Shown here: positions 1 to 41,619 of the stretch, piece by piece
Position numbering within the stretch: position 1 is the stretch's first letter
Layout: each line of letters starts with the position of its first letter
DNA from: a virus
Strand: one strand, 5' to 3'
DNA: 41,619 nt
Virus record (IMG/VR): IMGVR_UViG_3300045988_089644
Position numbers and translations under genes: made by a program
Notes under the pieces: model-generated
What the model was told of the DNA's origin: nothing
The model's input: the letters and a program-made list of their open reading frames with translations, nothing else
Database searches by the model: none

Positions 1-55
1 ATATATTCTTTTCATACATGACTTGAGCTAGTAATATTTTCATATGATTATTATC
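1..55. repeat. Terminal exact direct repeat, copy 1 (identical to 41565..41619); overlap of a circular or circularly permuted genome assembly
   Basis: Read directly: ATATATTCTTTTCATACATGACTTGAGCTAGTAATATTTTCATATGATTATTATC occurs at both window ends. Most of it is coding sequence of the 41410..41607 HTH gene, so it is not an intergenic att or cos site. Confidence 0.95.
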
Positions 56-142
56 TGCTTATCTAAAAAATATATCCGTATATGCTATAAAATATTTTCT
101 CTTTAATGTATAATATTATCAAATCATACAAGCAGGAGGAAG

Positions 143-814
143 ATGCAAATGAAACCGACAAAACGAATGTTGATAACTGTATTCCTTGGATTCTTAGGAG
201 TACATAAGTTTATGGATAGGAAGATTGGAATGGGGTTCTTATACCTGTTCACAATGGGACTTGGAGGTATAGGGTGGATAGTTGATTCATGTAAGGCTAT
301 CGCCGGGTGGTGCAAGTGGATTGCATCGCCAAATAAACACGCTATGGATTTTTCCAAACCTAAGGGTAGACGTTATCAGAATACCCCTTATCATCATCCA
401 GAAACGATACCTGAACCTGAACCCGTGTACAATTTCAACCAGCCTTACGATGATATGGACGGTCACACATTTGAACATTATTGTGCTGACTTATTAACTG
501 AAAACGGTTATGAGAATGTTGAAGTAACAAAAGGAAGTGGAGACCAAGGGCTTGACGTTATTGCATACCGGGATGGTGTTAAGTATGGAATACAATGTAA
601 ATGCTATTCTTCTGACATCGGAAACAAGGCTGTTCAGGAAGCATTTGCAGGTAAGACATATTATAACTGTCATGTTGCTGCAGTCTTAACGAACAGACAC
701 TTTACCAAATCGGCTAAAGAACTGGCTGAAAGTAATAAAGTATTGTTATGGGATAGGGAAAAACTAGAAGAATTTGTTCAAAATTCACATTATTACAATA
801 CTAATTACAATTAA
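143..814 (+). CDS. Membrane-anchored Mrr-type (PD-(D/E)xK) restriction endonuclease-like protein with N-terminal TM2 domain
   Basis: 223-aa ORF. RBS AGGAGG at 134-139; ATG at 143 or, better spaced, at 149. N-terminus FLGFLGVHKFMDRKIGMGFLYLFTMGLGGIGWIVD fits the TM2 two-helix domain. C-terminus GHTFEHYCADLL..GDQGLDVIAY..GIQCKCY..VLTNRHFTKSA fits the Mrr_cat core. Confidence 0.75.
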   Translation: MQMKPTKRMLITVFLGFLGVHKFMDRKIGMGFLYLFTMGLGGIGWIVDSCKAIAGWCKWIASPNKHAMDFSKPKGRRYQNTPYHHPETIPEPEPVYNFNQPYDDMDGHTFEHYCADLLTENGYENVEVTKGSGDQGLDVIAYRDGVKYGIQCKCYSSDIGNKAVQEAFAGKTYYNCHVAAVLTNRHFTKSAKELAESNKVLLWDREKLEEFVQNSHYYNTNYN

Positions 815-1070
815 GCTACGGTTGGCTACACTTTGGCTACGGTTGAAAAATTGCTAAAAGCGGCATAAATAAAGGCTGTTACGGTTGTTACGGTTACACT
901 TAATACTATATACTTATATATTTTATTTTTTTTAAGGTTTTCACCTTTAATTTTTTTACATTTTTAATTAATAAAAGAAATCCTCTTTTACCGTAGTTAC
1001 CGTAATCACCGCATAAATAAGCCATATTAACCGTAGCTTCAACCGTAGCTAACCGTAGCTTTAAGTGTAA
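811..1070. repeat. Composite iteron-like element, copy A: TACGGT-type repeats on the left, an AT-rich core, and ACCGTA(GC) repeats on the right
   Basis: Left arm: AGCTACGGTT, GGCTACGGTT, GTTACGGTT x2. Right arm: TACCGTAGT, TACCGTAAT, then AACCGTAGCT x3. 985..1070 is identical (86/86 by eye) to 26242..26327. Shared blocks GCATAAATAAAGGCT and TATACTTATATATTTT. Confidence 0.9.
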
Positions 1071-1085
1071 CAGCACGAAAAACAT

Positions 1086-1121
1086 AAAAAAAAGACCCTG
1101 ATTGTTGGAGCAATCAAGGTC
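1086..1121 (-). terminator. Intrinsic terminator on the minus strand
   Basis: Minus strand reads GACCTTGATTG-CTCCAA-CAATCAGGGTC followed by T8. The only stem imperfection is a G-U wobble in the minus-strand RNA, but a C-A mismatch in the plus-strand RNA. Confidence 0.75.
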
Positions 1122-1159
1122 AAGAACTAAATCAAACAAAGAATGAAAGATTCAGCACC
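1086..1159 (-). ncRNA. Candidate small RNA of about 70-75 nt (promoter-to-terminator unit) antisense to the region upstream of int
   Basis: Bounded by a TTGAAT-17-TATAAT promoter (1166..1194) and the hairpin+T8 terminator (1086..1121). No ATG-initiated ORF inside. The 5' end is estimated from promoter geometry only. Confidence 0.45.
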
Positions 1160-1165
1160 AATTTA

Positions 1166-1194
1166 ATTATATCATTTCATTCTTTGTTATTCAA
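1166..1194 (-). promoter_or_regulatory. Sigma-A type promoter on the minus strand (TTGAAT-N17-TATAAT)
   Basis: Minus strand reads CCTTTC TTGAAT AACAAAGAATGAAATGA TATAAT TAAATTGG. One arm of the 14-bp inverted repeat (1135..1148 / 1175..1188) lies in the spacer. Confidence 0.55.
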
Positions 1195-1211
1195 GAAAGG
1201 AATGGTATAAA

Positions 1212-2231
1212 ATGGGAAAAAGAAACCCGAATGGGTATGGGTGTGTAACGAAGCTGTCAGGTAAGCGTTCCCGACCATGGTGCGTTAAGGTGACAATATA
1301 CGATGCAGAAGGGAATGCCAAGCAAACCCCTGTCGGTTATGCAGAAACTGAGGAACAGGCTAATATATTACTTGCACAATATAACAATAACCCCTGGAAC
1401 ATACAGAGGGAAAAAGTCACCCTGTCCGTTTTATTTCAACGCTGGTTGGAGATTAAAGCCCCTAAACTGGGTGGATCCAACCGGGCTGCATTGAAAAGCG
1501 CATATAAACACTTAAATAAATATTATGGTGTGAAATACCGCTCTATAAGAGCTTACCAGATGCAGGAGACGATTGATAATTGCGGATTGAGTTATTCAAT
1601 GCAAGCTGTGATAAAATCCCTATGGGGGCATTTAGACCGCTTTGCGTTTGAATTAGACATAATAGATAAGATGTACTCTCAACTACTCACCAGTGAGCCG
1701 GTACCAGAGACAACACGTGAACCGTTCACACCTGATCAGATTAATGCACTCTGGAAGATTAAGGACGAACCATGGGTGAATACGGTACTTATATTCATTT
1801 ATACCGGATTCAGATTAAACGAATTACTGACTATGAAAACAGATCAGGTGGATATGAGAGAGAAATATTTCAGAGCCGGTTCTAAGACTGCATCTGGAAA
1901 GAATAGAATTGTTCCGATACATCCGCGCATCTTACCGTTTGTGCAGGAACTTGCAGAACAGGGTAACACCTATCTTATCACTTACAAGAATGGTAAGAAA
2001 ATATACAGTGCAACTTACTATAAGTTTTGGGGTCAGATAATGGAGAAAATAGGTGCAGACAAAACACCCCATGAAGCTCGTCATACTTTTGAGACGATGC
2101 TTGACAATGCGAAAGCGAATAAGAAATGTATTGATATGCTCATGGGTCATAAGTCCAAAGACGTAGGAAACAGGGTCTATAATCATAAAACAATAGACCA
2201 GTTACGAGAGACAATAAACCTAATAAAATAA
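1212..2231 (+). CDS. int: Tyrosine recombinase / phage integrase with AP2-like N-terminal arm-binding domain
   Basis: 339 aa. C-terminal HEARHTFETML ... LMGHKSKDVGNRVYNH (H-x-x-R ... Y catalytic signature). N-terminal GKRSRPWCVKV...GYAETEEQA resembles the integrase AP2-type DNA-binding domain. Confidence 0.9.
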   Translation: MGKRNPNGYGCVTKLSGKRSRPWCVKVTIYDAEGNAKQTPVGYAETEEQANILLAQYNNNPWNIQREKVTLSVLFQRWLEIKAPKLGGSNRAALKSAYKHLNKYYGVKYRSIRAYQMQETIDNCGLSYSMQAVIKSLWGHLDRFAFELDIIDKMYSQLLTSEPVPETTREPFTPDQINALWKIKDEPWVNTVLIFIYTGFRLNELLTMKTDQVDMREKYFRAGSKTASGKNRIVPIHPRILPFVQELAEQGNTYLITYKNGKKIYSATYYKFWGQIMEKIGADKTPHEARHTFETMLDNAKANKKCIDMLMGHKSKDVGNRVYNHKTIDQLRETINLIK

Positions 2232-2249
2232 TAAATTTAATACTGAACC

Positions 2250-2270
2250 AGTAACAAATTAGTAACAAAT
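2250..2270 (+). repeat. AGTAACAAATT-AGTAACAAAT tandem 11-mer pair, copy 1 (candidate integrase arm site)
   Basis: Identical 21-mer found again at 2423..2443. Both flank the int/lysin convergent intergenic region. Confidence 0.8.
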
Positions 2271-2308
2271 CATCTCAAAAACAACGTAAAATAGCGGTTT
2301 TTGAGATG
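2271..2308. terminator. Bidirectional hairpin terminator downstream of int
   Basis: CATCTCAAAAAC (2271-2282) pairs perfectly with GTTTTTGAGATG (2297-2308). 14-nt loop. T-rich tracts follow on both strands. Confidence 0.6.
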
Positions 2309-2422
2309 TTTGTTATTTATTATAGCACAAATCAGTACCACTTCAAAGGGTAGAAAATAACGTATTTATGCGGTTTGTTCAGTATTTACCGCTTGCTATA
2401 TCTCATTAAAACTCCCTCATTT

Positions 2423-2443
2423 AGTAACAAATTAGTAACAAAT
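2423..2443 (+). repeat. AGTAACAAATT-AGTAACAAAT tandem 11-mer pair, copy 2
   Basis: Exact copy of 2250..2270, abutting the endolysin stop codon. A partial inverted copy TAATTTGTT follows at about 2452-2460. Confidence 0.8.
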
Positions 2444-3030
2444 TATTTTGCTAATTTGTTTACGATTTTTCTAATAGCTTCATAGTCATAACCTGCCGCA
2501 ATCAACTTCTTTTTTCGCTCAGGATTGTTTCCCCATTTTCCTGCTAAAACTTCTTTTGCAATCGTTTTATTTGACTTTTTCTTTACGGGTGTGATGAATA
2601 ATTTCTGTTCTGCTTTACGTCTTCGGGTAAGTCCTCTGTAGACCTTACCACCTGCTTTATTGTATTCAAGCAATTTTGCAGCAATCGTAGCTCTGGAACG
2701 AGTACCGTTTGCTGTGAGCTGTTTGATAGAGCCAATATTGTAGCAAAACGATACAAGAGCATCTAGCTCGTTCTGATTCCAATTGTACTGCTTGTCATAT
2801 TTTAAAACGAGTGGAAGATATTTTTTATTAAGAGATTCTTCTAGCCATTTTTCTGCTGTTTCCTTAGAAATCTTAAGGCCTCTTTTGATAGTTGTTCTTG
2901 TGATGCTTTTGTCGCTATTTGTAATCCCATACCCAATAGTCCAAACTCCTACTTCATCACGATCTGCGGTTAAGGGGCATCCTTCAAATTTTTTTACTAA
3001 ATCTAAGCAATTTTTACTAATCTTCTTCAT
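2443..3030 (-). CDS. Endolysin: GH24 phage lysozyme with C-terminal CW_7 (Cpl-7 type) cell-wall-binding repeat
   Basis: 195 aa. LVKKFEGCPLTADRDEVGVWTIGYGIT is the T4-lysozyme-like E/D/T region. C-terminal GKWGNNPERKKKLIAAGYDYEAIRKIVN matches the CW_7 motif. Confidence 0.85.
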   Translation of the reverse strand: MKKISKNCLDLVKKFEGCPLTADRDEVGVWTIGYGITNSDKSITRTTIKRGLKISKETAEKWLEESLNKKYLPLVLKYDKQYNWNQNELDALVSFCYNIGSIKQLTANGTRSRATIAAKLLEYNKAGGKVYRGLTRRRKAEQKLFITPVKKKSNKTIAKEVLAGKWGNNPERKKKLIAAGYDYEAIRKIVNKLAK

Positions 3031-3370
3031 GTTCTTCTTCTCCTAATCCAATGATTTTACGAACTTTATCAGGTAATAAGTCTGGGTTAATTTTTCCAAT
3101 ATTTTCTATAATAGAGCCTAATTCCATCATGATGATGTACACACACACACCTGCGGCAACAGGAACTTGAAATCCTAAATCTACAAATTTCTGTGCATAA
3201 TCAATTAAGTATGCAAGAGCCACTAATAATATAGAACCGAATTTGTGATACAACCCCGTCCTCATTATTGATGATTTCCAAATATGATTAGCCGCAGCGG
3301 CAATATTTCCGCTCACTGAATCAAATGCGATAAAAATACACGTAATCAAAGGTAACATAATTTCACTCAT
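3017..3370 (-). CDS. Holin (Phage_holin_4_1 / TcdE-like family)
   Basis: 117 aa with three hydrophobic helices, an ELGSIIENIGK motif and a charged acidic tail. Immediately upstream of and overlapping the endolysin. Confidence 0.8.
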   Translation of the reverse strand: MSEIMLPLITCIFIAFDSVSGNIAAAANHIWKSSIMRTGLYHKFGSILLVALAYLIDYAQKFVDLGFQVPVAAGVCVYIIMMELGSIIENIGKINPDLLPDKVRKIIGLGEEEHEED

Positions 3371-3381
3371 CTTCTTTTCTC

Positions 3382-3906
3382 CTATTTAACAATGACAATT
3401 CCTTTATAGTTATTGCTTGTACAACGCTTTGCATTTTCTTTTGCGGCAGTTGTTACATTTTTCTTTCCGTCAGAAAAACGTAATACCTGCTTTTTATTTG
3501 CATCATACAATAATACAACCGTATGAATCGGGTTTCTTTCTTCAAATAAGACCATCTGCCCTTTTTTCAGATGTGACATTAACTGTTTATCTGTCAGTGA
3601 TGTTTTATAGACCGCTGACCCTTTACAACAGATCTGATTAATTCCTTTGCAAAGTTCTTTCAGCGAATACTTTGCACTACATTTCAGATGTTTTCTTGCA
3701 TAGTCTAAACACTGATGCACATTCTTCTTTTTTCCTCTGAATCTCAGAGCCATGTAGAACGCTACTAAACTACAACCATGGTTCCGAATAAAACTGTCTT
3801 TAAAGTCATGCTGCGATGGTACAGGTATTTTTCTACCTGAATTAAGAATGATTCTAAGTGGAAACTTTTTTTTACTTTTCTTATTTTTATTCCCTACTAC
3901 TTTCAT
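3382..3906 (-). CDS. Putative papain-fold cysteine peptidase-like protein in the lysis cassette
   Basis: 174 aa. Candidate catalytic Cys in NHGCSLVAFY and His in NPIHTVVLLYD. Very basic N-terminus. Assigned from motif spacing only. Confidence 0.35.
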   Translation of the reverse strand: MKVVGNKNKKSKKKFPLRIILNSGRKIPVPSQHDFKDSFIRNHGCSLVAFYMALRFRGKKKNVHQCLDYARKHLKCSAKYSLKELCKGINQICCKGSAVYKTSLTDKQLMSHLKKGQMVLFEERNPIHTVVLLYDANKKQVLRFSDGKKNVTTAAKENAKRCTSNNYKGIVIVK

Positions 3907-3926
3907 TTTTCATCTTCTTTCTGTAC

Positions 3927-3980
3927 ATAAAAACAACCGCCTGTAAGCTCATATAATGCTCATATGACGGTTGTTTTTAT
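3927..3980 (-). terminator. Long hairpin between the tail-fibre accessory genes and the lysis cassette
   Basis: ATAAAAACAACCG (3927-3939) pairs with CGGTTGTTTTTAT (3968-3980). The 28-nt loop has internal CATAT/ATATG pairing. Confidence 0.4.
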
Positions 3981-3996
3981 GTCTGTGATAATTTCC

Positions 3997-4134
3997 CTAT
4001 CTGATTGTTGTTTCTGCTAATTCGGGGCAATCAAGGTCTGTAAGTACTTCTCTTACTTTTTCTTTAATTTTGTCCGGCACATCAGCAAAAGTTTTCTTAC
4101 CCTTAATGATAAGAGTTGCATAGATAATTGCCAT
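3997..4134 (-). CDS. Small conserved phage protein (MAxIYAxLIIKGxKT family), paralog 2
   Basis: Internal ATG at 4132-4134 preceded by AAGGA. MAIIYATLIIKGKKTFADVPDKIKEKV parallels the upstream 35-aa ORF. Confidence 0.55.
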   Translation of the reverse strand: MAIIYATLIIKGKKTFADVPDKIKEKVREVLTDLDCPELAETTIR

Positions 4135-4184
4135 AGTTTGCACATCCTTTCTGAATAATATATTTATGATAAACTGATATAGCA

Positions 4185-4292
4185 TCAGTCACCACCTTCC
4201 AAAATAGCTTTAACGGCTTCTTTTAACTGCTTTGGGACATCATCTAATGTCTTAACACCTTTAATAATTAACGCTGCATAAATCTTTGCCAT
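4185..4292 (-). CDS. Small conserved phage protein, paralog 1 (35 aa, below the ORF-track cutoff)
   Basis: Hand translation: MAKIYAALIIKGVKTLDDVPKQLKEAVKAILEGGD. The stop overlaps the next ORF start (ATGA). Confidence 0.5.
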   Translation of the reverse strand: MAKIYAALIIKGVKTLDDVPKQLKEAVKAILEGGD

Positions 4293-4308
4293 GCTTTTTC
4301 CTCTCTTT

Positions 4309-4575
4309 CTATGCCATCATCTCATAAATCTCACACATTGCTACTTGTGCCTGTGTAATTTCCTCTTCAAGTTTTGTATTCTTTTCTGCTTGAATCTTGA
4401 TATATTCATCTTTGTTGTATTCTGTCAGATTAAATTCATATCCAGAGAATCCCGGTTGTTCACCACTCCCTGATTCGTTTACTTCTTCAATATCTGAATA
4501 AACAAAGACTTTTGTTTCTGTAATCTCTAACCCATCCGGCTTGACTGTGCTTCTCTGTTTCCCATAATCAATCAT
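4309..4575 (-). CDS. Hypothetical acidic protein downstream of the RT (XkdW/XkdX-position tail-fibre accessory protein)
   Basis: 88 aa. Overlaps the RT stop by 4 nt. No motif recognised with certainty. Confidence 0.5.
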   Translation of the reverse strand: MIDYGKQRSTVKPDGLEITETKVFVYSDIEEVNESGSGEQPGFSGYEFNLTEYNKDEYIKIQAEKNTKLEEEITQAQVAMCEIYEMMA

Positions 4576-5702
4576 GCTACTTTCTGTCCTTTCTTAGTGT
4601 ACGGTTTTATGTTGCGTATATAATAATCATCTGCATAAGGTAAAAGCGGTACAATATACTTTTGATACAGACGAAAACTATTCGCAGATTTCAATATTCC
4701 TTTATATGAATTGATTGAACACCACTCTGAATAGTTCATCGTATTGCCTGATTCTACTTTCAACCTGATTGCAGTAAGTTTCTCTTTCATTGTCATGCAG
4801 GTACTCTTTCGAACTAACGTATATTTATAAAAAGTCCTATATCCTAAGAAATCAACACCTCTAATAAATGTCGGAAATACCTGCCAGTTTGCTTTGATTG
4901 TAAGTTTCAATTCCTCACTGAAATAAATGTCAATATCTTCTTTTAATTTAAAAAGTTCTTCTTTTGTTTTCCCGAAGATAGTTATGTCGTCCATGTAACG
5001 ATAATTGTCTTTTACGTGTTTCTGTTCTTTTAACCAATGGTCGAAACTTGAAAAATAGTAATTACCTGAGTACTGTGACAAATAATTACCTATTGGTATA
5101 CCTGTTTCCCGGTCAATATCTTCTTCTAGTAAGTAGATTGCTGTCAGGTCTTCTATTTCAGCTGTTTCTACGCTGTCAATAATTTCATTCAATAACCATA
5201 ATAGTTCACTGTCGTTGAATATTTTTGCATATTTTTCTCTTAATACATCATGATTAATAGATTGATAATAATGTCTTGCATCTAGCTTTAAACAATACTT
5301 ACAATCCTCCGGACGGTTCCACATTGCATCCTGCATTTTATGTAATGCTTTGTGTATTCCTCTGCCCGGTATGGCTGAATAAGTATCAGCCGTTAAATTG
5401 TTTATGATACATGGTTCTATTACTTGTAATATCGCCCACTGACAAATACGGTCAGGAAAGTACGGCAACTTGTAAATCTTTCTTACCTTTTTCCCATCTT
5501 GCTTATGAAACACTTCATATTCAGACGTTTTGTAAGTATGCTTAATAAGCATTTCCTGAATCTCTTTCAAATACTTATCAGGGTCTTTATCAATTTCTTG
5601 AACTTCTCTGTACCAGCCTTTTCCTTTCTTTGCGTGCTTGTGCGCTAATCTCAAATTTTCAATATCATAAATTTTTTCATATAAGTGACTATATCGTTTC
5701 AT
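4572..5702 (-). CDS. Diversity-generating retroelement (DGR) reverse transcriptase
   Basis: Likely start MKRYSHLYEKIYDIENLRLAHKHAKKGK at 5700-5702. Motifs IGNYLSQ (the DGR-typical [ILV]GxxxSQ) and YMDD. Sits directly 3' of a TR/VR pair. Confidence 0.9.
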   Translation of the reverse strand: MKRYSHLYEKIYDIENLRLAHKHAKKGKGWYREVQEIDKDPDKYLKEIQEMLIKHTYKTSEYEVFHKQDGKKVRKIYKLPYFPDRICQWAILQVIEPCIINNLTADTYSAIPGRGIHKALHKMQDAMWNRPEDCKYCLKLDARHYYQSINHDVLREKYAKIFNDSELLWLLNEIIDSVETAEIEDLTAIYLLEEDIDRETGIPIGNYLSQYSGNYYFSSFDHWLKEQKHVKDNYRYMDDITIFGKTKEELFKLKEDIDIYFSEELKLTIKANWQVFPTFIRGVDFLGYRTFYKYTLVRKSTCMTMKEKLTAIRLKVESGNTMNYSEWCSINSYKGILKSANSFRLYQKYIVPLLPYADDYYIRNIKPYTKKGQKVA

Positions 5703-5925
5703 TTTACATTTATCTTTTGTTTTTTTGGTATTTGCAAGTCCGAATCCCAGTCGGCAATTCACCCGGTCGATACGGTTGACATTTCCTTATTTTTTATAAG
5801 TAAAGCGGTATTCTCTTTTGGGGTTGTCATGCACCGCTTATTTTTCTGTTTTGTCGAGTGGCAAGGTTGAAAGAACATATACATGAAAATAGCCGGACAT
5901 GACATCCGGCTGTGTTTTTTTGCAA

Positions 5926-6038
5926 ATATTAAGTGACCCCTGATATTCCGATTACGATTACTGACACTGTTATTCAGATTCCAATAGAACGTACCTGCAT
6001 TAGACCAATTATTCCAATTACTGCCTAGTTGAGTGATT
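5926..6038 (-). repeat. DGR template repeat (TR)
   Basis: 113-bp alignment to 6187..6299 (offset 261). All 26 mismatches fall at plus-strand T in the TR, which is A on the transcribed minus strand. Confidence 0.9.
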
Positions 6039-6115
6039 GTTTTTTCTTTCATTACAGGTAACAATGAATTATCAGAAATTCTTTCAACCTAATTAGTTTA
6101 AAAGTTACAATAAAA

Positions 6116-8335
6116 TCATGCTGTTATCTGAGATTTCCATGAGGCGATTGCAGTAGTATAAGCATCTGAATCACGGTCAGGAATATATACCAAGCGACCC
6201 CCGATACTCCGAGTACGACCACCGACACCGTCATTCAGAAACCAATAGAACGCACCCGCATTAGACCAATAAGACCAAAGACCGCCCAGCCGAGCGATAC
6301 GGTAACCATTCAAATTCCGTGTGAGATATGTATAATCACCAACAGGCAACGAACTATTACCCAATGTTTCCGATGCAATAAACAGCCAGTCGAATTTTGT
6401 AGAATATCCCATTGCTGAGATATACCCCTCTTTAGGTGCTACAGTGAATCCAGCAGGTTCATAATTTCCGCTGTTTTTATTCTCAGCAAAATTGAAATCA
6501 GAACAAATGTAAGGCTGTCCACCGTCCATTTTTCCATTACCCCAAATACTGATACCGTATACAAATTTCCAAATGTTACCCCAAAAGTTTTCTTTACCTC
6601 TCCAACATACGGAAGTCTTACTGTCAACAGTGTATTCTTTAGCAGAACCGCCCTCGTATGTAGTTGTTTTTTCTGCTCTACCTGTTCCATTGCCAAGTGC
6701 AGCGGTTGAACCTGTAGCAGCTGCATATGAACTTGTAGTATCATCTCCTGTACTATACGGTAACCCTACAACACCTTGACCGACACCAGTTTGTGTGTTC
6801 ATGATTCCAAGTTCAATAATCATTAATAACTGTTCAGCCGACACAGGTTTGATTAAATCGCCATGCCAGTTAGTACCTCTATTTTGTGCCATTTTTTCAA
6901 TTTCGGTTCTTGTAAGATTCTGTGAAGAACCAGATGCAGGTCTTGCGCCTGCGATACTTGAAAATTTATCTTCTGCGGAAGACATAAGCTGTTCGTCTTG
7001 TAAAAGATAAGCCGCTGCACTCGTATCATAAAGACTACCTTCGTATGTAGCTGTCAGATAATAATCAATCTCTTTTCCTGACGCATCATAAAAAGCCGGA
7101 TGCAGTCTAAAACCTGCACGTGGTTTTTCACATACATAATAGTTTGCCTTTCTCAGATGATAACCAATGCCTGTATCAATCGGATCATATTCTACCGGGC
7201 AAACTAAATAATAGAATTTTGGTTGATATACCATAACCTGCCCGTTTGAACCATCTTCTGTATAATTATTATCACCGTACCATGCGTTGATAGTTCCATC
7301 GTCCGCAACATTACATTTACGTCTACCACCGTACATACTGAATTTGTCGAAGTCACTTCCCGGTGTCAGATTTGCCGCACCTGCTAACCTCTTAAATGTT
7401 TTATTTTTATAATCTACTTGCAAACCTACAATATCATCTGCTGTAAGCCCTAAATATGCTCTTAAGTCAGCAACACCTGATAAGATTTCCTGACTGTTAA
7501 AGTTCTCACTTTTCAGTTCTTCGATGTTTGACGCGGCTGAACTATTTTCACTCTGTAATGACTGTAAAACATTATTACTCGTGCTTGTACTATTATCTAA
7601 ATCCGTCTTAGTCTGATTTGCTTTTGTGATACTTTCATCAAGTTCAGTCTTTTTCACTGAACTAGACTGAATACTTTTATCTAAATCAGTTTTAGATGTG
7701 TCGGAAGTTTTGACACTTGCATCTAACGCTGACTTTGCCGTATTAGCGTTAGTAATAGTTTCATTAAGTGATTTCTTCGCCGCATTAGCGGCGGTGTCAA
7801 TCTCTGTAATCTTGCTAGATGTATAATTATTAATCTCTTTTTCAGCTGTTACCTTTTGGTCGGTAATATATGATGATGTACTGTTTTCAACCTTTTGTAC
7901 TGATGCGTTTGCCTGCGCTTCTACTGCGGAAACAGCTTTCTGTTTCGCCGCATTAGCGGCGGTGTCAATCTCTGTTGTTTTACTTTCAACATGACTGTCA
8001 AAAGTACTTACAATATTATTGATATTCTGTTCTGACTGTTTTGCAGCCTGCTGTGATGATGATGCACTACTCGCTGCGGAACTTGCGGAACTTGCCGCAT
8101 TTGCGGCTTTATTTGCATTTTCTTTTACTTCTTTATGTTTCTGTGTAACATCTGACTGCATTTTGGTGATTTCAGTTTTAATTGTTTCTACAGTTTTTTT
8201 ATCATCTGCCACCTGTGTAGCCGATTCAGCAAAATTTGCCAAAACTTCTCCGAATTCTTCTTTTGTACCTGTGTACCCGTGTGCTTTTGCATCAGCATAA
8301 GCGGTAACTGTACCTAAATTTGTTTTTATACTCAT
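6116..8335 (-). CDS. Tail fibre / receptor-binding protein; DGR target with C-terminal CLec-type variable domain
   Basis: 739 aa. N-terminal fibre-like region with Ala/Ser-rich coiled segments and a repeated TEIDTAANAAK block. The C-terminus GGLWSYWSNAGAFYWFLNDGVGGRTRSIGGRLVY carries the VR. Confidence 0.85.
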   Translation of the reverse strand: MSIKTNLGTVTAYADAKAHGYTGTKEEFGEVLANFAESATQVADDKKTVETIKTEITKMQSDVTQKHKEVKENANKAANAASSASSAASSASSSQQAAKQSEQNINNIVSTFDSHVESKTTEIDTAANAAKQKAVSAVEAQANASVQKVENSTSSYITDQKVTAEKEINNYTSSKITEIDTAANAAKKSLNETITNANTAKSALDASVKTSDTSKTDLDKSIQSSSVKKTELDESITKANQTKTDLDNSTSTSNNVLQSLQSENSSAASNIEELKSENFNSQEILSGVADLRAYLGLTADDIVGLQVDYKNKTFKRLAGAANLTPGSDFDKFSMYGGRRKCNVADDGTINAWYGDNNYTEDGSNGQVMVYQPKFYYLVCPVEYDPIDTGIGYHLRKANYYVCEKPRAGFRLHPAFYDASGKEIDYYLTATYEGSLYDTSAAAYLLQDEQLMSSAEDKFSSIAGARPASGSSQNLTRTEIEKMAQNRGTNWHGDLIKPVSAEQLLMIIELGIMNTQTGVGQGVVGLPYSTGDDTTSSYAAATGSTAALGNGTGRAEKTTTYEGGSAKEYTVDSKTSVCWRGKENFWGNIWKFVYGISIWGNGKMDGGQPYICSDFNFAENKNSGNYEPAGFTVAPKEGYISAMGYSTKFDWLFIASETLGNSSLPVGDYTYLTRNLNGYRIARLGGLWSYWSNAGAFYWFLNDGVGGRTRSIGGRLVYIPDRDSDAYTTAIASWKSQITA
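6187..6299 (-). repeat. DGR variable repeat (VR) inside the fibre gene
   Basis: See the TR entry. It lies in the last ~60 codons of the 6116..8335 gene. Confidence 0.9.
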
Positions 8336-8985
8336 GACATTTCTACCTCTAGCATTCCATCGTCATTCAGTGTAAAGTTTACACTATCAATAATATTTTC
8401 TGTACGAGTCAGGTATAAACAACCATCCTCACCTATTTCGAGATAACAAAAACCGTTTTTAGTAGCAACCTGTTTCGCTTGTTCTGAATAATACCTTGCG
8501 TTATCTGTATTTCTTTCTGGATAAGCACTGTGTCCATGTGCCCATGATTCTGACTCTACTGACTTATCTATTGACACATCTCTAGCGTTTTCTGTCTGCT
8601 TTAAATATTCAGCTACAGCGGCGATTGTATAATGAAATAGGTCAACATCCTCAGAAGTTTCAAATCCTTGTGGTGCAGGACGTTTATTTACAAGCATCTG
8701 TATAGTGTTTGTTGTCTCACCTTCTTCTACACTGGACAAATAAATGTATGTTGTAATGGCACGTCTTTGTGTAAGTGCTTCATTCGGAATATCTACACTT
8801 GATACTCCATTTTCAGTATGTCCCGTCATAATCTTCGCATTTTCTAAACCCTGCCAGAAAAAATGTACTTCGAAGATTGTCGGAAGATTTAAGCCATTAA
8901 TCTGTAATTTCTGTCCATAGTCATATTGCCATAATCCTTCTAATTCAATCTCTTCATCTTTTCGTGTAAAATTTGCAACAAGCAA
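8332..8985 (-). CDS. Hypothetical tail/baseplate-associated protein
   Basis: 217 aa. Positioned between Tal and the fibre, with 4-nt overlap to the fibre gene. Confidence 0.5.
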   Translation of the reverse strand: MLVANFTRKDEEIELEGLWQYDYGQKLQINGLNLPTIFEVHFFWQGLENAKIMTGHTENGVSSVDIPNEALTQRRAITTYIYLSSVEEGETTNTIQMLVNKRPAPQGFETSEDVDLFHYTIAAVAEYLKQTENARDVSIDKSVESESWAHGHSAYPERNTDNARYYSEQAKQVATKNGFCYLEIGEDGCLYLTRTENIIDSVNFTLNDDGMLEVEMS

Positions 8986-9009
8986 TTACATCACCTACCT
9001 TTTTTTTTA

Positions 9010-11361
9010 CTAAATCGAATATTTTCCCTCATAATCCAATACAAAAATATTTACATCATAAATTTGTAATGACACCGAAATGCTTTCAATAGGTGCGGCT
9101 CTAAAGTCTACCCTGTCGTTTTTTTCTAGCTCTAAAGTGTATGTTTTAAGAGATGTGTACCATGCGTCGGTCGGAGAATATGCTGTGTCAGTATAACTAG
9201 GATATTTCTCATTATTAACAAACGGGGCAAAATTGCATCGTTTGTTTGCCCTGGAAGATTTGACTGCAAGTCTTACAACAAACTGATAAACACCTTTTTT
9301 CTGAATTATAACTTGAGTATTGCTTCTCGAAATGAATCCTGATTTTTTAATATTATCATCATTTGTTGTACTGAATGCCGGGACAACCGTCCATTTATCA
9401 TTATCTGTACCCGTACCTATTGATGCCTTACTCCAATATCTACTAACTAACCCACCGTGACACTCTTTTAAAGACCTTGCGCTTAATCTTTGACCTGCTC
9501 CACCATTCGTCGGGTCAGCAAGATATATTACAAATTCGTTACCATCCGAACTAATGCTTATTTTCCCTCGTTCTATACCATCTTTGTAAAAACTTAATAT
9601 ACCGTTTCTCATCTCGATTCGAACATTAAATTCTTCTGAATAAGAAAGGATAGAACCATCTGCTTTAATAACTGCTAAACCCTGATATGAATTATTAATT
9701 TTTTTCTGAATAGAAAACACCCATGTATTTTTCCCACTGTTTGTATTAGGCGGTTGAAAATACACTCTATAACTATCAGAATCTATTGTAACGTCTTTGT
9801 AAATTGCATTCTCATTGACATTCCATCCAGCTATTTCAGCCAATTTTGTTATAAGTTTTCCTGTGCTCGCATCCACCGAAAGAACTATATTTCCATCGTC
9901 ATCTTTAACTGTTAATGCTCCCGTGTTAATCCAGTCTGCATTAATTCCTGTAGCATTTAATATTTTCGTTATTGTAGTACCATCAACTAATGTTCCTACA
10001 TTCCACGTTTTACCCCCATCCGTTGACATTCCCCACCCTGCGGCACTGAGTTTAATGACTGTTGATGAATCTTTCAATGCAGGTTTATCACAAAAATATA
10101 AAATCGTGCTACCATCTTCCTGTGTTTCACTGACAGGAAATAAACCATTTTTAGAATCCATTGCTGTTTGTAATTCTTTAAACGCTGCACTCCATTCGCT
10201 TCTATATTTTCTGATGTTTGCACGAATCTCTTTATATACTTGCGTTGCTTGACTATAACGTGTACTTGACAGTCGAGCTGGAACTTCTGCGCCGCAGATT
10301 AACGCTTGTGCTGTATGCGCTACATAATTTACATTTGTAAATATTGTCTTATATTTATTACCTTTACTGTCAATAACCACAGCAAGGTCACCTGATTCCC
10401 GGCACGGGTCTGTGGATGCATTTATACTGACAGGTCTAAACTGTAATCCATTTAGACATTCACCGAGATAATTAACTACCTCTGCACCTTTTCCACCTTG
10501 GATTAACTTGTTACCTGATACTTCTAACACATAACCATCTGTACCGCTTTTATACGTTACTTCTGAACTGGAATTTTCCTCATCTCTGTTTTCTTCTATG
10601 ACTTTAATACCTGTGATAACTACATCATCCGTCTGTAATGTGGAACCTGTATGCAGTTCGTCAATGAGTATAACTTTTTCAGTATTGACATTATTCATAT
10701 CAATACTTTCAAGGGTGTCTGTATCATACCATTTAGCCGATAACTTACCTTCTGTATTTATCTTAAAGAATGTACATGAAATCTGACCTACAAATTGCAG
10801 AACTTGACGAAATGTTAATGCAGAATCGTTCGGTCTATTCTGAACAACATAATTACTTTTATTAAAATTTGCTGTGTCCGGCGCAAGTGTCACACCACAA
10901 CATGAACACGCATCCCGGACTACAGCACCTAGTGTTGCCGGATACACAAGTTTACTCTGAGAATAATCAGCATCAAACTTTACCATGTTATCAAATGCAT
11001 TTACTGAAATCGTATCACCTGACACCGTACCAGGTTCAGCCTTGAATATACCTTTATTTAACCACTCTATTGAGTTGTCTGATAATTCTAATCCTATTTT
11101 AGCGGTAATTACAGCATCACTAAAATCATGATTATCAAACTTACCGTCAACATTATTCAATTTTAATAATAACTGTTGCGCTATTGCTGAACCGATGTCA
11201 AAACTACCTGTATTAGACGTAGCATCTAACAACTGAAAAGCAAACAGGTCAATATCATCTACAGTCATACTTGTCTGATCTGCAAATTTGATATTGACCT
11301 CATGATGAAATATTCTATTTTCCTTTATTGCTTCTTTATATGCTGCTGTTGTTTTTATCAT
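9010..11361 (-). CDS. Tail-associated protein (Tal / prophage-tail minor structural protein)
   Basis: 783 aa. Follows the Dit-like gene and the TMP, which is the canonical siphovirus order. Confidence 0.65.
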   Translation of the reverse strand: MIKTTAAYKEAIKENRIFHHEVNIKFADQTSMTVDDIDLFAFQLLDATSNTGSFDIGSAIAQQLLLKLNNVDGKFDNHDFSDAVITAKIGLELSDNSIEWLNKGIFKAEPGTVSGDTISVNAFDNMVKFDADYSQSKLVYPATLGAVVRDACSCCGVTLAPDTANFNKSNYVVQNRPNDSALTFRQVLQFVGQISCTFFKINTEGKLSAKWYDTDTLESIDMNNVNTEKVILIDELHTGSTLQTDDVVITGIKVIEENRDEENSSSEVTYKSGTDGYVLEVSGNKLIQGGKGAEVVNYLGECLNGLQFRPVSINASTDPCRESGDLAVVIDSKGNKYKTIFTNVNYVAHTAQALICGAEVPARLSSTRYSQATQVYKEIRANIRKYRSEWSAAFKELQTAMDSKNGLFPVSETQEDGSTILYFCDKPALKDSSTVIKLSAAGWGMSTDGGKTWNVGTLVDGTTITKILNATGINADWINTGALTVKDDDGNIVLSVDASTGKLITKLAEIAGWNVNENAIYKDVTIDSDSYRVYFQPPNTNSGKNTWVFSIQKKINNSYQGLAVIKADGSILSYSEEFNVRIEMRNGILSFYKDGIERGKISISSDGNEFVIYLADPTNGGAGQRLSARSLKECHGGLVSRYWSKASIGTGTDNDKWTVVPAFSTTNDDNIKKSGFISRSNTQVIIQKKGVYQFVVRLAVKSSRANKRCNFAPFVNNEKYPSYTDTAYSPTDAWYTSLKTYTLELEKNDRVDFRAAPIESISVSLQIYDVNIFVLDYEGKYSI

Positions 11362-11365
11362 GTTA

Positions 11366-11725
11366 CTACCTCTGAATAATATCTACCGATACTGATTTAT
11401 AATAATATATACCGTCTGACAATTCTCCTAAATGTTCTTTACTTAACGTACCTCTGTAAGAGTCTATTGTGATATTTACACCATCGTCACGAAAAGAAAA
11501 CGAGAAAAATCCTGTTACTAAAGTATTTTTAATTAATTTCATTTCTGACTCTGTTAAGTATTCCCACTTAATACTTAAATTCTTCTTTTCTGCGACAACA
11601 TCACCAACCATCTTGCCTGATAAGGTTCGTCCTGTATCGGAAGACCAAATTATTTCATTATTTACTGTCAAGGCGGTTGGAGCTGGAAGTGTTGTGCTTC
11701 CAGACCATAATATCTTTTTCGCCAT
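11366..11725 (-). CDS. Small distal-tail (Dit-like) protein
   Basis: 119 aa, immediately after the tape measure. Assigned by position only. Confidence 0.4.
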   Translation of the reverse strand: MAKKILWSGSTTLPAPTALTVNNEIIWSSDTGRTLSGKMVGDVVAEKKNLSIKWEYLTESEMKLIKNTLVTGFFSFSFRDDGVNITIDSYRGTLSKEHLGELSDGIYYYKSVSVDIIQR

Positions 11726-11727
11726 TT

Positions 11728-14724
11728 TTATTTTACCTCTACTGAATTATATCTAATATCAATAGCTGACTGAGCCGCCTGTATCGCTTTAGTAATCTGA
11801 ACAGAATCAAGATAAAATCCCATATTACTTAATGCGGCAATAATACGCATAACTGCGTTATTGATGATTCTTTCAAAATCTTCACGTGTGATAGCGTTTT
11901 GCGATGCATTTCTAACTGCTTCTTCTGCCATTTCACGTAATTTATTCTCAGGAGCAACAAGTTCACCTTGATGTCGGTTATCACCAATCATCGCCAGCTG
12001 TGGTGTATTCTTTTTAACATATGCACCGTTCGCCAACATAGGAATGTACGACATCTTACCTATATTGAACCCTCTGAACCCCCATGAACTTCCACCGAAA
12101 ACTGGAATCCAGTCGGGGACATTAATCGAAAATCTAATACTATTGATTTTTCCAATCAAAGAGTTGATTGTTTTAATTATCGAGTTAAATGCTGCAATAA
12201 TAGAATTCAATGGTTTTCTAGCAAGTGAACCTAATCCATTGAATACATTCGTAAAAGTATTTTTAATACTACTCCATGCCTTTTTCCACTTATTTAGGAA
12301 TTTATTATTTATGAAAGTAATAATTCCATTAAAATAAGTTTCACCAGAATTGAAAACATTTTTCAGTTTACTCTTTAATTCCTCAGACGTGGATTTTAGT
12401 ATCTTAAAAGATGCTTTCCACGATGGAGTGAACACACCAGTCAGGTGTGATAATATACCACTAAGAGTATTTTCTTTTATAAACTTCCACGCTGCACTAA
12501 AAGCGGTTTTGAATCCAGTTACTACTTGTTTTAAGCCGCTAAATGCTTTCTGCCAGTCGCCGGAAAATATTCCTGTCAGAAAATCTATTAACCCTTTAAG
12601 TACTTTAGTAATACCTTTTATTGCGTCCGATGTTATAGTTAATAAATCTAAAAATTTATCTCCTAACCCCTTAACGATAGGGGCTAAAATCGGCATAATA
12701 TTTTTAACAACCCAGTTTATAAATGGTTGTAAAATATTTTTCCAGAGTACTTTTACTAAATCAGCAACACTACCAAGTAAATCAATAATACCGTCCAAGG
12801 CTGGTTGTACATGTTTTTTCCATGTGCCATCAAATTCCGTTGCCAAATCTTTTAAAACAGGGGCTATATAAGTGTTGAATCCATCGAGTAATGTTCCGAC
12901 AATATCAGATATACCCTTTGCAATAGAATCAAATAGTGGTTCTATATGCTCATCATACACAGCATTTATTTTCGTAAAAGTGTCTTTTACTGACTGATGA
13001 ATCGTATCTAACACAATTCGAATCGGTGCTAAGATATTTTCAAATGCTGTTTTTATCTTATCTACGTTCTGCGTAACAGGTACGACAATAATTTTTGCAA
13101 GGTCTCTTACAAATTTCAGACTAACTGTTATTGCTCCGAGATAACCATCTGCAAAAATACCAATAATATCAGCTGTTATTCCCTTTGCATCATCACTTGA
13201 AAAAACGTCAAAAATATCCGCAATGGCAACCATGAAATCACCAGATAAATCTGCAATTTCTCCTGTTACATCGAAAATAGATATGAGGTTCTTTTTAATG
13301 TAATCTTTACTTTTTTCGAGATATTTATCTACACCGCCGATAAGATTATCGGCAATGGTGAGACCAATTCTAGCAAAAGAACCTGTGATTTTTCCAAATG
13401 CAAGTGCAATAGAATCTGCACATTTATTTGCCGCACTAACGACCGCCGGGTCTGTAAAGATTTCTTTCAGATTTTTGCCAATGTTTTTGATACTAGCATT
13501 TATTGAATCAATTTTTTTATTTGAATCTCCGAATCCAATCTGAAATCCTTTTTTAAATAAACTTTCAAGTTCTTTGCAACGGTTGATTAACCCTTGCATT
13601 TTTTTATCTGTTTTATCAATTACAGTGTCACCTTGCGCTAAACTTCCAAAATCCGTTGACGGTGTACCACTTCCAGTAGTAGATGAACTACTGTCTGTCT
13701 TTGAATCCAGCTTGTTAATTTTGTCAAATCCCATCAAACTACGCATTGCTTTCGCTGTTTTCTTAGCAGCGTTACCTGCTTTGTTCGTAGAATCTGTCAT
13801 ATTATCAGCGGATTGTGCAGCATCGTCCATACCGTTTCCGGCACTTGTGGCGGCATCACCCATACTGGATATTTGACTCGCACCTGATGATTTATTACCT
13901 GTAAGTAATTCAGTGAATGACTTAAAAGCATTTGCCAGAGTTACAAGCTTGCCAATTAAAAGATTTACAACTTTAATAACTGGGGTGAAGACATTAATTA
14001 ACCCTTGACCGATTGAAGCCTTAAAAGAATCGAACTGTAATTTTAAAATTCTGACCTGATTCGCCCACGAATCTGACGTTCTCGAAAAATCCCCCTGTGC
14101 GGCTGACAGCTGTTCTGATACAAACTGAAATCGTAATGCTACTTTTTCGGCTTCTGACATCTGAGATGTCGTTTTACCGAATCCATTCGCAAGTGCATAA
14201 GAGTCAAGTGCTGTCTGTGTCATAACAACACCTAAATCTTTCAACGACTCTGTTTCACCTGTAAATACAGACTTTAATTTTGTATAAGCTTCATCTTGTG
14301 ATAGATTGTAGAAAGACGCCACATCACCAGCCAAACCCGTAAGTGCGGTTCCCATGTCATAAGCCTGTTGTTCAGAAAATCCAAAGGCTTTTGCCATTGC
14401 TCCATATGTTCCTGTAAACCGTTTTGCCATCGTCTCAGACAGACCGAAATTTTTTACAGCATTTTGAGCAAACTTATCAACCTGTGAGGTCATTGACGGA
14501 AATGTAACATCTACTACGTTCTGTACTTCTGCCAAATCAGAGCCTAATTCAAGGCACTGTTTTGAGAAATCTACAATTTTCTTAACAGAAAAAGCAGCGG
14601 CAAGTGCCATACCTGCCTTTTTTGCAGTACCTTTGATACCTACCATCTGCTTTTCAAATTGATTCTGATTAACAACTAAATCAAGCCCGATTTCTCCTAC
14701 ACTTGTAGCTGCCATATTTACCAC
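11728..14724 (-). CDS. Tail tape measure protein
   Basis: 998 aa. Helical, Ala/Gly/Ser-rich N-terminus and many amphipathic repeats. Sits downstream of the chaperone genes. Confidence 0.9.
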   Translation of the reverse strand: MVNMAATSVGEIGLDLVVNQNQFEKQMVGIKGTAKKAGMALAAAFSVKKIVDFSKQCLELGSDLAEVQNVVDVTFPSMTSQVDKFAQNAVKNFGLSETMAKRFTGTYGAMAKAFGFSEQQAYDMGTALTGLAGDVASFYNLSQDEAYTKLKSVFTGETESLKDLGVVMTQTALDSYALANGFGKTTSQMSEAEKVALRFQFVSEQLSAAQGDFSRTSDSWANQVRILKLQFDSFKASIGQGLINVFTPVIKVVNLLIGKLVTLANAFKSFTELLTGNKSSGASQISSMGDAATSAGNGMDDAAQSADNMTDSTNKAGNAAKKTAKAMRSLMGFDKINKLDSKTDSSSSTTGSGTPSTDFGSLAQGDTVIDKTDKKMQGLINRCKELESLFKKGFQIGFGDSNKKIDSINASIKNIGKNLKEIFTDPAVVSAANKCADSIALAFGKITGSFARIGLTIADNLIGGVDKYLEKSKDYIKKNLISIFDVTGEIADLSGDFMVAIADIFDVFSSDDAKGITADIIGIFADGYLGAITVSLKFVRDLAKIIVVPVTQNVDKIKTAFENILAPIRIVLDTIHQSVKDTFTKINAVYDEHIEPLFDSIAKGISDIVGTLLDGFNTYIAPVLKDLATEFDGTWKKHVQPALDGIIDLLGSVADLVKVLWKNILQPFINWVVKNIMPILAPIVKGLGDKFLDLLTITSDAIKGITKVLKGLIDFLTGIFSGDWQKAFSGLKQVVTGFKTAFSAAWKFIKENTLSGILSHLTGVFTPSWKASFKILKSTSEELKSKLKNVFNSGETYFNGIITFINNKFLNKWKKAWSSIKNTFTNVFNGLGSLARKPLNSIIAAFNSIIKTINSLIGKINSIRFSINVPDWIPVFGGSSWGFRGFNIGKMSYIPMLANGAYVKKNTPQLAMIGDNRHQGELVAPENKLREMAEEAVRNASQNAITREDFERIINNAVMRIIAALSNMGFYLDSVQITKAIQAAQSAIDIRYNSVEVK

Positions 14725-14754
14725 CTGCCTTTAAAAAGGCATCGGCACACGGCA

Positions 14755-14898
14755 CTACTTGCCTAAGATAATTTCAAATACTTTCTTACAGTGTCGTGCT
14801 TGACACTTAATAAATACACCGTGACATTGTGCGTCTGATGTGTACTGTATTTTCTGTTCATGTCCACAAAAAGGACATTTTATTTTCTTCTTATTCAT
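14755..14898 (-). CDS. Com-like zinc-ribbon protein (about 47 aa from MNKKKIKCPFCGH)
   Basis: CPFC ... KCQARHC gives a C-x2-C / C-x4-C arrangement resembling the Mu Com / Cys-rich KTR fold. The ATG at 14896-14898 overlaps the stop of the upstream gene. Confidence 0.45.
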   Translation of the reverse strand: MNKKKIKCPFCGHEQKIQYTSDAQCHGVFIKCQARHCKKVFEIILGK

Positions 14899-15232
14899 TA
14901 ATTTTCTTACATTTATCCCTCCCACCTGCCATCTCAATGAACGCTTGTCTCATTGATTCAATGAACTGTTCAGTCTGTTCATTTGTCTTTTCTTTCGCTA
15001 CACATGATAACCACTCGTTTCTAATTCTGTGCTGTTCTTTCGTGAAGTTTTTTAAAACATCCTCATTGTCTTCTGCACGAATAGAAACGATTCGCCCTAA
15101 TGCTGTATCGGGTGAAATACCTGTCATTAACTGCCTGAACTCCTGCCAAGGCATCTCATGAATTTCTTTTGATAATCTAATCCCGTATTGAGATTGAAAC
15201 GAAGATACGATTAAATCATAATCGTCTATCAA
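14891..15232 (-). CDS. Tail assembly protein, Phage_Gp15-like
   Basis: 113 aa. MIDDYDLIVSSFQSQYGIRLSKEIHEMPWQEFRQLMTGISPDTALGRIVSIRAE resembles the Gp15 family found between the chaperone and the TMP. Confidence 0.6.
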   Translation of the reverse strand: MIDDYDLIVSSFQSQYGIRLSKEIHEMPWQEFRQLMTGISPDTALGRIVSIRAEDNEDVLKNFTKEQHRIRNEWLSCVAKEKTNEQTEQFIESMRQAFIEMAGGRDKCKKINE

Positions 15233-15246
15233 ATCATAATACGGGT

Positions 15247-15552
15247 CTACTGTTCCCCCGATTCTTCTTCGTCACCCCCGGTAATTAATCCTATTGCTTC
15301 CTGAATTACAGTTTCTAAATCTGCAAACTGTAATTTCATATCACTGATAACTTTTCTCGATTCTTCTGGAAAAATGATATTATAGATTTCAAGCATATCA
15401 TTCACCGACATATTTTCCATATCATTACATTTACCAATTAAAAGGAACATTGTAGCAGCGTCCCCGTTAACTTCTAATTTTTTTCCTGAAATAAGTAAAG
15501 ATGGGTTTCCACCCATCTCTAATTTATCTGTAATATCAATAATTTTTGCCAT
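15247..15552 (-). CDS. Tail assembly chaperone
   Basis: 101 aa, acidic C-terminus, located just after the major tail protein gene. Confidence 0.55.
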   Translation of the reverse strand: MAKIIDITDKLEMGGNPSLLISGKKLEVNGDAATMFLLIGKCNDMENMSVNDMLEIYNIIFPEESRKVISDMKLQFADLETVIQEAIGLITGGDEEESGEQ

Positions 15553-15563
15553 ATCTTTTACTC

Positions 15564-16010
15564 CTATGCTCCGATTGTAACATCTGGTTTACCATTTGAC
15601 ATAATGTCAAATTCAAGAGGTGCTACTGCTGTAGATTCACCTGCACCGAGGTTCTTAACATTGATAACTGCATTTGCAAGTTTAACAATCGTACCGTCTG
15701 GGAATGTCCACTGAAAATCCTTTTCACAATCTCTTCCGTTTTTCCACGTAAGAGCCGCTACAGCATCGTTTCCAGCATCACCTACATTACGCTTTGCCGT
15801 AACCGAAATAGTTACTGATTTTGCAGTCATTAACCTGCGAACCCAGCCTTCGGTATCAAATGGATGCCACTCTTCTACACCGTTATCAAATGATACAGAA
15901 AAGGTCTCACAGTCTGCAATACTTTTCATTGTCGCTGACGTTGAACCTGTGGCTGTATTAATCTGAAACTGGTTCTCATAACAAGGATATACTCCTGTTT
16001 TTCCTGCCAT
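15564..16010 (-). CDS. Major tail protein
   Basis: 148 aa. Positioned between the head-tail connectors and the chaperones. No sheath gene is present, which supports siphovirus morphology. Confidence 0.65.
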   Translation of the reverse strand: MAGKTGVYPCYENQFQINTATGSTSATMKSIADCETFSVSFDNGVEEWHPFDTEGWVRRLMTAKSVTISVTAKRNVGDAGNDAVAALTWKNGRDCEKDFQWTFPDGTIVKLANAVINVKNLGAGESTAVAPLEFDIMSNGKPDVTIGA

Positions 16011-16013
16011 TTT

Positions 16014-16406
16014 TTACTCCTTTCCGCACACAAAAGCCGCTTCTATAACCATTTCATAGACTCCGAAATCATCCGTTTCTATGTTTTGCAATTGATAGAG
16101 CGGCTGTACAAACTTAATTATCTTATCATTTACAGTTACATCCCTTATAGATGCTATCGCTTCAAATAAGCGTTTTCCTGCGTTTTCTGTGTCCCGTGGT
16201 GATTCATTCCAATGTAGCAATAAAGTAACGTATTTGAGTTCATATGAAGCTAATTGAGTACCACCAATCGGGACGTTATAATCATATTGGTGCTTACTGT
16301 TATAAACACCTATTGATTTTTCTTTTTTATCCGGCAATTTTCCCATATAGACGAAATCTGCCAGATTCAAAGATTCTATATAATCTCTAATATCTGCAAG
16401 CATCAT
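16014..16406 (-). CDS. Tail completion / terminator-like protein
   Basis: 130 aa. Assigned by position in the connector block. Confidence 0.4.
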   Translation of the reverse strand: MMLADIRDYIESLNLADFVYMGKLPDKKEKSIGVYNSKHQYDYNVPIGGTQLASYELKYVTLLLHWNESPRDTENAGKRLFEAIASIRDVTVNDKIIKFVQPLYQLQNIETDDFGVYEMVIEAAFVCGKE

Positions 16407-16783
16407 ACTTTTGTTAACCTCTTATAAATCTTTTTAAAAGCATCACGACAAAAATCAGCCGATACACCATCAATCCAAGGCTCGTACCACTTACCGCTTG
16501 CAAAAGCATTTTCAAAGGTCTGAAAATGATACTCAGGATGAAAGTACAACCGTCTTGCATAAGGTGTACTTGAAACAATACTGACTTTACCTCTTTTAGC
16601 ATGACTGTAATCTACAAATGTACTTTCATTTTGTAAATTACCTGTATCACGTGGCATGATCTCCGATTGAACAACTTCTGTGTGAAGTGCTTCGGCGGTC
16701 TGCTCTAAAGCTGTAGTTTGTGCCGCTGTTAATCCTTTTATTTTCGCAAGATTCAATTTAATAGTCGAACGAACATTCATCAT
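16403..16783 (-). CDS. HK97 gp10-like head-tail joining protein
   Basis: 126 aa with an IMPRDTGNLQNES motif typical of the gp10 family. Confidence 0.55.
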   Translation of the reverse strand: MMNVRSTIKLNLAKIKGLTAAQTTALEQTAEALHTEVVQSEIMPRDTGNLQNESTFVDYSHAKRGKVSIVSSTPYARRLYFHPEYHFQTFENAFASGKWYEPWIDGVSADFCRDAFKKIYKRLTKV

Positions 16784-17121
16784 ACTAACAACACCTCTGT
16801 ATAGTTAACTGTCCCATCGGGGTTACGAGCCTTCACACCCTGTTGTATGTGTCGTTCAACACCAAAAATGGTAGCTGTACCCTCTGAAATAACAGGTATG
16901 TCCGGGCAAATATCACCCGGAAACATAGCACAACCAGTTATTTCAATCGCTTTTTTCTGTTCTGTAAGTATAGTTTTCGCTTTATCCTGATAATTGCACT
17001 TTCCTACATATTCAAAAGCAGGAAGAGGTTCACCGTATTTGGTCAACCCTTCCTGCTTAATCTTTAAAACTATATCTGTCCGGCATAACGATTTAGGTAC
17101 TAAACAAGGATATTTTACCAT
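16780..17121 (-). CDS. Head closure-like protein
   Basis: Probable start MVKYPCLVPK at 17119-17121, overlapping the upstream stop. Assigned by position. Confidence 0.4.
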   Translation of the reverse strand: MVKYPCLVPKSLCRTDIVLKIKQEGLTKYGEPLPAFEYVGKCNYQDKAKTILTEQKKAIEITGCAMFPGDICPDIPVISEGTATIFGVERHIQQGVKARNPDGTVNYTEVLLV

Positions 17122-17513
17122 GGTGCTACTTTTGCAAGAGAACAACATAGACCTGTCTGACACAACAAAGAATATACATCTTTTCTCATTGCAACCCCTT
17201 TACTTGTAACTACATTCCATGATTCACCAAACTGTACAGAAACACCGTTGATGCTGTATCCTGACAGAACACTCTCAATCATGTCTGCATTTTCGTATTC
17301 AAACTCAGCCTGCTTACAAACTACCTCTTTGATGATGTCCTGCTGAAATTCTGTAAGGTTAGAAAAACCCTGACTTACAATTCTGTTATAAGTCAGGGAA
17401 TCAATGTGTCGTGATGCCTGTAATAAAGCCTTTCTTATATCATCTTCTGCAATTACACTTCCCTCATACCGGTCTGTGTAATATGCTTCTGACGCATAAC
17501 TCCTATATGACAT
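17115..17513 (-). CDS. Head-tail connector (gp6/gp15-like) protein
   Basis: 132 aa, first gene after the capsid block. Confidence 0.45.
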   Translation of the reverse strand: MSYRSYASEAYYTDRYEGSVIAEDDIRKALLQASRHIDSLTYNRIVSQGFSNLTEFQQDIIKEVVCKQAEFEYENADMIESVLSGYSINGVSVQFGESWNVVTSKGVAMRKDVYSLLCQTGLCCSLAKVAPW

Positions 17514-17798
17514 TTATGCACCTGCTTTCTTACCCCTGTTGGATGTTTTCTCCGCTTTTGTCTCTACAGGTTCAGATGTCTCATACTCAGATAACTGTTT
17601 CTGTAAACATAAAACCTCTTTCTGTAAAGCTTCTTTTTCTGTTTTTAAATTCATATAATCCTCATATGAGACTGTTTTACCTTTACCGTATGCAATAACA
17701 GTCCCATCGTCATTATAGATGTCGAAACCCTGACTCTGATAATCAGAAACCTGCGCTTCTGTGATTGTATAAACCTTATTCCCTTTCTCTGCTAACAT
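17514..17798 (-). CDS. Hypothetical head-associated protein (coiled coil)
   Basis: 94 aa, tightly packed after the capsid gene. Confidence 0.45.
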   Translation of the reverse strand: MLAEKGNKVYTITEAQVSDYQSQGFDIYNDDGTVIAYGKGKTVSYEDYMNLKTEKEALQKEVLCLQKQLSEYETSEPVETKAEKTSNRGKKAGA

Positions 17799-18698
17799 TT
17801 ACGCACTCTCCTTATTGATTGCGATACCACAGGCTTTTCTTTCAATCAAGAACGTATCAGTATAATATCTGTTCTGATATACATACTTATCCGCTGTTCT
17901 TGAATCTGAACCCGGTGTAAATAACTTCATATAAGCGTATTTATCACGGCTAATAACACAAGACGGATGTACTAAAATCATGTTAATCTGTTTTGCATCT
18001 ACTGCCGGAACACATCCTGTTGTAAAATCATACTTTGTCTTAAAACGAGCAGACGGTACAGATTTTAATGTTACATCATCAAGACCATGAACACGTCTGT
18101 CAATAACACCAGCTGCACCAACTGAGATTGTTCTTGTGATACCTTCGGCATTTTTAAGTAACTTCTGCATTGCAGATGTGAGGTAAAGGATACGTCCTTC
18201 CTGTGGTACAGATTTATCGTCCATGATGGACATCTGCTCATCAAACCACTCGAGAATATTACTTGCTGTAAGTGCTGTTTCATCAATGACTGAACCTGCG
18301 GACTTATACGTTGTTGCTTCTGTAAGTAACTTACTGAATCGGTATGAGTCCTTTTCAGGAATTGCCTGTTCTTCTTCAAATACATTCTGAATATTTGCCA
18401 TCTCAACAACAAGATTTGTTTCGTCAATATCCATTGGGTCAATCGGAATCTCAATGTCTCTGTCATGTGAAAGCTTTTTCGGTTCCCAGTCGTTACTTGC
18501 TGTCCCGGTATTGAATCCCATAATGTTTCTATTATGGTCTTTGTAGCCGGATACTGTTAATCGCGGGATTTTAATTGTCTGTGCATTTAAAAATTTAATA
18601 CCCTGATTAGAAAGTGTTAAATCGTTTGAAACCATTTCTCTAGCGTATTTCTGCGCTAACTCACGTTCAAACGTCTGTGCATAATCAAATACTGACAT
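17799..18698 (-). CDS. Major capsid protein
   Basis: 299 aa, directly after the scaffold gene. Confidence 0.7.
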   Translation of the reverse strand: MSVFDYAQTFERELAQKYAREMVSNDLTLSNQGIKFLNAQTIKIPRLTVSGYKDHNRNIMGFNTGTASNDWEPKKLSHDRDIEIPIDPMDIDETNLVVEMANIQNVFEEEQAIPEKDSYRFSKLLTEATTYKSAGSVIDETALTASNILEWFDEQMSIMDDKSVPQEGRILYLTSAMQKLLKNAEGITRTISVGAAGVIDRRVHGLDDVTLKSVPSARFKTKYDFTTGCVPAVDAKQINMILVHPSCVISRDKYAYMKLFTPGSDSRTADKYVYQNRYYTDTFLIERKACGIAINKESA

Positions 18699-18716
18699 TC
18701 TTTATACCTCTTTTCT

Positions 18717-19370
18717 TTATTTTTTATTTCCAAAAATTGAAGCAAGCTGGTCGTTCTGATTTCCCTGCTGTTGATTACTTCCAGATGCTCCAATCTGAAA
18801 ACCGGTCTGTTGATTTGCCTGAGGTTTTAACTCAGGTAATGCTTCAAGTACTTTATTTAACTGTGCTTTAAGCGTTTCATCATTAATCTTACCTTCTTTA
18901 TCAACAACTTCTGATAAATCTGCAAGTTTTAAAACAAACGGGATTTTTTTAGAATCAATGCCGAGCTGTACCGCCTGCATGATTGCAGCATTTTCAATCT
19001 GTGCTTTCTGTGCCGCATCCTGTGCCTGAGTAAGTTGAGTCTGCATAGCATTTACATCAGGTGTGTTAGCCGCTTTCTGCTGTTTAAATGTGTTGATAGC
19101 CTGTTCAACTTCTTCCTGAGAAAGTCCCTGTTGTTTGAAATATGCCTTTAATGCAGTATTTTCTTTTGCTTCAAGTGTTCCATTAAGCATCTGCTGAATC
19201 TTATCGTAATCAATCTGTGTACCACTCTGACTGTTCTGATTCTGATTCTGATTCTGATTATTAGGTTCTGGATTAGATGAACCCGGTTCATTAGTTCCTG
19301 AACCACCGCCTACACCGCCCGGCTGTGCAAAAAACTGTAATCTCATCGGCATTTTAATATTCTTATACAT
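18717..19370 (-). CDS. Scaffolding protein (DUF4355 / GP20-like)
   Basis: Start MYKNIKMPMRLQFFA at 19368-19370 with an AAGGGG RBS. It has the characteristic N-terminal LQFFA motif, a Gln/Asn-rich linker and helical repeats. Confidence 0.75.
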   Translation of the reverse strand: MYKNIKMPMRLQFFAQPGGVGGGSGTNEPGSSNPEPNNQNQNQNQNSQSGTQIDYDKIQQMLNGTLEAKENTALKAYFKQQGLSQEEVEQAINTFKQQKAANTPDVNAMQTQLTQAQDAAQKAQIENAAIMQAVQLGIDSKKIPFVLKLADLSEVVDKEGKINDETLKAQLNKVLEALPELKPQANQQTGFQIGASGSNQQQGNQNDQLASIFGNKK

Positions 19371-19444
19371 TCTTGTTACCCCTTTCCGTTTTAAGAGTGT
19401 CACTCTATTTCCATTTTCTTCGGTGTCCCCGTCCACGCATCTTT

Positions 19445-19633
19445 TTATGACTTATCGTGTTTGGTCTTACTCTCTGTTTCCTTTTCTTTTTCCTTTTCTG
19501 TGATTCTTTTCACAAGTCGTAATTCTTCTAGCTTGATACAGCGTTTTTCAGTTACTTCAATAGTCTCACCCACTTCTCTTAACTTATAATCAACAGTACT
19601 ATCATTAAATTTTTCAATTACTTTTGCTTTCAT
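19445..19633 (-). CDS. Hypothetical protein
   Basis: 62-aa ORF in operon orientation. Confidence 0.4.
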   Translation of the reverse strand: MKAKVIEKFNDSTVDYKLREVGETIEVTEKRCIKLEELRLVKRITEKEKEKETESKTKHDKS

Positions 19634-19654
19634 ATCCTCTATCCCCCTAAAAAT

Positions 19655-19690
19655 AAGTATAAAAATACCACTGATTAAAAATCAGTGGTA
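19655..19690 (-). terminator. Intrinsic terminator inside the late operon
   Basis: TACCACTGAT / ATCAGTGGTA 10-bp stem (19666-19690) with a 5-nt loop, followed on the minus strand by ATTTTTATACTTATTTTT. Confidence 0.6.
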
Positions 19691-19702
19691 AAATTGCACT
19701 AT

Positions 19703-19888
19703 TTAAAATTGATTAAAGCGTCCAGCGTTTTTATCTTCAAATTCACACGTGAGCATTTCTTTGTGTTTTTCTAATGCCAGCTTTTCAAATTGTTTCTTAT
19801 CCTCAGTGTTAGCGGCTTCTTTTGCTTTTCTCATCAAATCTCTATACTCACGAACGAGTCTATCATTTTTTTCATTATGTTTTAACAA
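19703..19888 (-). CDS. Hypothetical protein
   Basis: 61-aa charged helical ORF following the gp7-like gene. Confidence 0.4.
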   Translation of the reverse strand: MLKHNEKNDRLVREYRDLMRKAKEAANTEDKKQFEKLALEKHKEMLTCEFEDKNAGRFNQF

Positions 19889-19890
19889 AA

Positions 19891-21837
19891 TTACACCTCT
19901 TTCACTTTAATTACACATACAACTTGTTGTTTCAACTCTGACTCTAAAGTAATCAAATCATCAGGAAAATATAATAATTCTTTATGTTTTGAAACGTAAT
20001 CATATTTACTTTCACTAACCATTTCAACGACTTCATAATCAGCATTAGATAAAACCTCTGCTTCTCTACTTCCAAATTTTGAAATATGCTGCACTCCTAC
20101 ACCTGTTTTATTGTTAACACACTCTAATATAACTGTACTTGACTCTGCTGCCTGCGTGGATGCACTTCCGAACGCTTCTGCAACAACTTTATCGCTCGAC
20201 CAGCTTGATAAAGTACCTTTTGTCGGTATCTTATCCCCTACTTTTAAATGAGTGAATTGTGTTATATTACCGTCTGAATAATCAGAAAAACACAACCCAC
20301 GGTAAATGGAACCATCGTAAGTTGGCATTCTGTCAAGACCTGCATTGATGATTTTTGCTGTTTCTGTCTCACCTGCAAGAATTGATTCATAATCCCCACC
20401 GAAATATTCCATTAATGCATCGTGAAAAATTTCAGCGTCTTTCTCCGAATATCCAGTGTCCTGTTTTATCTGCTCTAAAGCTTTTTTATTATATTCCTCT
20501 AACTTATCATCAAGTATCTTTCCTGAGAATTCTGTTTCTAATTGTTTTCGTTTCGGCTTTTGTGATAACAAATCTGATTTCTTGCGTGTGATGTCCTTTA
20601 ACTTACTGTCGATTTCTTGCAGTTTCTTAACCTCAGCACTATTTTCAGCCGTTATACCCCTAAACCCGTCCTCTATTGATTCATAGTCTTTAAACCATTC
20701 ATCATAAGAATAACCATCCGTTGAAACACTAAACTGTTCTTTCAGATTATCAATCTGAGTATTAGCATCTGATATTTTATCCTGTAAAGTTATTGTATCA
20801 GCATTTTCAGCTAATCTCAAATACTTTTCTTTATTCTCCTGATCTAAAGAATTATCAGCTAATCTTTGAAACTTTTTCTTTTGACGTTCCCTGTATTGCT
20901 GTTTTGCTTCACTCTTTGCCTGTTCTTCCAAGTTAGCAATTTCTTTTTTGTTATATTTTGCATCAACTGTTGTGATACCGGGAAAATATGTTGTATGTGA
21001 ATCCTTACAACGTGGATGATATAATCCGGCTGCTATTGCGGTAGACATTAACGGATAATTACCGTCTTTTTTACTTCCACCACTCCACACATCATCAATC
21101 ATGATTTTCCCTACAAACGGTAAACATTTAGGGCAAGGACAACCACGCTTGTTCATAATGACGAGATGTAACCCCCACTCTTGACGTTTTGTCCCTTCAC
21201 CTTGCAGATATGCCCTTTTAGATGCTGTTCTGAGTGCCATATCTGCGTAATCTGCTATAGTGTGTCTTGCTCCATTCTTATATACAACACAATTTATCCC
21301 TGATGAAAGAAAGTCCTTCGTAGCCATATCTACAGACTTCTCATAAGTACCTGCCCCTGTATTTGCGTACACCTGAGCGTTAAATATGACCTTACGATAC
21401 TGGTCGTTAGCCATTCTTAAGACCGCTGTTTCTGCTTTCTTCATGTCAGATGTGGTAGCCTGAATCAGAGCATCTAATTTTCTGTCGTTAACCTTAAAAA
21501 AAGATGCCTGCATGGCATCCGTTGGTGCTTTAGCACCCTTGAAACCTTTTTGTATCATTTCAAGAATCTTAGTTTCCTGACCCATATAGCCTTTTTGATT
21601 TGCTTCACGAATAGCAACTTCTATCTGTGTGTTAATAGCTGAGAATTCTTTCCCAAACTTTTTCTGATTTGCTTTTTTATACTTTTCTAAGGCTTCAAGC
21701 TGTTTAACCTGCCACATTTCCCATTGTTTCTGTTCGTTGATTTCTTCAACATGATGCCGCTTCATATTACGAATCATTGAAGAAATCAACTCTTCTTCAA
21801 TAGCGTCAAAGGCTGCTGCAATATCATAATCAGCCAT
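19891..21837 (-). CDS. Minor head protein (SPP1 gp7 / Mu F family) fused to a C-terminal ADP-ribosyltransferase domain
   Basis: 648 aa. N-terminal half has CPCPKCLP...YHPRCKDSHT, typical of gp7/MuF. The C-terminal ~160 aa carry the R-S-E triad: SIYRGL, LSSWSSD and SREAEVL (ExE). Confidence 0.8.
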   Translation of the reverse strand: MADYDIAAAFDAIEEELISSMIRNMKRHHVEEINEQKQWEMWQVKQLEALEKYKKANQKKFGKEFSAINTQIEVAIREANQKGYMGQETKILEMIQKGFKGAKAPTDAMQASFFKVNDRKLDALIQATTSDMKKAETAVLRMANDQYRKVIFNAQVYANTGAGTYEKSVDMATKDFLSSGINCVVYKNGARHTIADYADMALRTASKRAYLQGEGTKRQEWGLHLVIMNKRGCPCPKCLPFVGKIMIDDVWSGGSKKDGNYPLMSTAIAAGLYHPRCKDSHTTYFPGITTVDAKYNKKEIANLEEQAKSEAKQQYRERQKKKFQRLADNSLDQENKEKYLRLAENADTITLQDKISDANTQIDNLKEQFSVSTDGYSYDEWFKDYESIEDGFRGITAENSAEVKKLQEIDSKLKDITRKKSDLLSQKPKRKQLETEFSGKILDDKLEEYNKKALEQIKQDTGYSEKDAEIFHDALMEYFGGDYESILAGETETAKIINAGLDRMPTYDGSIYRGLCFSDYSDGNITQFTHLKVGDKIPTKGTLSSWSSDKVVAEAFGSASTQAAESSTVILECVNNKTGVGVQHISKFGSREAEVLSNADYEVVEMVSESKYDYVSKHKELLYFPDDLITLESELKQQVVCVIKVKEV

Positions 21838-22073
21838 TAACTACCACCTCTATTTGCATAGACTTTATAACCCTGTCTCTTCCAGTTTCGGGTCATTTCT
21901 TTTACTTTTCCTACGCTTGAAGCTTTATCATATCTTAATTCTGCCTTATTTCCTTTTTCAATCGCATATACCCCACAAGGTACTTGCTCACTCGCTACTT
22001 GCAGAAGACCCTGATATTCCTTTTTGTCCATCTGATATGTTCTTTTCCCTACCAGTACTACCATTTTCATCAC
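21837..22073 (-). CDS. Hypothetical protein overlapping the portal 3' end
   Basis: 78-aa ORF. The start is uncertain (alternative MDKKEYQ at 22031). It overlaps the portal gene by 44-86 nt. Confidence 0.35.
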   Translation of the reverse strand: MMKMVVLVGKRTYQMDKKEYQGLLQVASEQVPCGVYAIEKGNKAELRYDKASSVGKVKEMTRNWKRQGYKVYANRGGS

Positions 22074-23580
22074 CCACGTTCATACTAAAATCACCTGCAC
22101 TTAGATTCACACCCGGTTCTTCTAAGTCAGCAAGTCCCTGTTCCTGTTTCAAGCGTTCAATCTCTTCATTTTTACAATGTTCATCGAGTGAATCACCGTA
22201 AAGTTCTTCAACTGACTGTTCAATGCTCATGATTCCACCTTGTCGTGCTTTTACGACTGTCTCAACCTGAGACTCAAAGGATGGGTTAGCATATTCTTTA
22301 AATTTCACATTTACTTCAACATCTTCTAATGATTCATTGTGTAAAATGTGATATGCATTAATTGCCACATTTACAAGTTCCGGCAAAGTCTCCTGTAATG
22401 CATCAATAATTGCATTACGAGTATAGAGTGTCGTTTTCTCTTTTTCTCGCTGTGCGTCTGCATTATCAAGTTTCTTAACATCAATCCCCAACGTAGACGG
22501 GGAAATGATTCCTTGTAGGCAAATATCTAATGCCGTACAATATGCAGCTGTATAACTGTCGTATGGGATTTCAGGTTGATCTGTATTGATTACATTTTTC
22601 TGCCCCTCTCTTAAATCACCTTCCGCTGCAAAGTAGCGATTGTCGAACGGGTTCGGTCTGATTATTGCACCTGATTCCGGGTCACGTGGAACTAAACAAT
22701 CAGGTATGTACGTTTTTGCTCTACCTGCTCGTAAAGCATCCATCCATTGAGACCAGCATTCGTCAAATGCATCGAAAGAATCTAATTTACCATCAAAGAT
22801 ACTTCCACCTCTACCTTCGAACTGACTACTTTCGTAAATTTGAAGCGGTACAGCAAGAATTATACTCTTGTCAAATGCAACAGGCTGCATATTTGCCGTT
22901 TCTTCAAGTGCAGTCAGTGGGACTTCTGTCTCACCTTTGTACAACTGAGGGATTATATAGCCATATCCATAATGTTCATTAAGTACATACTGTTGACTTC
23001 CTCTCATATATGCTTTTTTGAATACAATTTCTTTGAGTCTTCCACGATTCAGTATAATTTCAATACGTTCACCCGAATACCACTCTAAGATGGGATACTG
23101 ACTTAACTCTGTATCAACAGAGATCTTATAAGCACCGTCACCTACAACAAGCGTTTCTTTCAATGACTTCTCAAACTTCTTACGAAATTTATTGTCTTTC
23201 TCAATTTCTTCCCACAATTGTTCCTGTTTCGTGTTAGGAAATTCGAAGTCTTCCATGCCCGACACGATGATACTATTCAGCGTCCTGACAATCAGTGCAG
23301 GTAATCCCGTATGAATTTTTCTCATTTCCATGCCGGGTGTAGAACGAGAAGACCAGAATTTGTACTTATCTGCATACTCCGGCATCTGTTGACACATCTG
23401 TTCAATTTTATTTGCATCAGCTGAATACCAGATTTTGTTGCGTATTGCAGCCATTTCAAAATCCATCGTCTCATTGATTTGAATTACATAAGGACTTGCA
23501 GGTATGACATTCAACCAACTTCTGATACCATGTTTTATTGTCTCACTCAATTTCTGTGTCCACCTCATTTCCTTATTCAC
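21988..23580 (-). CDS. Portal protein (SPP1 gp6-like)
   Basis: 530 aa. Located between TerL and the gp7-like gene. Acidic, Ser-rich C-terminus. Confidence 0.8.
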   Translation of the reverse strand: MNKEMRWTQKLSETIKHGIRSWLNVIPASPYVIQINETMDFEMAAIRNKIWYSADANKIEQMCQQMPEYADKYKFWSSRSTPGMEMRKIHTGLPALIVRTLNSIIVSGMEDFEFPNTKQEQLWEEIEKDNKFRKKFEKSLKETLVVGDGAYKISVDTELSQYPILEWYSGERIEIILNRGRLKEIVFKKAYMRGSQQYVLNEHYGYGYIIPQLYKGETEVPLTALEETANMQPVAFDKSIILAVPLQIYESSQFEGRGGSIFDGKLDSFDAFDECWSQWMDALRAGRAKTYIPDCLVPRDPESGAIIRPNPFDNRYFAAEGDLREGQKNVINTDQPEIPYDSYTAAYCTALDICLQGIISPSTLGIDVKKLDNADAQREKEKTTLYTRNAIIDALQETLPELVNVAINAYHILHNESLEDVEVNVKFKEYANPSFESQVETVVKARQGGIMSIEQSVEELYGDSLDEHCKNEEIERLKQEQGLADLEEPGVNLSAGDFSMNVGDENGSTGREKNISDGQKGISGSSASSE

Positions 23581-24941
23581 CCCTCTTCAAAACCGATTCT
23601 ATCCCGGTAAGGTATCCATGCGTATTGATTAGCGTTGACCGTATGGTCGTTACCGTCTTCCGGCTTGTCCTTTTCTTCATCCCACGAATATGTTTCTAAT
23701 TCATGAATGTGATTAGTGCACGTGTCAACTACTAAATAACAGCCTTGCTGTATCCAGCCGAGCTGTAAGTTAATTCTGTCTAATATTTCAACTTTCTTGT
23801 AACTATCAATAAATGTGTATAAACAACTGTGAAGTCGTTTCCACTTTCGCAACTCTGTCATTGTCGCCTGATCTGCACAGTCAACATATACATTTCTTGC
23901 AAATCCCCACTCTTTGCGACATGATTCAAGAAATTCAATGTATTTAACTGCTGTATCAGAAGGTGCAAGCGGTATGTCTAGTGTTGCATTGTTATATACT
24001 TTTTCAGATAACGTGATTAACTTTCTGTCTTCTGTAATTCCTTGAAAAATCATTGCGATTGTATCAGGAGATTTAGAAGAGTAAGCTGTATCAAGTCCGG
24101 CGGTAAACATTTTGAACTTTACCTTTCCGGCTTTTATCTGTTTCTTTAATTCGTCTTTTTTAATAACGTGCTTACGCACATCAAAATTAGGAAAAATCAA
24201 GCCAGTAGCCTTACCCCGTAAGCCCTGAATCTTATTTTTATACAGCTTCGTGCCAGGTGGTGCTGACCTGATTTTTTTAGCAATATCTTCTTTTGTTAGG
24301 CTGAGATTATCTTCAAACGTAAAAAACCAGTATCGCCATTTCGGTACTGGTGTCTCTGTCAACTCAGACATAATCTCAGCTGGTACATCTTTTTTATATT
24401 TTTTATACGGTCTGGAGCGGTTCACAAATTCCTTGTAAACGGGTAAGTTCGGGTCATCCGGGTTGAGCGTAGCCATGAGGTAATCATTTCTGGTTGATAC
24501 CTCACGAACAAAATCAATGTCTGCCGTGTTTATCTCGTCAATATATACACAACCGTACTGACCGCCCAGTGCATTTTCCCATTGGTCCCTGTTACTGTAC
24601 GGTAATACAAAAATTATCTTATCTTCAAACTTGATATGAGGTATCTTATAACTTTTATCACCGTTACCACAGTAGGTAGCGGTCGGATGTATGTCTAAAA
24701 TACCGTTATCCTGTTGGATGATATTCTTTTCCGCTGTACCTGTTGTTCTACTTGCAATGATGTGTAATTTCTTTTTGCTCTTACTCACCATCCGCATGAA
24801 CTTAACACCTGCACCGACTGTTGTTTTACCTGATGCTGTTGTCCCTTCAAGGAAATCTGCATCTACTCCGTCAACTGTATTGATAAAATCAATGTACTTT
24901 TGCGAAAGTGGGAAAGAACTACTCTTCAAGTCCCTCACCAC
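23577..24941 (-). CDS. terL: Terminase large subunit
   Basis: 454 aa. Walker A GTTASGKT, Walker B-like CVYIDEIN, and a C-terminal nuclease region with acidic motifs. Confidence 0.85.
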   Translation of the reverse strand: MVRDLKSSSFPLSQKYIDFINTVDGVDADFLEGTTASGKTTVGAGVKFMRMVSKSKKKLHIIASRTTGTAEKNIIQQDNGILDIHPTATYCGNGDKSYKIPHIKFEDKIIFVLPYSNRDQWENALGGQYGCVYIDEINTADIDFVREVSTRNDYLMATLNPDDPNLPVYKEFVNRSRPYKKYKKDVPAEIMSELTETPVPKWRYWFFTFEDNLSLTKEDIAKKIRSAPPGTKLYKNKIQGLRGKATGLIFPNFDVRKHVIKKDELKKQIKAGKVKFKMFTAGLDTAYSSKSPDTIAMIFQGITEDRKLITLSEKVYNNATLDIPLAPSDTAVKYIEFLESCRKEWGFARNVYVDCADQATMTELRKWKRLHSCLYTFIDSYKKVEILDRINLQLGWIQQGCYLVVDTCTNHIHELETYSWDEEKDKPEDGNDHTVNANQYAWIPYRDRIGFEEG

Positions 24942-25434
24942 CTAGCTGACTGATAATATCGTCAAGTTTTTCTGACTTCTCTACAGTCACATTAAACTTA
25001 TCAGACCACATTCCTAAGTGTTTTCCTAAGAGTTCAAGTGCTTTAAGTTTAGATGCAATCTTGACCTCTCTTTCAACACTACCCCCGTACTCGTTGTCTG
25101 ATTCCTTATATTTGATTGATTCGATGCAGGCTAGATCATCAGGAGATGCATCCTCTTTGATTTTTCCGTTACTGTCAACAATGTCTGTCATTTTAGCAAA
25201 TGCAACTTTTGCAAGCTCAAGTACAACCCTGTCTTGATTTACTCCTGTACGTTTTGAACGCTGTGCTTGTTTTTCCGCAACTGCCTGTTTAACCTTGACA
25301 TTTGCCAACAGCCTTGAACCTTGTTGGTCTGCTGTTTTAGCTGAATAACCTGCCCTGATAGCCGCCTGTGTTGCGTTCAGGTCAATCAGGTATTCATCTA
25401 CAAACCATTGCTGTTTATCTGTTAGCTTTGCCAT
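24919..25434 (-). CDS. terS: Terminase small subunit (Terminase_2 / P27 family)
   Basis: MAKLTDKQQWFVDEYLIDLNATQAAIRAGYSAKTADQQGSRLL is the family-typical HTH N-terminus. The start is either ATG 25434 or GTG 25440. Confidence 0.9.
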   Translation of the reverse strand: MAKLTDKQQWFVDEYLIDLNATQAAIRAGYSAKTADQQGSRLLANVKVKQAVAEKQAQRSKRTGVNQDRVVLELAKVAFAKMTDIVDSNGKIKEDASPDDLACIESIKYKESDNEYGGSVEREVKIASKLKALELLGKHLGMWSDKFNVTVEKSEKLDDIISQLGGEGLEE

Positions 25435-25456
25435 CCTCACAACACCGCCTTTCTAT

Positions 25457-25491
25457 CAAACAAAATGCGGATAATCTATAGAATTATCCGC
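25457..25491 (-). terminator. Intrinsic terminator in the terS leader
   Basis: Minus strand reads GCGGATAAT-TCTATAG-ATTATCCGC followed by ATTTTGTTTG. It lies about 20 nt upstream of the terS RBS. Confidence 0.6.
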
Positions 25492-25512
25492 GAAAAATTA
25501 TTTTACACATAC

Positions 25513-25541
25513 ATCATAAGATATACGCTCTTTTGTGTCAA
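25513..25541 (-). promoter_or_regulatory. Near-consensus sigma-A promoter (TTGACA-N17-TATGAT) upstream of the terS leader terminator
   Basis: Minus strand reads ATAT TTGACA CAAAAGAGCGTATATCT TATGAT GTATGTG. Confidence 0.6.
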
Positions 25542-25587
25542 ATATGAAATAATATGATAATATACGATAAAATACTATTAACTACTA

Positions 25588-26034
25588 TTATGTAAGATAA
25601 TGCAGATTATCATAAGTCTTTTCGAACGCTTCAAGAGCTTGCTTATGCAGGTCAATAGTGTACGAATACGACAGTTTCATTTCCTGTGCGGCATTCTTCA
25701 CACTCTTAAACTGCACATAGATTTTGGTGAGCACTTGAATGTATCTTTTATCGTGTAAACCTCTGATTTCTCTAATGATCTTGTTCTTTGCGTCAAAAAA
25801 CTCGTCAATTTCTTTGTTTATCTGCTCTTCAAACATGGTATATCTGACAACATCTTTGCATAACTTATCACCGACTGTACTACTCTGTACTCTGTCTTTA
25901 CTATAATCAATACCGCCTGTACTGCAAGCACTTAACTTCATGTTATGTAATTCTGCAAGGTCGTCATTAATCTGCATATCTAAAATTTCAAGCTGTTTCA
26001 AATAATCCCTTGCGCTTATTTTTTTATCGCTCAT
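25588..26034 (-). CDS. DUF1492-type phage late transcriptional regulator (sigma-70 region 4-like)
   Basis: 148 aa. ARDYLKQLEILDMQINDDLAEL ... RVQSS ... YIQVLTKIY ... LSYSYTIDLHKQALEAF matches the DUF1492 pattern found upstream of terminase genes in Firmicutes phages. Confidence 0.7.
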   Translation of the reverse strand: MSDKKISARDYLKQLEILDMQINDDLAELHNMKLSACSTGGIDYSKDRVQSSTVGDKLCKDVVRYTMFEEQINKEIDEFFDAKNKIIREIRGLHDKRYIQVLTKIYVQFKSVKNAAQEMKLSYSYTIDLHKQALEAFEKTYDNLHYLT

Positions 26035-26048
26035 TTTTTACCTCACTT

Positions 26049-26327
26049 TCTTAAGTGTTACGGTTAAGCTACACTTAAGCTACGGTTAAATAAGCAACCG
26101 TAACACTCAAAAACCGCATAAATAAAGGCTCTCAGAGTTTGTGTTACACAAGCTACGCTTAAATGCCCTATACTTATATATTTTTTATATTATTACTATT
26201 TATATAATTACTAATAAATTAAAAAAATAAAGAACATATCGTTTTACCGTAGTTACCGTAATCACCGCATAAATAAGCCATATTAACCGTAGCTTCAACC
26301 GTAGCTAACCGTAGCTTTAAGTGTAAC
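26049..26327. repeat. Composite iteron-like element, copy B
   Basis: Same architecture as 811..1070. 26242..26327 is identical to 985..1070. Shared GCTACACTTAAGCTACGGTT, GCATAAATAAAGGCT and TATACTTATATATTTT blocks in the diverged left part. Confidence 0.9.
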
Positions 26328-26377
26328 TTTTTAACATTCACCCACTACAACTGTAATAACCTGGATTACAAAATTTT

Positions 26378-26596
26378 TTATCTGAAAATTCGTCCTGACT
26401 TTTTGTGCTTCAATGTAACTCTTCCGATGATTTCAAAACCTGCAAGGTCTACTAAAAATCGGAATGTGTGTATCAGTTTATGATTTAATTTTTCAATATC
26501 ATGTTCTTCTTTTCTGACTGTAGACATTGCTTCTCCGGCTGTTACGTCTGCGTATCCTTCACAATTTTTATAATTCATACTACCACCCCTGTTCAT
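26378..26596 (-). CDS. Hypothetical protein
   Basis: 72-aa ORF, last gene of the early operon. Confidence 0.45.
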   Translation of the reverse strand: MNRGGSMNYKNCEGYADVTAGEAMSTVRKEEHDIEKLNHKLIHTFRFLVDLAGFEIIGRVTLKHKKSGRIFR

Positions 26597-26823
26597 ATAT
26601 GTTCGTGAGGTTGGAACGGTTCACGATGCTTTTCTGATTCTTTTTCAATCAACGTGTTATACCGCTTCACAAACTCACTCTCTGTCACTTCACCCTTGAA
26701 TAACATCTCTGCTAGACTATCATAAGTATCTTCTTTTAGTGTATCTATCCGCTCTTTAAATTCCTGTGGACTTATCTTTCCTGAGATAAGCTGCTTTTCT
26801 AAAATTCTGTGTTCATGTTTCAT
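26593..26823 (-). CDS. Hypothetical protein
   Basis: 76-aa helical ORF with 4-nt overlap to the next gene. Confidence 0.5.
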   Translation of the reverse strand: MKHEHRILEKQLISGKISPQEFKERIDTLKEDTYDSLAEMLFKGEVTESEFVKRYNTLIEKESEKHREPFQPHEHI

Positions 26824-26886
26824 TTACCTACACCCTTCATGAAATCACCTAATACTTTACTGTACCAAGTCGGCTTTTTAACTACC

Positions 26887-27072
26887 TCATCGGCTTTTTT
26901 TTTCAATCAATTCAAAATACTTTTCTTTCCACTCAAACACAAAATCAAGATTGTACGAACTATAACCAATAGTGTAGTCGTCATCACCTACTTTTTTATA
27001 CTTGATGCTGTAATACGGCTTTCCGTTTATTATTTCTACAATAATGTCCATGTCTTCAACATAATTTTTCAT
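26887..27072 (-). CDS. Hypothetical protein
   Basis: 61-aa ORF in operon orientation. Confidence 0.45.
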   Translation of the reverse strand: MKNYVEDMDIIVEIINGKPYYSIKYKKVGDDDYTIGYSSYNLDFVFEWKEKYFELIEKKSR

Positions 27073-27232
27073 TGTTTTTTCCCTTTCTTTTATTTAATCG
27101 TTCTGCATATTGTTTTAATAAAATATCACAATCTACAGAACAGCCTTCCTGACAAAATTTTGCCACTTCTTTATCCGTCAATTCATATTCTTCCTGCTTG
27201 TTCTCAAATAATATTGGACATAAACCTGTCAT
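27056..27232 (-). CDS. Hypothetical Cys-rich protein (58 aa, below the ORF-track cutoff)
   Basis: Hand translation: MTGLCPILFENKQEEYELTDKEVAKFCQEGCSVDCDILLKQYAERLNKRKGKNNEKLC. ATGA overlap with the upstream stop. It fills an otherwise empty gap. Confidence 0.45.
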   Translation of the reverse strand: MTGLCPILFENKQEEYELTDKEVAKFCQEGCSVDCDILLKQYAERLNKRKGKNNEKLC

Positions 27233-27423
27233 AATTTTACCCTCACAATTTTATAACCTGCGTTTCTTCCGCTAAGATTTTTACATATACTAGCTGACAC
27301 ACTCTGAGGTTTGATATTTAATTTCTCAGCTAGTTCAATTACTGTATCGGTGACAACAAGAGGTAATTCATACTGATCTGCTGTCACCGCCATATAAATC
27401 ACACTACCGAGTTTATGTTGCAT
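27229..27423 (-). CDS. Small phage protein with HTH-like segment
   Basis: Start MQHKLG at 27423 with an AGGAG RBS 8 nt upstream. Contains ELPLVVTDTVIELAEKLNIKPQSVSASI. Confidence 0.5.
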   Translation of the reverse strand: MQHKLGSVIYMAVTADQYELPLVVTDTVIELAEKLNIKPQSVSASICKNLSGRNAGYKIVRVKL

Positions 27424-29341
27424 TGTTACATCTCCTAAATATCCTGATAGATTTCCCACTGATTCTTGTTACTGCTGTTTCAAGTCCTGTCCGTTTATTG
27501 ATCTGTTTACTAAATACGATATTTGACATTGGCTGCATACCGCATTCTACACAAAATACCTGATACCTCCTGTATACGTCACTTGTTGGTTCATTCTCAA
27601 TCATTTCAATACCGCAGTCATCAATAAAAGCTTTGATAGGGTTATTTTCTCTTTCGTATTCTTCTATCTGTTCATCTACCTTCTTAGATGATGTAAAACC
27701 GTTATTTTCAAGAATACGCTTCAACCCTTGAACCCCTAACTGAATCAGATATTCTATTGAACTTTGTTCAATTAGTTTGTATTTGATGTAAGGGTCATAT
27801 TCCGGGTCAATCGTAATTCCATCAGGTAAATACTTTGAGAATCTCGCATTAAAGGGAATAATGACTAATCGTCTTAATACTGCTCCTGACTTATCTTTCA
27901 TACGAGGAATATCATTAGCAGAAAATAAAAGTTTCACATAAGGATTGAACTCAAACGGGTCTTGTCCTTTTCGTTCTGCCTTAATGCGGTCACCTGTTAC
28001 TATTTTTTTAAACATTGACACCTGTTGACCCTGCATGAAGTTATCTGAAATATCATCACCAATATTAGCTAAGCGTCCGAACATCATCGCAGTGCTAAAT
28101 CGGTCAGCCATTTCAGCCGGGTCTAAAGCGGATGTATTCATATCCCCTAAGATTGTTTTAACAATATGCAGATATGTACTCTTACCGTTCGATTTGTCAC
28201 CTGTCAATACAAAAGACTTACCTAGTTCATTTCTGCGATAGAAACAATATCCGATACATTCCTCTAACAATGATCTGATTGATTTATCATCACAGGATAA
28301 CTTGTTGAGTGTCTTATCTGCTATTTCAGAATAAGCATCCGGGTTATAATCCCACGGTATCTGATTTGTGATTACAAAATCCGAGGAAAACGGCTGCATA
28401 TTTCCTGTGACAATATCAAATATACCGTTCTTGAATGCGATATATCTAGCATCTGACATTTCCTTTTCTTCTGCTATTAATTCCATGTAATCAATTACCT
28501 CTCTACGCTGTGTCTTTTTGAGATTCGGTATTTCCTGAATCATTGCCTTTTCGATAGATTTATACCCCACTTGGTAGATACCGTCATAGTAAATATGCAA
28601 CTGTCCGCTAATACTGACTACGTTTTTCTCTGTTTTAAGCCATGTTGCAAATCGTTCAAAGAGAAATGTCTTATCATTGAAAAATACAGGTTTCTGGAAA
28701 GCTTCATCTCTGAGGATTATTTCCAGTTCATCATCCGAAAGCGGTTCTCTTAATACATATTTATTCAGTATCCTGATTGCTTCTCTTGTTTCATCCACGT
28801 TGAAACCATTTCCCGTAAGTGTCAGAATATAGTTAAATAATGCCTGATTTCTTCCATCACCTGCTTCCATGTCTAAGAAATCAATATTGTTATTTACCGG
28901 GGATAACCACTTAGGTAACTCCTGATAAGCCCCACCTTCTTCAATATCCCACTCAATGAATCTTTCTTCGCCGTGAATCTTAACGACTTCATATGAGGAT
29001 TTTGAGCCGCATTTAATGTCTGCAACTAATCCGATAGCAAGAGGTACATGAGTACGGTTACGAGTGACAGAATGATTTTTAAACAGGAAGTGCCTACCTC
29101 TGGTAGTCTGATACACCCTACAATCAAGTTGATAATCTTCTACAATGTTCATGAGGATTTCAGACTGTTCCCATTCGTCAATATCTACAAGGATAACATC
29201 TTCCTTGAGAACGCCTGCGAAGCTATCACATGATTTCACTTCTTCGTATGTATGAAATTTTGTACGACCTTTAAAGGTTTCCATCGCCTTTTTACCGTTT
29301 GTCTTTATATAACCTTTATATAACATTTCACTACACCTCAA
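27413..29341 (-). CDS. Primase-helicase: N-terminal prim-pol domain, D5_N region, and P4/D5-type SF3 helicase
   Basis: 642 aa. VILVDIDE and TTRGRHFLF (prim-pol). Walker A GDKSNGKST. Walker B-like region LANIGDD. Confidence 0.8.
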   Translation of the reverse strand: MRCSEMLYKGYIKTNGKKAMETFKGRTKFHTYEEVKSCDSFAGVLKEDVILVDIDEWEQSEILMNIVEDYQLDCRVYQTTRGRHFLFKNHSVTRNRTHVPLAIGLVADIKCGSKSSYEVVKIHGEERFIEWDIEEGGAYQELPKWLSPVNNNIDFLDMEAGDGRNQALFNYILTLTGNGFNVDETREAIRILNKYVLREPLSDDELEIILRDEAFQKPVFFNDKTFLFERFATWLKTEKNVVSISGQLHIYYDGIYQVGYKSIEKAMIQEIPNLKKTQRREVIDYMELIAEEKEMSDARYIAFKNGIFDIVTGNMQPFSSDFVITNQIPWDYNPDAYSEIADKTLNKLSCDDKSIRSLLEECIGYCFYRRNELGKSFVLTGDKSNGKSTYLHIVKTILGDMNTSALDPAEMADRFSTAMMFGRLANIGDDISDNFMQGQQVSMFKKIVTGDRIKAERKGQDPFEFNPYVKLLFSANDIPRMKDKSGAVLRRLVIIPFNARFSKYLPDGITIDPEYDPYIKYKLIEQSSIEYLIQLGVQGLKRILENNGFTSSKKVDEQIEEYERENNPIKAFIDDCGIEMIENEPTSDVYRRYQVFCVECGMQPMSNIVFSKQINKRTGLETAVTRISGKSIRIFRRCNNAT

Positions 29342-29800
29342 TTAACTAAATACCTCTGACAATAATTTTATGAAGAAGTTTTTCATTCTGACTGTATCAT
29401 TAAATTGACCTTTTGCCGCTCTCATGTTTACTTTCGCTGTTCTTAAGTTCTCCCTGACTTCTTTTACCTGCTTATTGTAATACTTCCACCCCTCTGTATT
29501 TCTTTTATAGATTCCTCTGTGCGTAACTACACTATCAAGACGCTTTTCATATTTCTTGACTTCATCATTAAAAACCCAATAATGTTCTCTTGCGGTTTCG
29601 ATAATAGTATCTGTAGTGTTCATTCTTTGTTCAATGAACTTTTTCATATCCTCAATAACCTCTGGTGTATAACTGTTATTGATTATCTTTACAAGCTTTC
29701 TTACTTTTGAAATACTTCTGTTACACGAATAGCATAAAAATTCTTCCAGATTAATCTGCATTTCTCCATTTTCGTACTTGATAAATATTGTGTCTGACAT
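29342..29800 (-). CDS. Hypothetical protein
   Basis: 152-aa ORF between the polymerase and the primase. Confidence 0.5.
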   Translation of the reverse strand: MSDTIFIKYENGEMQINLEEFLCYSCNRSISKVRKLVKIINNSYTPEVIEDMKKFIEQRMNTTDTIIETAREHYWVFNDEVKKYEKRLDSVVTHRGIYKRNTEGWKYYNKQVKEVRENLRTAKVNMRAAKGQFNDTVRMKNFFIKLLSEVFS

Positions 29801-29814
29801 CTTATTTCACCTCA

Positions 29815-31722
29815 CTATGCTGCAATTCCAAACTGCTTCAATCTCTTTTTTGCTAAGTCTATATACCATTGTCTATCTAGCTCTGGCAGTACATTAACAC
29901 CGACAACTGAATCATTATAAATAAAAGAATGGTCTGGTGTATTTCCAAATTTCTCACCTTTTGGTTTGACTGCTTTACGTTTTAATAACCTACCGTCAGT
30001 CGTGCGATTTGAAGCAAATACACGATAAGACTTATAGCTGTATTTCTCTAAATCAGGATAAGACCAGAAATCTGTTGTCGTTCCGTTACGATGTCGTGTT
30101 GTCTTAATGATCTGACCGCTACCACACTCATGCTCTACCCAGTCATATTTACCTGACAGTTTTACAATCTTTTGAAACATAATTAAGTCATTGCAATTAT
30201 TTATTGTCTGCTCAACAGGTGTCTTATGTACCATATAATCAACGAGTGCTTTATTGAGAATAGGTAAGTCGTAATCAATCGGTGAAAGTTCTTTCAAATA
30301 TGCTCCGATTCTTTCAACACTACCATCAACGCCCACCCACAGATAATTATTTACGTCTTTCTGATAGATTTCTGAAATATTATCAAGTTCAAGCAATATT
30401 GAACACTGTTCAGTAGAACAACGCTGTTCCCATTCGTAACAAATATCATCTACCATGTTAAAGGCTTCGTCTGTGTCAGGAATCCAGATGATAAGACCAT
30501 CGGTATTGGACTGAATCAGTTCAAACCCCGGTACAACTTCCAGATGTTCGATTAAATCAAGTAACATTAATTGTCCGTTAATACACATAATGTTGTTGTT
30601 ACGTGGGTCATATGCTGCATTTGTCTCGTCTTTCATCGCACCAGACAGGGCATTAAGCATTTTCTTATAAGGCAACTGTGCCTTTTTCCACCGCTTAGCT
30701 TCTGCCTTATTACCTGCTTTAGCCGCTGCGATCTGCTTTTTCTTCATACCTTTTCTGGTGTTATATACCAGCTTGAAATTATTATTTGTAGCTGCCCTTG
30801 TTACAAGTCCCCATGCTATTAACAACGATGGATAGTAGTTATTTACATCAACATGAAGAATCTGACCTTTTCTGTGAATCGGCTTTTTAGATGCCCCATG
30901 CAGACCACCGAAACCGAACGTATGAGGTATACCTGCGACTGTAGTTTCAAGGTTATGTGAGTTATACCAAATCTTTTTATCCCACTTATCGAAATCCTGT
31001 AAATTCATGTTAAGGGCTTCTTTTCTTCTTTCTGCAAACCACTCTTGTACATATTTGTATTTTTTCAGTCTGAGACAAGGGAGAAAATAGAAGTCAAATT
31101 CATCATTAAACTTTTTCTTTTCACAACCGAGGACTTTTGCAGTAATACGTGCTTCACTGTCTCCGATGTCATACAGATTCGTTTCATTCGGGAACGCCTG
31201 AATGATACCGTGTATTGCATTGAATTCGCTGACTTTTTCAAGAAATACCTTGATAGTCTGTTCTACGTCATGTCTACAATATTTCACTGTCTGTTTTATT
31301 TCGCTGCGTGTCAGTTTTCTTCTGATTCGGAAATCAACCTCAGTTTCTTTGATGTTAGAACCCATGAAACCTTCCATTGTTTTCAAACCTACGGTTTTCA
31401 TACTTTCATCATTACTTGGCATCACATCATAGTTAATCATAGGTATCTTGTTGAATGCTCTTGAATAAGCCCAGCCTTCCTTATTTTCTACGATAATCCA
31501 GTCGTTGATTGCTTTCGGGTTCATCCCAAGCAGAATACCCTTCATGATATATTGGTCGTAATGCCTGTTGTTGAATCCTACCCATATGTTCTTTCTATTG
31601 GCTTCATATAAGGCTTTTAATTCATCAGGGTTATTAATTATCACGTGTTCTTTTCGATTCGCTACATCAATGAATACCGCTAACCAGTCTTGATGAAAAA
31701 CCTCAAAATCGTAGAATATCAT
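29815..31722 (-). CDS. Family B DNA polymerase with 3'-5' exonuclease domain
   Basis: 635 aa. ExoI FYDFEV, ExoII NNRHYDQYI, ExoIII YCRHDVEQT. Pol motif A DVNNYYPSLL, motif B KKMLNALSGAM, motif C SNTDGL. Confidence 0.8.
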   Translation of the reverse strand: MIFYDFEVFHQDWLAVFIDVANRKEHVIINNPDELKALYEANRKNIWVGFNNRHYDQYIMKGILLGMNPKAINDWIIVENKEGWAYSRAFNKIPMINYDVMPSNDESMKTVGLKTMEGFMGSNIKETEVDFRIRRKLTRSEIKQTVKYCRHDVEQTIKVFLEKVSEFNAIHGIIQAFPNETNLYDIGDSEARITAKVLGCEKKKFNDEFDFYFLPCLRLKKYKYVQEWFAERRKEALNMNLQDFDKWDKKIWYNSHNLETTVAGIPHTFGFGGLHGASKKPIHRKGQILHVDVNNYYPSLLIAWGLVTRAATNNNFKLVYNTRKGMKKKQIAAAKAGNKAEAKRWKKAQLPYKKMLNALSGAMKDETNAAYDPRNNNIMCINGQLMLLDLIEHLEVVPGFELIQSNTDGLIIWIPDTDEAFNMVDDICYEWEQRCSTEQCSILLELDNISEIYQKDVNNYLWVGVDGSVERIGAYLKELSPIDYDLPILNKALVDYMVHKTPVEQTINNCNDLIMFQKIVKLSGKYDWVEHECGSGQIIKTTRHRNGTTTDFWSYPDLEKYSYKSYRVFASNRTTDGRLLKRKAVKPKGEKFGNTPDHSFIYNDSVVGVNVLPELDRQWYIDLAKKRLKQFGIAA

Positions 31723-31735
31723 TTAATCACCTACT

Positions 31736-31769
31736 ACAAAAACGGTGAGGGGAAAGTCCCACCTCACCG
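31736..31769 (-). terminator. Intrinsic terminator between the DUF669 and polymerase genes
   Basis: CGGTGAGG / CCTCACCG stem (31743-31769), followed on the minus strand by TTTTTGTAG. Confidence 0.55.
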
Positions 31770-31781
31770 CCTGTCTTTTAA

Positions 31782-32246
31782 CTACATATCGAAAGCTTCT
31801 TCAATCGTAATAGGGTTAAAGTCACTTGCTTTATATGTAATAGCTGCACCGACTTTTCCCTGAATCTCCTGAAAAATATCAAGAATACATTCTGCAAAAT
31901 CTGAATAATTGATGAACTCCGGCACTGTTTCGGTCTCTAATTTATCAACCCACGTGCATACTGACTTAATAGCCATTGCGTCAGTCCACTTAGCGGATGT
32001 ATTGCCTGCAATCACACGATTAAAGAAAATCTTTCTTCCTTTGTGTTCCCCGTCAAGGATGTTGCACTGTACTGCAAACATCAGCTTATCACCTGCTTTA
32101 GTCGGCTTAATCTCCATTTTGTCAAAACCTACGTCATAACTTCCGTCAGGAACATCTTCATACTGTGAATCAGGTGCGTTTTTTACCTCTTCCTGTAATT
32201 CATTAAGATTAACCTTTTCATCAAATGCACTAAAATCAACTGCCAT
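31782..32246 (-). CDS. DUF669 family protein (SSB-like partner of Sak4-type recombinases)
   Basis: 154 aa. FDEKVNLNELQEEV...YEDVPDGSYDV...MEIKPTKAGDKLMF is typical of DUF669. Confidence 0.7.
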   Translation of the reverse strand: MAVDFSAFDEKVNLNELQEEVKNAPDSQYEDVPDGSYDVGFDKMEIKPTKAGDKLMFAVQCNILDGEHKGRKIFFNRVIAGNTSAKWTDAMAIKSVCTWVDKLETETVPEFINYSDFAECILDIFQEIQGKVGAAITYKASDFNPITIEEAFDM

Positions 32247-32267
32247 AATTTTTTTACCTCATCTTTC

Positions 32268-32411
32268 TTAAAATAAATTTATAACTACAAGTAAAATCAT
32301 CGCAACAATACAAATAACTGTGCTGTTTTTACTGTGTTTACTTGATTCCATAATTGCGTCAAGTCCGAAAAATATCGTCATACTTGCGTATAAAAAATTT
32401 AACCAACCCAT
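32268..32411 (-). CDS. Small membrane protein (47 aa, below the ORF-track cutoff)
   Basis: Hand translation: MGWLNFLYASMTIFFGLDAIMESSKHSKNSTVICIVAMILLVVINLF. The start overlaps the upstream stop (TAATG). Confidence 0.4.
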   Translation of the reverse strand: MGWLNFLYASMTIFFGLDAIMESSKHSKNSTVICIVAMILLVVINLF

Positions 32412-33610
32412 TATGCTCTCACCCTTCTACGTCTTCTAGTTCTTTCCTCAGGCGGTGTCATTTGACCGTCTAAAGGTTCACTTTCCGCCGCTGGAGCTGG
32501 GTTATTTTCCTGTGCGATTCGCTTAACACCCTCACCAAATTCTTCTTTAGTGATAACTTTTCCACCTTCCGGCGCAACATCACCTTTATGTTTCATAACA
32601 AAATTATCATTTGCTGCAATGTAAAAATAAGTATCTTCTGCCAGAACTTCTGATTCTTCTGCTTTTCTTTCCTTACGTGTTCGTCTAGGTGGTTTCTGTA
32701 AATCTGGTTCAGATACAGTCTCAGCCGCTTCAACAGCTGTTTCATAAGGTACTTCATCCGCACCTTCTGACACTTTATCGACTGCTTCGTCTACATCATC
32801 AAGATACTTTTCAACCTTCTGTTCGTTCTCCTGAATAACTTCGGAGCGTGATTTACGTGTCCTCTTTGTTTTTTCCTTTTTTTCAGCATCCGCTTTTTTA
32901 CTTCTGCTTCTTCTACCTTTTGCATCTGGTTTCTCTAAATCAGCCGCTACTTCTTCATCAGCCTGTGTCATTTCTGTATCTGATTTGTAATCACCTAATT
33001 CATAGTAATTACGGATTTTATCAACTACATAGTTCAGGTCATTATCAATAGCATAGGTTGGGAACATTCCAAGTGGGGACTTAACGGTATCTTTTCCACT
33101 GTTCTGTGTGTAAAAATAGTATTTTGATTCGTTGACACCTGTTCTCAGAACAACTGTAAACAATCCCTCAATCGTAATTTTCTCACGCAATAACTTACCG
33201 ATTAACTTGACTGTAGTCAGTCCATTGTCAAGTGTTTCGAGATGTGTCAGGTAAGCAACTACTACATCGTCAGGTAAGTCTTTGCAGCAATTAATGATTT
33301 CAAAGTAATTTGCACCGAAATCATTATACTTTTCCCATCCTGTTTCCTTGATGCGGTTCATATAAGGGACTGCCAGAATGTACTGGAAATCATCCACAAT
33401 GATTAATTTCTTGCCTGCGGTAACCTGTTCTTTCATGTACTTTACAATTTTTCTTGCATCTGTCTCATCATTAAGCATTTCAAAGTGATTTTTAAACGGT
33501 AACGGCTTGCCTACTGGATTAACTACAGCTGTAGTTGCCGGGTCGCAATTTCTCAATGATGTTGATTTACCTGTACCTGATTCACCCATGATTAAAATTT
33601 TCTGTGCCAT
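32411..33610 (-). CDS. Sak4-like RecA-fold ATPase (AAA_24) with a long charged C-terminal extension
   Basis: 399 aa. Walker A GESGTGKST, Walker B LIIVDDFQ. The C-terminal ~190 aa are Lys/Glu/Arg-rich and end in RRRRRVRA. Confidence 0.7.
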   Translation of the reverse strand: MAQKILIMGESGTGKSTSLRNCDPATTAVVNPVGKPLPFKNHFEMLNDETDARKIVKYMKEQVTAGKKLIIVDDFQYILAVPYMNRIKETGWEKYNDFGANYFEIINCCKDLPDDVVVAYLTHLETLDNGLTTVKLIGKLLREKITIEGLFTVVLRTGVNESKYYFYTQNSGKDTVKSPLGMFPTYAIDNDLNYVVDKIRNYYELGDYKSDTEMTQADEEVAADLEKPDAKGRRSRSKKADAEKKEKTKRTRKSRSEVIQENEQKVEKYLDDVDEAVDKVSEGADEVPYETAVEAAETVSEPDLQKPPRRTRKERKAEESEVLAEDTYFYIAANDNFVMKHKGDVAPEGGKVITKEEFGEGVKRIAQENNPAPAAESEPLDGQMTPPEERTRRRRRVRA

Positions 33611-33796
33611 TTATTTATCCCCCTTAAGTAAGTCTTTTTTAATTCTGTTAATAAGTTTTATCTGACTAATAACGATTATCACATACACTACTACCGCTAA
33701 AAGTTCAGGAGAAAGAACTAATAACCAGTGCCAATTAATAACTTTCAGTAACTTCAATACAACGAATACAATCGTTAAAATTTCTGTAATTCCCAT
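33611..33796 (-). CDS. Small membrane protein
   Basis: 61 aa with two hydrophobic helices. Confidence 0.45.
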   Translation of the reverse strand: MGITEILTIVFVVLKLLKVINWHWLLVLSPELLAVVVYVIIVISQIKLINRIKKDLLKGDK

Positions 33797-33799
33797 TTT

Positions 33800-34465
33800 C
33801 TATACCTCACTTTCTTCCTGAATTTCCTCTTCTTTTTCTACTTTTTTAAGCTTGTCCAGTTTACCGACTTCAAGGAACTGAGCCGCCCAGAAGTCCGCAA
33901 AATGTACAATAGTCTGAACTGGTTCTTCATGTCCTTTTAAGTCATATGCAAGGCTGCCATACGCGCCATCATGATAGAAGATTGCGTGTTCTTCTTCTTC
34001 TGTCAGGTCAATATAACGTGCTGCCAATTCAACAGAGCGTAACGGATGGTCGATGTGACATAAATCCGGGTTGATTTTAAACGGTTTAGCATCCGAGCGT
34101 TTATATTTCTGCTCTGGATTTTTTTTAGTCGGCTTTCCGTCTTTAATCATGTTTTCAACATAATACTGACTTCCGTATCTACCACATTTACCTAAGTCAT
34201 GCAGTCCGGCGGCAATGATTACGCTGTCGTGAATCTTGTTATATGCCGCTCCACCGAGTAAGGCTACACCAATTTTTTCAGCAAGTATCATAACATTTAC
34301 TGTATGCTCCAACAGACCGCCATCCTGAGGTAAATGATTTCCACCGGATGCGGGGGCATCAAGAAAACCGAGGTCTGTCATATAATCAAGTAAATCTGCC
34401 ATTCCTTCACGTTTTGTATTCATCATACAGTCACGGAAATAATTAATCTGTTCCCCTCTTGTCAT
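33800..34465 (-). CDS. HD-domain phosphohydrolase
   Basis: 221 aa. LEHTVNV and AAGLHDLGK give the H...HD signature. Confidence 0.7.
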   Translation of the reverse strand: MTRGEQINYFRDCMMNTKREGMADLLDYMTDLGFLDAPASGGNHLPQDGGLLEHTVNVMILAEKIGVALLGGAAYNKIHDSVIIAAGLHDLGKCGRYGSQYYVENMIKDGKPTKKNPEQKYKRSDAKPFKINPDLCHIDHPLRSVELAARYIDLTEEEEHAIFYHDGAYGSLAYDLKGHEEPVQTIVHFADFWAAQFLEVGKLDKLKKVEKEEEIQEESEV

Positions 34466-34468
34466 GTC

Positions 34469-34852
34469 TTAATTCTCCTTTTCTTCTAACTTTATTTTCC
34501 ATCGCTTCTGTTCTTCAATGTTTGCAAGATACCAAGCGTTAGATTTGTTTTTATATTCATTGAACTTTTTAAACTGTTCAAAGTCCTTCGGGTAAAGCAA
34601 GATACCATACCCTCCTGATTGTCTGATTTTTTTTAGATTTCTAAGCTGTAATAACGATGGTTCACCATCCGCTGCTTTAACTTCAATACCTAAAAAACAA
34701 CCGTCTGAGCTTACAAGTAAGTCAGGAACACCGCTTTTCGTATAAGCTGCACCAGCCCAGTACTTAATCCACCAACAACCGTATTCATCTAAGTATTTTT
34801 TCAATCGGTTTTCAAAATTCTTTTCCTGTGCCGTATTTATCACCCCTTTCAA
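34469..34852 (-). CDS. VRR-NUC domain nuclease
   Basis: 127 aa. GVPDLLV...LGIEVKA is a PD-(D/E)xK motif in the VRR-NUC arrangement. Confidence 0.7.
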   Translation of the reverse strand: MKGVINTAQEKNFENRLKKYLDEYGCWWIKYWAGAAYTKSGVPDLLVSSDGCFLGIEVKAADGEPSLLQLRNLKKIRQSGGYGILLYPKDFEQFKKFNEYKNKSNAWYLANIEEQKRWKIKLEEKEN

Positions 34853-35083
34853 TTAGCAATAAATGATGTCATTTACTAATGCAATCCAGCTAATCACTAC
34901 AAAATTGACTGCCATTATTACGTAAGGCTGCCACGAAATTATGTAATCAATAAACGACAACCAGAATAAGAGACTAAATATATTTACTCCTAATAATGTC
35001 TTGATTACAAAATTTTTGAAGTGCTTTCTGACGTATTTACAACGTCTACAAAGTTTATCTGTACTATCACGCGAACAGTTCAT
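34853..35083 (-). CDS. Small membrane protein
   Basis: 76 aa. Cys-rich N-terminus and two TM helices. Confidence 0.4.
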   Translation of the reverse strand: MNCSRDSTDKLCRRCKYVRKHFKNFVIKTLLGVNIFSLLFWLSFIDYIISWQPYVIMAVNFVVISWIALVNDIIYC

Positions 35084-36410
35084 CTGTTAACTCCTTTCCT
35101 TTCTGCAATGCTGCAAGGTTCTTTTCTTCAAAACTACCCTTAACGAGTAGGTAATAATAAAAACAAGGTTTATTCTGACCGATTCGGTGAATACGTTTCT
35201 TAGACTGTTCCCATAGATCACAAGAACCTTTTCCGAGCGGTAATGTAAAGTAAATGATCTTATTTGCTTTTTGTAAATTAACCCCCATTGCGCCAGCCTG
35301 ATACTGTACAAATGTGACTGAATCAGATGCATTCTCGTATGGCAACAAATCTTTTTGTTTCCCATTCACAACTGCAATAGGTCTATTGTGTTTCCACACA
35401 ATTTTAGATAGTCTTTCCAGTTCTTCATTGAAGTTGTAGAAAACAATCAGACGGTCTTCTGTTGATTCCAGTAAGTCCTTGAAAGCATCTAACTTCTCTT
35501 TGTGATACTGACCGCACAGCTGTCTACAGTACAGTGTTTTTGTCAAGCTGTTATCCCCAATGAGTTCTACATGGGGGGTTACATCTTTACCGAAAAAGTC
35601 TGAATCATCTTTGAATCTAATCAAATTTCTCGTGTCAAGGTCTATGTAACTGTGTTTCACAAAGAATCTGTATTCATTTGTAGTCTTTAAGAAAATCTTC
35701 TGTTCAATCTGTTCAGGGAGTTCAATAACTTCTTCTGTTTTCATAAACACCGCTCCAAATTGTTTTAATCTTTTTTTCAAATGCTGCACGTTCTTATACC
35801 CCGTGATGATCTCTTGTTTAAATGCACCCTGTTCTACCCACTCAGTCTGGACATATGAAGCGTAAAACGCTTTTTTTGATATGTCCCAACCGAGTAAGCG
35901 CAACTGTGACCATAACCGTTCATATTTCCCACTGGTCGGTGTACCTGATAAAAGCACTACACTTTCAGGCTGTAATTTCAGTATGAATTTTGACCGCTTA
36001 GCCTTTTCATTTTGAATAAGGCTTGATTCATCAAGTAACAATGTAAAGTCGGTTATATGGGCTATATACTTGCGTCTGAATACCAAATCGTAATTAATAA
36101 CCCCTACAATCTGCCTATCCTCATAGAAATCTTTTGTCTCTATTAACTGTCTGAAACGTATCCCCTGCTCTTTCTTCGTTAGATTGAACACTTCATAATC
36201 CGGGTAATACGTTTCAAAGTGTTCCATCCAGTCGTCAATCTTAGATTTCTGACAGACTACCAGATTCACATTGTTGTTAAGTAACCACATCTTTTCAGCC
36301 CCTACGAAGGTTTTACCTAACCCCATGTCAAGATAATATGCGACATGGTTTTTATCTTTGGTTGCGGTAAGGGCGGTTTCCTGATGCGGCATGAAAGAAA
36401 CTACTGACAT
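35067..36410 (-). CDS. SNF2-family (DEAD-like) helicase
   Basis: 447 aa. MGLGKT Walker A, LLLDESS motif II, and C-terminal helicase motifs QYQAGAMGVNLQ and RIHRIGQ. Confidence 0.85.
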   Translation of the reverse strand: MSVVSFMPHQETALTATKDKNHVAYYLDMGLGKTFVGAEKMWLLNNNVNLVVCQKSKIDDWMEHFETYYPDYEVFNLTKKEQGIRFRQLIETKDFYEDRQIVGVINYDLVFRRKYIAHITDFTLLLDESSLIQNEKAKRSKFILKLQPESVVLLSGTPTSGKYERLWSQLRLLGWDISKKAFYASYVQTEWVEQGAFKQEIITGYKNVQHLKKRLKQFGAVFMKTEEVIELPEQIEQKIFLKTTNEYRFFVKHSYIDLDTRNLIRFKDDSDFFGKDVTPHVELIGDNSLTKTLYCRQLCGQYHKEKLDAFKDLLESTEDRLIVFYNFNEELERLSKIVWKHNRPIAVVNGKQKDLLPYENASDSVTFVQYQAGAMGVNLQKANKIIYFTLPLGKGSCDLWEQSKKRIHRIGQNKPCFYYYLLVKGSFEEKNLAALQKGKELTDELFA

Positions 36411-36721
36411 ATTAATTTGGCAAATAACATTGCTAACATACTTGTAGGTGTCTCAGGGTTCTGTGCTGCATCTGATTCGGGGTTATATTTAATGTCGAGT
36501 TCTTTAACAACCTGCTCTAATGCTAAATCTGCAAAAACATCAACAAATGCATCTGTTAACTCTTCATCTCGATGAATTTCAAGCTGTATGATTAATTTAA
36601 TTGACTTATCAATTTCCCCTTGTGGGACATCTCCACCGCATAACGCTGCACATCTGTCAACACTTCTCTGTAATTTCTCAACAATACCTTTTTTCTTAAG
36701 AAGTTCAATAAACTGATTCAT
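36401..36721 (-). CDS. Hypothetical protein
   Basis: Start MNQFIELLKK at 36719-36721 with a GAGGG RBS. The longer ORF-track version overlaps the upstream gene. Confidence 0.5.
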   Translation of the reverse strand: MNQFIELLKKKGIVEKLQRSVDRCAALCGGDVPQGEIDKSIKLIIQLEIHRDEELTDAFVDVFADLALEQVVKELDIKYNPESDAAQNPETPTSMLAMLFAKLICQ

Positions 36722-36722
36722 A

Positions 36723-37877
36723 CTATTTACCCTCACTTTCAATCTTGATACCTGTACACTGTTCGAAAATCTCAATGTCAAAATTAGGAATTGACTTGAT
36801 TTTATTTCTATCTGTTTCTGAAAGATCATTCCACCAAATCTGAGCGCATTCAGATTCATCAAGAACTTTAAGATAACCGCCTGTTGTCTTATAAGATGGA
36901 TGTGCTTTCTTTTCTTCTTCCGTCATATAATTCTCATATACCCACTCAACGACATCTTTAGGAATATCCATCAGCAAGTATCTAGCATCAGAATTTAACC
37001 AATCTCTGTATGTCCATTTGGATGGTTTATTGAACAACATGATTGTTGATTCTTCTGTGTTAAAACAACCAGTATTGAAAGAAGATTTGTTCCAGTCCCC
37101 GGTGTTTCTGTTCCCGGTGTTGCAGTCCCCGGTGTTTCTGTTCCCGGTGTTGCAGTTCCCGGTGTTGCAGTCCCCGGTGTTGCAGTCCCCGGTGTTGCAG
37201 TTCCCGGTGTTGCAGTCCCCGGTGTTCCAGTCCCCGGTGTTGCAGTCCCCGGTGTTCCAGTCCCCGGTGTTGCAGTCCCCGGTGTTGCAGTCCCCGGTGT
37301 TGCAGTTCCCGGTGTTGCAGTCCCCGGTGTTGCAGTTCCCGGTGTTTCTGTTCCCGGTGTTCCAGTCCCCGGTGTTCCAGTCCCCGGTGTTCCAGTCCCC
37401 GGTGTTGCAGTTCCCGGTGTTTCTGTTCCCGGTGTTGCAGTCCCCGGTGTTCCAGTCCCCGGTGTTTCTGTTCCCGGTGTTCCAGTCCCCGGTGTTTCTG
37501 TTCCCGGTGTTGCAGTCCCCGGTGTTGCAGTCCCCGGTGTTGCAGTCCCCGGTGTTGCAGAGTCCTGTACAACTCTTTCCTGTATTTACGATAGTTAAGA
37601 GTTCCTGCCATGGGATTTCACGAACTATTTTGATTTTATTCGTACAGCACTTATCATCACCTCTTACGATGTCACCGTATGCGATAACTTCCGCTACCTT
37701 ATTGTCAGGATTAAAGCTATAATAATTAAAACAATCCGCTGCATTCTCACAAAAATGAAAACCTCTGTCACAACAACTTGGTTCAACATCTTCTTCAAAG
37801 ATTTTTCCTACCTCATACTGGAAACCTCTGCAAGTCCAATCTGGATTAAAAACCTTAAATCCTCTTACTTCGTTCAT
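36723..37877 (-). CDS. Pentapeptide-repeat protein: conserved Cys-rich N-terminal domain, about 31 perfect G(D/N)(C/W/R)NT repeats, and a C-terminal domain
   Basis: Start MNEVRGFKVFNPDW at 37877 with a GAGAGG RBS. N-terminal domain FKVFNPDWTCRGFQYEVGK...CDRGFHFCEN. The repeat run NTGDC/NTGDW/NTGNR was read directly. Confidence 0.8.
   Translation of the reverse strand: MNEVRGFKVFNPDWTCRGFQYEVGKIFEEDVEPSCCDRGFHFCENAADCFNYYSFNPDNKVAEVIAYGDIVRGDDKCCTNKIKIVREIPWQELLTIVNTGKSCTGLCNTGDCNTGDCNTGDCNTGNRNTGDWNTGNRNTGDWNTGDCNTGNRNTGNCNTGDWNTGDWNTGDWNTGNRNTGNCNTGDCNTGNCNTGDCNTGDCNTGDWNTGDCNTGDWNTGDCNTGNCNTGDCNTGDCNTGNCNTGNRNTGDCNTGNRNTGDWNKSSFNTGCFNTEESTIMLFNKPSKWTYRDWLNSDARYLLMDIPKDVVEWVYENYMTEEEKKAHPSYKTTGGYLKVLDESECAQIWWNDLSETDRNKIKSIPNFDIEIFEQCTGIKIESEGK
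37091..37560 (-). repeat. Tandem array of about 31 x 15 bp (CCCGGTGTTnCAGTn on the plus strand) encoding the pentapeptide repeats
   Basis: Visible as near-identical 15-mers across eight sequence lines. All six frames are open across it. Confidence 0.95.
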
Positions 37878-37901
37878 TTCTGTTACCTCTCTTTCTCGAC
37901 C

Positions 37902-38048
37902 TAGTTTTCGCATACTTCAATGTTAATAATTCTCGCTGAACTATGTGTTTTCTTGAAATTTTCTTTTACTTCTTCCTCGCTTGCAGCCCTGCCATACCAT
38001 TCGGATGTATAACAGTTCTGTCCATAATAAACTCTATATAATCTCATG
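37902..38048 (-). CDS. Hypothetical protein (48 aa, below the ORF-track cutoff)
   Basis: Hand translation: MRLYRVYYGQNCYTSEWYGRAASEEEVKENFKKTHSSARIINIEVCEN. AGAGAGGA RBS upstream. Confidence 0.45.
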
Positions 38049-38061
38049 CTGTCCTCTCTTT

Positions 38062-38481
38062 CTAAAGTGTGATTCCTTCAATTTCTGCAAAACGTCTTGC
38101 ATTAATGAAATAAGCCCATCTGTTATCAGATGTATGTACCGCATACCCCCATGGAAAAACCTGCTGTTGTAATCCCTTACGAATCGTATTGTGGTTCATC
38201 TGCAAGAGTTTTGCAGCCTTTTCAACATCTAACTTAGGGATTACCCCGTTCTTTACTTCCTTACTTGGAAGTACGACCATTTCGCTGTCTGATTTAGTGA
38301 AGTAATCTGATTCAAGTCCTAACGCTGTTGCGATCGCTATCTGCGTTTCTTCTGGTGGTATCTGCTTACCTGATAAGTACTGACTTACAGAACCTTTACT
38401 TTTCCCGGTGAGTCCACACACCTGACGTTGGTTCAAGCTTAAATCTTTCATAGCCTGTTTGAGTTTTTCTGCAAATGTCAT
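38062..38481 (-). CDS. XRE-family HTH protein with a C-terminal domain
   Basis: 139 aa. LSLNQRQVCGLTGKSKGSVSQYLSGKQ is a classic HTH_XRE segment. Confidence 0.7.
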   Translation of the reverse strand: MTFAEKLKQAMKDLSLNQRQVCGLTGKSKGSVSQYLSGKQIPPEETQIAIATALGLESDYFTKSDSEMVVLPSKEVKNGVIPKLDVEKAAKLLQMNHNTIRKGLQQQVFPWGYAVHTSDNRWAYFINARRFAEIEGITL

Positions 38482-38699
38482 AATGTAACACCTTCTTCCG
38501 GGAAAATGTTCTTGTTATACTGTCTCTTAAGGTGAATTCTGTATTTACCATCTGACAGTTTATCCTTTGAAATGATGCGGTATTTCTTATTACTGTTCTT
38601 CAAATCCTGCTCAAATACTGCATATTCCATCTCAGAATCAAACTCAATGAACTGTTCAATCCACGCTGAAATAATTCTTTTCATTGCTTTTTCGCTCAC
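38478..38699 (-). CDS. Hypothetical protein
   Basis: 73-aa ORF with 4-nt overlap to the next gene. Confidence 0.5.
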   Translation of the reverse strand: MSEKAMKRIISAWIEQFIEFDSEMEYAVFEQDLKNSNKKYRIISKDKLSDGKYRIHLKRQYNKNIFPEEGVTL

Positions 38700-38773
38700 T
38701 TTCTGCTACTATATAGCTGAAATAATTCTTTTCTTTGTCCTGTGGAAATGCCCGTTTCCATGGGACTAATTTT

Positions 38774-39499
38774 TTAGGGTGCTAAGAACTTGTTAATGAA
38801 ATACTGTTGTCCTTTACCTGTGACTTTAGTTGTCTTAGTAGTGACATTTACCCCGGCTCCATTAATGTAAGAACCCTCTTTGATTTCAAATAAACCAAGT
38901 TCCATTGCTCTTTGTGTCGGCATATTCTTAGCTGAACCACTCTTGATGAGAAAACCATTCTCACGCATCCATGCGAATAATCTTCGTTGTCCTGTCTCAA
39001 TGCCGTTCTGTTTTAACAGCTTTGCAAGTTCTCCGATTAAGATTGATGTGTGACTTGCTGAGACTGCATCTGCAAAAATCTCTTTCGGTCGCATTCTCTC
39101 AACGTCTTCAATCAATGCTGCATTATCAGATTTCAATGACTCAATAGTTTTGTCAGCCATCTTTAATGCTCTAGCAAAAATCTGTTCAGGTGTGTTCCAA
39201 GCCTTTTCAAGATCGAGAAAATACTGTCTGTATAGTCTGCCTTTTTCCGAACGCTGAATCATACAGATCTGTTTTGCCATGTCTGTCGAAATTTGATAAT
39301 CAACCATGTTCTGGGCTCCGCCGAGGGTGGGACATTTTTGGTACACCCTTTTCCAATCTACATTTTCTGTAAATCCATACTCAGTCATACGAGGAAACCA
39401 CTTCCTAAAATCAGTGTTTATTTCCAAACCCTCATGTAAATCTCTTGCAGAGACAGTTGGCTGCTCCGCGTCGTAGTTGATAGGAATTAAAGCTTTCAT
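38774..39499 (-). CDS. Phage antirepressor (AntA/pRha-type N-terminal domain plus KilA-C-type C-terminal domain)
   Basis: 241 aa. VSARDLHEGLEINTDFRKWFPRMTEYGF at the N-terminus and IGELAKLLKQNGIETGQRRLFAWMRENGFL at the C-terminus. Confidence 0.75.
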   Translation of the reverse strand: MKALIPINYDAEQPTVSARDLHEGLEINTDFRKWFPRMTEYGFTENVDWKRVYQKCPTLGGAQNMVDYQISTDMAKQICMIQRSEKGRLYRQYFLDLEKAWNTPEQIFARALKMADKTIESLKSDNAALIEDVERMRPKEIFADAVSASHTSILIGELAKLLKQNGIETGQRRLFAWMRENGFLIKSGSAKNMPTQRAMELGLFEIKEGSYINGAGVNVTTKTTKVTGKGQQYFINKFLAP

Positions 39500-39688
39500 C
39501 TATTCACCGTCCTTAATTACATCTACATCACCCGATGTTATCACTGTGCCGTTGCTATAAATAGCAACCCTTCCGCACATAGATAAATCTGCATCAAAGA
39601 AATAAGTTACTGTGTAAAGAAGTTTGTCATTGCGAAATACAGCCTCGACTACTCTCTCATTATCTCTGTATAGATTTCTTGTTTCCAT
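39500..39688 (-). CDS. Hypothetical protein
   Basis: 62-aa ORF abutting the antirepressor gene. Confidence 0.45.
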   Translation of the reverse strand: METRNLYRDNERVVEAVFRNDKLLYTVTYFFDADLSMCGRVAIYSNGTVITSGDVDVIKDGE

Positions 39689-39844
39689 CTATTCACCTTC
39701 TTTCTGTTCTTTAGATTCCTGTCTTTTGTTTGCTACCATTGCGGCACCTGTGATAACACCCTCAAGTCGTGCTTTCTGCACTTCGTCCATTTTGGGCATC
39801 ACCTCAGCCATTGTTTCAAGAATTTTCTTTTCTTTTTCTGACAT
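39689..39844 (-). CDS. Hypothetical protein (51 aa, below the ORF-track cutoff)
   Basis: Hand translation: MSEKEKKILETMAEVMPKMDEVQKARLEGVITGAAMVANKRQESKEQKEGE. AGGAAG RBS. The stop is adjacent to the next start. Confidence 0.45.
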   Translation of the reverse strand: MSEKEKKILETMAEVMPKMDEVQKARLEGVITGAAMVANKRQESKEQKEGE

Positions 39845-39905
39845 ATCTTTCACTTCCTTTCTGTTTCTGTGATATACTCCCTATTAGAAGGGAGGATAAT
39901 TAGAA

Positions 39906-40091
39906 ATGACTGAACAACGTTTACATGAATTAGCGGTTGCCTATGCTCAAATGAAATTGCGAGCATATCAGGAAAATCAGAAAGATACTATTGATTACAA
40001 TCCATTGTCGTGTGATTCTAACGAACTGCATCTTTTTGCAAAGGCATACCGCTTTGCTTTAGATAATTTCCTTAAATTCATTTTCGAATAG
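39906..40091 (+). CDS. Hypothetical protein, the only plus-strand ORF inside the early operon
   Basis: 61 aa. GGGAGG RBS 10 nt upstream. No competing minus-strand ORF fills this interval. Confidence 0.45.
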   Translation: MTEQRLHELAVAYAQMKLRAYQENQKDTIDYNPLSCDSNELHLFAKAYRFALDNFLKFIFE

Positions 40092-40092
40092 G

Positions 40093-40260
40093 CTAAAGCT
40101 TAAGGTTACTAGCTTCTACGGTACGGGCATCTCTGATTACGCTTTCGGTACGATTAAGTAATCGGATTGCCTGTGCTGTAGTAAGATCTTTTTCACGTAA
40201 CCATTCGTAAAGCTCTTTTACCATTTCGGCATTATCCCATGCTGCAAATACTGGTTGCAT
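40093..40260 (-). CDS. Hypothetical protein (55 aa, below the ORF-track cutoff)
   Basis: Hand translation: MQPVFAAWDNAEMVKELYEWLREKDLTTAQAIRLLNRTESVIRDARTVEASNLKL. GAGGTG RBS. Confidence 0.45.
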   Translation of the reverse strand: MQPVFAAWDNAEMVKELYEWLREKDLTTAQAIRLLNRTESVIRDARTVEASNLKL

Positions 40261-40342
40261 CTCTTCACCTCACTTTCTATGACCTGCCATCATCAGTACC
40301 GGGAGGTCATTCCCGGCAGACGGTCATTTCTGACCGTTTCGG

Positions 40343-40576
40343 CTAATTTGAAATGTTCTGCAATCCTGCAATCACAAGTGCAAGTGATGTTATTCCGTTG
40401 TTTTCTTTTTTTGCCTGAGCCGTCAATGCTGAATAAAGTTCATGAGGTATATTCTTCGTGCCGTTTAAAACTGCTAAACATTCATCGTAGGTTAATAAAT
40501 TAATCATTTCTTTCGCCTGCTCAATATTTTCAAGCTTATCAATTTTCTTATTTGCTAAATCTTCTCTTGTTATCAT
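40343..40576 (-). CDS. First early-operon protein (Cro position, no obvious HTH)
   Basis: 77 aa. AGGAGGAAAAC RBS. Immediately downstream of the divergent promoter/operator region. Confidence 0.55.
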   Translation of the reverse strand: MITREDLANKKIDKLENIEQAKEMINLLTYDECLAVLNGTKNIPHELYSALTAQAKKENNGITSLALVIAGLQNISN

Positions 40577-40606
40577 GTTTTCCTCCTGTTTTGTGTGTTG
40601 CTTTTC

Positions 40607-40710
40607 TTAACTTGGTTATACTTTATCATAACTCAGATAGCTTGTCAACCGTTTTTTATAACTCAGTTATATTTTTTATTGACTTTATAATTACCATGGT
40701 GTACTATACT
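40607..40710. promoter_or_regulatory. Divergent immunity region: three ATAACTnAGTTAT-like operators plus early (minus) and repressor (plus) promoters
   Basis: Operators: TTAACTTGGTTAT (40607-40619), ATAACTCAGATAG (40628-40640), ATAACTCAGTTAT (40658-40670, palindromic). Minus-strand promoter TTGACA (40643-40648)-N17-TAAAGT (40620-40625). Plus-strand promoter TTGACT (40679-40684)-N17-TACTAT (40702-40707). Confidence 0.55.
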
Positions 40711-40732
40711 AATTAGAAAGGAGGTGTCAAAA

Positions 40733-41113
40733 ATGAATCATCTTAATGAAAGAATTAATTATCTGATAAAGAGTCTCGGGATGAAAAAAACAGCTTTCGC
40801 TGAAAAACTTAATGTATCGCAGGCTTTTGTATCACAATTATGTTCAGGAGTTAAACAACCTAGCGAAAGAACAATACAAGATATATGTACTAAATTTAAT
40901 GTGAATGAAGAATGGTTACGAACTGGAAAGGGCGAAATATTCATCAGGTTATCTCGTAACGATGAGATTTCAAAATTCGTTGGGGAATTAATGAAAGAGG
41001 AAGAAGATTCCTTTAAGAATAGGTTAATCGCGGGACTGGCTGCGTTAGATGATACTGGATGGGACGTGTTAGAAACATTCCTTAATTCAATCCAACCAAA
41101 AGAAAAAGACTAG
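40733..41113 (+). CDS. CI-like XRE-family repressor without a peptidase S24 domain
   Basis: ATG at 40733 is 8 nt after AAAGGAGG. LGMKKTAFAEKLNVSQAFVSQLCSGVKQPS is an HTH_XRE segment. The C-terminal ~55 aa show no Ser/Lys S24 signature. Confidence 0.7.
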   Translation: MNHLNERINYLIKSLGMKKTAFAEKLNVSQAFVSQLCSGVKQPSERTIQDICTKFNVNEEWLRTGKGEIFIRLSRNDEISKFVGELMKEEEDSFKNRLIAGLAALDDTGWDVLETFLNSIQPKEKD

Positions 41114-41130
41114 AGGTTTTCCCTCTAGTC
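41108..41130 (-). terminator. Intrinsic terminator, strong on the minus strand
   Basis: GACTAGAGG / CCTCTAGTC 9-bp stem. On the minus strand it is followed by TTTTTCTTTTGG. On the plus strand only TAAGATG follows. Confidence 0.7.
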
Positions 41131-41220
41131 TAAGATGCCACAGATAAAGAAATACACGTTTTTCAGACAGGGTGTATCTAATTTATCAAGCATTTCAATA
41201 ATAAGTTTTTTGTAGTCCAC
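41125..41220 (-). CDS. Candidate 31-aa micro-protein under LexA-box control
   Basis: GTG start 8 nt after AAGGAG. Hand translation: (M)DYKKLIIEMLDKLDTPCLKNVYFFICGILD. The stop lies inside the terminator hairpin. Confidence 0.35.
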   Translation of the reverse strand: MDYKKLIIEMLDKLDTPCLKNVYFFICGILD

Positions 41221-41238
41221 ATTATCAGCTCCTTATAC

Positions 41239-41252
41239 AGAACATATGTACG
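41239..41252. promoter_or_regulatory. LexA (Cheo/SOS) box 1
   Basis: AGAACATATGTACG matches the Firmicutes consensus CGAACATATGTTCG at 12 of 14 positions. It sits between the -10 element and the RBS of the micro-ORF. Confidence 0.55.
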
Positions 41253-41267
41253 AAATCCCTTGATGTT

Positions 41268-41296
41268 ATGATACACCATTTCATGAGGGATTTCAA
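41268..41296 (-). promoter_or_regulatory. Sigma-A promoter TTGAAA-N17-TATCAT driving the micro-ORF unit
   Basis: Minus strand reads TTGAAA TCCCTCATGAAATGGTG TATCAT. It is bracketed by the 9-bp inverted repeat GAAATCCCT / AGGGATTTC (41252-41260, 41286-41294). Confidence 0.5.
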
Positions 41297-41305
41297 TAGT
41301 TTTAT

Positions 41306-41319
41306 TGAACATTTGTTCT
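41306..41319. promoter_or_regulatory. LexA (Cheo/SOS) box 2
   Basis: TGAACATTTGTTCT has a perfect GAAC-N4-GTTC core. It lies 9 nt upstream of the -35 element. Confidence 0.55.
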
Positions 41320-41409
41320 TGAAAAATATGGTTATCTTGTTACGATTATTATAACTCTTTTTCTAGGAAATGGAACGATATGGAGACAATCGGACGGTTA
41401 AGCGGACAT

Positions 41410-41607
41410 TTATTTTATATTTGTCTCAAAAAGGTCTGTTATCTGACAATTCAGAGCAATAGCAAGTTTTTCAAGTGTCCGAATCTTCGGGTTAGAATCT
41501 TCGTTCATATCATCCTGAATAGTTGACTTTGGTACTCCTGATTTAAGGGAAAGCTGCCTAATGGATATATTCTTTTCATACATGACTTGAGCTAGTAATA
41601 TTTTCAT
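41410..41607 (-). CDS. Small XRE-family HTH regulator, divergent from the TM2-Mrr gene on the circular map
   Basis: 65 aa. ISIRQLSLKSGVPKSTIQDDMN is the HTH. No clear SD. The 5' end lies in the terminal repeat. Confidence 0.7.
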   Translation of the reverse strand: MKILLAQVMYEKNISIRQLSLKSGVPKSTIQDDMNEDSNPKIRTLEKLAIALNCQITDLFETNIK

Positions 41608-41619
41608 ATGATTATTATC
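41565..41619. repeat. Terminal exact direct repeat, copy 2
   Basis: Identical to 1..55. Confidence 0.95.

What the first reader, a model, noticed from the sequence alone, without database searches (positions are those of the whole stretch)
811..1070. Composite iteron-like element of about 270 bp, present twice and sharing an identical 86-bp arm
Copy A is 811-1070 and copy B is 26049-26327. They share one architecture:
- A left arm with several (A/G)GCTACGGTT or GTTACGGTT repeats.
- An AT-rich core containing the conserved TATACTTATATATTTT block.
- A right arm with TACCGTAGT, TACCGTAAT and three AACCGTAGCT repeats in the opposite orientation.
- GCATAAATAA(A/G)G once in each half.
The right arms (985-1070 and 26242-26327) are identical over 86 bp, while the left halves have diverged except for the motif blocks. 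Neither copy is coding, and the track ORF 906..1139 is an artefact of the repeat.
Oppositely oriented 9-10 bp iteron arrays around an AT-rich spacer resemble replication origins, partition (parC/parS-like) sites, TerS pac sites and MITE-like elements. I cannot tell which applies. No listed feature explains the element.
Basis: seen in the sequence. Interest (0 to 1): 0.7.

Follow-up and report, generated by a model that had tools for sequence, protein, structure and literature searches.

The report
Duplicated iteron-type phage replication origin
The twice-occurring 270-bp repeat element is most likely the replication origin of a temperate phage of gut Lachnospiraceae, bound by the phage's own primase-helicase; this kind of origin is already known from staphylococcal pathogenicity islands and phage P4, and here it is present in two copies.

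Summary
Two about 270-bp non-coding elements (811-1071 and 26049-26327) share one layout: an iteron arm, an 85-87% AT spacer, and an inverted iteron arm. An 86-bp arm is identical in both (986-1071 = 26242-26327).

The window is a circular temperate phage of Lachnospiraceae. Copy B sits 1.1 kb downstream of a D5-like SF3 primase-helicase, just upstream of the late-regulator and TerS genes. 79 of 80 related phages have an iteron array at that position, but the 9-mer differs between them (at least 8 types).

The iteron type tracks the last about 25 residues of the primase-helicase, which are the wing of a C-terminal winged helix. It does not track TerS, the late regulator or two small neighbouring proteins.

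The protein is homologous to SaPI5 PriRep5, whose winged helix binds inverted iteron sets flanking an AT-rich centre. So this is a SaPI/P4-type origin.

- It is not attP; the real attP is at about 2235-2446.
- It is not a TerS site.
- It is not a MITE.

Copy A, upstream of int, is a facultative second copy. Two other genomes with different iteron types also carry one, each matching its own origin. Its role is unresolved: second origin, P4 crr-like site, or control site.

The parts
26049..26327 (.). Copy B: the primary origin. It lies at the early/late junction, 1.1 kb downstream of the primase-helicase gene and 15 bp upstream of the start codon of the late-regulator gene.
   Evidence: Relatives carry an iteron array at this position in 79 of 80 loci. 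Alignment A4 shows the architecture is conserved across iteron types.
26049..26160 (-). Copy B proximal arm. Iterons at 26057-65, 26068-76, 26079-87 and 26152-60 (all -) and 26096-104 (+). Conserved box CCGCATAAATAAAGG around 26114-26128.
26161..26244 (.). Copy B AT-rich spacer (86.9% AT), the presumed DNA unwinding region. It contains the conserved block TATACTTATATATTTT at 26169-26184.
   Evidence: The block is conserved across iteron types.
26242..26327 (+). Copy B distal arm, 100% identical to 986-1071. Iterons at 26245-53, 26254-62, 26285-93, 26297-305, 26307-15 and 26318-26; box CCGCATAAATAAGCC.
811..1071 (.). Copy A: a complete second copy between the Mrr/TM2 moron gene (143-814) and the integrase gene (1212-2231), in direct orientation relative to copy B.
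   Evidence: An almost identical copy at the same locus is present in an independent contig, L405.
811..896 (-). Copy A left arm. Iterons at 815-23, 825-33, 836-44, 878-86 and 887-95 (all -). Box GCGGCATAAATAAAGG at 860-875.
897..988 (.). Copy A AT-rich spacer (84.8% AT), with the block TATACTTATATATTTT at 909-924.
986..1071 (+). Copy A right arm, the 86-bp block identical to 26242-26327. Iterons at 989-97, 998-1006, 1029-37, 1041-49, 1051-59 and 1062-70.
27413..29341 (-). Gene for the 642-aa D5-like SF3 primase-helicase (D5_N, DUF5906, Pox_D5; PHROG 864 'DNA primase'). This is the inferred initiator (Rep) that binds the iterons.
   Evidence: It is homologous to SaPI5 PriRep5, PDB 7OLA, E 3.2e-33.
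27431..27526 (-). Codons for recognition helix SNIVFSKQINKR (residues 606-617) and the beta-hairpin wing (residues 620-637) of the C-terminal winged helix. These are the residues that change whenever the iteron type changes.
   Evidence: AlphaFold model, pLDDT 84. Foldseek best matches are winged-helix DNA-binding domains. Covariation.

Best explanation
Each copy is an iteron-type origin of replication of the SaPI/P4 class. The phage's own SF3 primase-helicase (27413-29341, - strand) recognises the 9-bp iterons (consensus AACCGTAGC) through the recognition helix and wing of its C-terminal winged-helix domain.

Inferred mechanism, by analogy with SaPI Rep: two oppositely oriented iteron sets load initiator hexamers on either side of the 84-92-bp, about 85% AT spacer. 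The spacer melts, and primase and the phage DNA polymerase (29815-31722) start synthesis.

Copy B (26049-26327) is the ancestral, near-universal origin of this phage group. Copy A (811-1071) is a second, facultative copy upstream of int that keeps the same iteron specificity. One arm is kept identical to the copy B arm, either by recent duplication or by gene conversion. Copy A then acts as a second origin or as an auxiliary Rep-binding site, like P4 crr or a plasmid control locus.

Shown here: the anatomy, conservation at this position, covariation of iteron and Rep wing, and homology of Rep to SaPI5 PriRep5. Inferred: binding, melting and initiation, and any role for copy A.
For: 1. Architecture. 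Copy A has 5-6 iterons per arm, all oriented against the other arm. Copy B has 5 iterons (four '-', one '+') in its proximal arm and 6 ('+') in its distal arm. The arms flank an 85-87% AT spacer.

2. Conservation. 79 of 80 phages carrying the homologous late-regulator gene have an iteron array immediately upstream of it. Across 67 origins the median is 9 iterons and an 81-bp spacer of 83% AT, with arms in opposite orientation in 64 of 67. They lie 520-2482 bp downstream of the primase-helicase gene.

3. Concerted motif switching. At least 8 iteron types occur (AACCGTAAC, AACCGTTAC, AACTGTAAC, AACCGTAGA, AACCGTAGT, AACCGTAGC, AAGTGTAAC, AACCGATAC). The inter-iteron box, the spacer and the block stay conserved.

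4. Specificity partner.
- Every distinct C-terminal tail of the primase-helicase maps to a single iteron type.
- Among pairs whose first roughly 590 residues are at least 95% identical, same-iteron pairs have 99.2% tail identity and different-iteron pairs 68.6%.
- At least 7 independent switches were seen. Examples: L367/L369, body 99.5%, tail 64.9%; L327/L347, body 98.8%, six tail substitutions; window/L325, body 97%, tail 81%.
- No identical tail occurs with two iteron types.

5. Negative controls. TerS, the late regulator, a 73-aa protein and a 94-aa wHTH-like protein can each be 100% identical between phages with different iterons.

6. Homology. The protein matches SaPI5 PriRep5 (PDB 7OLA) at E 3.2e-33 over residues 248-614. 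PMC9371898 states that the winged helix in the SaPI Rep C-terminal domain recognises iterons, that 6-12 iterons form the ori with an AT-rich centre, and that at least two iterons on each side point in opposite directions.

7. Structure. The modelled C-terminal domain is a winged helix (pLDDT 84). Its best PDB matches are the RFX DNA-binding domain and the Orc1/Cdc6 winged helices bound to origin DNA. The variable residues fall on the wing and on the start of the recognition helix.

8. PICI-like relatives (L109, L114) carry the same iteron/AT/iteron unit directly after the stop codon of their D5-like gene.

9. Two copies elsewhere. Two other genomes with other iteron types (contigs 000328 and 127166) also have a second copy upstream of int. 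In each, the second copy matches that genome's own origin, and in 127166 the match is 179 bp at 100% identity.
Against: - No experimental or read-coverage data were available. Binding and initiation are inferred.
- Unlike SaPIs, the element does not lie directly after the rep stop codon. Five small ORFs lie in between.
- GC skew gives no origin signal, because it simply follows transcription direction. There are no DnaA boxes.
- Foldseek E-values for the winged helix are weak (0.018), although probabilities are high.
- Covariation shows that Rep is the specificity partner of the iterons. It does not show that binding leads to initiation; a purely regulatory Rep operator in front of the late regulator gene is not excluded.
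- Many relatives do without copy A (contigs 063248, 075825, 107363), so copy A is not essential.
Confidence: 0.8

Rival explanations
1. Rep-binding regulatory operator rather than an origin. The primase-helicase binds the iterons to control transcription that reads from the early operon into the late-regulator gene (copy B) and around int (copy A). The true origin would lie elsewhere.
For: Copy B ends 15 bp before the late-regulator start codon, and no terminator is predicted between the early operon and that gene. The conserved block next to the proximal arm contains -10-like sequences. Covariation proves only that Rep is the binding partner.
Against: The layout is that of proven SaPI origins: two inverted iteron sets around an about 80-bp, about 85% AT spacer. 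No other iteron cluster exists in the window, where 14 of 18 near-exact iterons are in these two elements. In PICI-like relatives the same unit follows rep directly, as in SaPIs. Copy A in the window points its block-proximal arm away from int, whereas in contig 127166 it points towards int, which argues against a fixed promoter role.
Confidence: 0.1
2. Packaging recognition site (pac or cos). TerS binds the repeats on both sides of a cleavage site in the AT spacer, as in SPP1 pacL/pacC/pacR.
For: Copy B lies about 600 bp upstream of the TerS gene (24919-25440). 12 of 80 related contigs end 113-278 nt upstream of the late-regulator gene, that is, inside the element.
Against: TerS is 100% identical between phages whose iterons differ (AACCGTAAC against AACCGTTAC), so it cannot be the specificity partner. 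A second directly repeated packaging site 25 kb away would cut the genome into sub-genomic pieces. Contig ends inside the element are expected from assembly breaks at a two-copy repeat or in an AT-rich stretch. The int-side elements of contigs 000328 and 127166 show that such repeats exist.
Confidence: 0.04
3. attP. The repeats are arm-type binding sites for the adjacent tyrosine integrase, and the AT block is the crossover core.
For: Copy A lies 140 bp upstream of int. Its size (about 260 bp) and its layout of inverted arm repeats around a core resemble lambda attP.
Against: The real attP is downstream of int, at about 2235-2446. It has AGTAACAAATTAGTAACAAAT at 2250-2270 and 2423-2443. The phage-form contig L004 and the Roseburia MAG prophage junction L086 are identical up to CATTATAYCAYAAATT and then diverge. 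Many close Int relatives have no element upstream of int. The iterons co-vary with Rep, and copy B has no integrase nearby.
Confidence: 0.02
4. A selfish MITE-like mobile element, or a partition (parS/parC) site.
For: The ends are inverted and repeat-rich (GTTACACTTAA... / ...TTAAGTGTAAC). The element is absent upstream of int in many relatives, and its orientation there varies.
Against: It occurs only at two conserved positions. There is no target-site duplication (flanks). The exact 31-nt arm was found in one IMG/VR contig, and a second 31-nt stretch of the arm was found in one metagenome contig. Both are at the same loci. No transposase or Par protein was found among the ORFs scanned. Iteron/Rep covariation is not expected for a MITE.
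Confidence: 0.03

Closest known systems
SaPI / PICI replication origins bound by Rep or Pri-Rep self-loading SF3 helicases (Staphylococcus aureus pathogenicity islands; PMC9371898 and the work it cites)
   Same: - The initiator is an SF3 helicase with a C-terminal winged helix.
- The origin is 6-12 short iterons in two oppositely oriented sets around an AT-rich centre.
- Iteron and Rep specificity are matched within each element.
- The window protein is a sequence homologue of PriRep5 (E 3.2e-33).
   Different: - The host element is a full 41.5-kb temperate phage of Lachnospiraceae, not a satellite.
- Iterons are 9 bp, against 5-6 bp in SaPIs.
- The origin lies 0.5-2.5 kb from rep, at the early/late junction, rather than directly after rep.
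- Each arm also carries a conserved box (GCATAAATAAGG-like), and the spacer carries a conserved TATACTTATATATTTT block.
- Some genomes have a second copy next to int.
Satellite phage P4 ori and crr, bound by the alpha primase-helicase (own knowledge: Flensburg and Calendar 1987; Ziegelin et al. 1993; Yeo et al. 2002, PDB 1KA8). The winged-helix organisation of alpha is stated in PMC2777425.
   Same: - One polypeptide carries primase, SF3 helicase and a C-terminal winged-helix origin-binding domain.
- Two separate iteron clusters lie kilobases apart in one genome and carry the same iteron.
   Different: - P4 iterons are TGTTCACC and are arranged differently.
- crr is 4.5 kb from ori and is required; here the second copy is 25 kb (or 16 kb) away and many relatives lack it.
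- The primase domain is of a different type.
- PDB chain 1KA8 was not recovered by the sequence search.
Bacillus phage SPP1 oriL and oriR, bound by G38P (own knowledge: Pedre et al. 1994; Missich et al. 1997)
   Same: A phage genome with two distant copies of the initiator-binding repeat unit, each next to an AT-rich region.
   Different: The initiator family is unrelated (G38P is a replisome organiser that needs a separate helicase loader and helicase), and the repeats are direct.
Iteron plasmids with an extra iteron cluster used for copy-number control by titration or handcuffing (P1 incA, F incC; own knowledge; general review PMC4980987)
   Same: A second iteron array outside the minimal origin that binds the same initiator.
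   Different: Those initiators are RepA-type winged-helix proteins without helicase activity. Their control loci lack the full origin layout, whereas copy A is a complete origin-like unit.

Membership tests
SaPI/PICI-type Rep-iteron origin | The initiator is an SF3 (D5-like) helicase, alone or fused to a primase, homologous to SaPI Rep. | tested here: met
   Pfam D5_N, DUF5906 and Pox_D5. PHROG 864. phmmer match to PriRep5, PDB 7OLA, E 3.2e-33.
SaPI/PICI-type Rep-iteron origin | A C-terminal winged-helix domain that reads the iterons. | tested here: met
   AlphaFold model with pLDDT 84 and helix-helix-helix-hairpin topology. Foldseek best matches are the RFX DNA-binding domain and the Orc1/Cdc6 winged helices, probability 0.96-1.0 but E only 0.02-0.07. 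Wing residues co-vary with the iteron type. Binding itself was not tested.
SaPI/PICI-type Rep-iteron origin | 6-12 iterons in two sets around an AT-rich centre, with at least two on each side pointing in opposite directions. | tested here: met
   for the window and 67 relatives. The definition is taken from PMC9371898.
SaPI/PICI-type Rep-iteron origin | The origin lies immediately downstream of the rep ORF. | tested here: not met
   Copy B starts 1086 bp after the rep stop codon, with five small ORFs between. Copy A is about 13 kb from rep. Relatives range from 520 to 2482 bp. The feature is met in the PICI-like relative L109.
SaPI/PICI-type Rep-iteron origin | Each Rep is specific for its cognate iterons. 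| tested here: met
   Tested by covariation only. Each tail maps to one iteron type, there are at least 7 independent joint switches, and four neighbouring proteins serve as negative controls.
SaPI/PICI-type Rep-iteron origin | Rep-dependent melting and initiation at the element. | not testable with these tools
   Needs EMSA or footprinting, plasmid replication assays, or marker-frequency sequencing.
P4 ori/crr pair | Two separated iteron clusters with the same iteron, both required in cis for replication. | tested here: inconclusive
   Two clusters with the same iteron are present. Whether both are required cannot be tested here. Relatives with only one copy argue that the second is dispensable.
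Tyrosine-integrase attP | A core shared with attB, so that prophage junctions split the element. | tested here: not met
   The junction maps downstream of int at about 2318-2334 within 2235-2446. Relatives with int but no element exist.
TerS-bound pac/cos site | The repeats are recognised by the cognate small terminase. | tested here: not met
   TerS is 100% identical across different iteron types.
MITE | Terminal inverted repeats with target-site duplications, and dispersed copies at unrelated loci. | tested here: not met
   No duplication at the flanks. The element occurs only at two conserved positions in relatives. The exact arm occurs only at the same loci in public contigs.

The most novel reading that the evidence does not exclude
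The second copy next to int is not a passive duplicate. It has been acquired or kept independently in at least three lineages with three different iteron types, in either orientation, and is homogenised with the resident origin (86 bp and 179 bp at 100% identity). It would then be a selected, Rep-matched partner site.

Two possible roles:
- A P4 crr-like site, or a handcuffing site, that loops the 16-kb lysogeny/early segment.
- A second origin that, in the prophage, fires beside attL and int.

Because the two copies are direct repeats in this window, recombination between them could also resolve the genome into two circles, each with a hybrid origin.
Probability: 0.2. Interest if true: 0.65.

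Novelty: new member of a known kind. Interest (0 to 1): 0.42.

Why it matters
- It assigns a replication origin and an initiator to a large, uncultured group of temperate phages of human-gut Lachnospiraceae. More than 200 relatives are in IMG/VR.
- It explains a conspicuous repeat that annotation pipelines leave blank or cover with a spurious ORF.
- The natural series of at least 8 iteron types, paired with near-isogenic primase-helicases that differ only in about 25 wing residues, is a ready-made data set. It could be used to work out how an RFX-like winged helix reads DNA, and to design orthogonal origin/initiator pairs for gut Firmicutes.
- Mismatched origin specificity probably sets replication incompatibility, or immunity, between co-infecting relatives.
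- The recurrent, homogenised second copy beside int raises a testable question about two-site control of phage replication.

Tried and rejected
- blastn of copy A against 50,697 GenBank phage records gave no match.
- The exact pattern TACCGTAGTTACCGTAA in IMG/VR hit only unrelated coding repeats apart from L001.
- The loose pattern GTTACGGT-N(1-4)-GTTACGGT gave mostly chance or coding hits, but it revealed the L127 group.
- attP hypothesis: rejected after the real attP was mapped downstream of int. No tRNA was found in the window or in the 8 MAG loci scanned, which include L086.
- Rfam found nothing in either copy, so an RNA gene is unlikely.
- TerS, the DUF1492-like regulator, a 73-aa protein and a 94-aa wHTH-like protein were each tested as the iteron partner and rejected.
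- GC skew follows transcription direction and says nothing about the origin. DnaA boxes are not enriched and none lies in the elements.
- The open-access library does not hold the primary P4 ori/crr papers, so those statements rest on my own knowledge.
- I could not obtain full genomes for most relatives that carry an int-side element. The frequency of two-copy genomes is therefore only roughly known: 1 of 46 contigs for one arm type, and 1 of 4 contigs where both sites were visible.

Full report
**1. What the window is**

The first and last 55 bases are identical, so this is a circularly assembled genome of 41,564 bp. Its gene content is that of a temperate siphovirus-like phage.
- Lysogeny genes are a tyrosine integrase (1212-2231, +) and a cI-like HTH protein (40724-41113, +).
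- An early operon on the - strand encodes an antirepressor, an SNF2 helicase, an Hjc-like resolvase, a DNA polymerase (29815-31722) and a D5-like primase-helicase (27413-29341).
- It is followed by a DUF1492-like regulator (25588-26034), TerS (24919-25440) and the structural and lysis genes, down to a lysozyme (2443-3030).
- Integrase relatives occur in MAGs and isolates of Roseburia, Lachnospira, Acetatifactor and other Lachnospiraceae.

**2. The observation**

- ACCGTAR occurs 20 times against 5.2 expected, with 17 of the 20 in the two copies. Of 18 near-exact AACCGTAGC 9-mers in the genome, 14 lie in these 540 bp.
- The arms are inverted relative to each other.
- The spacers are 84.8% and 86.9% AT, against 62.8% for the genome.
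- GCATAAATAA occurs once per arm and TATACTTATATATTTT once per copy, and neither occurs anywhere else.

**3. It is not attP**

Copy A sits next to int and looks like an attP, so I tested that first.
- The repeat AGTAACAAATTAGTAACAAAT occurs twice downstream of int (2250-2270 and 2423-2443). It is conserved in that position in many relatives.
- A phage-form contig (L004) and a Roseburia MAG (L086) are identical up to CATTATAYCAYAAATT and then diverge. This places the crossover at about 2318-2334.
- Many close Int relatives have no composite element upstream of int at all (L006-8, L014, L087, L089, L091, L092).

**4. The element is a conserved feature of the phage group**

- A pattern search and searches with the late regulator and the primase-helicase found relatives. 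79 of 80 carry an iteron array immediately upstream of the late-regulator gene.
- Alignment A4 gives the common plan: distal arm (3-4 iterons, a CTTTATTTATGCGG-like box, 2 iterons), then about 80 bp of AT-rich DNA, then the block AAAATATATAAGTATAGG, then the proximal arm (2-3 iterons, box, 2-4 iterons), then the ribosome-binding site of the regulator gene.
- Across 67 origins the median is 9 iterons and an 81-bp spacer of 83% AT. The arms are opposed in 64 of 67.
- The 9-mer differs between phages (at least 8 types), and it changes at every iteron position at once, while box, spacer and block stay the same. An example is L245 against the window.

**5. Which protein reads the iterons**

Concerted switching implies a matching protein.
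- TerS, the late regulator, a 73-aa protein and a 94-aa wHTH-like protein are excluded. Each can be 100% identical between phages with different iterons.
- The primase-helicase fits. Each distinct C-terminal tail maps to a single iteron type.
- Among pairs whose first roughly 590 residues are at least 95% identical, same-iteron pairs have 99.2% tail identity and different-iteron pairs 68.6%.
- At least seven independent joint switches are seen:
  - L367/L369: body 99.5%, tail 64.9%.
  - L327/L347: body 98.8%, six substitutions, AACCGTAAC to AACTGTAAC.
  - L348/L354: three substitutions.
  - Window/L325: body 97%, tail 81%, AACCGTAGC to AAGTGTAAC.
- The reverse does not hold strictly, because several tails share one iteron type.

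**6. What the protein is**

- It matches SaPI5 PriRep5 (PDB 7OLA) at E 3.2e-33 over residues 248-614.
- The paper describing that structure (PMC9371898) says the following. SaPI Reps are self-loading SF3 helicases. A winged helix in their C-terminal domain recognises iterons. 6-12 iterons form the ori, with an AT-rich centre and at least two iterons on each side pointing in opposite directions.
- An AlphaFold model of residues 500-642 (41-sequence alignment, pLDDT 84) has a winged helix. SNIVFSKQINKR is the recognition helix and residues 620-637 form the wing, which is where the specificity-linked substitutions fall.
- Foldseek's best matches are the RFX DNA-binding domain and the Orc1/Cdc6 winged helices on origin DNA. 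Probabilities are high and E-values are weak.
- PMC2777425 notes that P4 alpha has the same primase, SF3 helicase and winged-helix organisation. It also notes that in RFX both helix 3 and the wing contact DNA.
- PICI-like loci in Bacilli MAGs (L109, L114) have a D5-like gene next to a related int, with the same iteron/AT/iteron unit right after its stop codon.

**7. The second copy**

- Copy A is a complete unit in direct orientation to copy B. It carries the same iteron type and one identical arm, while its other arm and spacer have diverged.
- Related int-side copies exist in a minority of relatives: 28 of 107 int loci have at least 6 inverted copies of a 6-mer there. These include distant Oscillospiraceae phages with GGAACAG or ACAGAT iterons.
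- Where both sites of one genome were visible, three genomes have only the copy B site.
- Contig 000328 has halves of both copies, with matching ACCGTAGAC iterons.
- Contig 127166 has two copies that are 100% identical over 179 bp. Its int-side copy is flipped relative to the window arrangement.
- L001 (copy B) and L405 (copy A), from other samples, carry the same T-to-C change in the shared arm. This hints at homogenisation, but they are not proven to be from one genome.
- The second copy therefore recurs, always matches the resident Rep, and is dispensable. Whether it fires, cooperates with copy B as P4 crr does with ori, or titrates Rep cannot be decided here.

**8. Rivals**

- A packaging site is unlikely, because TerS does not co-vary and two direct sites would fragment the genome. 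The excess of contig ends inside the element is what a two-copy repeat or an AT-rich stretch would cause.
- A MITE is unlikely. The element has two fixed positions, no target duplication, and its exact arm occurs only at the same loci elsewhere.
- A purely regulatory Rep operator remains possible at roughly 10%.

**9. Verdict**

This is a SaPI/P4-class iteron origin in a Lachnospiraceae temperate phage, present twice. The class is known. The new aspects are this phage group, the 9-bp iterons, the extra box and block, the position at the early/late junction, and the recurrent Rep-matched second copy beside int. Interest is moderate. The wing/iteron series is the most useful by-product.

Noticed in passing
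window 40278-40344 (-): A type II hammerhead ribozyme (Rfam RF02276, 50.5 bits against a gathering score of 37, E 1.3e-07). It lies inside the early leftward transcription unit, between ORFs 40093-40260 and 40343-40576.
   Followed up: no
window 2235-2446: The real attP. Paired arm repeats AGTAACAAATTAGTAACAAAT lie at 2250-2270 and 2423-2443, and the crossover region is around 2318-2334 (ATTATAGCACAAAT). This was inferred by comparing phage-form L004 with the Roseburia MAG junction L086. No tRNA is present at the site.
   Followed up: partly
window 1086-1194: Features on the - strand between copy A and int:
- an intrinsic terminator (stem 1121-1094, followed by a T-run);
- a strong promoter-like site (1194-1166, TG-extended TATAAT);
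- a 12-bp inverted repeat, AAAGAATGAAAGAT...ATCATTTCATTCTTT, at about 1139-1186.
The terminator and the inverted repeat are conserved in Int relatives whether or not they carry copy A. Together they could specify a roughly 75-nt RNA divergent from int, or an int operator.
   Followed up: no
window 36968-37640, within ORF 36723-37913 (-): About 45 tandem 15-nt repeats that encode a pentapeptide-repeat protein with a DUF7666 N-terminus. A pentapeptide-repeat (DNA-mimic-like) protein in the early region might be an anti-defence or anti-gyrase factor.
   Followed up: no
window 1-55 and 41565-41619: An exact 55-nt terminal direct repeat. This is the signature of a circular assembly at k = 55; the true genome length is 41,564 bp.
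   Followed up: yes
L017 about 1210-1680 (contig IMGVR_UViG_3300045988_127166); also L108 1399-1668: A gene just upstream of the int-side origin copy encodes a protein whose C-terminus resembles the origin-binding winged helix of the primase-helicase (36% identity to residues 577-635), but with a different wing. It could be a stand-alone iteron-binding regulator or an exclusion factor. This recalls the P4 Cnr/alpha winged-helix interplay.
   Followed up: no
L109, L111, L113, L114, L117 (Bacilli, Erysipelotrichaceae and Mycoplasma-like MAGs): Integrases 50-51% identical to the window Int occur on the same fetched loci (up to about 21 kb) as a D5-like primase-helicase gene 51-63% identical to the window's. 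In L109 and L114 the two genes lie about 1.5 kb apart and an iteron/AT/iteron origin sits beside rep. In L111 and L117 the iteron unit lies just upstream of int, about 8 kb from rep. These loci look like PICI-type satellites or small prophages.
   Followed up: partly
L405 beyond position 637 (window equivalent 1473): An independent metagenome contig is 99% identical to the window from copy A into the first roughly 260 nt of int. It then loses detectable DNA similarity, which indicates a mosaic breakpoint inside the integrase gene.
   Followed up: no

What the first reader, a model, noticed from the sequence alone, without database searches (positions are those of the whole stretch)
4572..8335. 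Complete diversity-generating retroelement retargeting the tail fibre (VR, TR and RT all present)
I aligned 5926-6038 (TR) to 6187-6299 (VR) by hand at a constant offset of 261.
- The alignment covers 113 positions with 26 mismatches.
- Every mismatch is at a plus-strand T of the TR, which is an A on the transcribed minus strand. No other base differs.
- The homology ends at non-A mismatches on both flanks.
- The VR encodes LGGLWSYWSNAGAFYWFLNDGVGGRTRSIGGRL in the last ~60 aa of the 739-aa fibre.
- The TR reads LGSNWNNWSNAGTFYWNLNNSVSNRNRNIRGHL, with Asn AAY codons at the diversified sites.
- The next gene downstream is an RT with IGNYLSQ and YMDD motifs.
This is the adenine-mutagenesis signature of DGRs, here in a Firmicutes siphovirus.
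Basis: partly seen in the sequence, partly recalled or inferred. Interest (0 to 1): 0.85.

Follow-up and report, generated by a model that had tools for sequence, protein, structure and literature searches.

The report
Phage retroelement that diversifies its tail fibre
This gut-bacterium phage carries a working copy of a known mutagenic system, a diversity-generating retroelement, which rewrites the tip of its tail fibre at about a dozen chosen residues; it is a clear but ordinary example of a well-described class.

Summary
TR 5926-6038 and VR 6187-6299 align at offset 261. All 26 mismatches fall on template adenines of the coding (minus) strand (P about 1e-16).

- **RT:** the adjacent RT is closest to Bordetella phage bRT among solved structures. 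It keeps bRT's catalytic and template-contact residues and the IGxxxSQ motif.
- **Target:** the last 410 aa of the 739-aa target model confidently (pLDDT 89.7). The best structural matches are the DGR variable proteins TaqVP, Mtd and TvpA (C-type lectin fold).
- **Activity in nature:** 120 metagenomic homologues are 98.5% identical outside the VR. They carry 118 different VR peptides, hypervariable exactly at the ten TR AAY codons. Twenty-seven proteins with one identical backbone have 27 different VRs.
- **Relatives:** at least 60 of 71 related RT loci have the same VR-TR-RT layout.

Refinements:
- No Avd gene is present. This is the known accessory-less "A1" architecture.
- The last 16 nt of the VR are a fixed IMH-like segment.
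- The RT probably starts at ATG 5702.
- The 223-nt TR-RT spacer is a structured RNA. Covariation supports a duplex, stem-loop and A-run resembling BPP-1's "cPRT Stop".

Verdict: a real, apparently active DGR, and a new member of a known kind.

The parts
6116..8335 (-). Target gene, 739 aa. About residues 1-330 are a coiled-coil-like shaft. Residues 330-739 are a receptor-binding module with a DGR-type C-type lectin fold.
   Evidence: ORF. PHROG 5302 'tail protein' E 6.6e-87. The N-terminal part gives weak SMC-like coiled-coil hits. A profile of the C-terminal module hits TaqVP 5vf4, E 1.8e-9. The AF2 model has pLDDT 89.7 and pTM 0.93. Foldseek ranks TaqVP first, then Mtd and TvpA.
6203..6298 (-). 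Variable region proper (codons 680-711); receives adenine-mutagenised cDNA.
   Evidence: There are 22 A-specific differences from the TR here. In 120 homologues the ten AAY-templated codons carry 7-13 residue types.
6187..6202 (-). IMH-like 3' end of the VR (GGGGGTCGCTTGGTAT). It differs from the TR at 4 adenines and is effectively never varied.
   Evidence: Codons 712-716 are invariant in the 120 homologues apart from one H at residue 714. The same G-for-A differences are fixed in 15 of the 16 related loci printed; L028 keeps the TR-like A at one of them.
6079..6090 (-). Upstream strand (AGGUUGAAAGAA) of a 12-bp duplex that brackets the TR in the RNA.
   Evidence: It is perfectly complementary to 5864-5875. 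The equivalent pairing covaries across 41 lineages (cognate mean 7.9 vs non-cognate 6.5 bp, 0 of 5000 permutations). The MFE fold also recovers it.
5926..6038 (-). Template region (TR). The last 16 nt, 5926-5941 (AGGGGTCACTTAATAT), are the IMH*-like end.
   Evidence: An identical TR occurs in the independent contig L001 with a different VR. Eight other contigs share one TR with eight different VRs.
5920..5928 (-). 5' strand (UAUUUGCAA) of a long-range helix at the TR 3' boundary.
   Evidence: It pairs with 5729-5737. The pairing covaries across the clade (6.3 vs 5.1 bp, 0 of 5000 permutations). RNAalifold also predicts it, with an AU to GC compensatory change.
5891..5911 (-). 9-bp hairpin just 3' of the TR.
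   Evidence: It is kept with compensatory changes in L019 and L020. It is not present in all distant relatives.
5864..5875 (-). Downstream strand (UUCUUUCAACCU) of the TR-bracketing duplex.
5838..5863 (-). Conserved 4-bp stem-loop (UGCC-ACUC-GACA) followed by an A-rich run.
   Evidence: It is found directly after the duplex strand in 24 lineages, with six different stem sequences: UGCC/GGCA, UGGC/GCCA, UACC/GGUA, UAGC/GCUA, CGCC/GGCG and UGUC/GACA. The window copy has one C-A mismatch.
5803..5839 (-). Hairpin P3 (AAGCGGU...ACCGCUU), specific to the close family.
   Evidence: RNAalifold pairs 103-145 with compensatory AU/GC and GC/AU changes.
5740..5775 (-). Stem domain P4/P5, with a hairpin of variable length.
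   Evidence: RNAalifold pairs 182-227 and 194-214 with compensatory changes.
5729..5737 (-). 3' strand (UUGCAAAUA) of the long-range helix, 27-35 nt upstream of the RT start.
4572..5702 (-). DGR reverse transcriptase, 376 aa from ATG 5702. The mechanical ORF extends to GTG 5762.
   Evidence: RVT_1, E 7.6e-17. PHROG 1423, E 3e-109. Best PDB match is 8ub7 (bRT), E 2.2e-22. BPP-1 brt matches at 30% identity, E 4e-21. Ten key bRT residues are conserved. Homology in most related loci begins at residue 20-21 of the long ORF.

Best explanation
This is a functional diversity-generating retroelement of the accessory-less (target-TR-RT, 'A1') architecture. It sits in the tail module of a temperate phage of a Lachnospiraceae host, probably Anaerobutyricum soehngenii.

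Proposed mechanism:
1. The minus strand is transcribed through the TR and the 223-nt spacer.
2. The RNA folds so that a 12-bp duplex (6079-6090 with 5864-5875), an adjacent stem-loop and an A-run bracket the TR.
3. A second long-range helix ties the TR 3' boundary (5920-5928) to 5729-5737.
4. The RT copies the TR into cDNA and misincorporates opposite adenines.
5. The cDNA replaces VR 6203-6298 in the fibre gene.
6. The fixed IMH-like 16 nt (6187-6202) sets the direction of transfer and is not overwritten.
7. Ten AAY codons and several partly variable codons thus rewrite the ligand-binding face of a C-type lectin domain at the fibre tip, changing receptor specificity.

Shown here: the repeat anatomy, RT kinship, target fold, hypervariability in nature restricted to TR-adenine codons, and covariation of the RNA helices.

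Inferred by analogy with Bordetella phage BPP-1: self-primed reverse transcription, the roles of the RNA elements, the IMH function, and the effect on host range.
For: TR/VR pair:
- All 26 mismatches are at TR adenines, P 1e-16.

RT:
- Best solved relative is bRT 8ub7, ahead of group II and retron RTs.
- It matches BPP-1 brt, hankyphage, crAss-like and Faecalibacterium phage RTs.
- K29, F66, R74, I76, D138, I181, G182, Q187, D215 and D216 of bRT are all conserved (residue roles).
- IGNYLSQ aligns with bRT IGSLTSQ, versus QGGPLSP in a group II RT.

Related loci:
- A TR/VR pair with at least 80% A-specific mismatches lies just upstream of the RT in at least 60 of 71 related loci.
- Over 126 distinct pairs, 62.9% of TR adenines differ, versus 0.6-0.8% of C, G and T.

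Population:
- 120 homologues are 98.5% identical outside the VR and 70.9% inside, with 118 distinct VR peptides.
- Every residue at the ten AAY codons is reachable by adenine substitution.
- 27, 18, 7 and 6 proteins with identical backbones carry 27, 18, 7 and 6 distinct VRs.
- TRs are identical between contigs whose VRs differ.
- RT-less relatives (L134=L135, L139=L141) have identical VR-equivalents.

Fold:
-.

RNA:
-, with the BPP-1 description.
Against: - No Avd homologue is present in the window, although Avd is essential in BPP-1. Wu et al. 2018 report that 29% of DGRs lack accessory genes.
- No GC-rich inverted repeat lies downstream of the VR (z 0.57).
- No promoter stands out upstream of the TR.
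- Activity in this particular genome cannot be shown without reads.
- The population evidence comes from different samples.
- The RT-less control has only two pairs of contigs.
- The hairpin set was selected by requiring pairing, so its covariation count is partly circular.
Confidence: 0.95

Rival explanations
1. The DGR is real but is a fossil in this genome. The VR differences are relics of past activity and the element no longer diversifies.
For: There are no reads to show heterogeneity in the source sample. No Avd gene is present. One relative (L084) has lost all but a 27-aa RT remnant, so decay does occur in this lineage.
Against: The RT ORF is intact with all catalytic and template-contact residues. 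The TR keeps all ten AAY codons. Identical backbones carry all-different VRs, so turnover is faster than any other substitution in 702 aa. The TR in L001 is identical to the window's while its VR differs.
Confidence: 0.04
2. The RT belongs to another retroelement or defence system (group II intron, retron, DRT/Abi), and the TR/VR repeat is an unrelated duplication of the fibre 3' end that has drifted.
For: NCBIfam's best-scoring model is the group II intron RT/maturase, at 97.7 bits. PADLOC gives generic RT and DRT (UG17) hits.
Against: All of those scores are far below their curated cut-offs: 97.7 vs 300, Drt3a 44 vs 200, retron 29 vs 235. No group II intron or retron RNA is found by Rfam. 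The closest solved structure is bRT. Drift cannot put 26 of 26 differences on one base (P 1e-16), nor keep that pattern in at least 60 related loci.
Confidence: 0.01
3. VR hypervariability comes from RT-independent processes, such as recombination between fibre alleles or diversifying selection on point mutations.
For: Phage fibre tips are classic hot spots of recombination and positive selection. Backbones also show some allelic variation, with 58 backbone types.
Against: Variation is confined to codons whose template has adenines. Only residues reachable by A-substitution occur at the ten hypervariable codons. Non-A positions differ at under 1%. The invariant TR explains the pattern.
Confidence: 0.01

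Closest known systems
Bordetella phage BPP-1 DGR (mtd-avd-TR-brt)
   Same: - Adenine-specific TR to VR transfer into the 3' end of a tail-fibre gene with a C-type lectin tip.
- The RT shares 30% identity and all ten checked active-site and template-contact residues.
- The 3' end of the VR is a fixed IMH-like segment.
- The RNA has a duplex between sequences upstream and downstream of the TR, followed by a short stem-loop and adenosines, like the 'cPRT Stop'.
   Different: - There is no avd gene.
- No GC-rich hairpin follows the VR.
- The order of RNA elements differs. Here the strand that pairs with the TR 3' end lies at the far 3' end of the spacer, next to the RT start. In BPP-1 it lies just 5' of the Stop strand.
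- The target is a 739-aa fibre with a long coiled-coil shaft, and its C-terminal module is closer to TaqVP than to Mtd.
Accessory-less DGRs: Architecture A1 and 'Lineage 3' of Wu et al. 2018 (NAR 46:11, PMC5758913)
   Same: The layout is target(VR)-TR-RT with no accessory gene. That paper reports this for 29% of 372 DGRs and infers Avd-independent homing. The relatives found here share the layout, with only 35-165 nt between the adjacent VR and the TR.
   Different: I did not place this RT in that paper's tree, so membership of Lineage 3 specifically is untested.
TaqVP, variable protein of a Thermus aquaticus prophage DGR (PDB 5VF4)
   Same: It is the best sequence-profile match (E 1.8e-9, including the VR segment) and the best structural match (Foldseek E 1.5e-10, prob 1.00). 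It has the FGE-subtype C-type lectin fold with the VR at the C-terminal end.
   Different: Identity is only 16% and TM-score about 0.46-0.50. TaqVP is a single-domain 381-aa monomer from an Avd-containing DGR. Here the module is fused to a fibre shaft.
Gut phage DGRs (Roux et al. 2021 viral clades 1, 4 and 6; hankyphage; Faecalibacterium phages)
   Same: These are phage-encoded, come from the human gut, target tail proteins with C-Lec folds, and appear constantly active in populations.
   Different: The host genus (Anaerobutyricum) and this particular phage have no close match among 50,697 GenBank phage records. Relatives are abundant in IMG/VR and ENA metagenomes.

Membership tests
Diversity-generating retroelement | Template/variable near-repeat whose differences are (almost) all at template adenines. 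| tested here: met
   26 of 26 mismatches are at TR adenines, P 1e-16.
Diversity-generating retroelement | RT of the DGR clade, with motif 4 [LIV]GxxxSQ, adjacent to the TR. | tested here: met
   IGNYLSQ aligns to bRT IGSLTSQ. bRT is the best PDB hit, E 2.2e-22, versus 2.6e-12 for group II. Ten bRT functional residues are conserved. No formal phylogeny was made.
Diversity-generating retroelement | VR inside a protein-coding target, with template adenines at first and second codon positions (AAY). | tested here: met
   The VR covers codons 680-716 of a 739-aa ORF. The TR has ten AAY Asn codons, and no stop codon is reachable from them.
Diversity-generating retroelement | TR invariant while the VR varies among close relatives, with variation restricted to TR-adenine sites. 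| tested here: met
   This was shown across public assemblies, not within the source sample.
Diversity-generating retroelement | IMH/IMH* element at the 3' end that sets the direction of transfer, with a nearby inverted repeat in BPP-1. | tested here: inconclusive
   A fixed 16-nt 3' segment with a G-rich core differs from the TR at 4 adenines in nearly all relatives. No significant hairpin lies downstream of the VR. Function is untested.
Diversity-generating retroelement | Accessory protein Avd. It is present in about 74% of DGRs and is not universal. | tested here: not met
   No Avd-like family was hit in 38 window ORFs scanned with Pfam. There is no room between VR and TR. The 88-aa gene after the RT also follows the fibre gene in RT-less phages, so it is not an accessory. 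Wu et al. 2018 describe accessory-less DGRs.
Diversity-generating retroelement | Variable protein with a C-type lectin (FGE-subtype) fold that presents the VR. | tested here: met
   The profile hits TaqVP. The AF2 model has pLDDT 89.7. Foldseek's top hits are TaqVP, Mtd, TvpA and FGE. Positions of variable residues on the model were not inspected.
Diversity-generating retroelement | Structured RNA around the TR: duplex of upstream and downstream segments, stem-loop, adenosines. | tested here: met
   Covariation is shown, and the description of the BPP-1 elements is. Equivalence of function is inferred.
Group II intron | RT/maturase reaching the family cut-off, plus intron RNA domains. | tested here: not met
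   TIGR04416 scores 97.7 bits against a cut-off of 300. There is no group II intron match in Rfam.
Retron or defence-associated RT (DRT/UG) | RT reaching the family cut-off, plus msr/msd RNA or an effector gene. | tested here: not met
   Retron St85 RT scores 28.6 vs 235 and Drt3a 44.4 vs 200. PADLOC gives only generic RT-level hits. No retron RNA is found in Rfam.

The most novel reading that the evidence does not exclude
This clade of Avd-less DGRs keeps the BPP-1-type 'Stop' module (bracketing duplex, stem-loop, A-run). However, the module is wired differently. The TR 3' boundary pairs with the extreme 3' end of the spacer, 27-35 nt before the RT start codon, and not with a segment just 5' of the Stop strand. 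If that helix is the template:primer duplex, then priming in Avd-independent DGRs uses a permuted RNA topology. Because the helix lies beside the RT translation start, it could couple RT translation to cDNA initiation. The published survey of DGR RNA elements covered essentially Avd-containing DGRs, so this would be a new description.
Probability: 0.3. Interest if true: 0.55.

Novelty: new member of a known kind. Interest (0 to 1): 0.3.

Why it matters
- It is a clean natural example of targeted hypermutation in a prophage of a butyrate-producing gut commensal. Hundreds of public variants already show which fibre residues are rewritten.
- It gives a compact system of RT plus roughly 420 nt of RNA, with no Avd, for asking how accessory-less DGRs prime and stop reverse transcription.
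- The covarying helices mapped here give specific mutations to test.
- As biology it confirms what is already known about gut phage DGRs rather than changing it.

Tried and rejected
- **Megablast against GenBank phages:** the 4.1-kb region gave no match.
- **Pfam and NCBIfam on the target:** no informative domain, even on the last 194 aa at E up to 1. The fold had to be shown by profile and structure.
- **The 101-aa ORF over the TR (5759-6064):** treated as spurious. Its weak DUF7153 hit probably reflects the TR being a copy of the VR coding sequence.
- **The 88-aa gene downstream of the RT as a possible accessory protein:**
  - It follows the RT in relatives down to 45% RT identity.
  - It has no GenBank phage match.
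  - Rejected, because in L134, L135, L139 and L141 it follows the fibre gene directly with no RT.
- **Hairpin or cruciform downstream of the VR:** none.
- **Promoter scan:** no more sites than in shuffles.
- **Rfam on the region:** nothing relevant.
- **Covariance model of the whole spacer:** I used RNAalifold and cognate versus non-cognate helix tests instead.
- **One count of structure pairs:** failed on a column count and was not repeated, because MAFFT placed the loop-length gap inside the stem.
- **A wide-window duplexfold test:** noisy, so replaced by the contiguous-helix test.
- **GTDB species representatives:** none closer than 51% RT identity, so the host came from a named MAG instead.


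Full report
**Observation**

- At a constant offset of 261, positions 5926-6038 and 6187-6299 match at 87 of 113 positions.
- All 26 mismatches are at a + strand T of the first copy, which is an A on the coding minus strand.
- With 38 T in that copy, the chance of this is 1.0e-16.
- The repeat finder and a self-BLAST of the whole window recover the same pair and no second VR-like copy.
- The ORFs are as described: a 739-aa gene at 6116-8335(-) that holds the second copy near its 3' end, and an RT ORF at 4572-5762(-) directly downstream of the first copy.

**The reverse transcriptase**

- Pfam gives RVT_1 and PHROGs gives family 1423, E 3e-109.
- Curated NCBIfam models for group II intron RT, Drt3a and retron RT all score far below their cut-offs: 97.7 vs 300, 44.4 vs 200 and 28.6 vs 235.
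- Among solved structures the best match is 8ub7_A, E 2.2e-22, ahead of a group II intron RT at 2.6e-12.
- The residue numbering of 8ub7_A agrees with the published description of Bordetella phage bRT, and BPP-1 brt itself matches at 30% identity.
- K29, F66, R74, I76, D138, I181, G182, Q187, D215 and D216 of bRT are all conserved.
- IGNYLSQ aligns with bRT IGSLTSQ, where a group II RT has QGGPLSP.
- In most related loci, homology starts at residue 20-21 of the long ORF. The likely start is therefore ATG 5702, giving 376 aa.

**Relatives**

- Scans with the RT returned 52 IMG/VR loci and 19 loci from GTDB genomes.
- A simple self-BLAST screen found a repeat pair with at least 80% adenine-specific mismatches in at least 60 of the 71 loci, with the template copy just upstream of the RT. 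In nearly all of them the adjacent VR ends only 35-165 nt before the TR, which leaves no room for an avd gene.
- Over 126 distinct pairs, 62.9% of template adenines differ, against 0.6-0.8% of C, G and T. The pairs were selected for adenine bias, so this number describes the pattern rather than testing it.

**Evidence of activity in nature**

- The 120 best homologues of the target are all 739 aa and 94-99% identical.
- Their variation is concentrated in codons 681-711. The ten TR AAY codons carry 7-13 residue types each, and every residue seen there is reachable by changing adenines only.
- Identity is 98.5% outside and 70.9% inside the VR, with 118 distinct VR peptides on 58 backbones.
- Twenty-seven proteins with one identical 702-aa backbone have 27 different VRs. 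Smaller groups show the same: 18 of 18, 7 of 7 and 6 of 6.
- At the DNA level, eight contigs share one TR but have eight different VRs, and L001 has the window's TR with a different VR.
- Codons 712-716 are invariant apart from a single H at residue 714. The corresponding 16 nt (6187-6202, GGGGGTCGCTTGGTAT against TR AGGGGTCACTTAATAT) carry G where the TR has A in 15 of the 16 printed relatives, as expected of an IMH/IMH* pair.
- Four phage contigs have a 55%-identical fibre module followed directly by the next gene, with no RT. In these the VR-equivalent is identical within each of two pairs of independent contigs. This is a small but apt negative control.

**The target**

- It lies in the tail module, after a candidate 998-aa tape-measure ORF (no family match; assigned from size and position), a 783-aa tail protein and a 217-aa protein. 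It is followed by the RT, small genes, a holin and an endolysin.
- Pfam sees nothing in it.
- A profile of the last roughly 410 aa from diverse relatives hits TaqVP (PDB 5VF4), the variable protein of a Thermus prophage DGR, E 1.8e-9, including the VR segment.
- An AlphaFold2 model built on 127 sequences has mean pLDDT 89.7 and pTM 0.93.
- Foldseek against the PDB ranks TaqVP first (E 1.5e-10), then five Mtd variants, TvpA and formylglycine-generating enzymes. This is the FGE-subtype C-type lectin fold typical of DGR variable proteins.

**Accessory gene**

- No Avd-like family was found in 38 window ORFs.
- The 88-aa gene after the RT is conserved next to the RT in Firmicutes-type relatives. 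It also follows the fibre gene in the RT-less phages, so it belongs to the phage module. TR plus RT look like an insertion between the two.
- Wu et al. 2018 report that 29% of DGRs have this accessory-less architecture and that one RT lineage lacks avd.

**The RNA**

- The 223 nt between the TR and ATG 5702 are conserved. RNAalifold finds 42 pairs, 10 of them with compensatory changes.
- Across 41 non-redundant lineages, a segment upstream of the TR pairs with a segment downstream of it. In the window this is 6079-6090 with 5864-5875, 12 bp.
- The sequences differ between lineages but stay complementary. Cognate helices average 7.9 bp against 6.5 bp for non-cognate pairs, and no permutation out of 5000 reaches that.
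- In most lineages where this duplex is clear, a 4-bp stem-loop with six different stem sequences follows directly, and then an A-run.
- This matches the 'cPRT Stop' of BPP-1: an avd:Sp duplex, a short stem-loop, and adenosines making A-minor contacts.
- A second long-range helix joins the TR 3' boundary (5920-5928) to 5729-5737, and it also covaries (6.3 vs 5.1 bp, 0 of 5000).
- In BPP-1 the TR 3' end pairs with a spacer segment just 5' of the Stop strand and primes from its last adenosine. Here the partner lies at the far 3' end of the spacer. Whether it is the priming duplex cannot be decided from sequence.
- No hairpin follows the VR.

**Context**

- The first and last 55 nt of the window are identical, so it is a complete circular contig.
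- It encodes an integrase, a lysis module, tail, head, terminase, replication and lysogeny-control genes.
- The same prophage lies in an Anaerobutyricum soehngenii MAG, next to bacterial genes.
- Roux et al. 2021 describe phage DGRs of gut Firmicutes that target tail proteins with C-Lec folds and appear constantly active.

**Verdict**

The finding is a real and apparently active DGR. It is a new member of a known kind. The RNA wiring of this Avd-less clade is the only part that may go beyond published descriptions.

Noticed in passing
window 40278-40344 (-): Rfam type II hammerhead ribozyme, 50.5 bits against a gathering score of 37, E 1.3e-7. It lies in the lysogeny-control end of the phage.
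   Followed up: no
window 986-1072 and 26241-26327 (+): An exact repeat of about 87 nt carrying five ACCGTAG-type iterons. It occurs in two intergenic regions, one about 140 nt upstream of the integrase gene and one near the small-terminase end of the packaging module. It may be a regulator or packaging site.
   Followed up: partly
window 1-55 and 41565-41619: Identical 55-nt ends, so the window is a circularly closed, complete phage contig.
   Followed up: no
window 36723-37913 (-): A 396-aa protein with DUF7666 plus many pentapeptide repeats. It is encoded by 15-nt periodic DNA (37088-37587), and local G+C is 0.49 against about 0.37 elsewhere. It overlaps ORF 36401-36862.
   Followed up: no
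window 143-814 (+): A TM2-domain plus Mrr-type restriction-endonuclease protein next to the integrase. The nuclease part resembles the ZorD nuclease domain in PADLOC, so it may be a prophage-borne defence gene.
   Followed up: no
window 4309-4575 (-); loci L134, L135, L139, L141, L084: The 88-aa gene (PHROG 18126, unknown function) always follows the fibre gene, with or without the RT. Four relatives lack TR and RT altogether, and L084 keeps only a 27-aa RT remnant. The TR-RT cassette is therefore gained or lost as a unit between the fibre gene and this gene.
   Followed up: yes
window 7776-7816 and 7944-7984: A 41-nt direct repeat (90% identity, 168-nt spacing), with related shorter copies, inside the fibre shaft. 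This points to internally repeated coiled-coil segments.
   Followed up: no
window 5700-5716 (-): Just before the RT start the sequence reads AUGUAAAAUG, a one-codon ORF (AUG UAA) two nt upstream of the RT AUG. No Shine-Dalgarno sequence is obvious in this family, whereas distant relatives have one.
   Followed up: no

Follow-up and report, generated by a model that had tools for sequence, protein, structure and literature searches.

The window analyzed here (the whole 41,619-nt stretch of viral DNA, IMG/VR virus record IMGVR_UViG_3300045988_089644) carries a gene for a CI-like repressor and, converging on it from the opposite strand, a micro-ORF of 31 codons with its own promoter, LexA-like boxes and terminator. 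The repressor gene (40733..41113, plus strand) has an ATG start codon and a GGAGG Shine–Dalgarno sequence, and its product of 126 amino acids is the presumed target of the micro-protein. In Pfam it matches HTH_3 and Phage_CI_repr only, and the S24 peptidase domain with its Ser/Lys dyad is absent according to the same search. The AlphaFold2 model (pLDDT 87) comprises an N-terminal five-helix HTH domain and a three-helix C-terminal domain (CTD, residues ~75–120). The original prediction, made from the letters of this DNA, had described the adjacent repressor as lacking S24, which agrees both with the HTH-only Pfam result and with the all-helical C-terminal part of the model. Similarly, a scan of 20 proteins from the lysogeny and early regions revealed no protease of the S24 or ImmA type. 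Homologs of the repressor form 1167 clusters at E ≤ 1e-3. The best solved relative of the repressor profile is AimC of phi106 (9sf2_A, E = 2e-4), over the HTH only; the full-length neighbors identified by Foldseek include 9sf2 and 9iaq (TM ~0.46, HTH-driven) and 1b0n, and the CTD modeled alone (pLDDT 77) has no structural neighbor in PDB.

The divergent cI/cro intergenic region contains three ATAAC-N3-GTTAT-like palindromes (40607..40670) that overlap the early lytic promoter. The copy at 40658–40670 is perfect, those at 40607–40619 and 40628–40640 have one and two mismatches, respectively, and all three are presumed to be CI operators. The first early lytic gene (40343..40576, minus strand, 77 aa) is divergent from cI, with synteny in relatives; because it has no family match, its cro-position role is assigned by position only. 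The phage also codes for a classical AntA/KilAC protein. Upstream of the micro-ORF, in the same orientation, lies a gene for an XRE-type HTH protein of 65 amino acids (41410..41607, minus strand; HTH_26/HTH_3), and beyond it, around the circular junction, a Mrr-like nuclease and an integrase are encoded. The 65-aa HTH protein was considered as a core component and rejected, as a homolog is present at this position in 12 of 116 CI loci.

On the minus strand, the micro-ORF unit begins with candidate LexA (Cheo/SOS) box 2 (41319..41306, AGAACAAATGTTCA), whose GAAC-N4-GTTC core is perfect. A 9-nt A/T spacer separates it from the −35 hexamer TTGAAA (41296..41291), placing the box upstream of −35 and not over the core promoter, and the −10 hexamer TATCAT (41273..41268) follows 17 nt past −35. 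Over both hexamers the promoter matches at 10 of 12 positions, ranking second among promoter-like sites in the region; the relatives have TTGAAA or TTGATT and TATTAT, TATGAT, or TATCAT, respectively, at equal spacing. Candidate LexA box 1 (41252..41239, CGTACATATGTTCT) lies just 3′ of −10 and has one mismatch in the core, GTAC in place of GAAC. The Shine–Dalgarno sequence AAGGAG (41234..41229) stands 8 nt ahead of the GTG start codon at 41220 and is GGAGG or GGAGGG in relatives, the distance being unchanged. The micro-ORF itself (41220..41125) encodes a predicted antirepressor, MDYKKLIIEMLDKLDTPCLKNVYFFICGILD, and is followed by an intrinsic terminator (41097..41131), that is, a hairpin (41131..41107) with a 10-bp stem and a 5-nt loop, and then TTTTTCTTTT. 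The hairpin (ΔG −16.8 kcal/mol, z = −3.5) belongs to the sole terminator-like site detected within 40300–41619, and both stop codons, that of the micro-ORF and that of the repressor gene, fall within its two arms. The same hairpin folds on the plus strand, but without the U tract. Of 50 distinct members of the family, 43 have a hairpin followed by a T-rich stretch at the micro-ORF stop codon or past it.

All motifs from which the original prediction had composed this unit are present at their positions when read from the minus strand, although the unit is monocistronic rather than the “micro-operon” it was called. An overlapping ORF of 44 amino acids (41312..41178) was rejected, as its start is inside box 2 and the promoter falls within the ORF. 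The 9-bp inverted repeat GAAATCCCT/AGGGATTTC, which had been singled out as bracketing the core promoter, does exist, but is no special feature: it is at the chance level, as the window has 51 inverted repeats that are 9 nt or longer (within 45 nt), and it is not conserved as a repeat, its left arm lacking conservation in relatives. The right arm is the conserved element AAGGGATTTCG (41251..41261, minus strand) at the predicted transcript start; AAGGRATTTCG is retained in most lineages with LexA boxes, including those where box 1 has decayed.

Conservation of the boxes and coding status of the micro-ORF

Judged from the window alone, the boxes are only suggestive, since the statistics are marginal. 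Box 2 is the single perfect GAAC-N4-GTTC core in the window (0.54 expected), cores with at most one mismatch number 13 against 14.3 expected, and a perfect core accompanied by another site no more than 90 nt away arises in 12 out of 400 Markov simulations (p ~0.03).

Comparison with relatives yields much clearer results. The position of box 2, just 5′ of −35, is kept in six diverged lineages, where its arms are invariant, the flanks have diverged, and the N4 spacer varies (AAAT, GAAT, GTGC, GTGT, AGAT). At the site equivalent to box 1, the L011 lineage has a perfect box, GAACAAGCGTTC, and L162/L164 have GAACATGTGTTT, and the site has degenerated in the L025 and L055 lineages. A set of 34 species-representative genomes of Clostridia, each with a micro-ORF of the family, has 14 perfect cores in the 130 nt upstream of the micro-ORFs vs. 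seven in the other 168 kb. This amounts to an 83-fold enrichment (Fisher P = 1.6e-18), and in 21 of these genomes a core with no more than one mismatch lies upstream of the micro-ORF. The LexA boxes of the original prediction thus gain from positional conservation despite variable spacers and from this enrichment. Clostridial LexA operators have the form GAAC-N4-GTTC and GAAC-N4-GTTT (PMC4234289), and the promoter studied here carries this Firmicutes-type motif (GAAC-N4-GTTC/GTTT), the consensus being clostridial and possibly not that of the host itself. About 40% of the family loci are without a LexA-like box (L136–155, L157, L163–168, and Butyrivibrio phage Arawn), and hence SOS gating is no defining trait of the micro-protein. 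Taken across genomes, the comparative sequence data lift the boxes, the promoter, the ORF, and the terminator far above chance.

The start codon, GTG in the window, is ATG in close relatives. Gene calls in 78 collection blocks yield the identical 31-aa product, ten representatives of 50%-identity clusters match it at E < 1e-3 among 1.84e9 proteins, and a degenerate DNA pattern for KNVYFFI, applied to viral contigs, retrieves at least 14 true loci after filtering, most of its other matches being noise. Differences within the family are distributed over the first, second, and third codon positions as 1474/1017/2337, the third position being the most variable. Conservation at the amino acid level, whose absence the original prediction had named among the outcomes that could refute it, is therefore present, and the micro-ORF is, by its pattern of variation, a real protein-coding gene of a conserved micro-protein family. 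The alternative that had been left open there, an RNA effector, is disfavored by these data, which point to a protein.

Among 50,697 GenBank phage records, no near relatives of the region were found and tblastn with the peptide retrieved nothing meaningful; the family has no entry in Pfam or PHROGs, no Rfam family matches at the locus, and the micro-protein profile matched no solved chain among PDB sequences, AimX included. Uncharged stretches reach about 10 residues at most, with no membrane segment or LysM-type domain, and the hydrophobic transmembrane helix of ~18–20 residues, as in TisB/DinQ, is absent from the family, whose members are charged and amphipathic (e.g., ...LELIYRFIKKLLD).

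Pairing of the micro-protein with the repressor

Micro-ORFs of the family are convergent with CI homologs and directly follow them, down to 35–40% identity of the latter, and this pairing spans prophages of Lachnospiraceae and Oscillospiraceae. In the pair of loci L011 and L013, 98.5% identity ends exactly at the start codon of the micro-ORF, and past it the micro-ORF, CI, the switch region, and cro are exchanged as a single cassette.

Similarity between micro-proteins correlates with that between the CI C-terminal domains more strongly than with that between the HTH domains (Mantel r 0.68 and 0.43, respectively). The same trend is seen in the partial correlations (0.42 for the CTD vs. 0.10 for the HTH); the physical adjacency of both coding regions confounds this co-variation. 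According to these comparisons, the micro-protein is tied both physically and evolutionarily to the CTD of the repressor. Moreover, alignment of the micro-protein profile to that of the last two CTD helices gives a score of 19.4 (P = 7e-4, 34 columns), at an hhalign probability of only 25–30%; the controls score 8.0 for the reversed profile and at most 12.4 for 100 column shuffles, and several pairwise tests are non-significant. This suggests a weak resemblance of the micro-protein to the last two helices of the repressor.

The proposed switch and its alternatives

Taking all this into account, we consider it probable that the locus serves a temperate phage from gut Clostridia as its switch for induction, operated by a LexA-gated micro-protein antirepressor; the 31-residue product is most likely an antirepressor triggered by DNA damage. 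In the lysogen, host LexA would occupy both GAAC-N4-GTTC-type boxes flanking the sigma-A-type promoter and keep silent a monocistronic transcript of ~150 nt, consisting of the Shine–Dalgarno sequence, the 31-codon ORF, and the intrinsic terminator. Upon DNA damage, RecA would be activated and LexA would cleave itself, the promoter would be switched on, and a 31-residue protein with two predicted helices would be made. The latter may then bind the CTD of the repressor, so that a heterodimer replaces the repressor homodimer, and the HTH-only repressor, itself not cleavable with the aid of RecA, would be released from its three operators. As a result, the divergent early lytic operon, comprising the gene in the cro position, Ant, and replication genes, would be expressed. 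The main idea of the original prediction, a LexA-gated effector acting on a repressor without S24, is thus strengthened by the conserved boxes, the conserved ORF, and the linkage to the CTD, while its novelty, the RNA option, and the inverted repeat find no support.

Several other explanations could account for parts of these observations. The LexA-gated micro-protein could be real and have a target other than the phage repressor, e.g., a host regulator, LexA or RecA (cf. GIL01 gp7), cell division (as with YneA/SosA-like proteins), or superinfection exclusion. This would be in line with the many family loci that have no LexA boxes, and hence a role that is not necessarily induction, and with the Ant-type protein already present in the phage. 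Yet the micro-ORF is paired with one repressor family across wide divergence, the cassette exchange starts at its very start codon, and the micro-protein co-varies specifically with the CTD and resembles it, while having neither a membrane segment nor a LysM-type domain; we thus regard an off-repressor target as unlikely. Alternatively, the GAAC-N4-GTTC sites may be chance occurrences or sites of another regulator, with the micro-ORF controlled by the 65-aa HTH protein or by CI. The weak window-only statistics, a consensus that may not be that of the host, and the conserved non-LexA element AAGGRATTTCG in the same promoter speak for this. It is nevertheless quite unlikely, given that the motif is identical to the Firmicutes/Clostridia LexA operator and that the 83-fold enrichment over many genera fits a conserved factor of the hosts rather than one specific to the phage; besides, the 65-aa HTH protein is found at just 12 of 116 loci, and the best match to the CI-operator-like palindromes at the micro-ORF promoter has two mismatches.

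Two further alternatives dispense with the micro-protein as an antirepressor altogether. Either RNA or transcription itself could be the product, a LexA-controlled convergent transcript disturbing cI expression and the ORF being incidental. The unit is indeed convergent with cI, an antisense role was formerly proposed for aimX, and the absence of a U tract from the cI-strand hairpin means that cI transcripts may continue antisense through the micro-ORF. However, a strong terminator stops the micro-transcript itself before cI, both at this locus and in 43 of 50 relatives, and an incidental ORF does not conform with amino acid conservation, variation at the third codon position, and the conserved Shine–Dalgarno sequence and start codon. 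The lack of Rfam matches at the locus and the case of AimX, whose effector is a protein according to recoded and stop-codon alleles, are also against this explanation, which we find very improbable. Finally, the length of 31 amino acids and LexA control recall the SOS toxins of E. coli, and the convergent neighbor transcript could act antisense, as would be expected of a small toxin in a type I-like toxin–antitoxin pair, SOS-induced like TisB/DinQ, or of a lysis-timing peptide. But with no hydrophobic segment of transmembrane length, amphipathic and charged family members, and a specific linkage to the repressor's CTD, such a toxin is hardly credible.

Building on the LexA-gated antirepressor, a more far-reaching reading is that the family arose from a copy of the repressor dimerization helices that became detached and turned into a portable plug-in induction module among prophages of gut Clostridia (Lachnospiraceae, Oscillospiraceae, and others), with a fixed effector–repressor pair and an exchangeable promoter sensor. 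The sensor would be the LexA boxes in ~60% of the loci and sites of other regulators elsewhere; in Butyrivibrio phage Arawn, tandem GTGACTAAAAAGGG repeats upstream of the micro-ORF are a candidate non-LexA sensor. We offer this reading tentatively and lean somewhat against it; if it is true, the DNA upstream of each micro-ORF would show by which signals, SOS or not, the respective prophage is induced, for thousands of gut prophages that are uncultured.

In gut Firmicutes, DNA damage elicits a response from many prophages even though their repressors have no RecA-cleavable domain. For a large family of repressors, the locus suggests a simple way, recognizable in the sequence, in which this may happen, namely, through an unannotated, LexA-gated micro-protein of ~31 amino acids that would disable the repressor. 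This repressor family has more than 500 matches in species-representative genomes, from Lachnospiraceae, Oscillospiraceae, Butyricicoccus, Anaerotruncus, and Ruminiclostridium, and the finding supplies an annotation rule for such tiny genes. Direct tests are possible in a cultured system, as Blautia phage Montmirail carries the same module: its prophage in B. coccoides YL58, a member of the OMM12 mouse consortium, is inducible by mitomycin C (PMC8008629, PMC10197239), the behavior to be expected under the proposed switch.

Comparison with known systems

The lambda-type CI differs from the repressor studied here in having the C-terminal S24 peptidase. Induction of phages with repressors that are not RecA-cleavable is known from 186/Fels-2 Tum and Gifsy AntI/O/T (PMC3121763), where host LexA silences an antirepressor gene and the antirepressor has cognate specificity, and the same induction logic is seen in Sar/SroF of SPbeta/phi3T (10.1101/2025.11.27.690993). 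However, Tum, Gifsy Ant, and Sar are far larger proteins, and neither the fold of the repressor nor the mechanism is the same (SroF resembles an integrase, and Sar acts by DNA mimicry), while the LexA motif of Tum and Gifsy is of the E. coli type.

Small proteins also take part in other phage switches. In the TF–smORF modules of plasmid-like phages, a small unannotated ORF inactivates cI and adjoins a transcription factor gene (Silpe et al. 2023, PMC10432266). These modules are SOS-independent, with the transcription factor activating a divergent smORF of ~50–60 amino acids, whereas the HTH neighbor here has the same orientation as the micro-ORF and, occurring at only 12 of 116 loci, is dispensable, control being likely exerted via the LexA boxes. 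GIL01 gp7 (PMC4551915) likewise comes from a Firmicutes phage and is a small protein with a part in an SOS-linked switch, but it binds LexA and strengthens repression, and GIL01 has no CI-type repressor; thus, gp7 is a partner of LexA, while the micro-protein here would be its target.

The suggested mode of action has a parallel in SinI/SinR of B. subtilis (PDB 1b0n), where the antagonist, small and helical, is similar to the helices by which the repressor oligomerizes at its C-terminus. SinI inactivates the XRE-type HTH repressor SinR via a heterodimer, and by analogy the same logic may operate here. The two systems differ in their role (biofilm control vs. a phage lysis–lysogeny switch), in their control (Spo0A vs. 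LexA), and in the CTD, for which three helices are predicted here; the Pfam SinI domain (PF08671) matches neither CI nor the micro-protein at E ≤ 0.01.

The closest match is AimX/AimC of the “extended arbitrium” Bacillus phages (Kabel et al., bioRxiv 10.1101/2025.11.23.689978; PDB 9sf2, 9iaq). In phi106, AimX has been experimentally shown to be a 29-aa LexA-controlled antirepressor convergent with the HTH-only AimC (bioRxiv 10.1101/2025.11.23.689978; PDB 9sf2), and hence the view in the original prediction that a 31-aa effector of this type would be new finds no support (bioRxiv 10.1101/2025.11.23.689978). In both cases, a small ORF (29–80 aa in AimX/AimC) lies directly upstream of, and convergent with, the gene for an HTH-only repressor of 80–140 amino acids with a helical C-terminal oligomerization domain, a cro-like gene diverges on the other side, and the antirepressor co-varies with the repressor. 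As in phi106, a LexA site is located just upstream of the small ORF, here at the level of the motif, and by analogy both antirepressors may act by binding the CTD in place of the second repressor subunit.

On the other hand, neither aimR nor aimP is present here and no AimR-sized gene adjoins the module, the hosts are Clostridia rather than Bacillus, two LexA boxes flank the promoter, and the micro-transcript ends at a terminator of its own, without overlap with the repressor gene. Further, the micro-protein has no detectable similarity to AimX, and the similarity of CI to AimC is limited to the generic HTH. As this kind of antirepressor has recently been proven in Bacillus phages, the module would constitute a new family and not a new principle. 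Its value then comes from breadth and testability, not from surprise, with the AimX/AimC principle likely carried beyond the Bacillus arbitrium phages.

Architecture and conservation of the micro-ORF unit

Read directly on the minus strand (41319..41097), every element listed in the original prediction is present: box 2 (AGAACAAATGTTCA, 41319-41306), an A/T spacer of 9 nt, a promoter with -35 TTGAAA (41296-41291) and -10 TATCAT (41273-41268) separated by a 17-nt gap, box 1 (CGTACATATGTTCT, 41252-41239), the Shine-Dalgarno sequence AAGGAG (41234-41229), 8 nt and a GTG start at 41220, the 31-codon micro-ORF ending at 41125, and a terminator hairpin (41131-41107) with a 10-bp stem followed by TTTTTCTTTT. 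According to consensus scans, the promoter ranks second in the region, and the hairpin (-16.8 kcal/mol, z = -3.5) is the only terminator-like site found there. The micro-ORF and the convergent repressor gene have their stop codons 11 nt apart, one in each arm of this hairpin. A 9-bp inverted repeat, also proposed as a feature, was dismissed, as the window holds 51 such repeats of 9 nt or longer within 45 nt.

To judge by its conservation, the micro-ORF is a real gene. Searched exhaustively with phmmer, 1.84 billion cluster representatives yielded ten at E<1e-3, and differences among 18 distinct nucleotide versions fall most often on the third codon position (1474, 1017, and 2337 at positions 1, 2, and 3, respectively). 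The public collection has 78 blocks in which the identical 31-aa product is called as a gene; in ten contigs encoding it, the start codon is ATG and the remaining differences in the ORF are all synonymous. The family (consensus MDYKKxIIEMLDxLDxxxLxxVYxFIxGLLG, alignment A1) has no entry in Pfam or PHROGs. A strong Shine-Dalgarno sequence precedes the start in all lineages, and a hairpin with a T-rich tail lies at or after the stop codon in 43 out of 50 distinct members.

The GTG start of the window (41218-41220, minus strand) is replaced by ATG in ten out of ten close relatives examined; the change to GTG also yields an out-of-frame ATG one base upstream. The sequence AAGGRATTTCG (41251-41261, minus strand), between the -10 element and box 1, is kept across diverged lineages, even those with decayed box 1, and may be the transcript start or a site for another factor.

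LexA-like boxes in the window and in related loci

In the window alone, the boxes exceed chance expectation only marginally: one perfect GAAC-N4-GTTC core is present vs. 0.54 expected, 14-mers with at most two mismatches number six vs. nine expected, and in 12 out of 400 Markov simulations, a perfect core had another one, with up to one mismatch, no more than 90 nt away. In related loci, a perfect core occurs 7–10 nt upstream of the -35 element in lineages with promoter flanks too diverged to align, its arms being invariant and its spacers different (AAAT, GAAT, GTGC, GTGT, AGAT). The box after the -10 element is perfect in the lineage of locus L011, has one mismatch in the window and in L162/L164, and is decayed elsewhere.

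In the genome survey, the 130-nt stretch upstream of the micro-ORF contained 14 perfect cores and the remainder of these loci seven, making the upstream density 83-fold higher (Fisher P = 1.6e-18), and one-mismatch cores were 11-fold denser there; many of the latter read GAAC-N4-GTTT, which is the usual LexA operator in clostridia (PMC4234289). A box is present in 21 out of 34 surveyed loci, with positions clustering at -60..-70 and -30..-45 relative to the start codon, and absent in L136-155, L157, L163-168, and Butyrivibrio phage Arawn. These comparisons indicate that the predicted LexA boxes are real.

A cultured relative, Blautia phage Montmirail (ON453898.1, L252), encodes a 130-aa CI homolog and, convergent to it, an ORF within 1910-2130 (minus strand; WAK79206.1, 39 aa, annotated as hypothetical) that corresponds in position to the micro-ORF. 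The promoter of this ORF lies between two LexA-like boxes: AAACATATGTTC just 5′ of the -35 element TTGACT and GAATATATGTTC just 3′ of the -10 element TATACT. The Montmirail prophage of B. coccoides YL58 is inducible by mitomycin C (PMC8008629, PMC10197239). Phage Arawn (NC_048848.1, L253) has an unannotated family-like ORF (within 1880-2130, minus strand; 39 aa, MSNKELKQQIIDALDGINDQRALKIILQFILGIKDKLIR) with its own terminator, convergent to gp27, annotated as "transcriptional regulator"; two tandem GTGACTAAAAAGGG repeats upstream occupy the place of the LexA boxes.

The repressor, its presumed partner and the genomic setting

The repressor gene (40733..41113, plus strand) most likely starts with the ATG at 40733, with GGAGG 8 nt upstream, yielding 126 aa. 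As predicted, it lacks an S24 domain: its Pfam matches are of the HTH type only, and its AlphaFold2 model (pLDDT 87) has five HTH helices followed by three C-terminal helices, without the S24 fold. The family comprises 1167 homologs at E≤1e-3. Three ATAAC-N3-GTTAT-like palindromes cover the early promoter in the cI/cro intergenic region.

Comparison loci were retrieved by the repressor only, not by the micro-ORF (36 viral contigs and 80 species-representative genomes, repressor identity 35–71%), and in most of them a family-like convergent micro-ORF directly follows the repressor gene. The hosts are recorded as Lachnospiraceae, Oscillospiraceae, Blautia, Roseburia, Enterocloster, Butyricicoccus, Faecalibacterium, Anaerotruncus, and Ruminiclostridium. 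Loci L011 and L013 constitute a natural experiment supporting the link between the two genes: their 98.5% identity ends exactly at the micro-ORF start codon, past which micro-proteins, repressors, switch regions, and cro genes all differ, and homology returns downstream of the swapped block. In 34 distinct pairs, micro-protein similarity correlates with that of the 50 C-terminal residues of the repressor (Mantel r = 0.68, p = 0.0005) and more weakly with that of the HTH domain (r = 0.43), with partial correlations of 0.42 and 0.10, respectively; adjacency of the two coding regions is a confounder.

The early operon under CI control encodes a classical antirepressor-type protein with AntA and KilAC (ANT) domains (38774-39499, minus strand; Bro-N and ANT in relatives). 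This protein cannot be what first triggers induction, but it might strengthen it or target other prophages.

Direct repeats of 55 nt at the window ends (1-55 and 41565-41619) imply a circular assembly and a genome of about 41.56 kb. The genome is temperate and siphovirus-like, with endolysin, integrase, Mrr/TM2 nuclease, lysogeny switch, and early operon with the AntA/KilAC protein; no close relative was found among GenBank phages. Circularity makes a 65-aa HTH gene divergent from the Mrr-like gene (143-814, plus strand), which encodes a TM2 domain fused to an Mrr-type restriction endonuclease domain and adjoins a tyrosine integrase gene (1212-2231, plus strand). In relatives, this slot is occupied either by a 418-aa Mrr/NA-iREase1 protein together with a serine recombinase or by an Ltp-type lipoprotein; it seems to be a variable position for lysogenic conversion or defense, and the 65-aa protein may regulate it. 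In relatives, the stop codon of the 65-aa gene is directly followed by the palindrome GTGTCC..GGACGATTG, without a T tract (perfect, 16 bp, in L164; 2697-2716 in L011), broken in the window (~41380-41405, minus strand) and L001 by mutation of the right arm.

A type II hammerhead ribozyme (RF02276, 40278-40344, minus strand; 50.5 bits vs. the gathering score of 37) lies directly 3′ of the stop codon of the 77-aa first early gene. It also occurs in L138, and in the close relatives L001, L002, L005, and L008, where it is followed at once by a ~270-nt RAGATH-8 RNA (RF02687, 210–289 bits), absent from the window. A 396-aa early-region protein (36723-37913, minus strand) has pentapeptide repeats after a DUF7666 domain; such repeats often act as DNA mimics.

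Comparison with known antirepressor systems

Profile–profile alignment matches the whole micro-protein to the last two helices of the repressor C-terminal domain (D-S-F-K-K-R-L-I-x-x-L-x-x-L-D-x-x-x-W-x-x-L...; score 19.4, P = 7e-4), compared with 8.0 for the reversed profile and at most 12.4 for 100 column shuffles; single pairs range from p = 0.002 to non-significant. This resembles SinI/SinR, and suggests that the micro-protein would take the place of one subunit at the repressor dimer interface.

In most arbitrium loci of Bacillus phages, aimR-aimP-aimX are accompanied by convergent aimC and then aimL; AimC is an HTH-only repressor of 80–140 aa, and AimX has 29–80 aa (29 aa in phi106, just 3′ of a LexA site) (Kabel et al., bioRxiv 10.1101/2025.11.23.689978). 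AimX pairs with AimC as a heterodimer via the C-terminal domain, blocking dimerization and operator binding, and recoded and stop-codon alleles prove that the effector is the protein rather than RNA (Kabel et al., bioRxiv 10.1101/2025.11.23.689978). Among solved chains, 9sf2_A is the best sequence match to the CI profile (E = 2e-4, HTH only), and structural neighbors of the full-length CI model include 9sf2 (phi106 repressor with AimX), 9iaq, and 1b0n (SinR/SinI), the HTH carrying the match; no neighbor was found for the C-terminal domain alone. The window locus, unlike arbitrium loci, has neither aimR nor aimP, and no solved chain, AimX included, shows detectable similarity to the micro-protein; thus, it is not established that the locus belongs to the AimX family.

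The proposed mechanism, a LexA-gated antirepressor, is well supported by the comparative evidence and seems to us reasonably probable. The claim that a 31-aa effector of this type would be new has been overtaken by AimX. With other LexA-gated antirepressors, Tum, Gifsy Ant, and Sar, the locus has the logic in common but not the parts. It is best described as a new and widespread family, independent of arbitrium and similar in its working to AimX/AimC and SinI/SinR.
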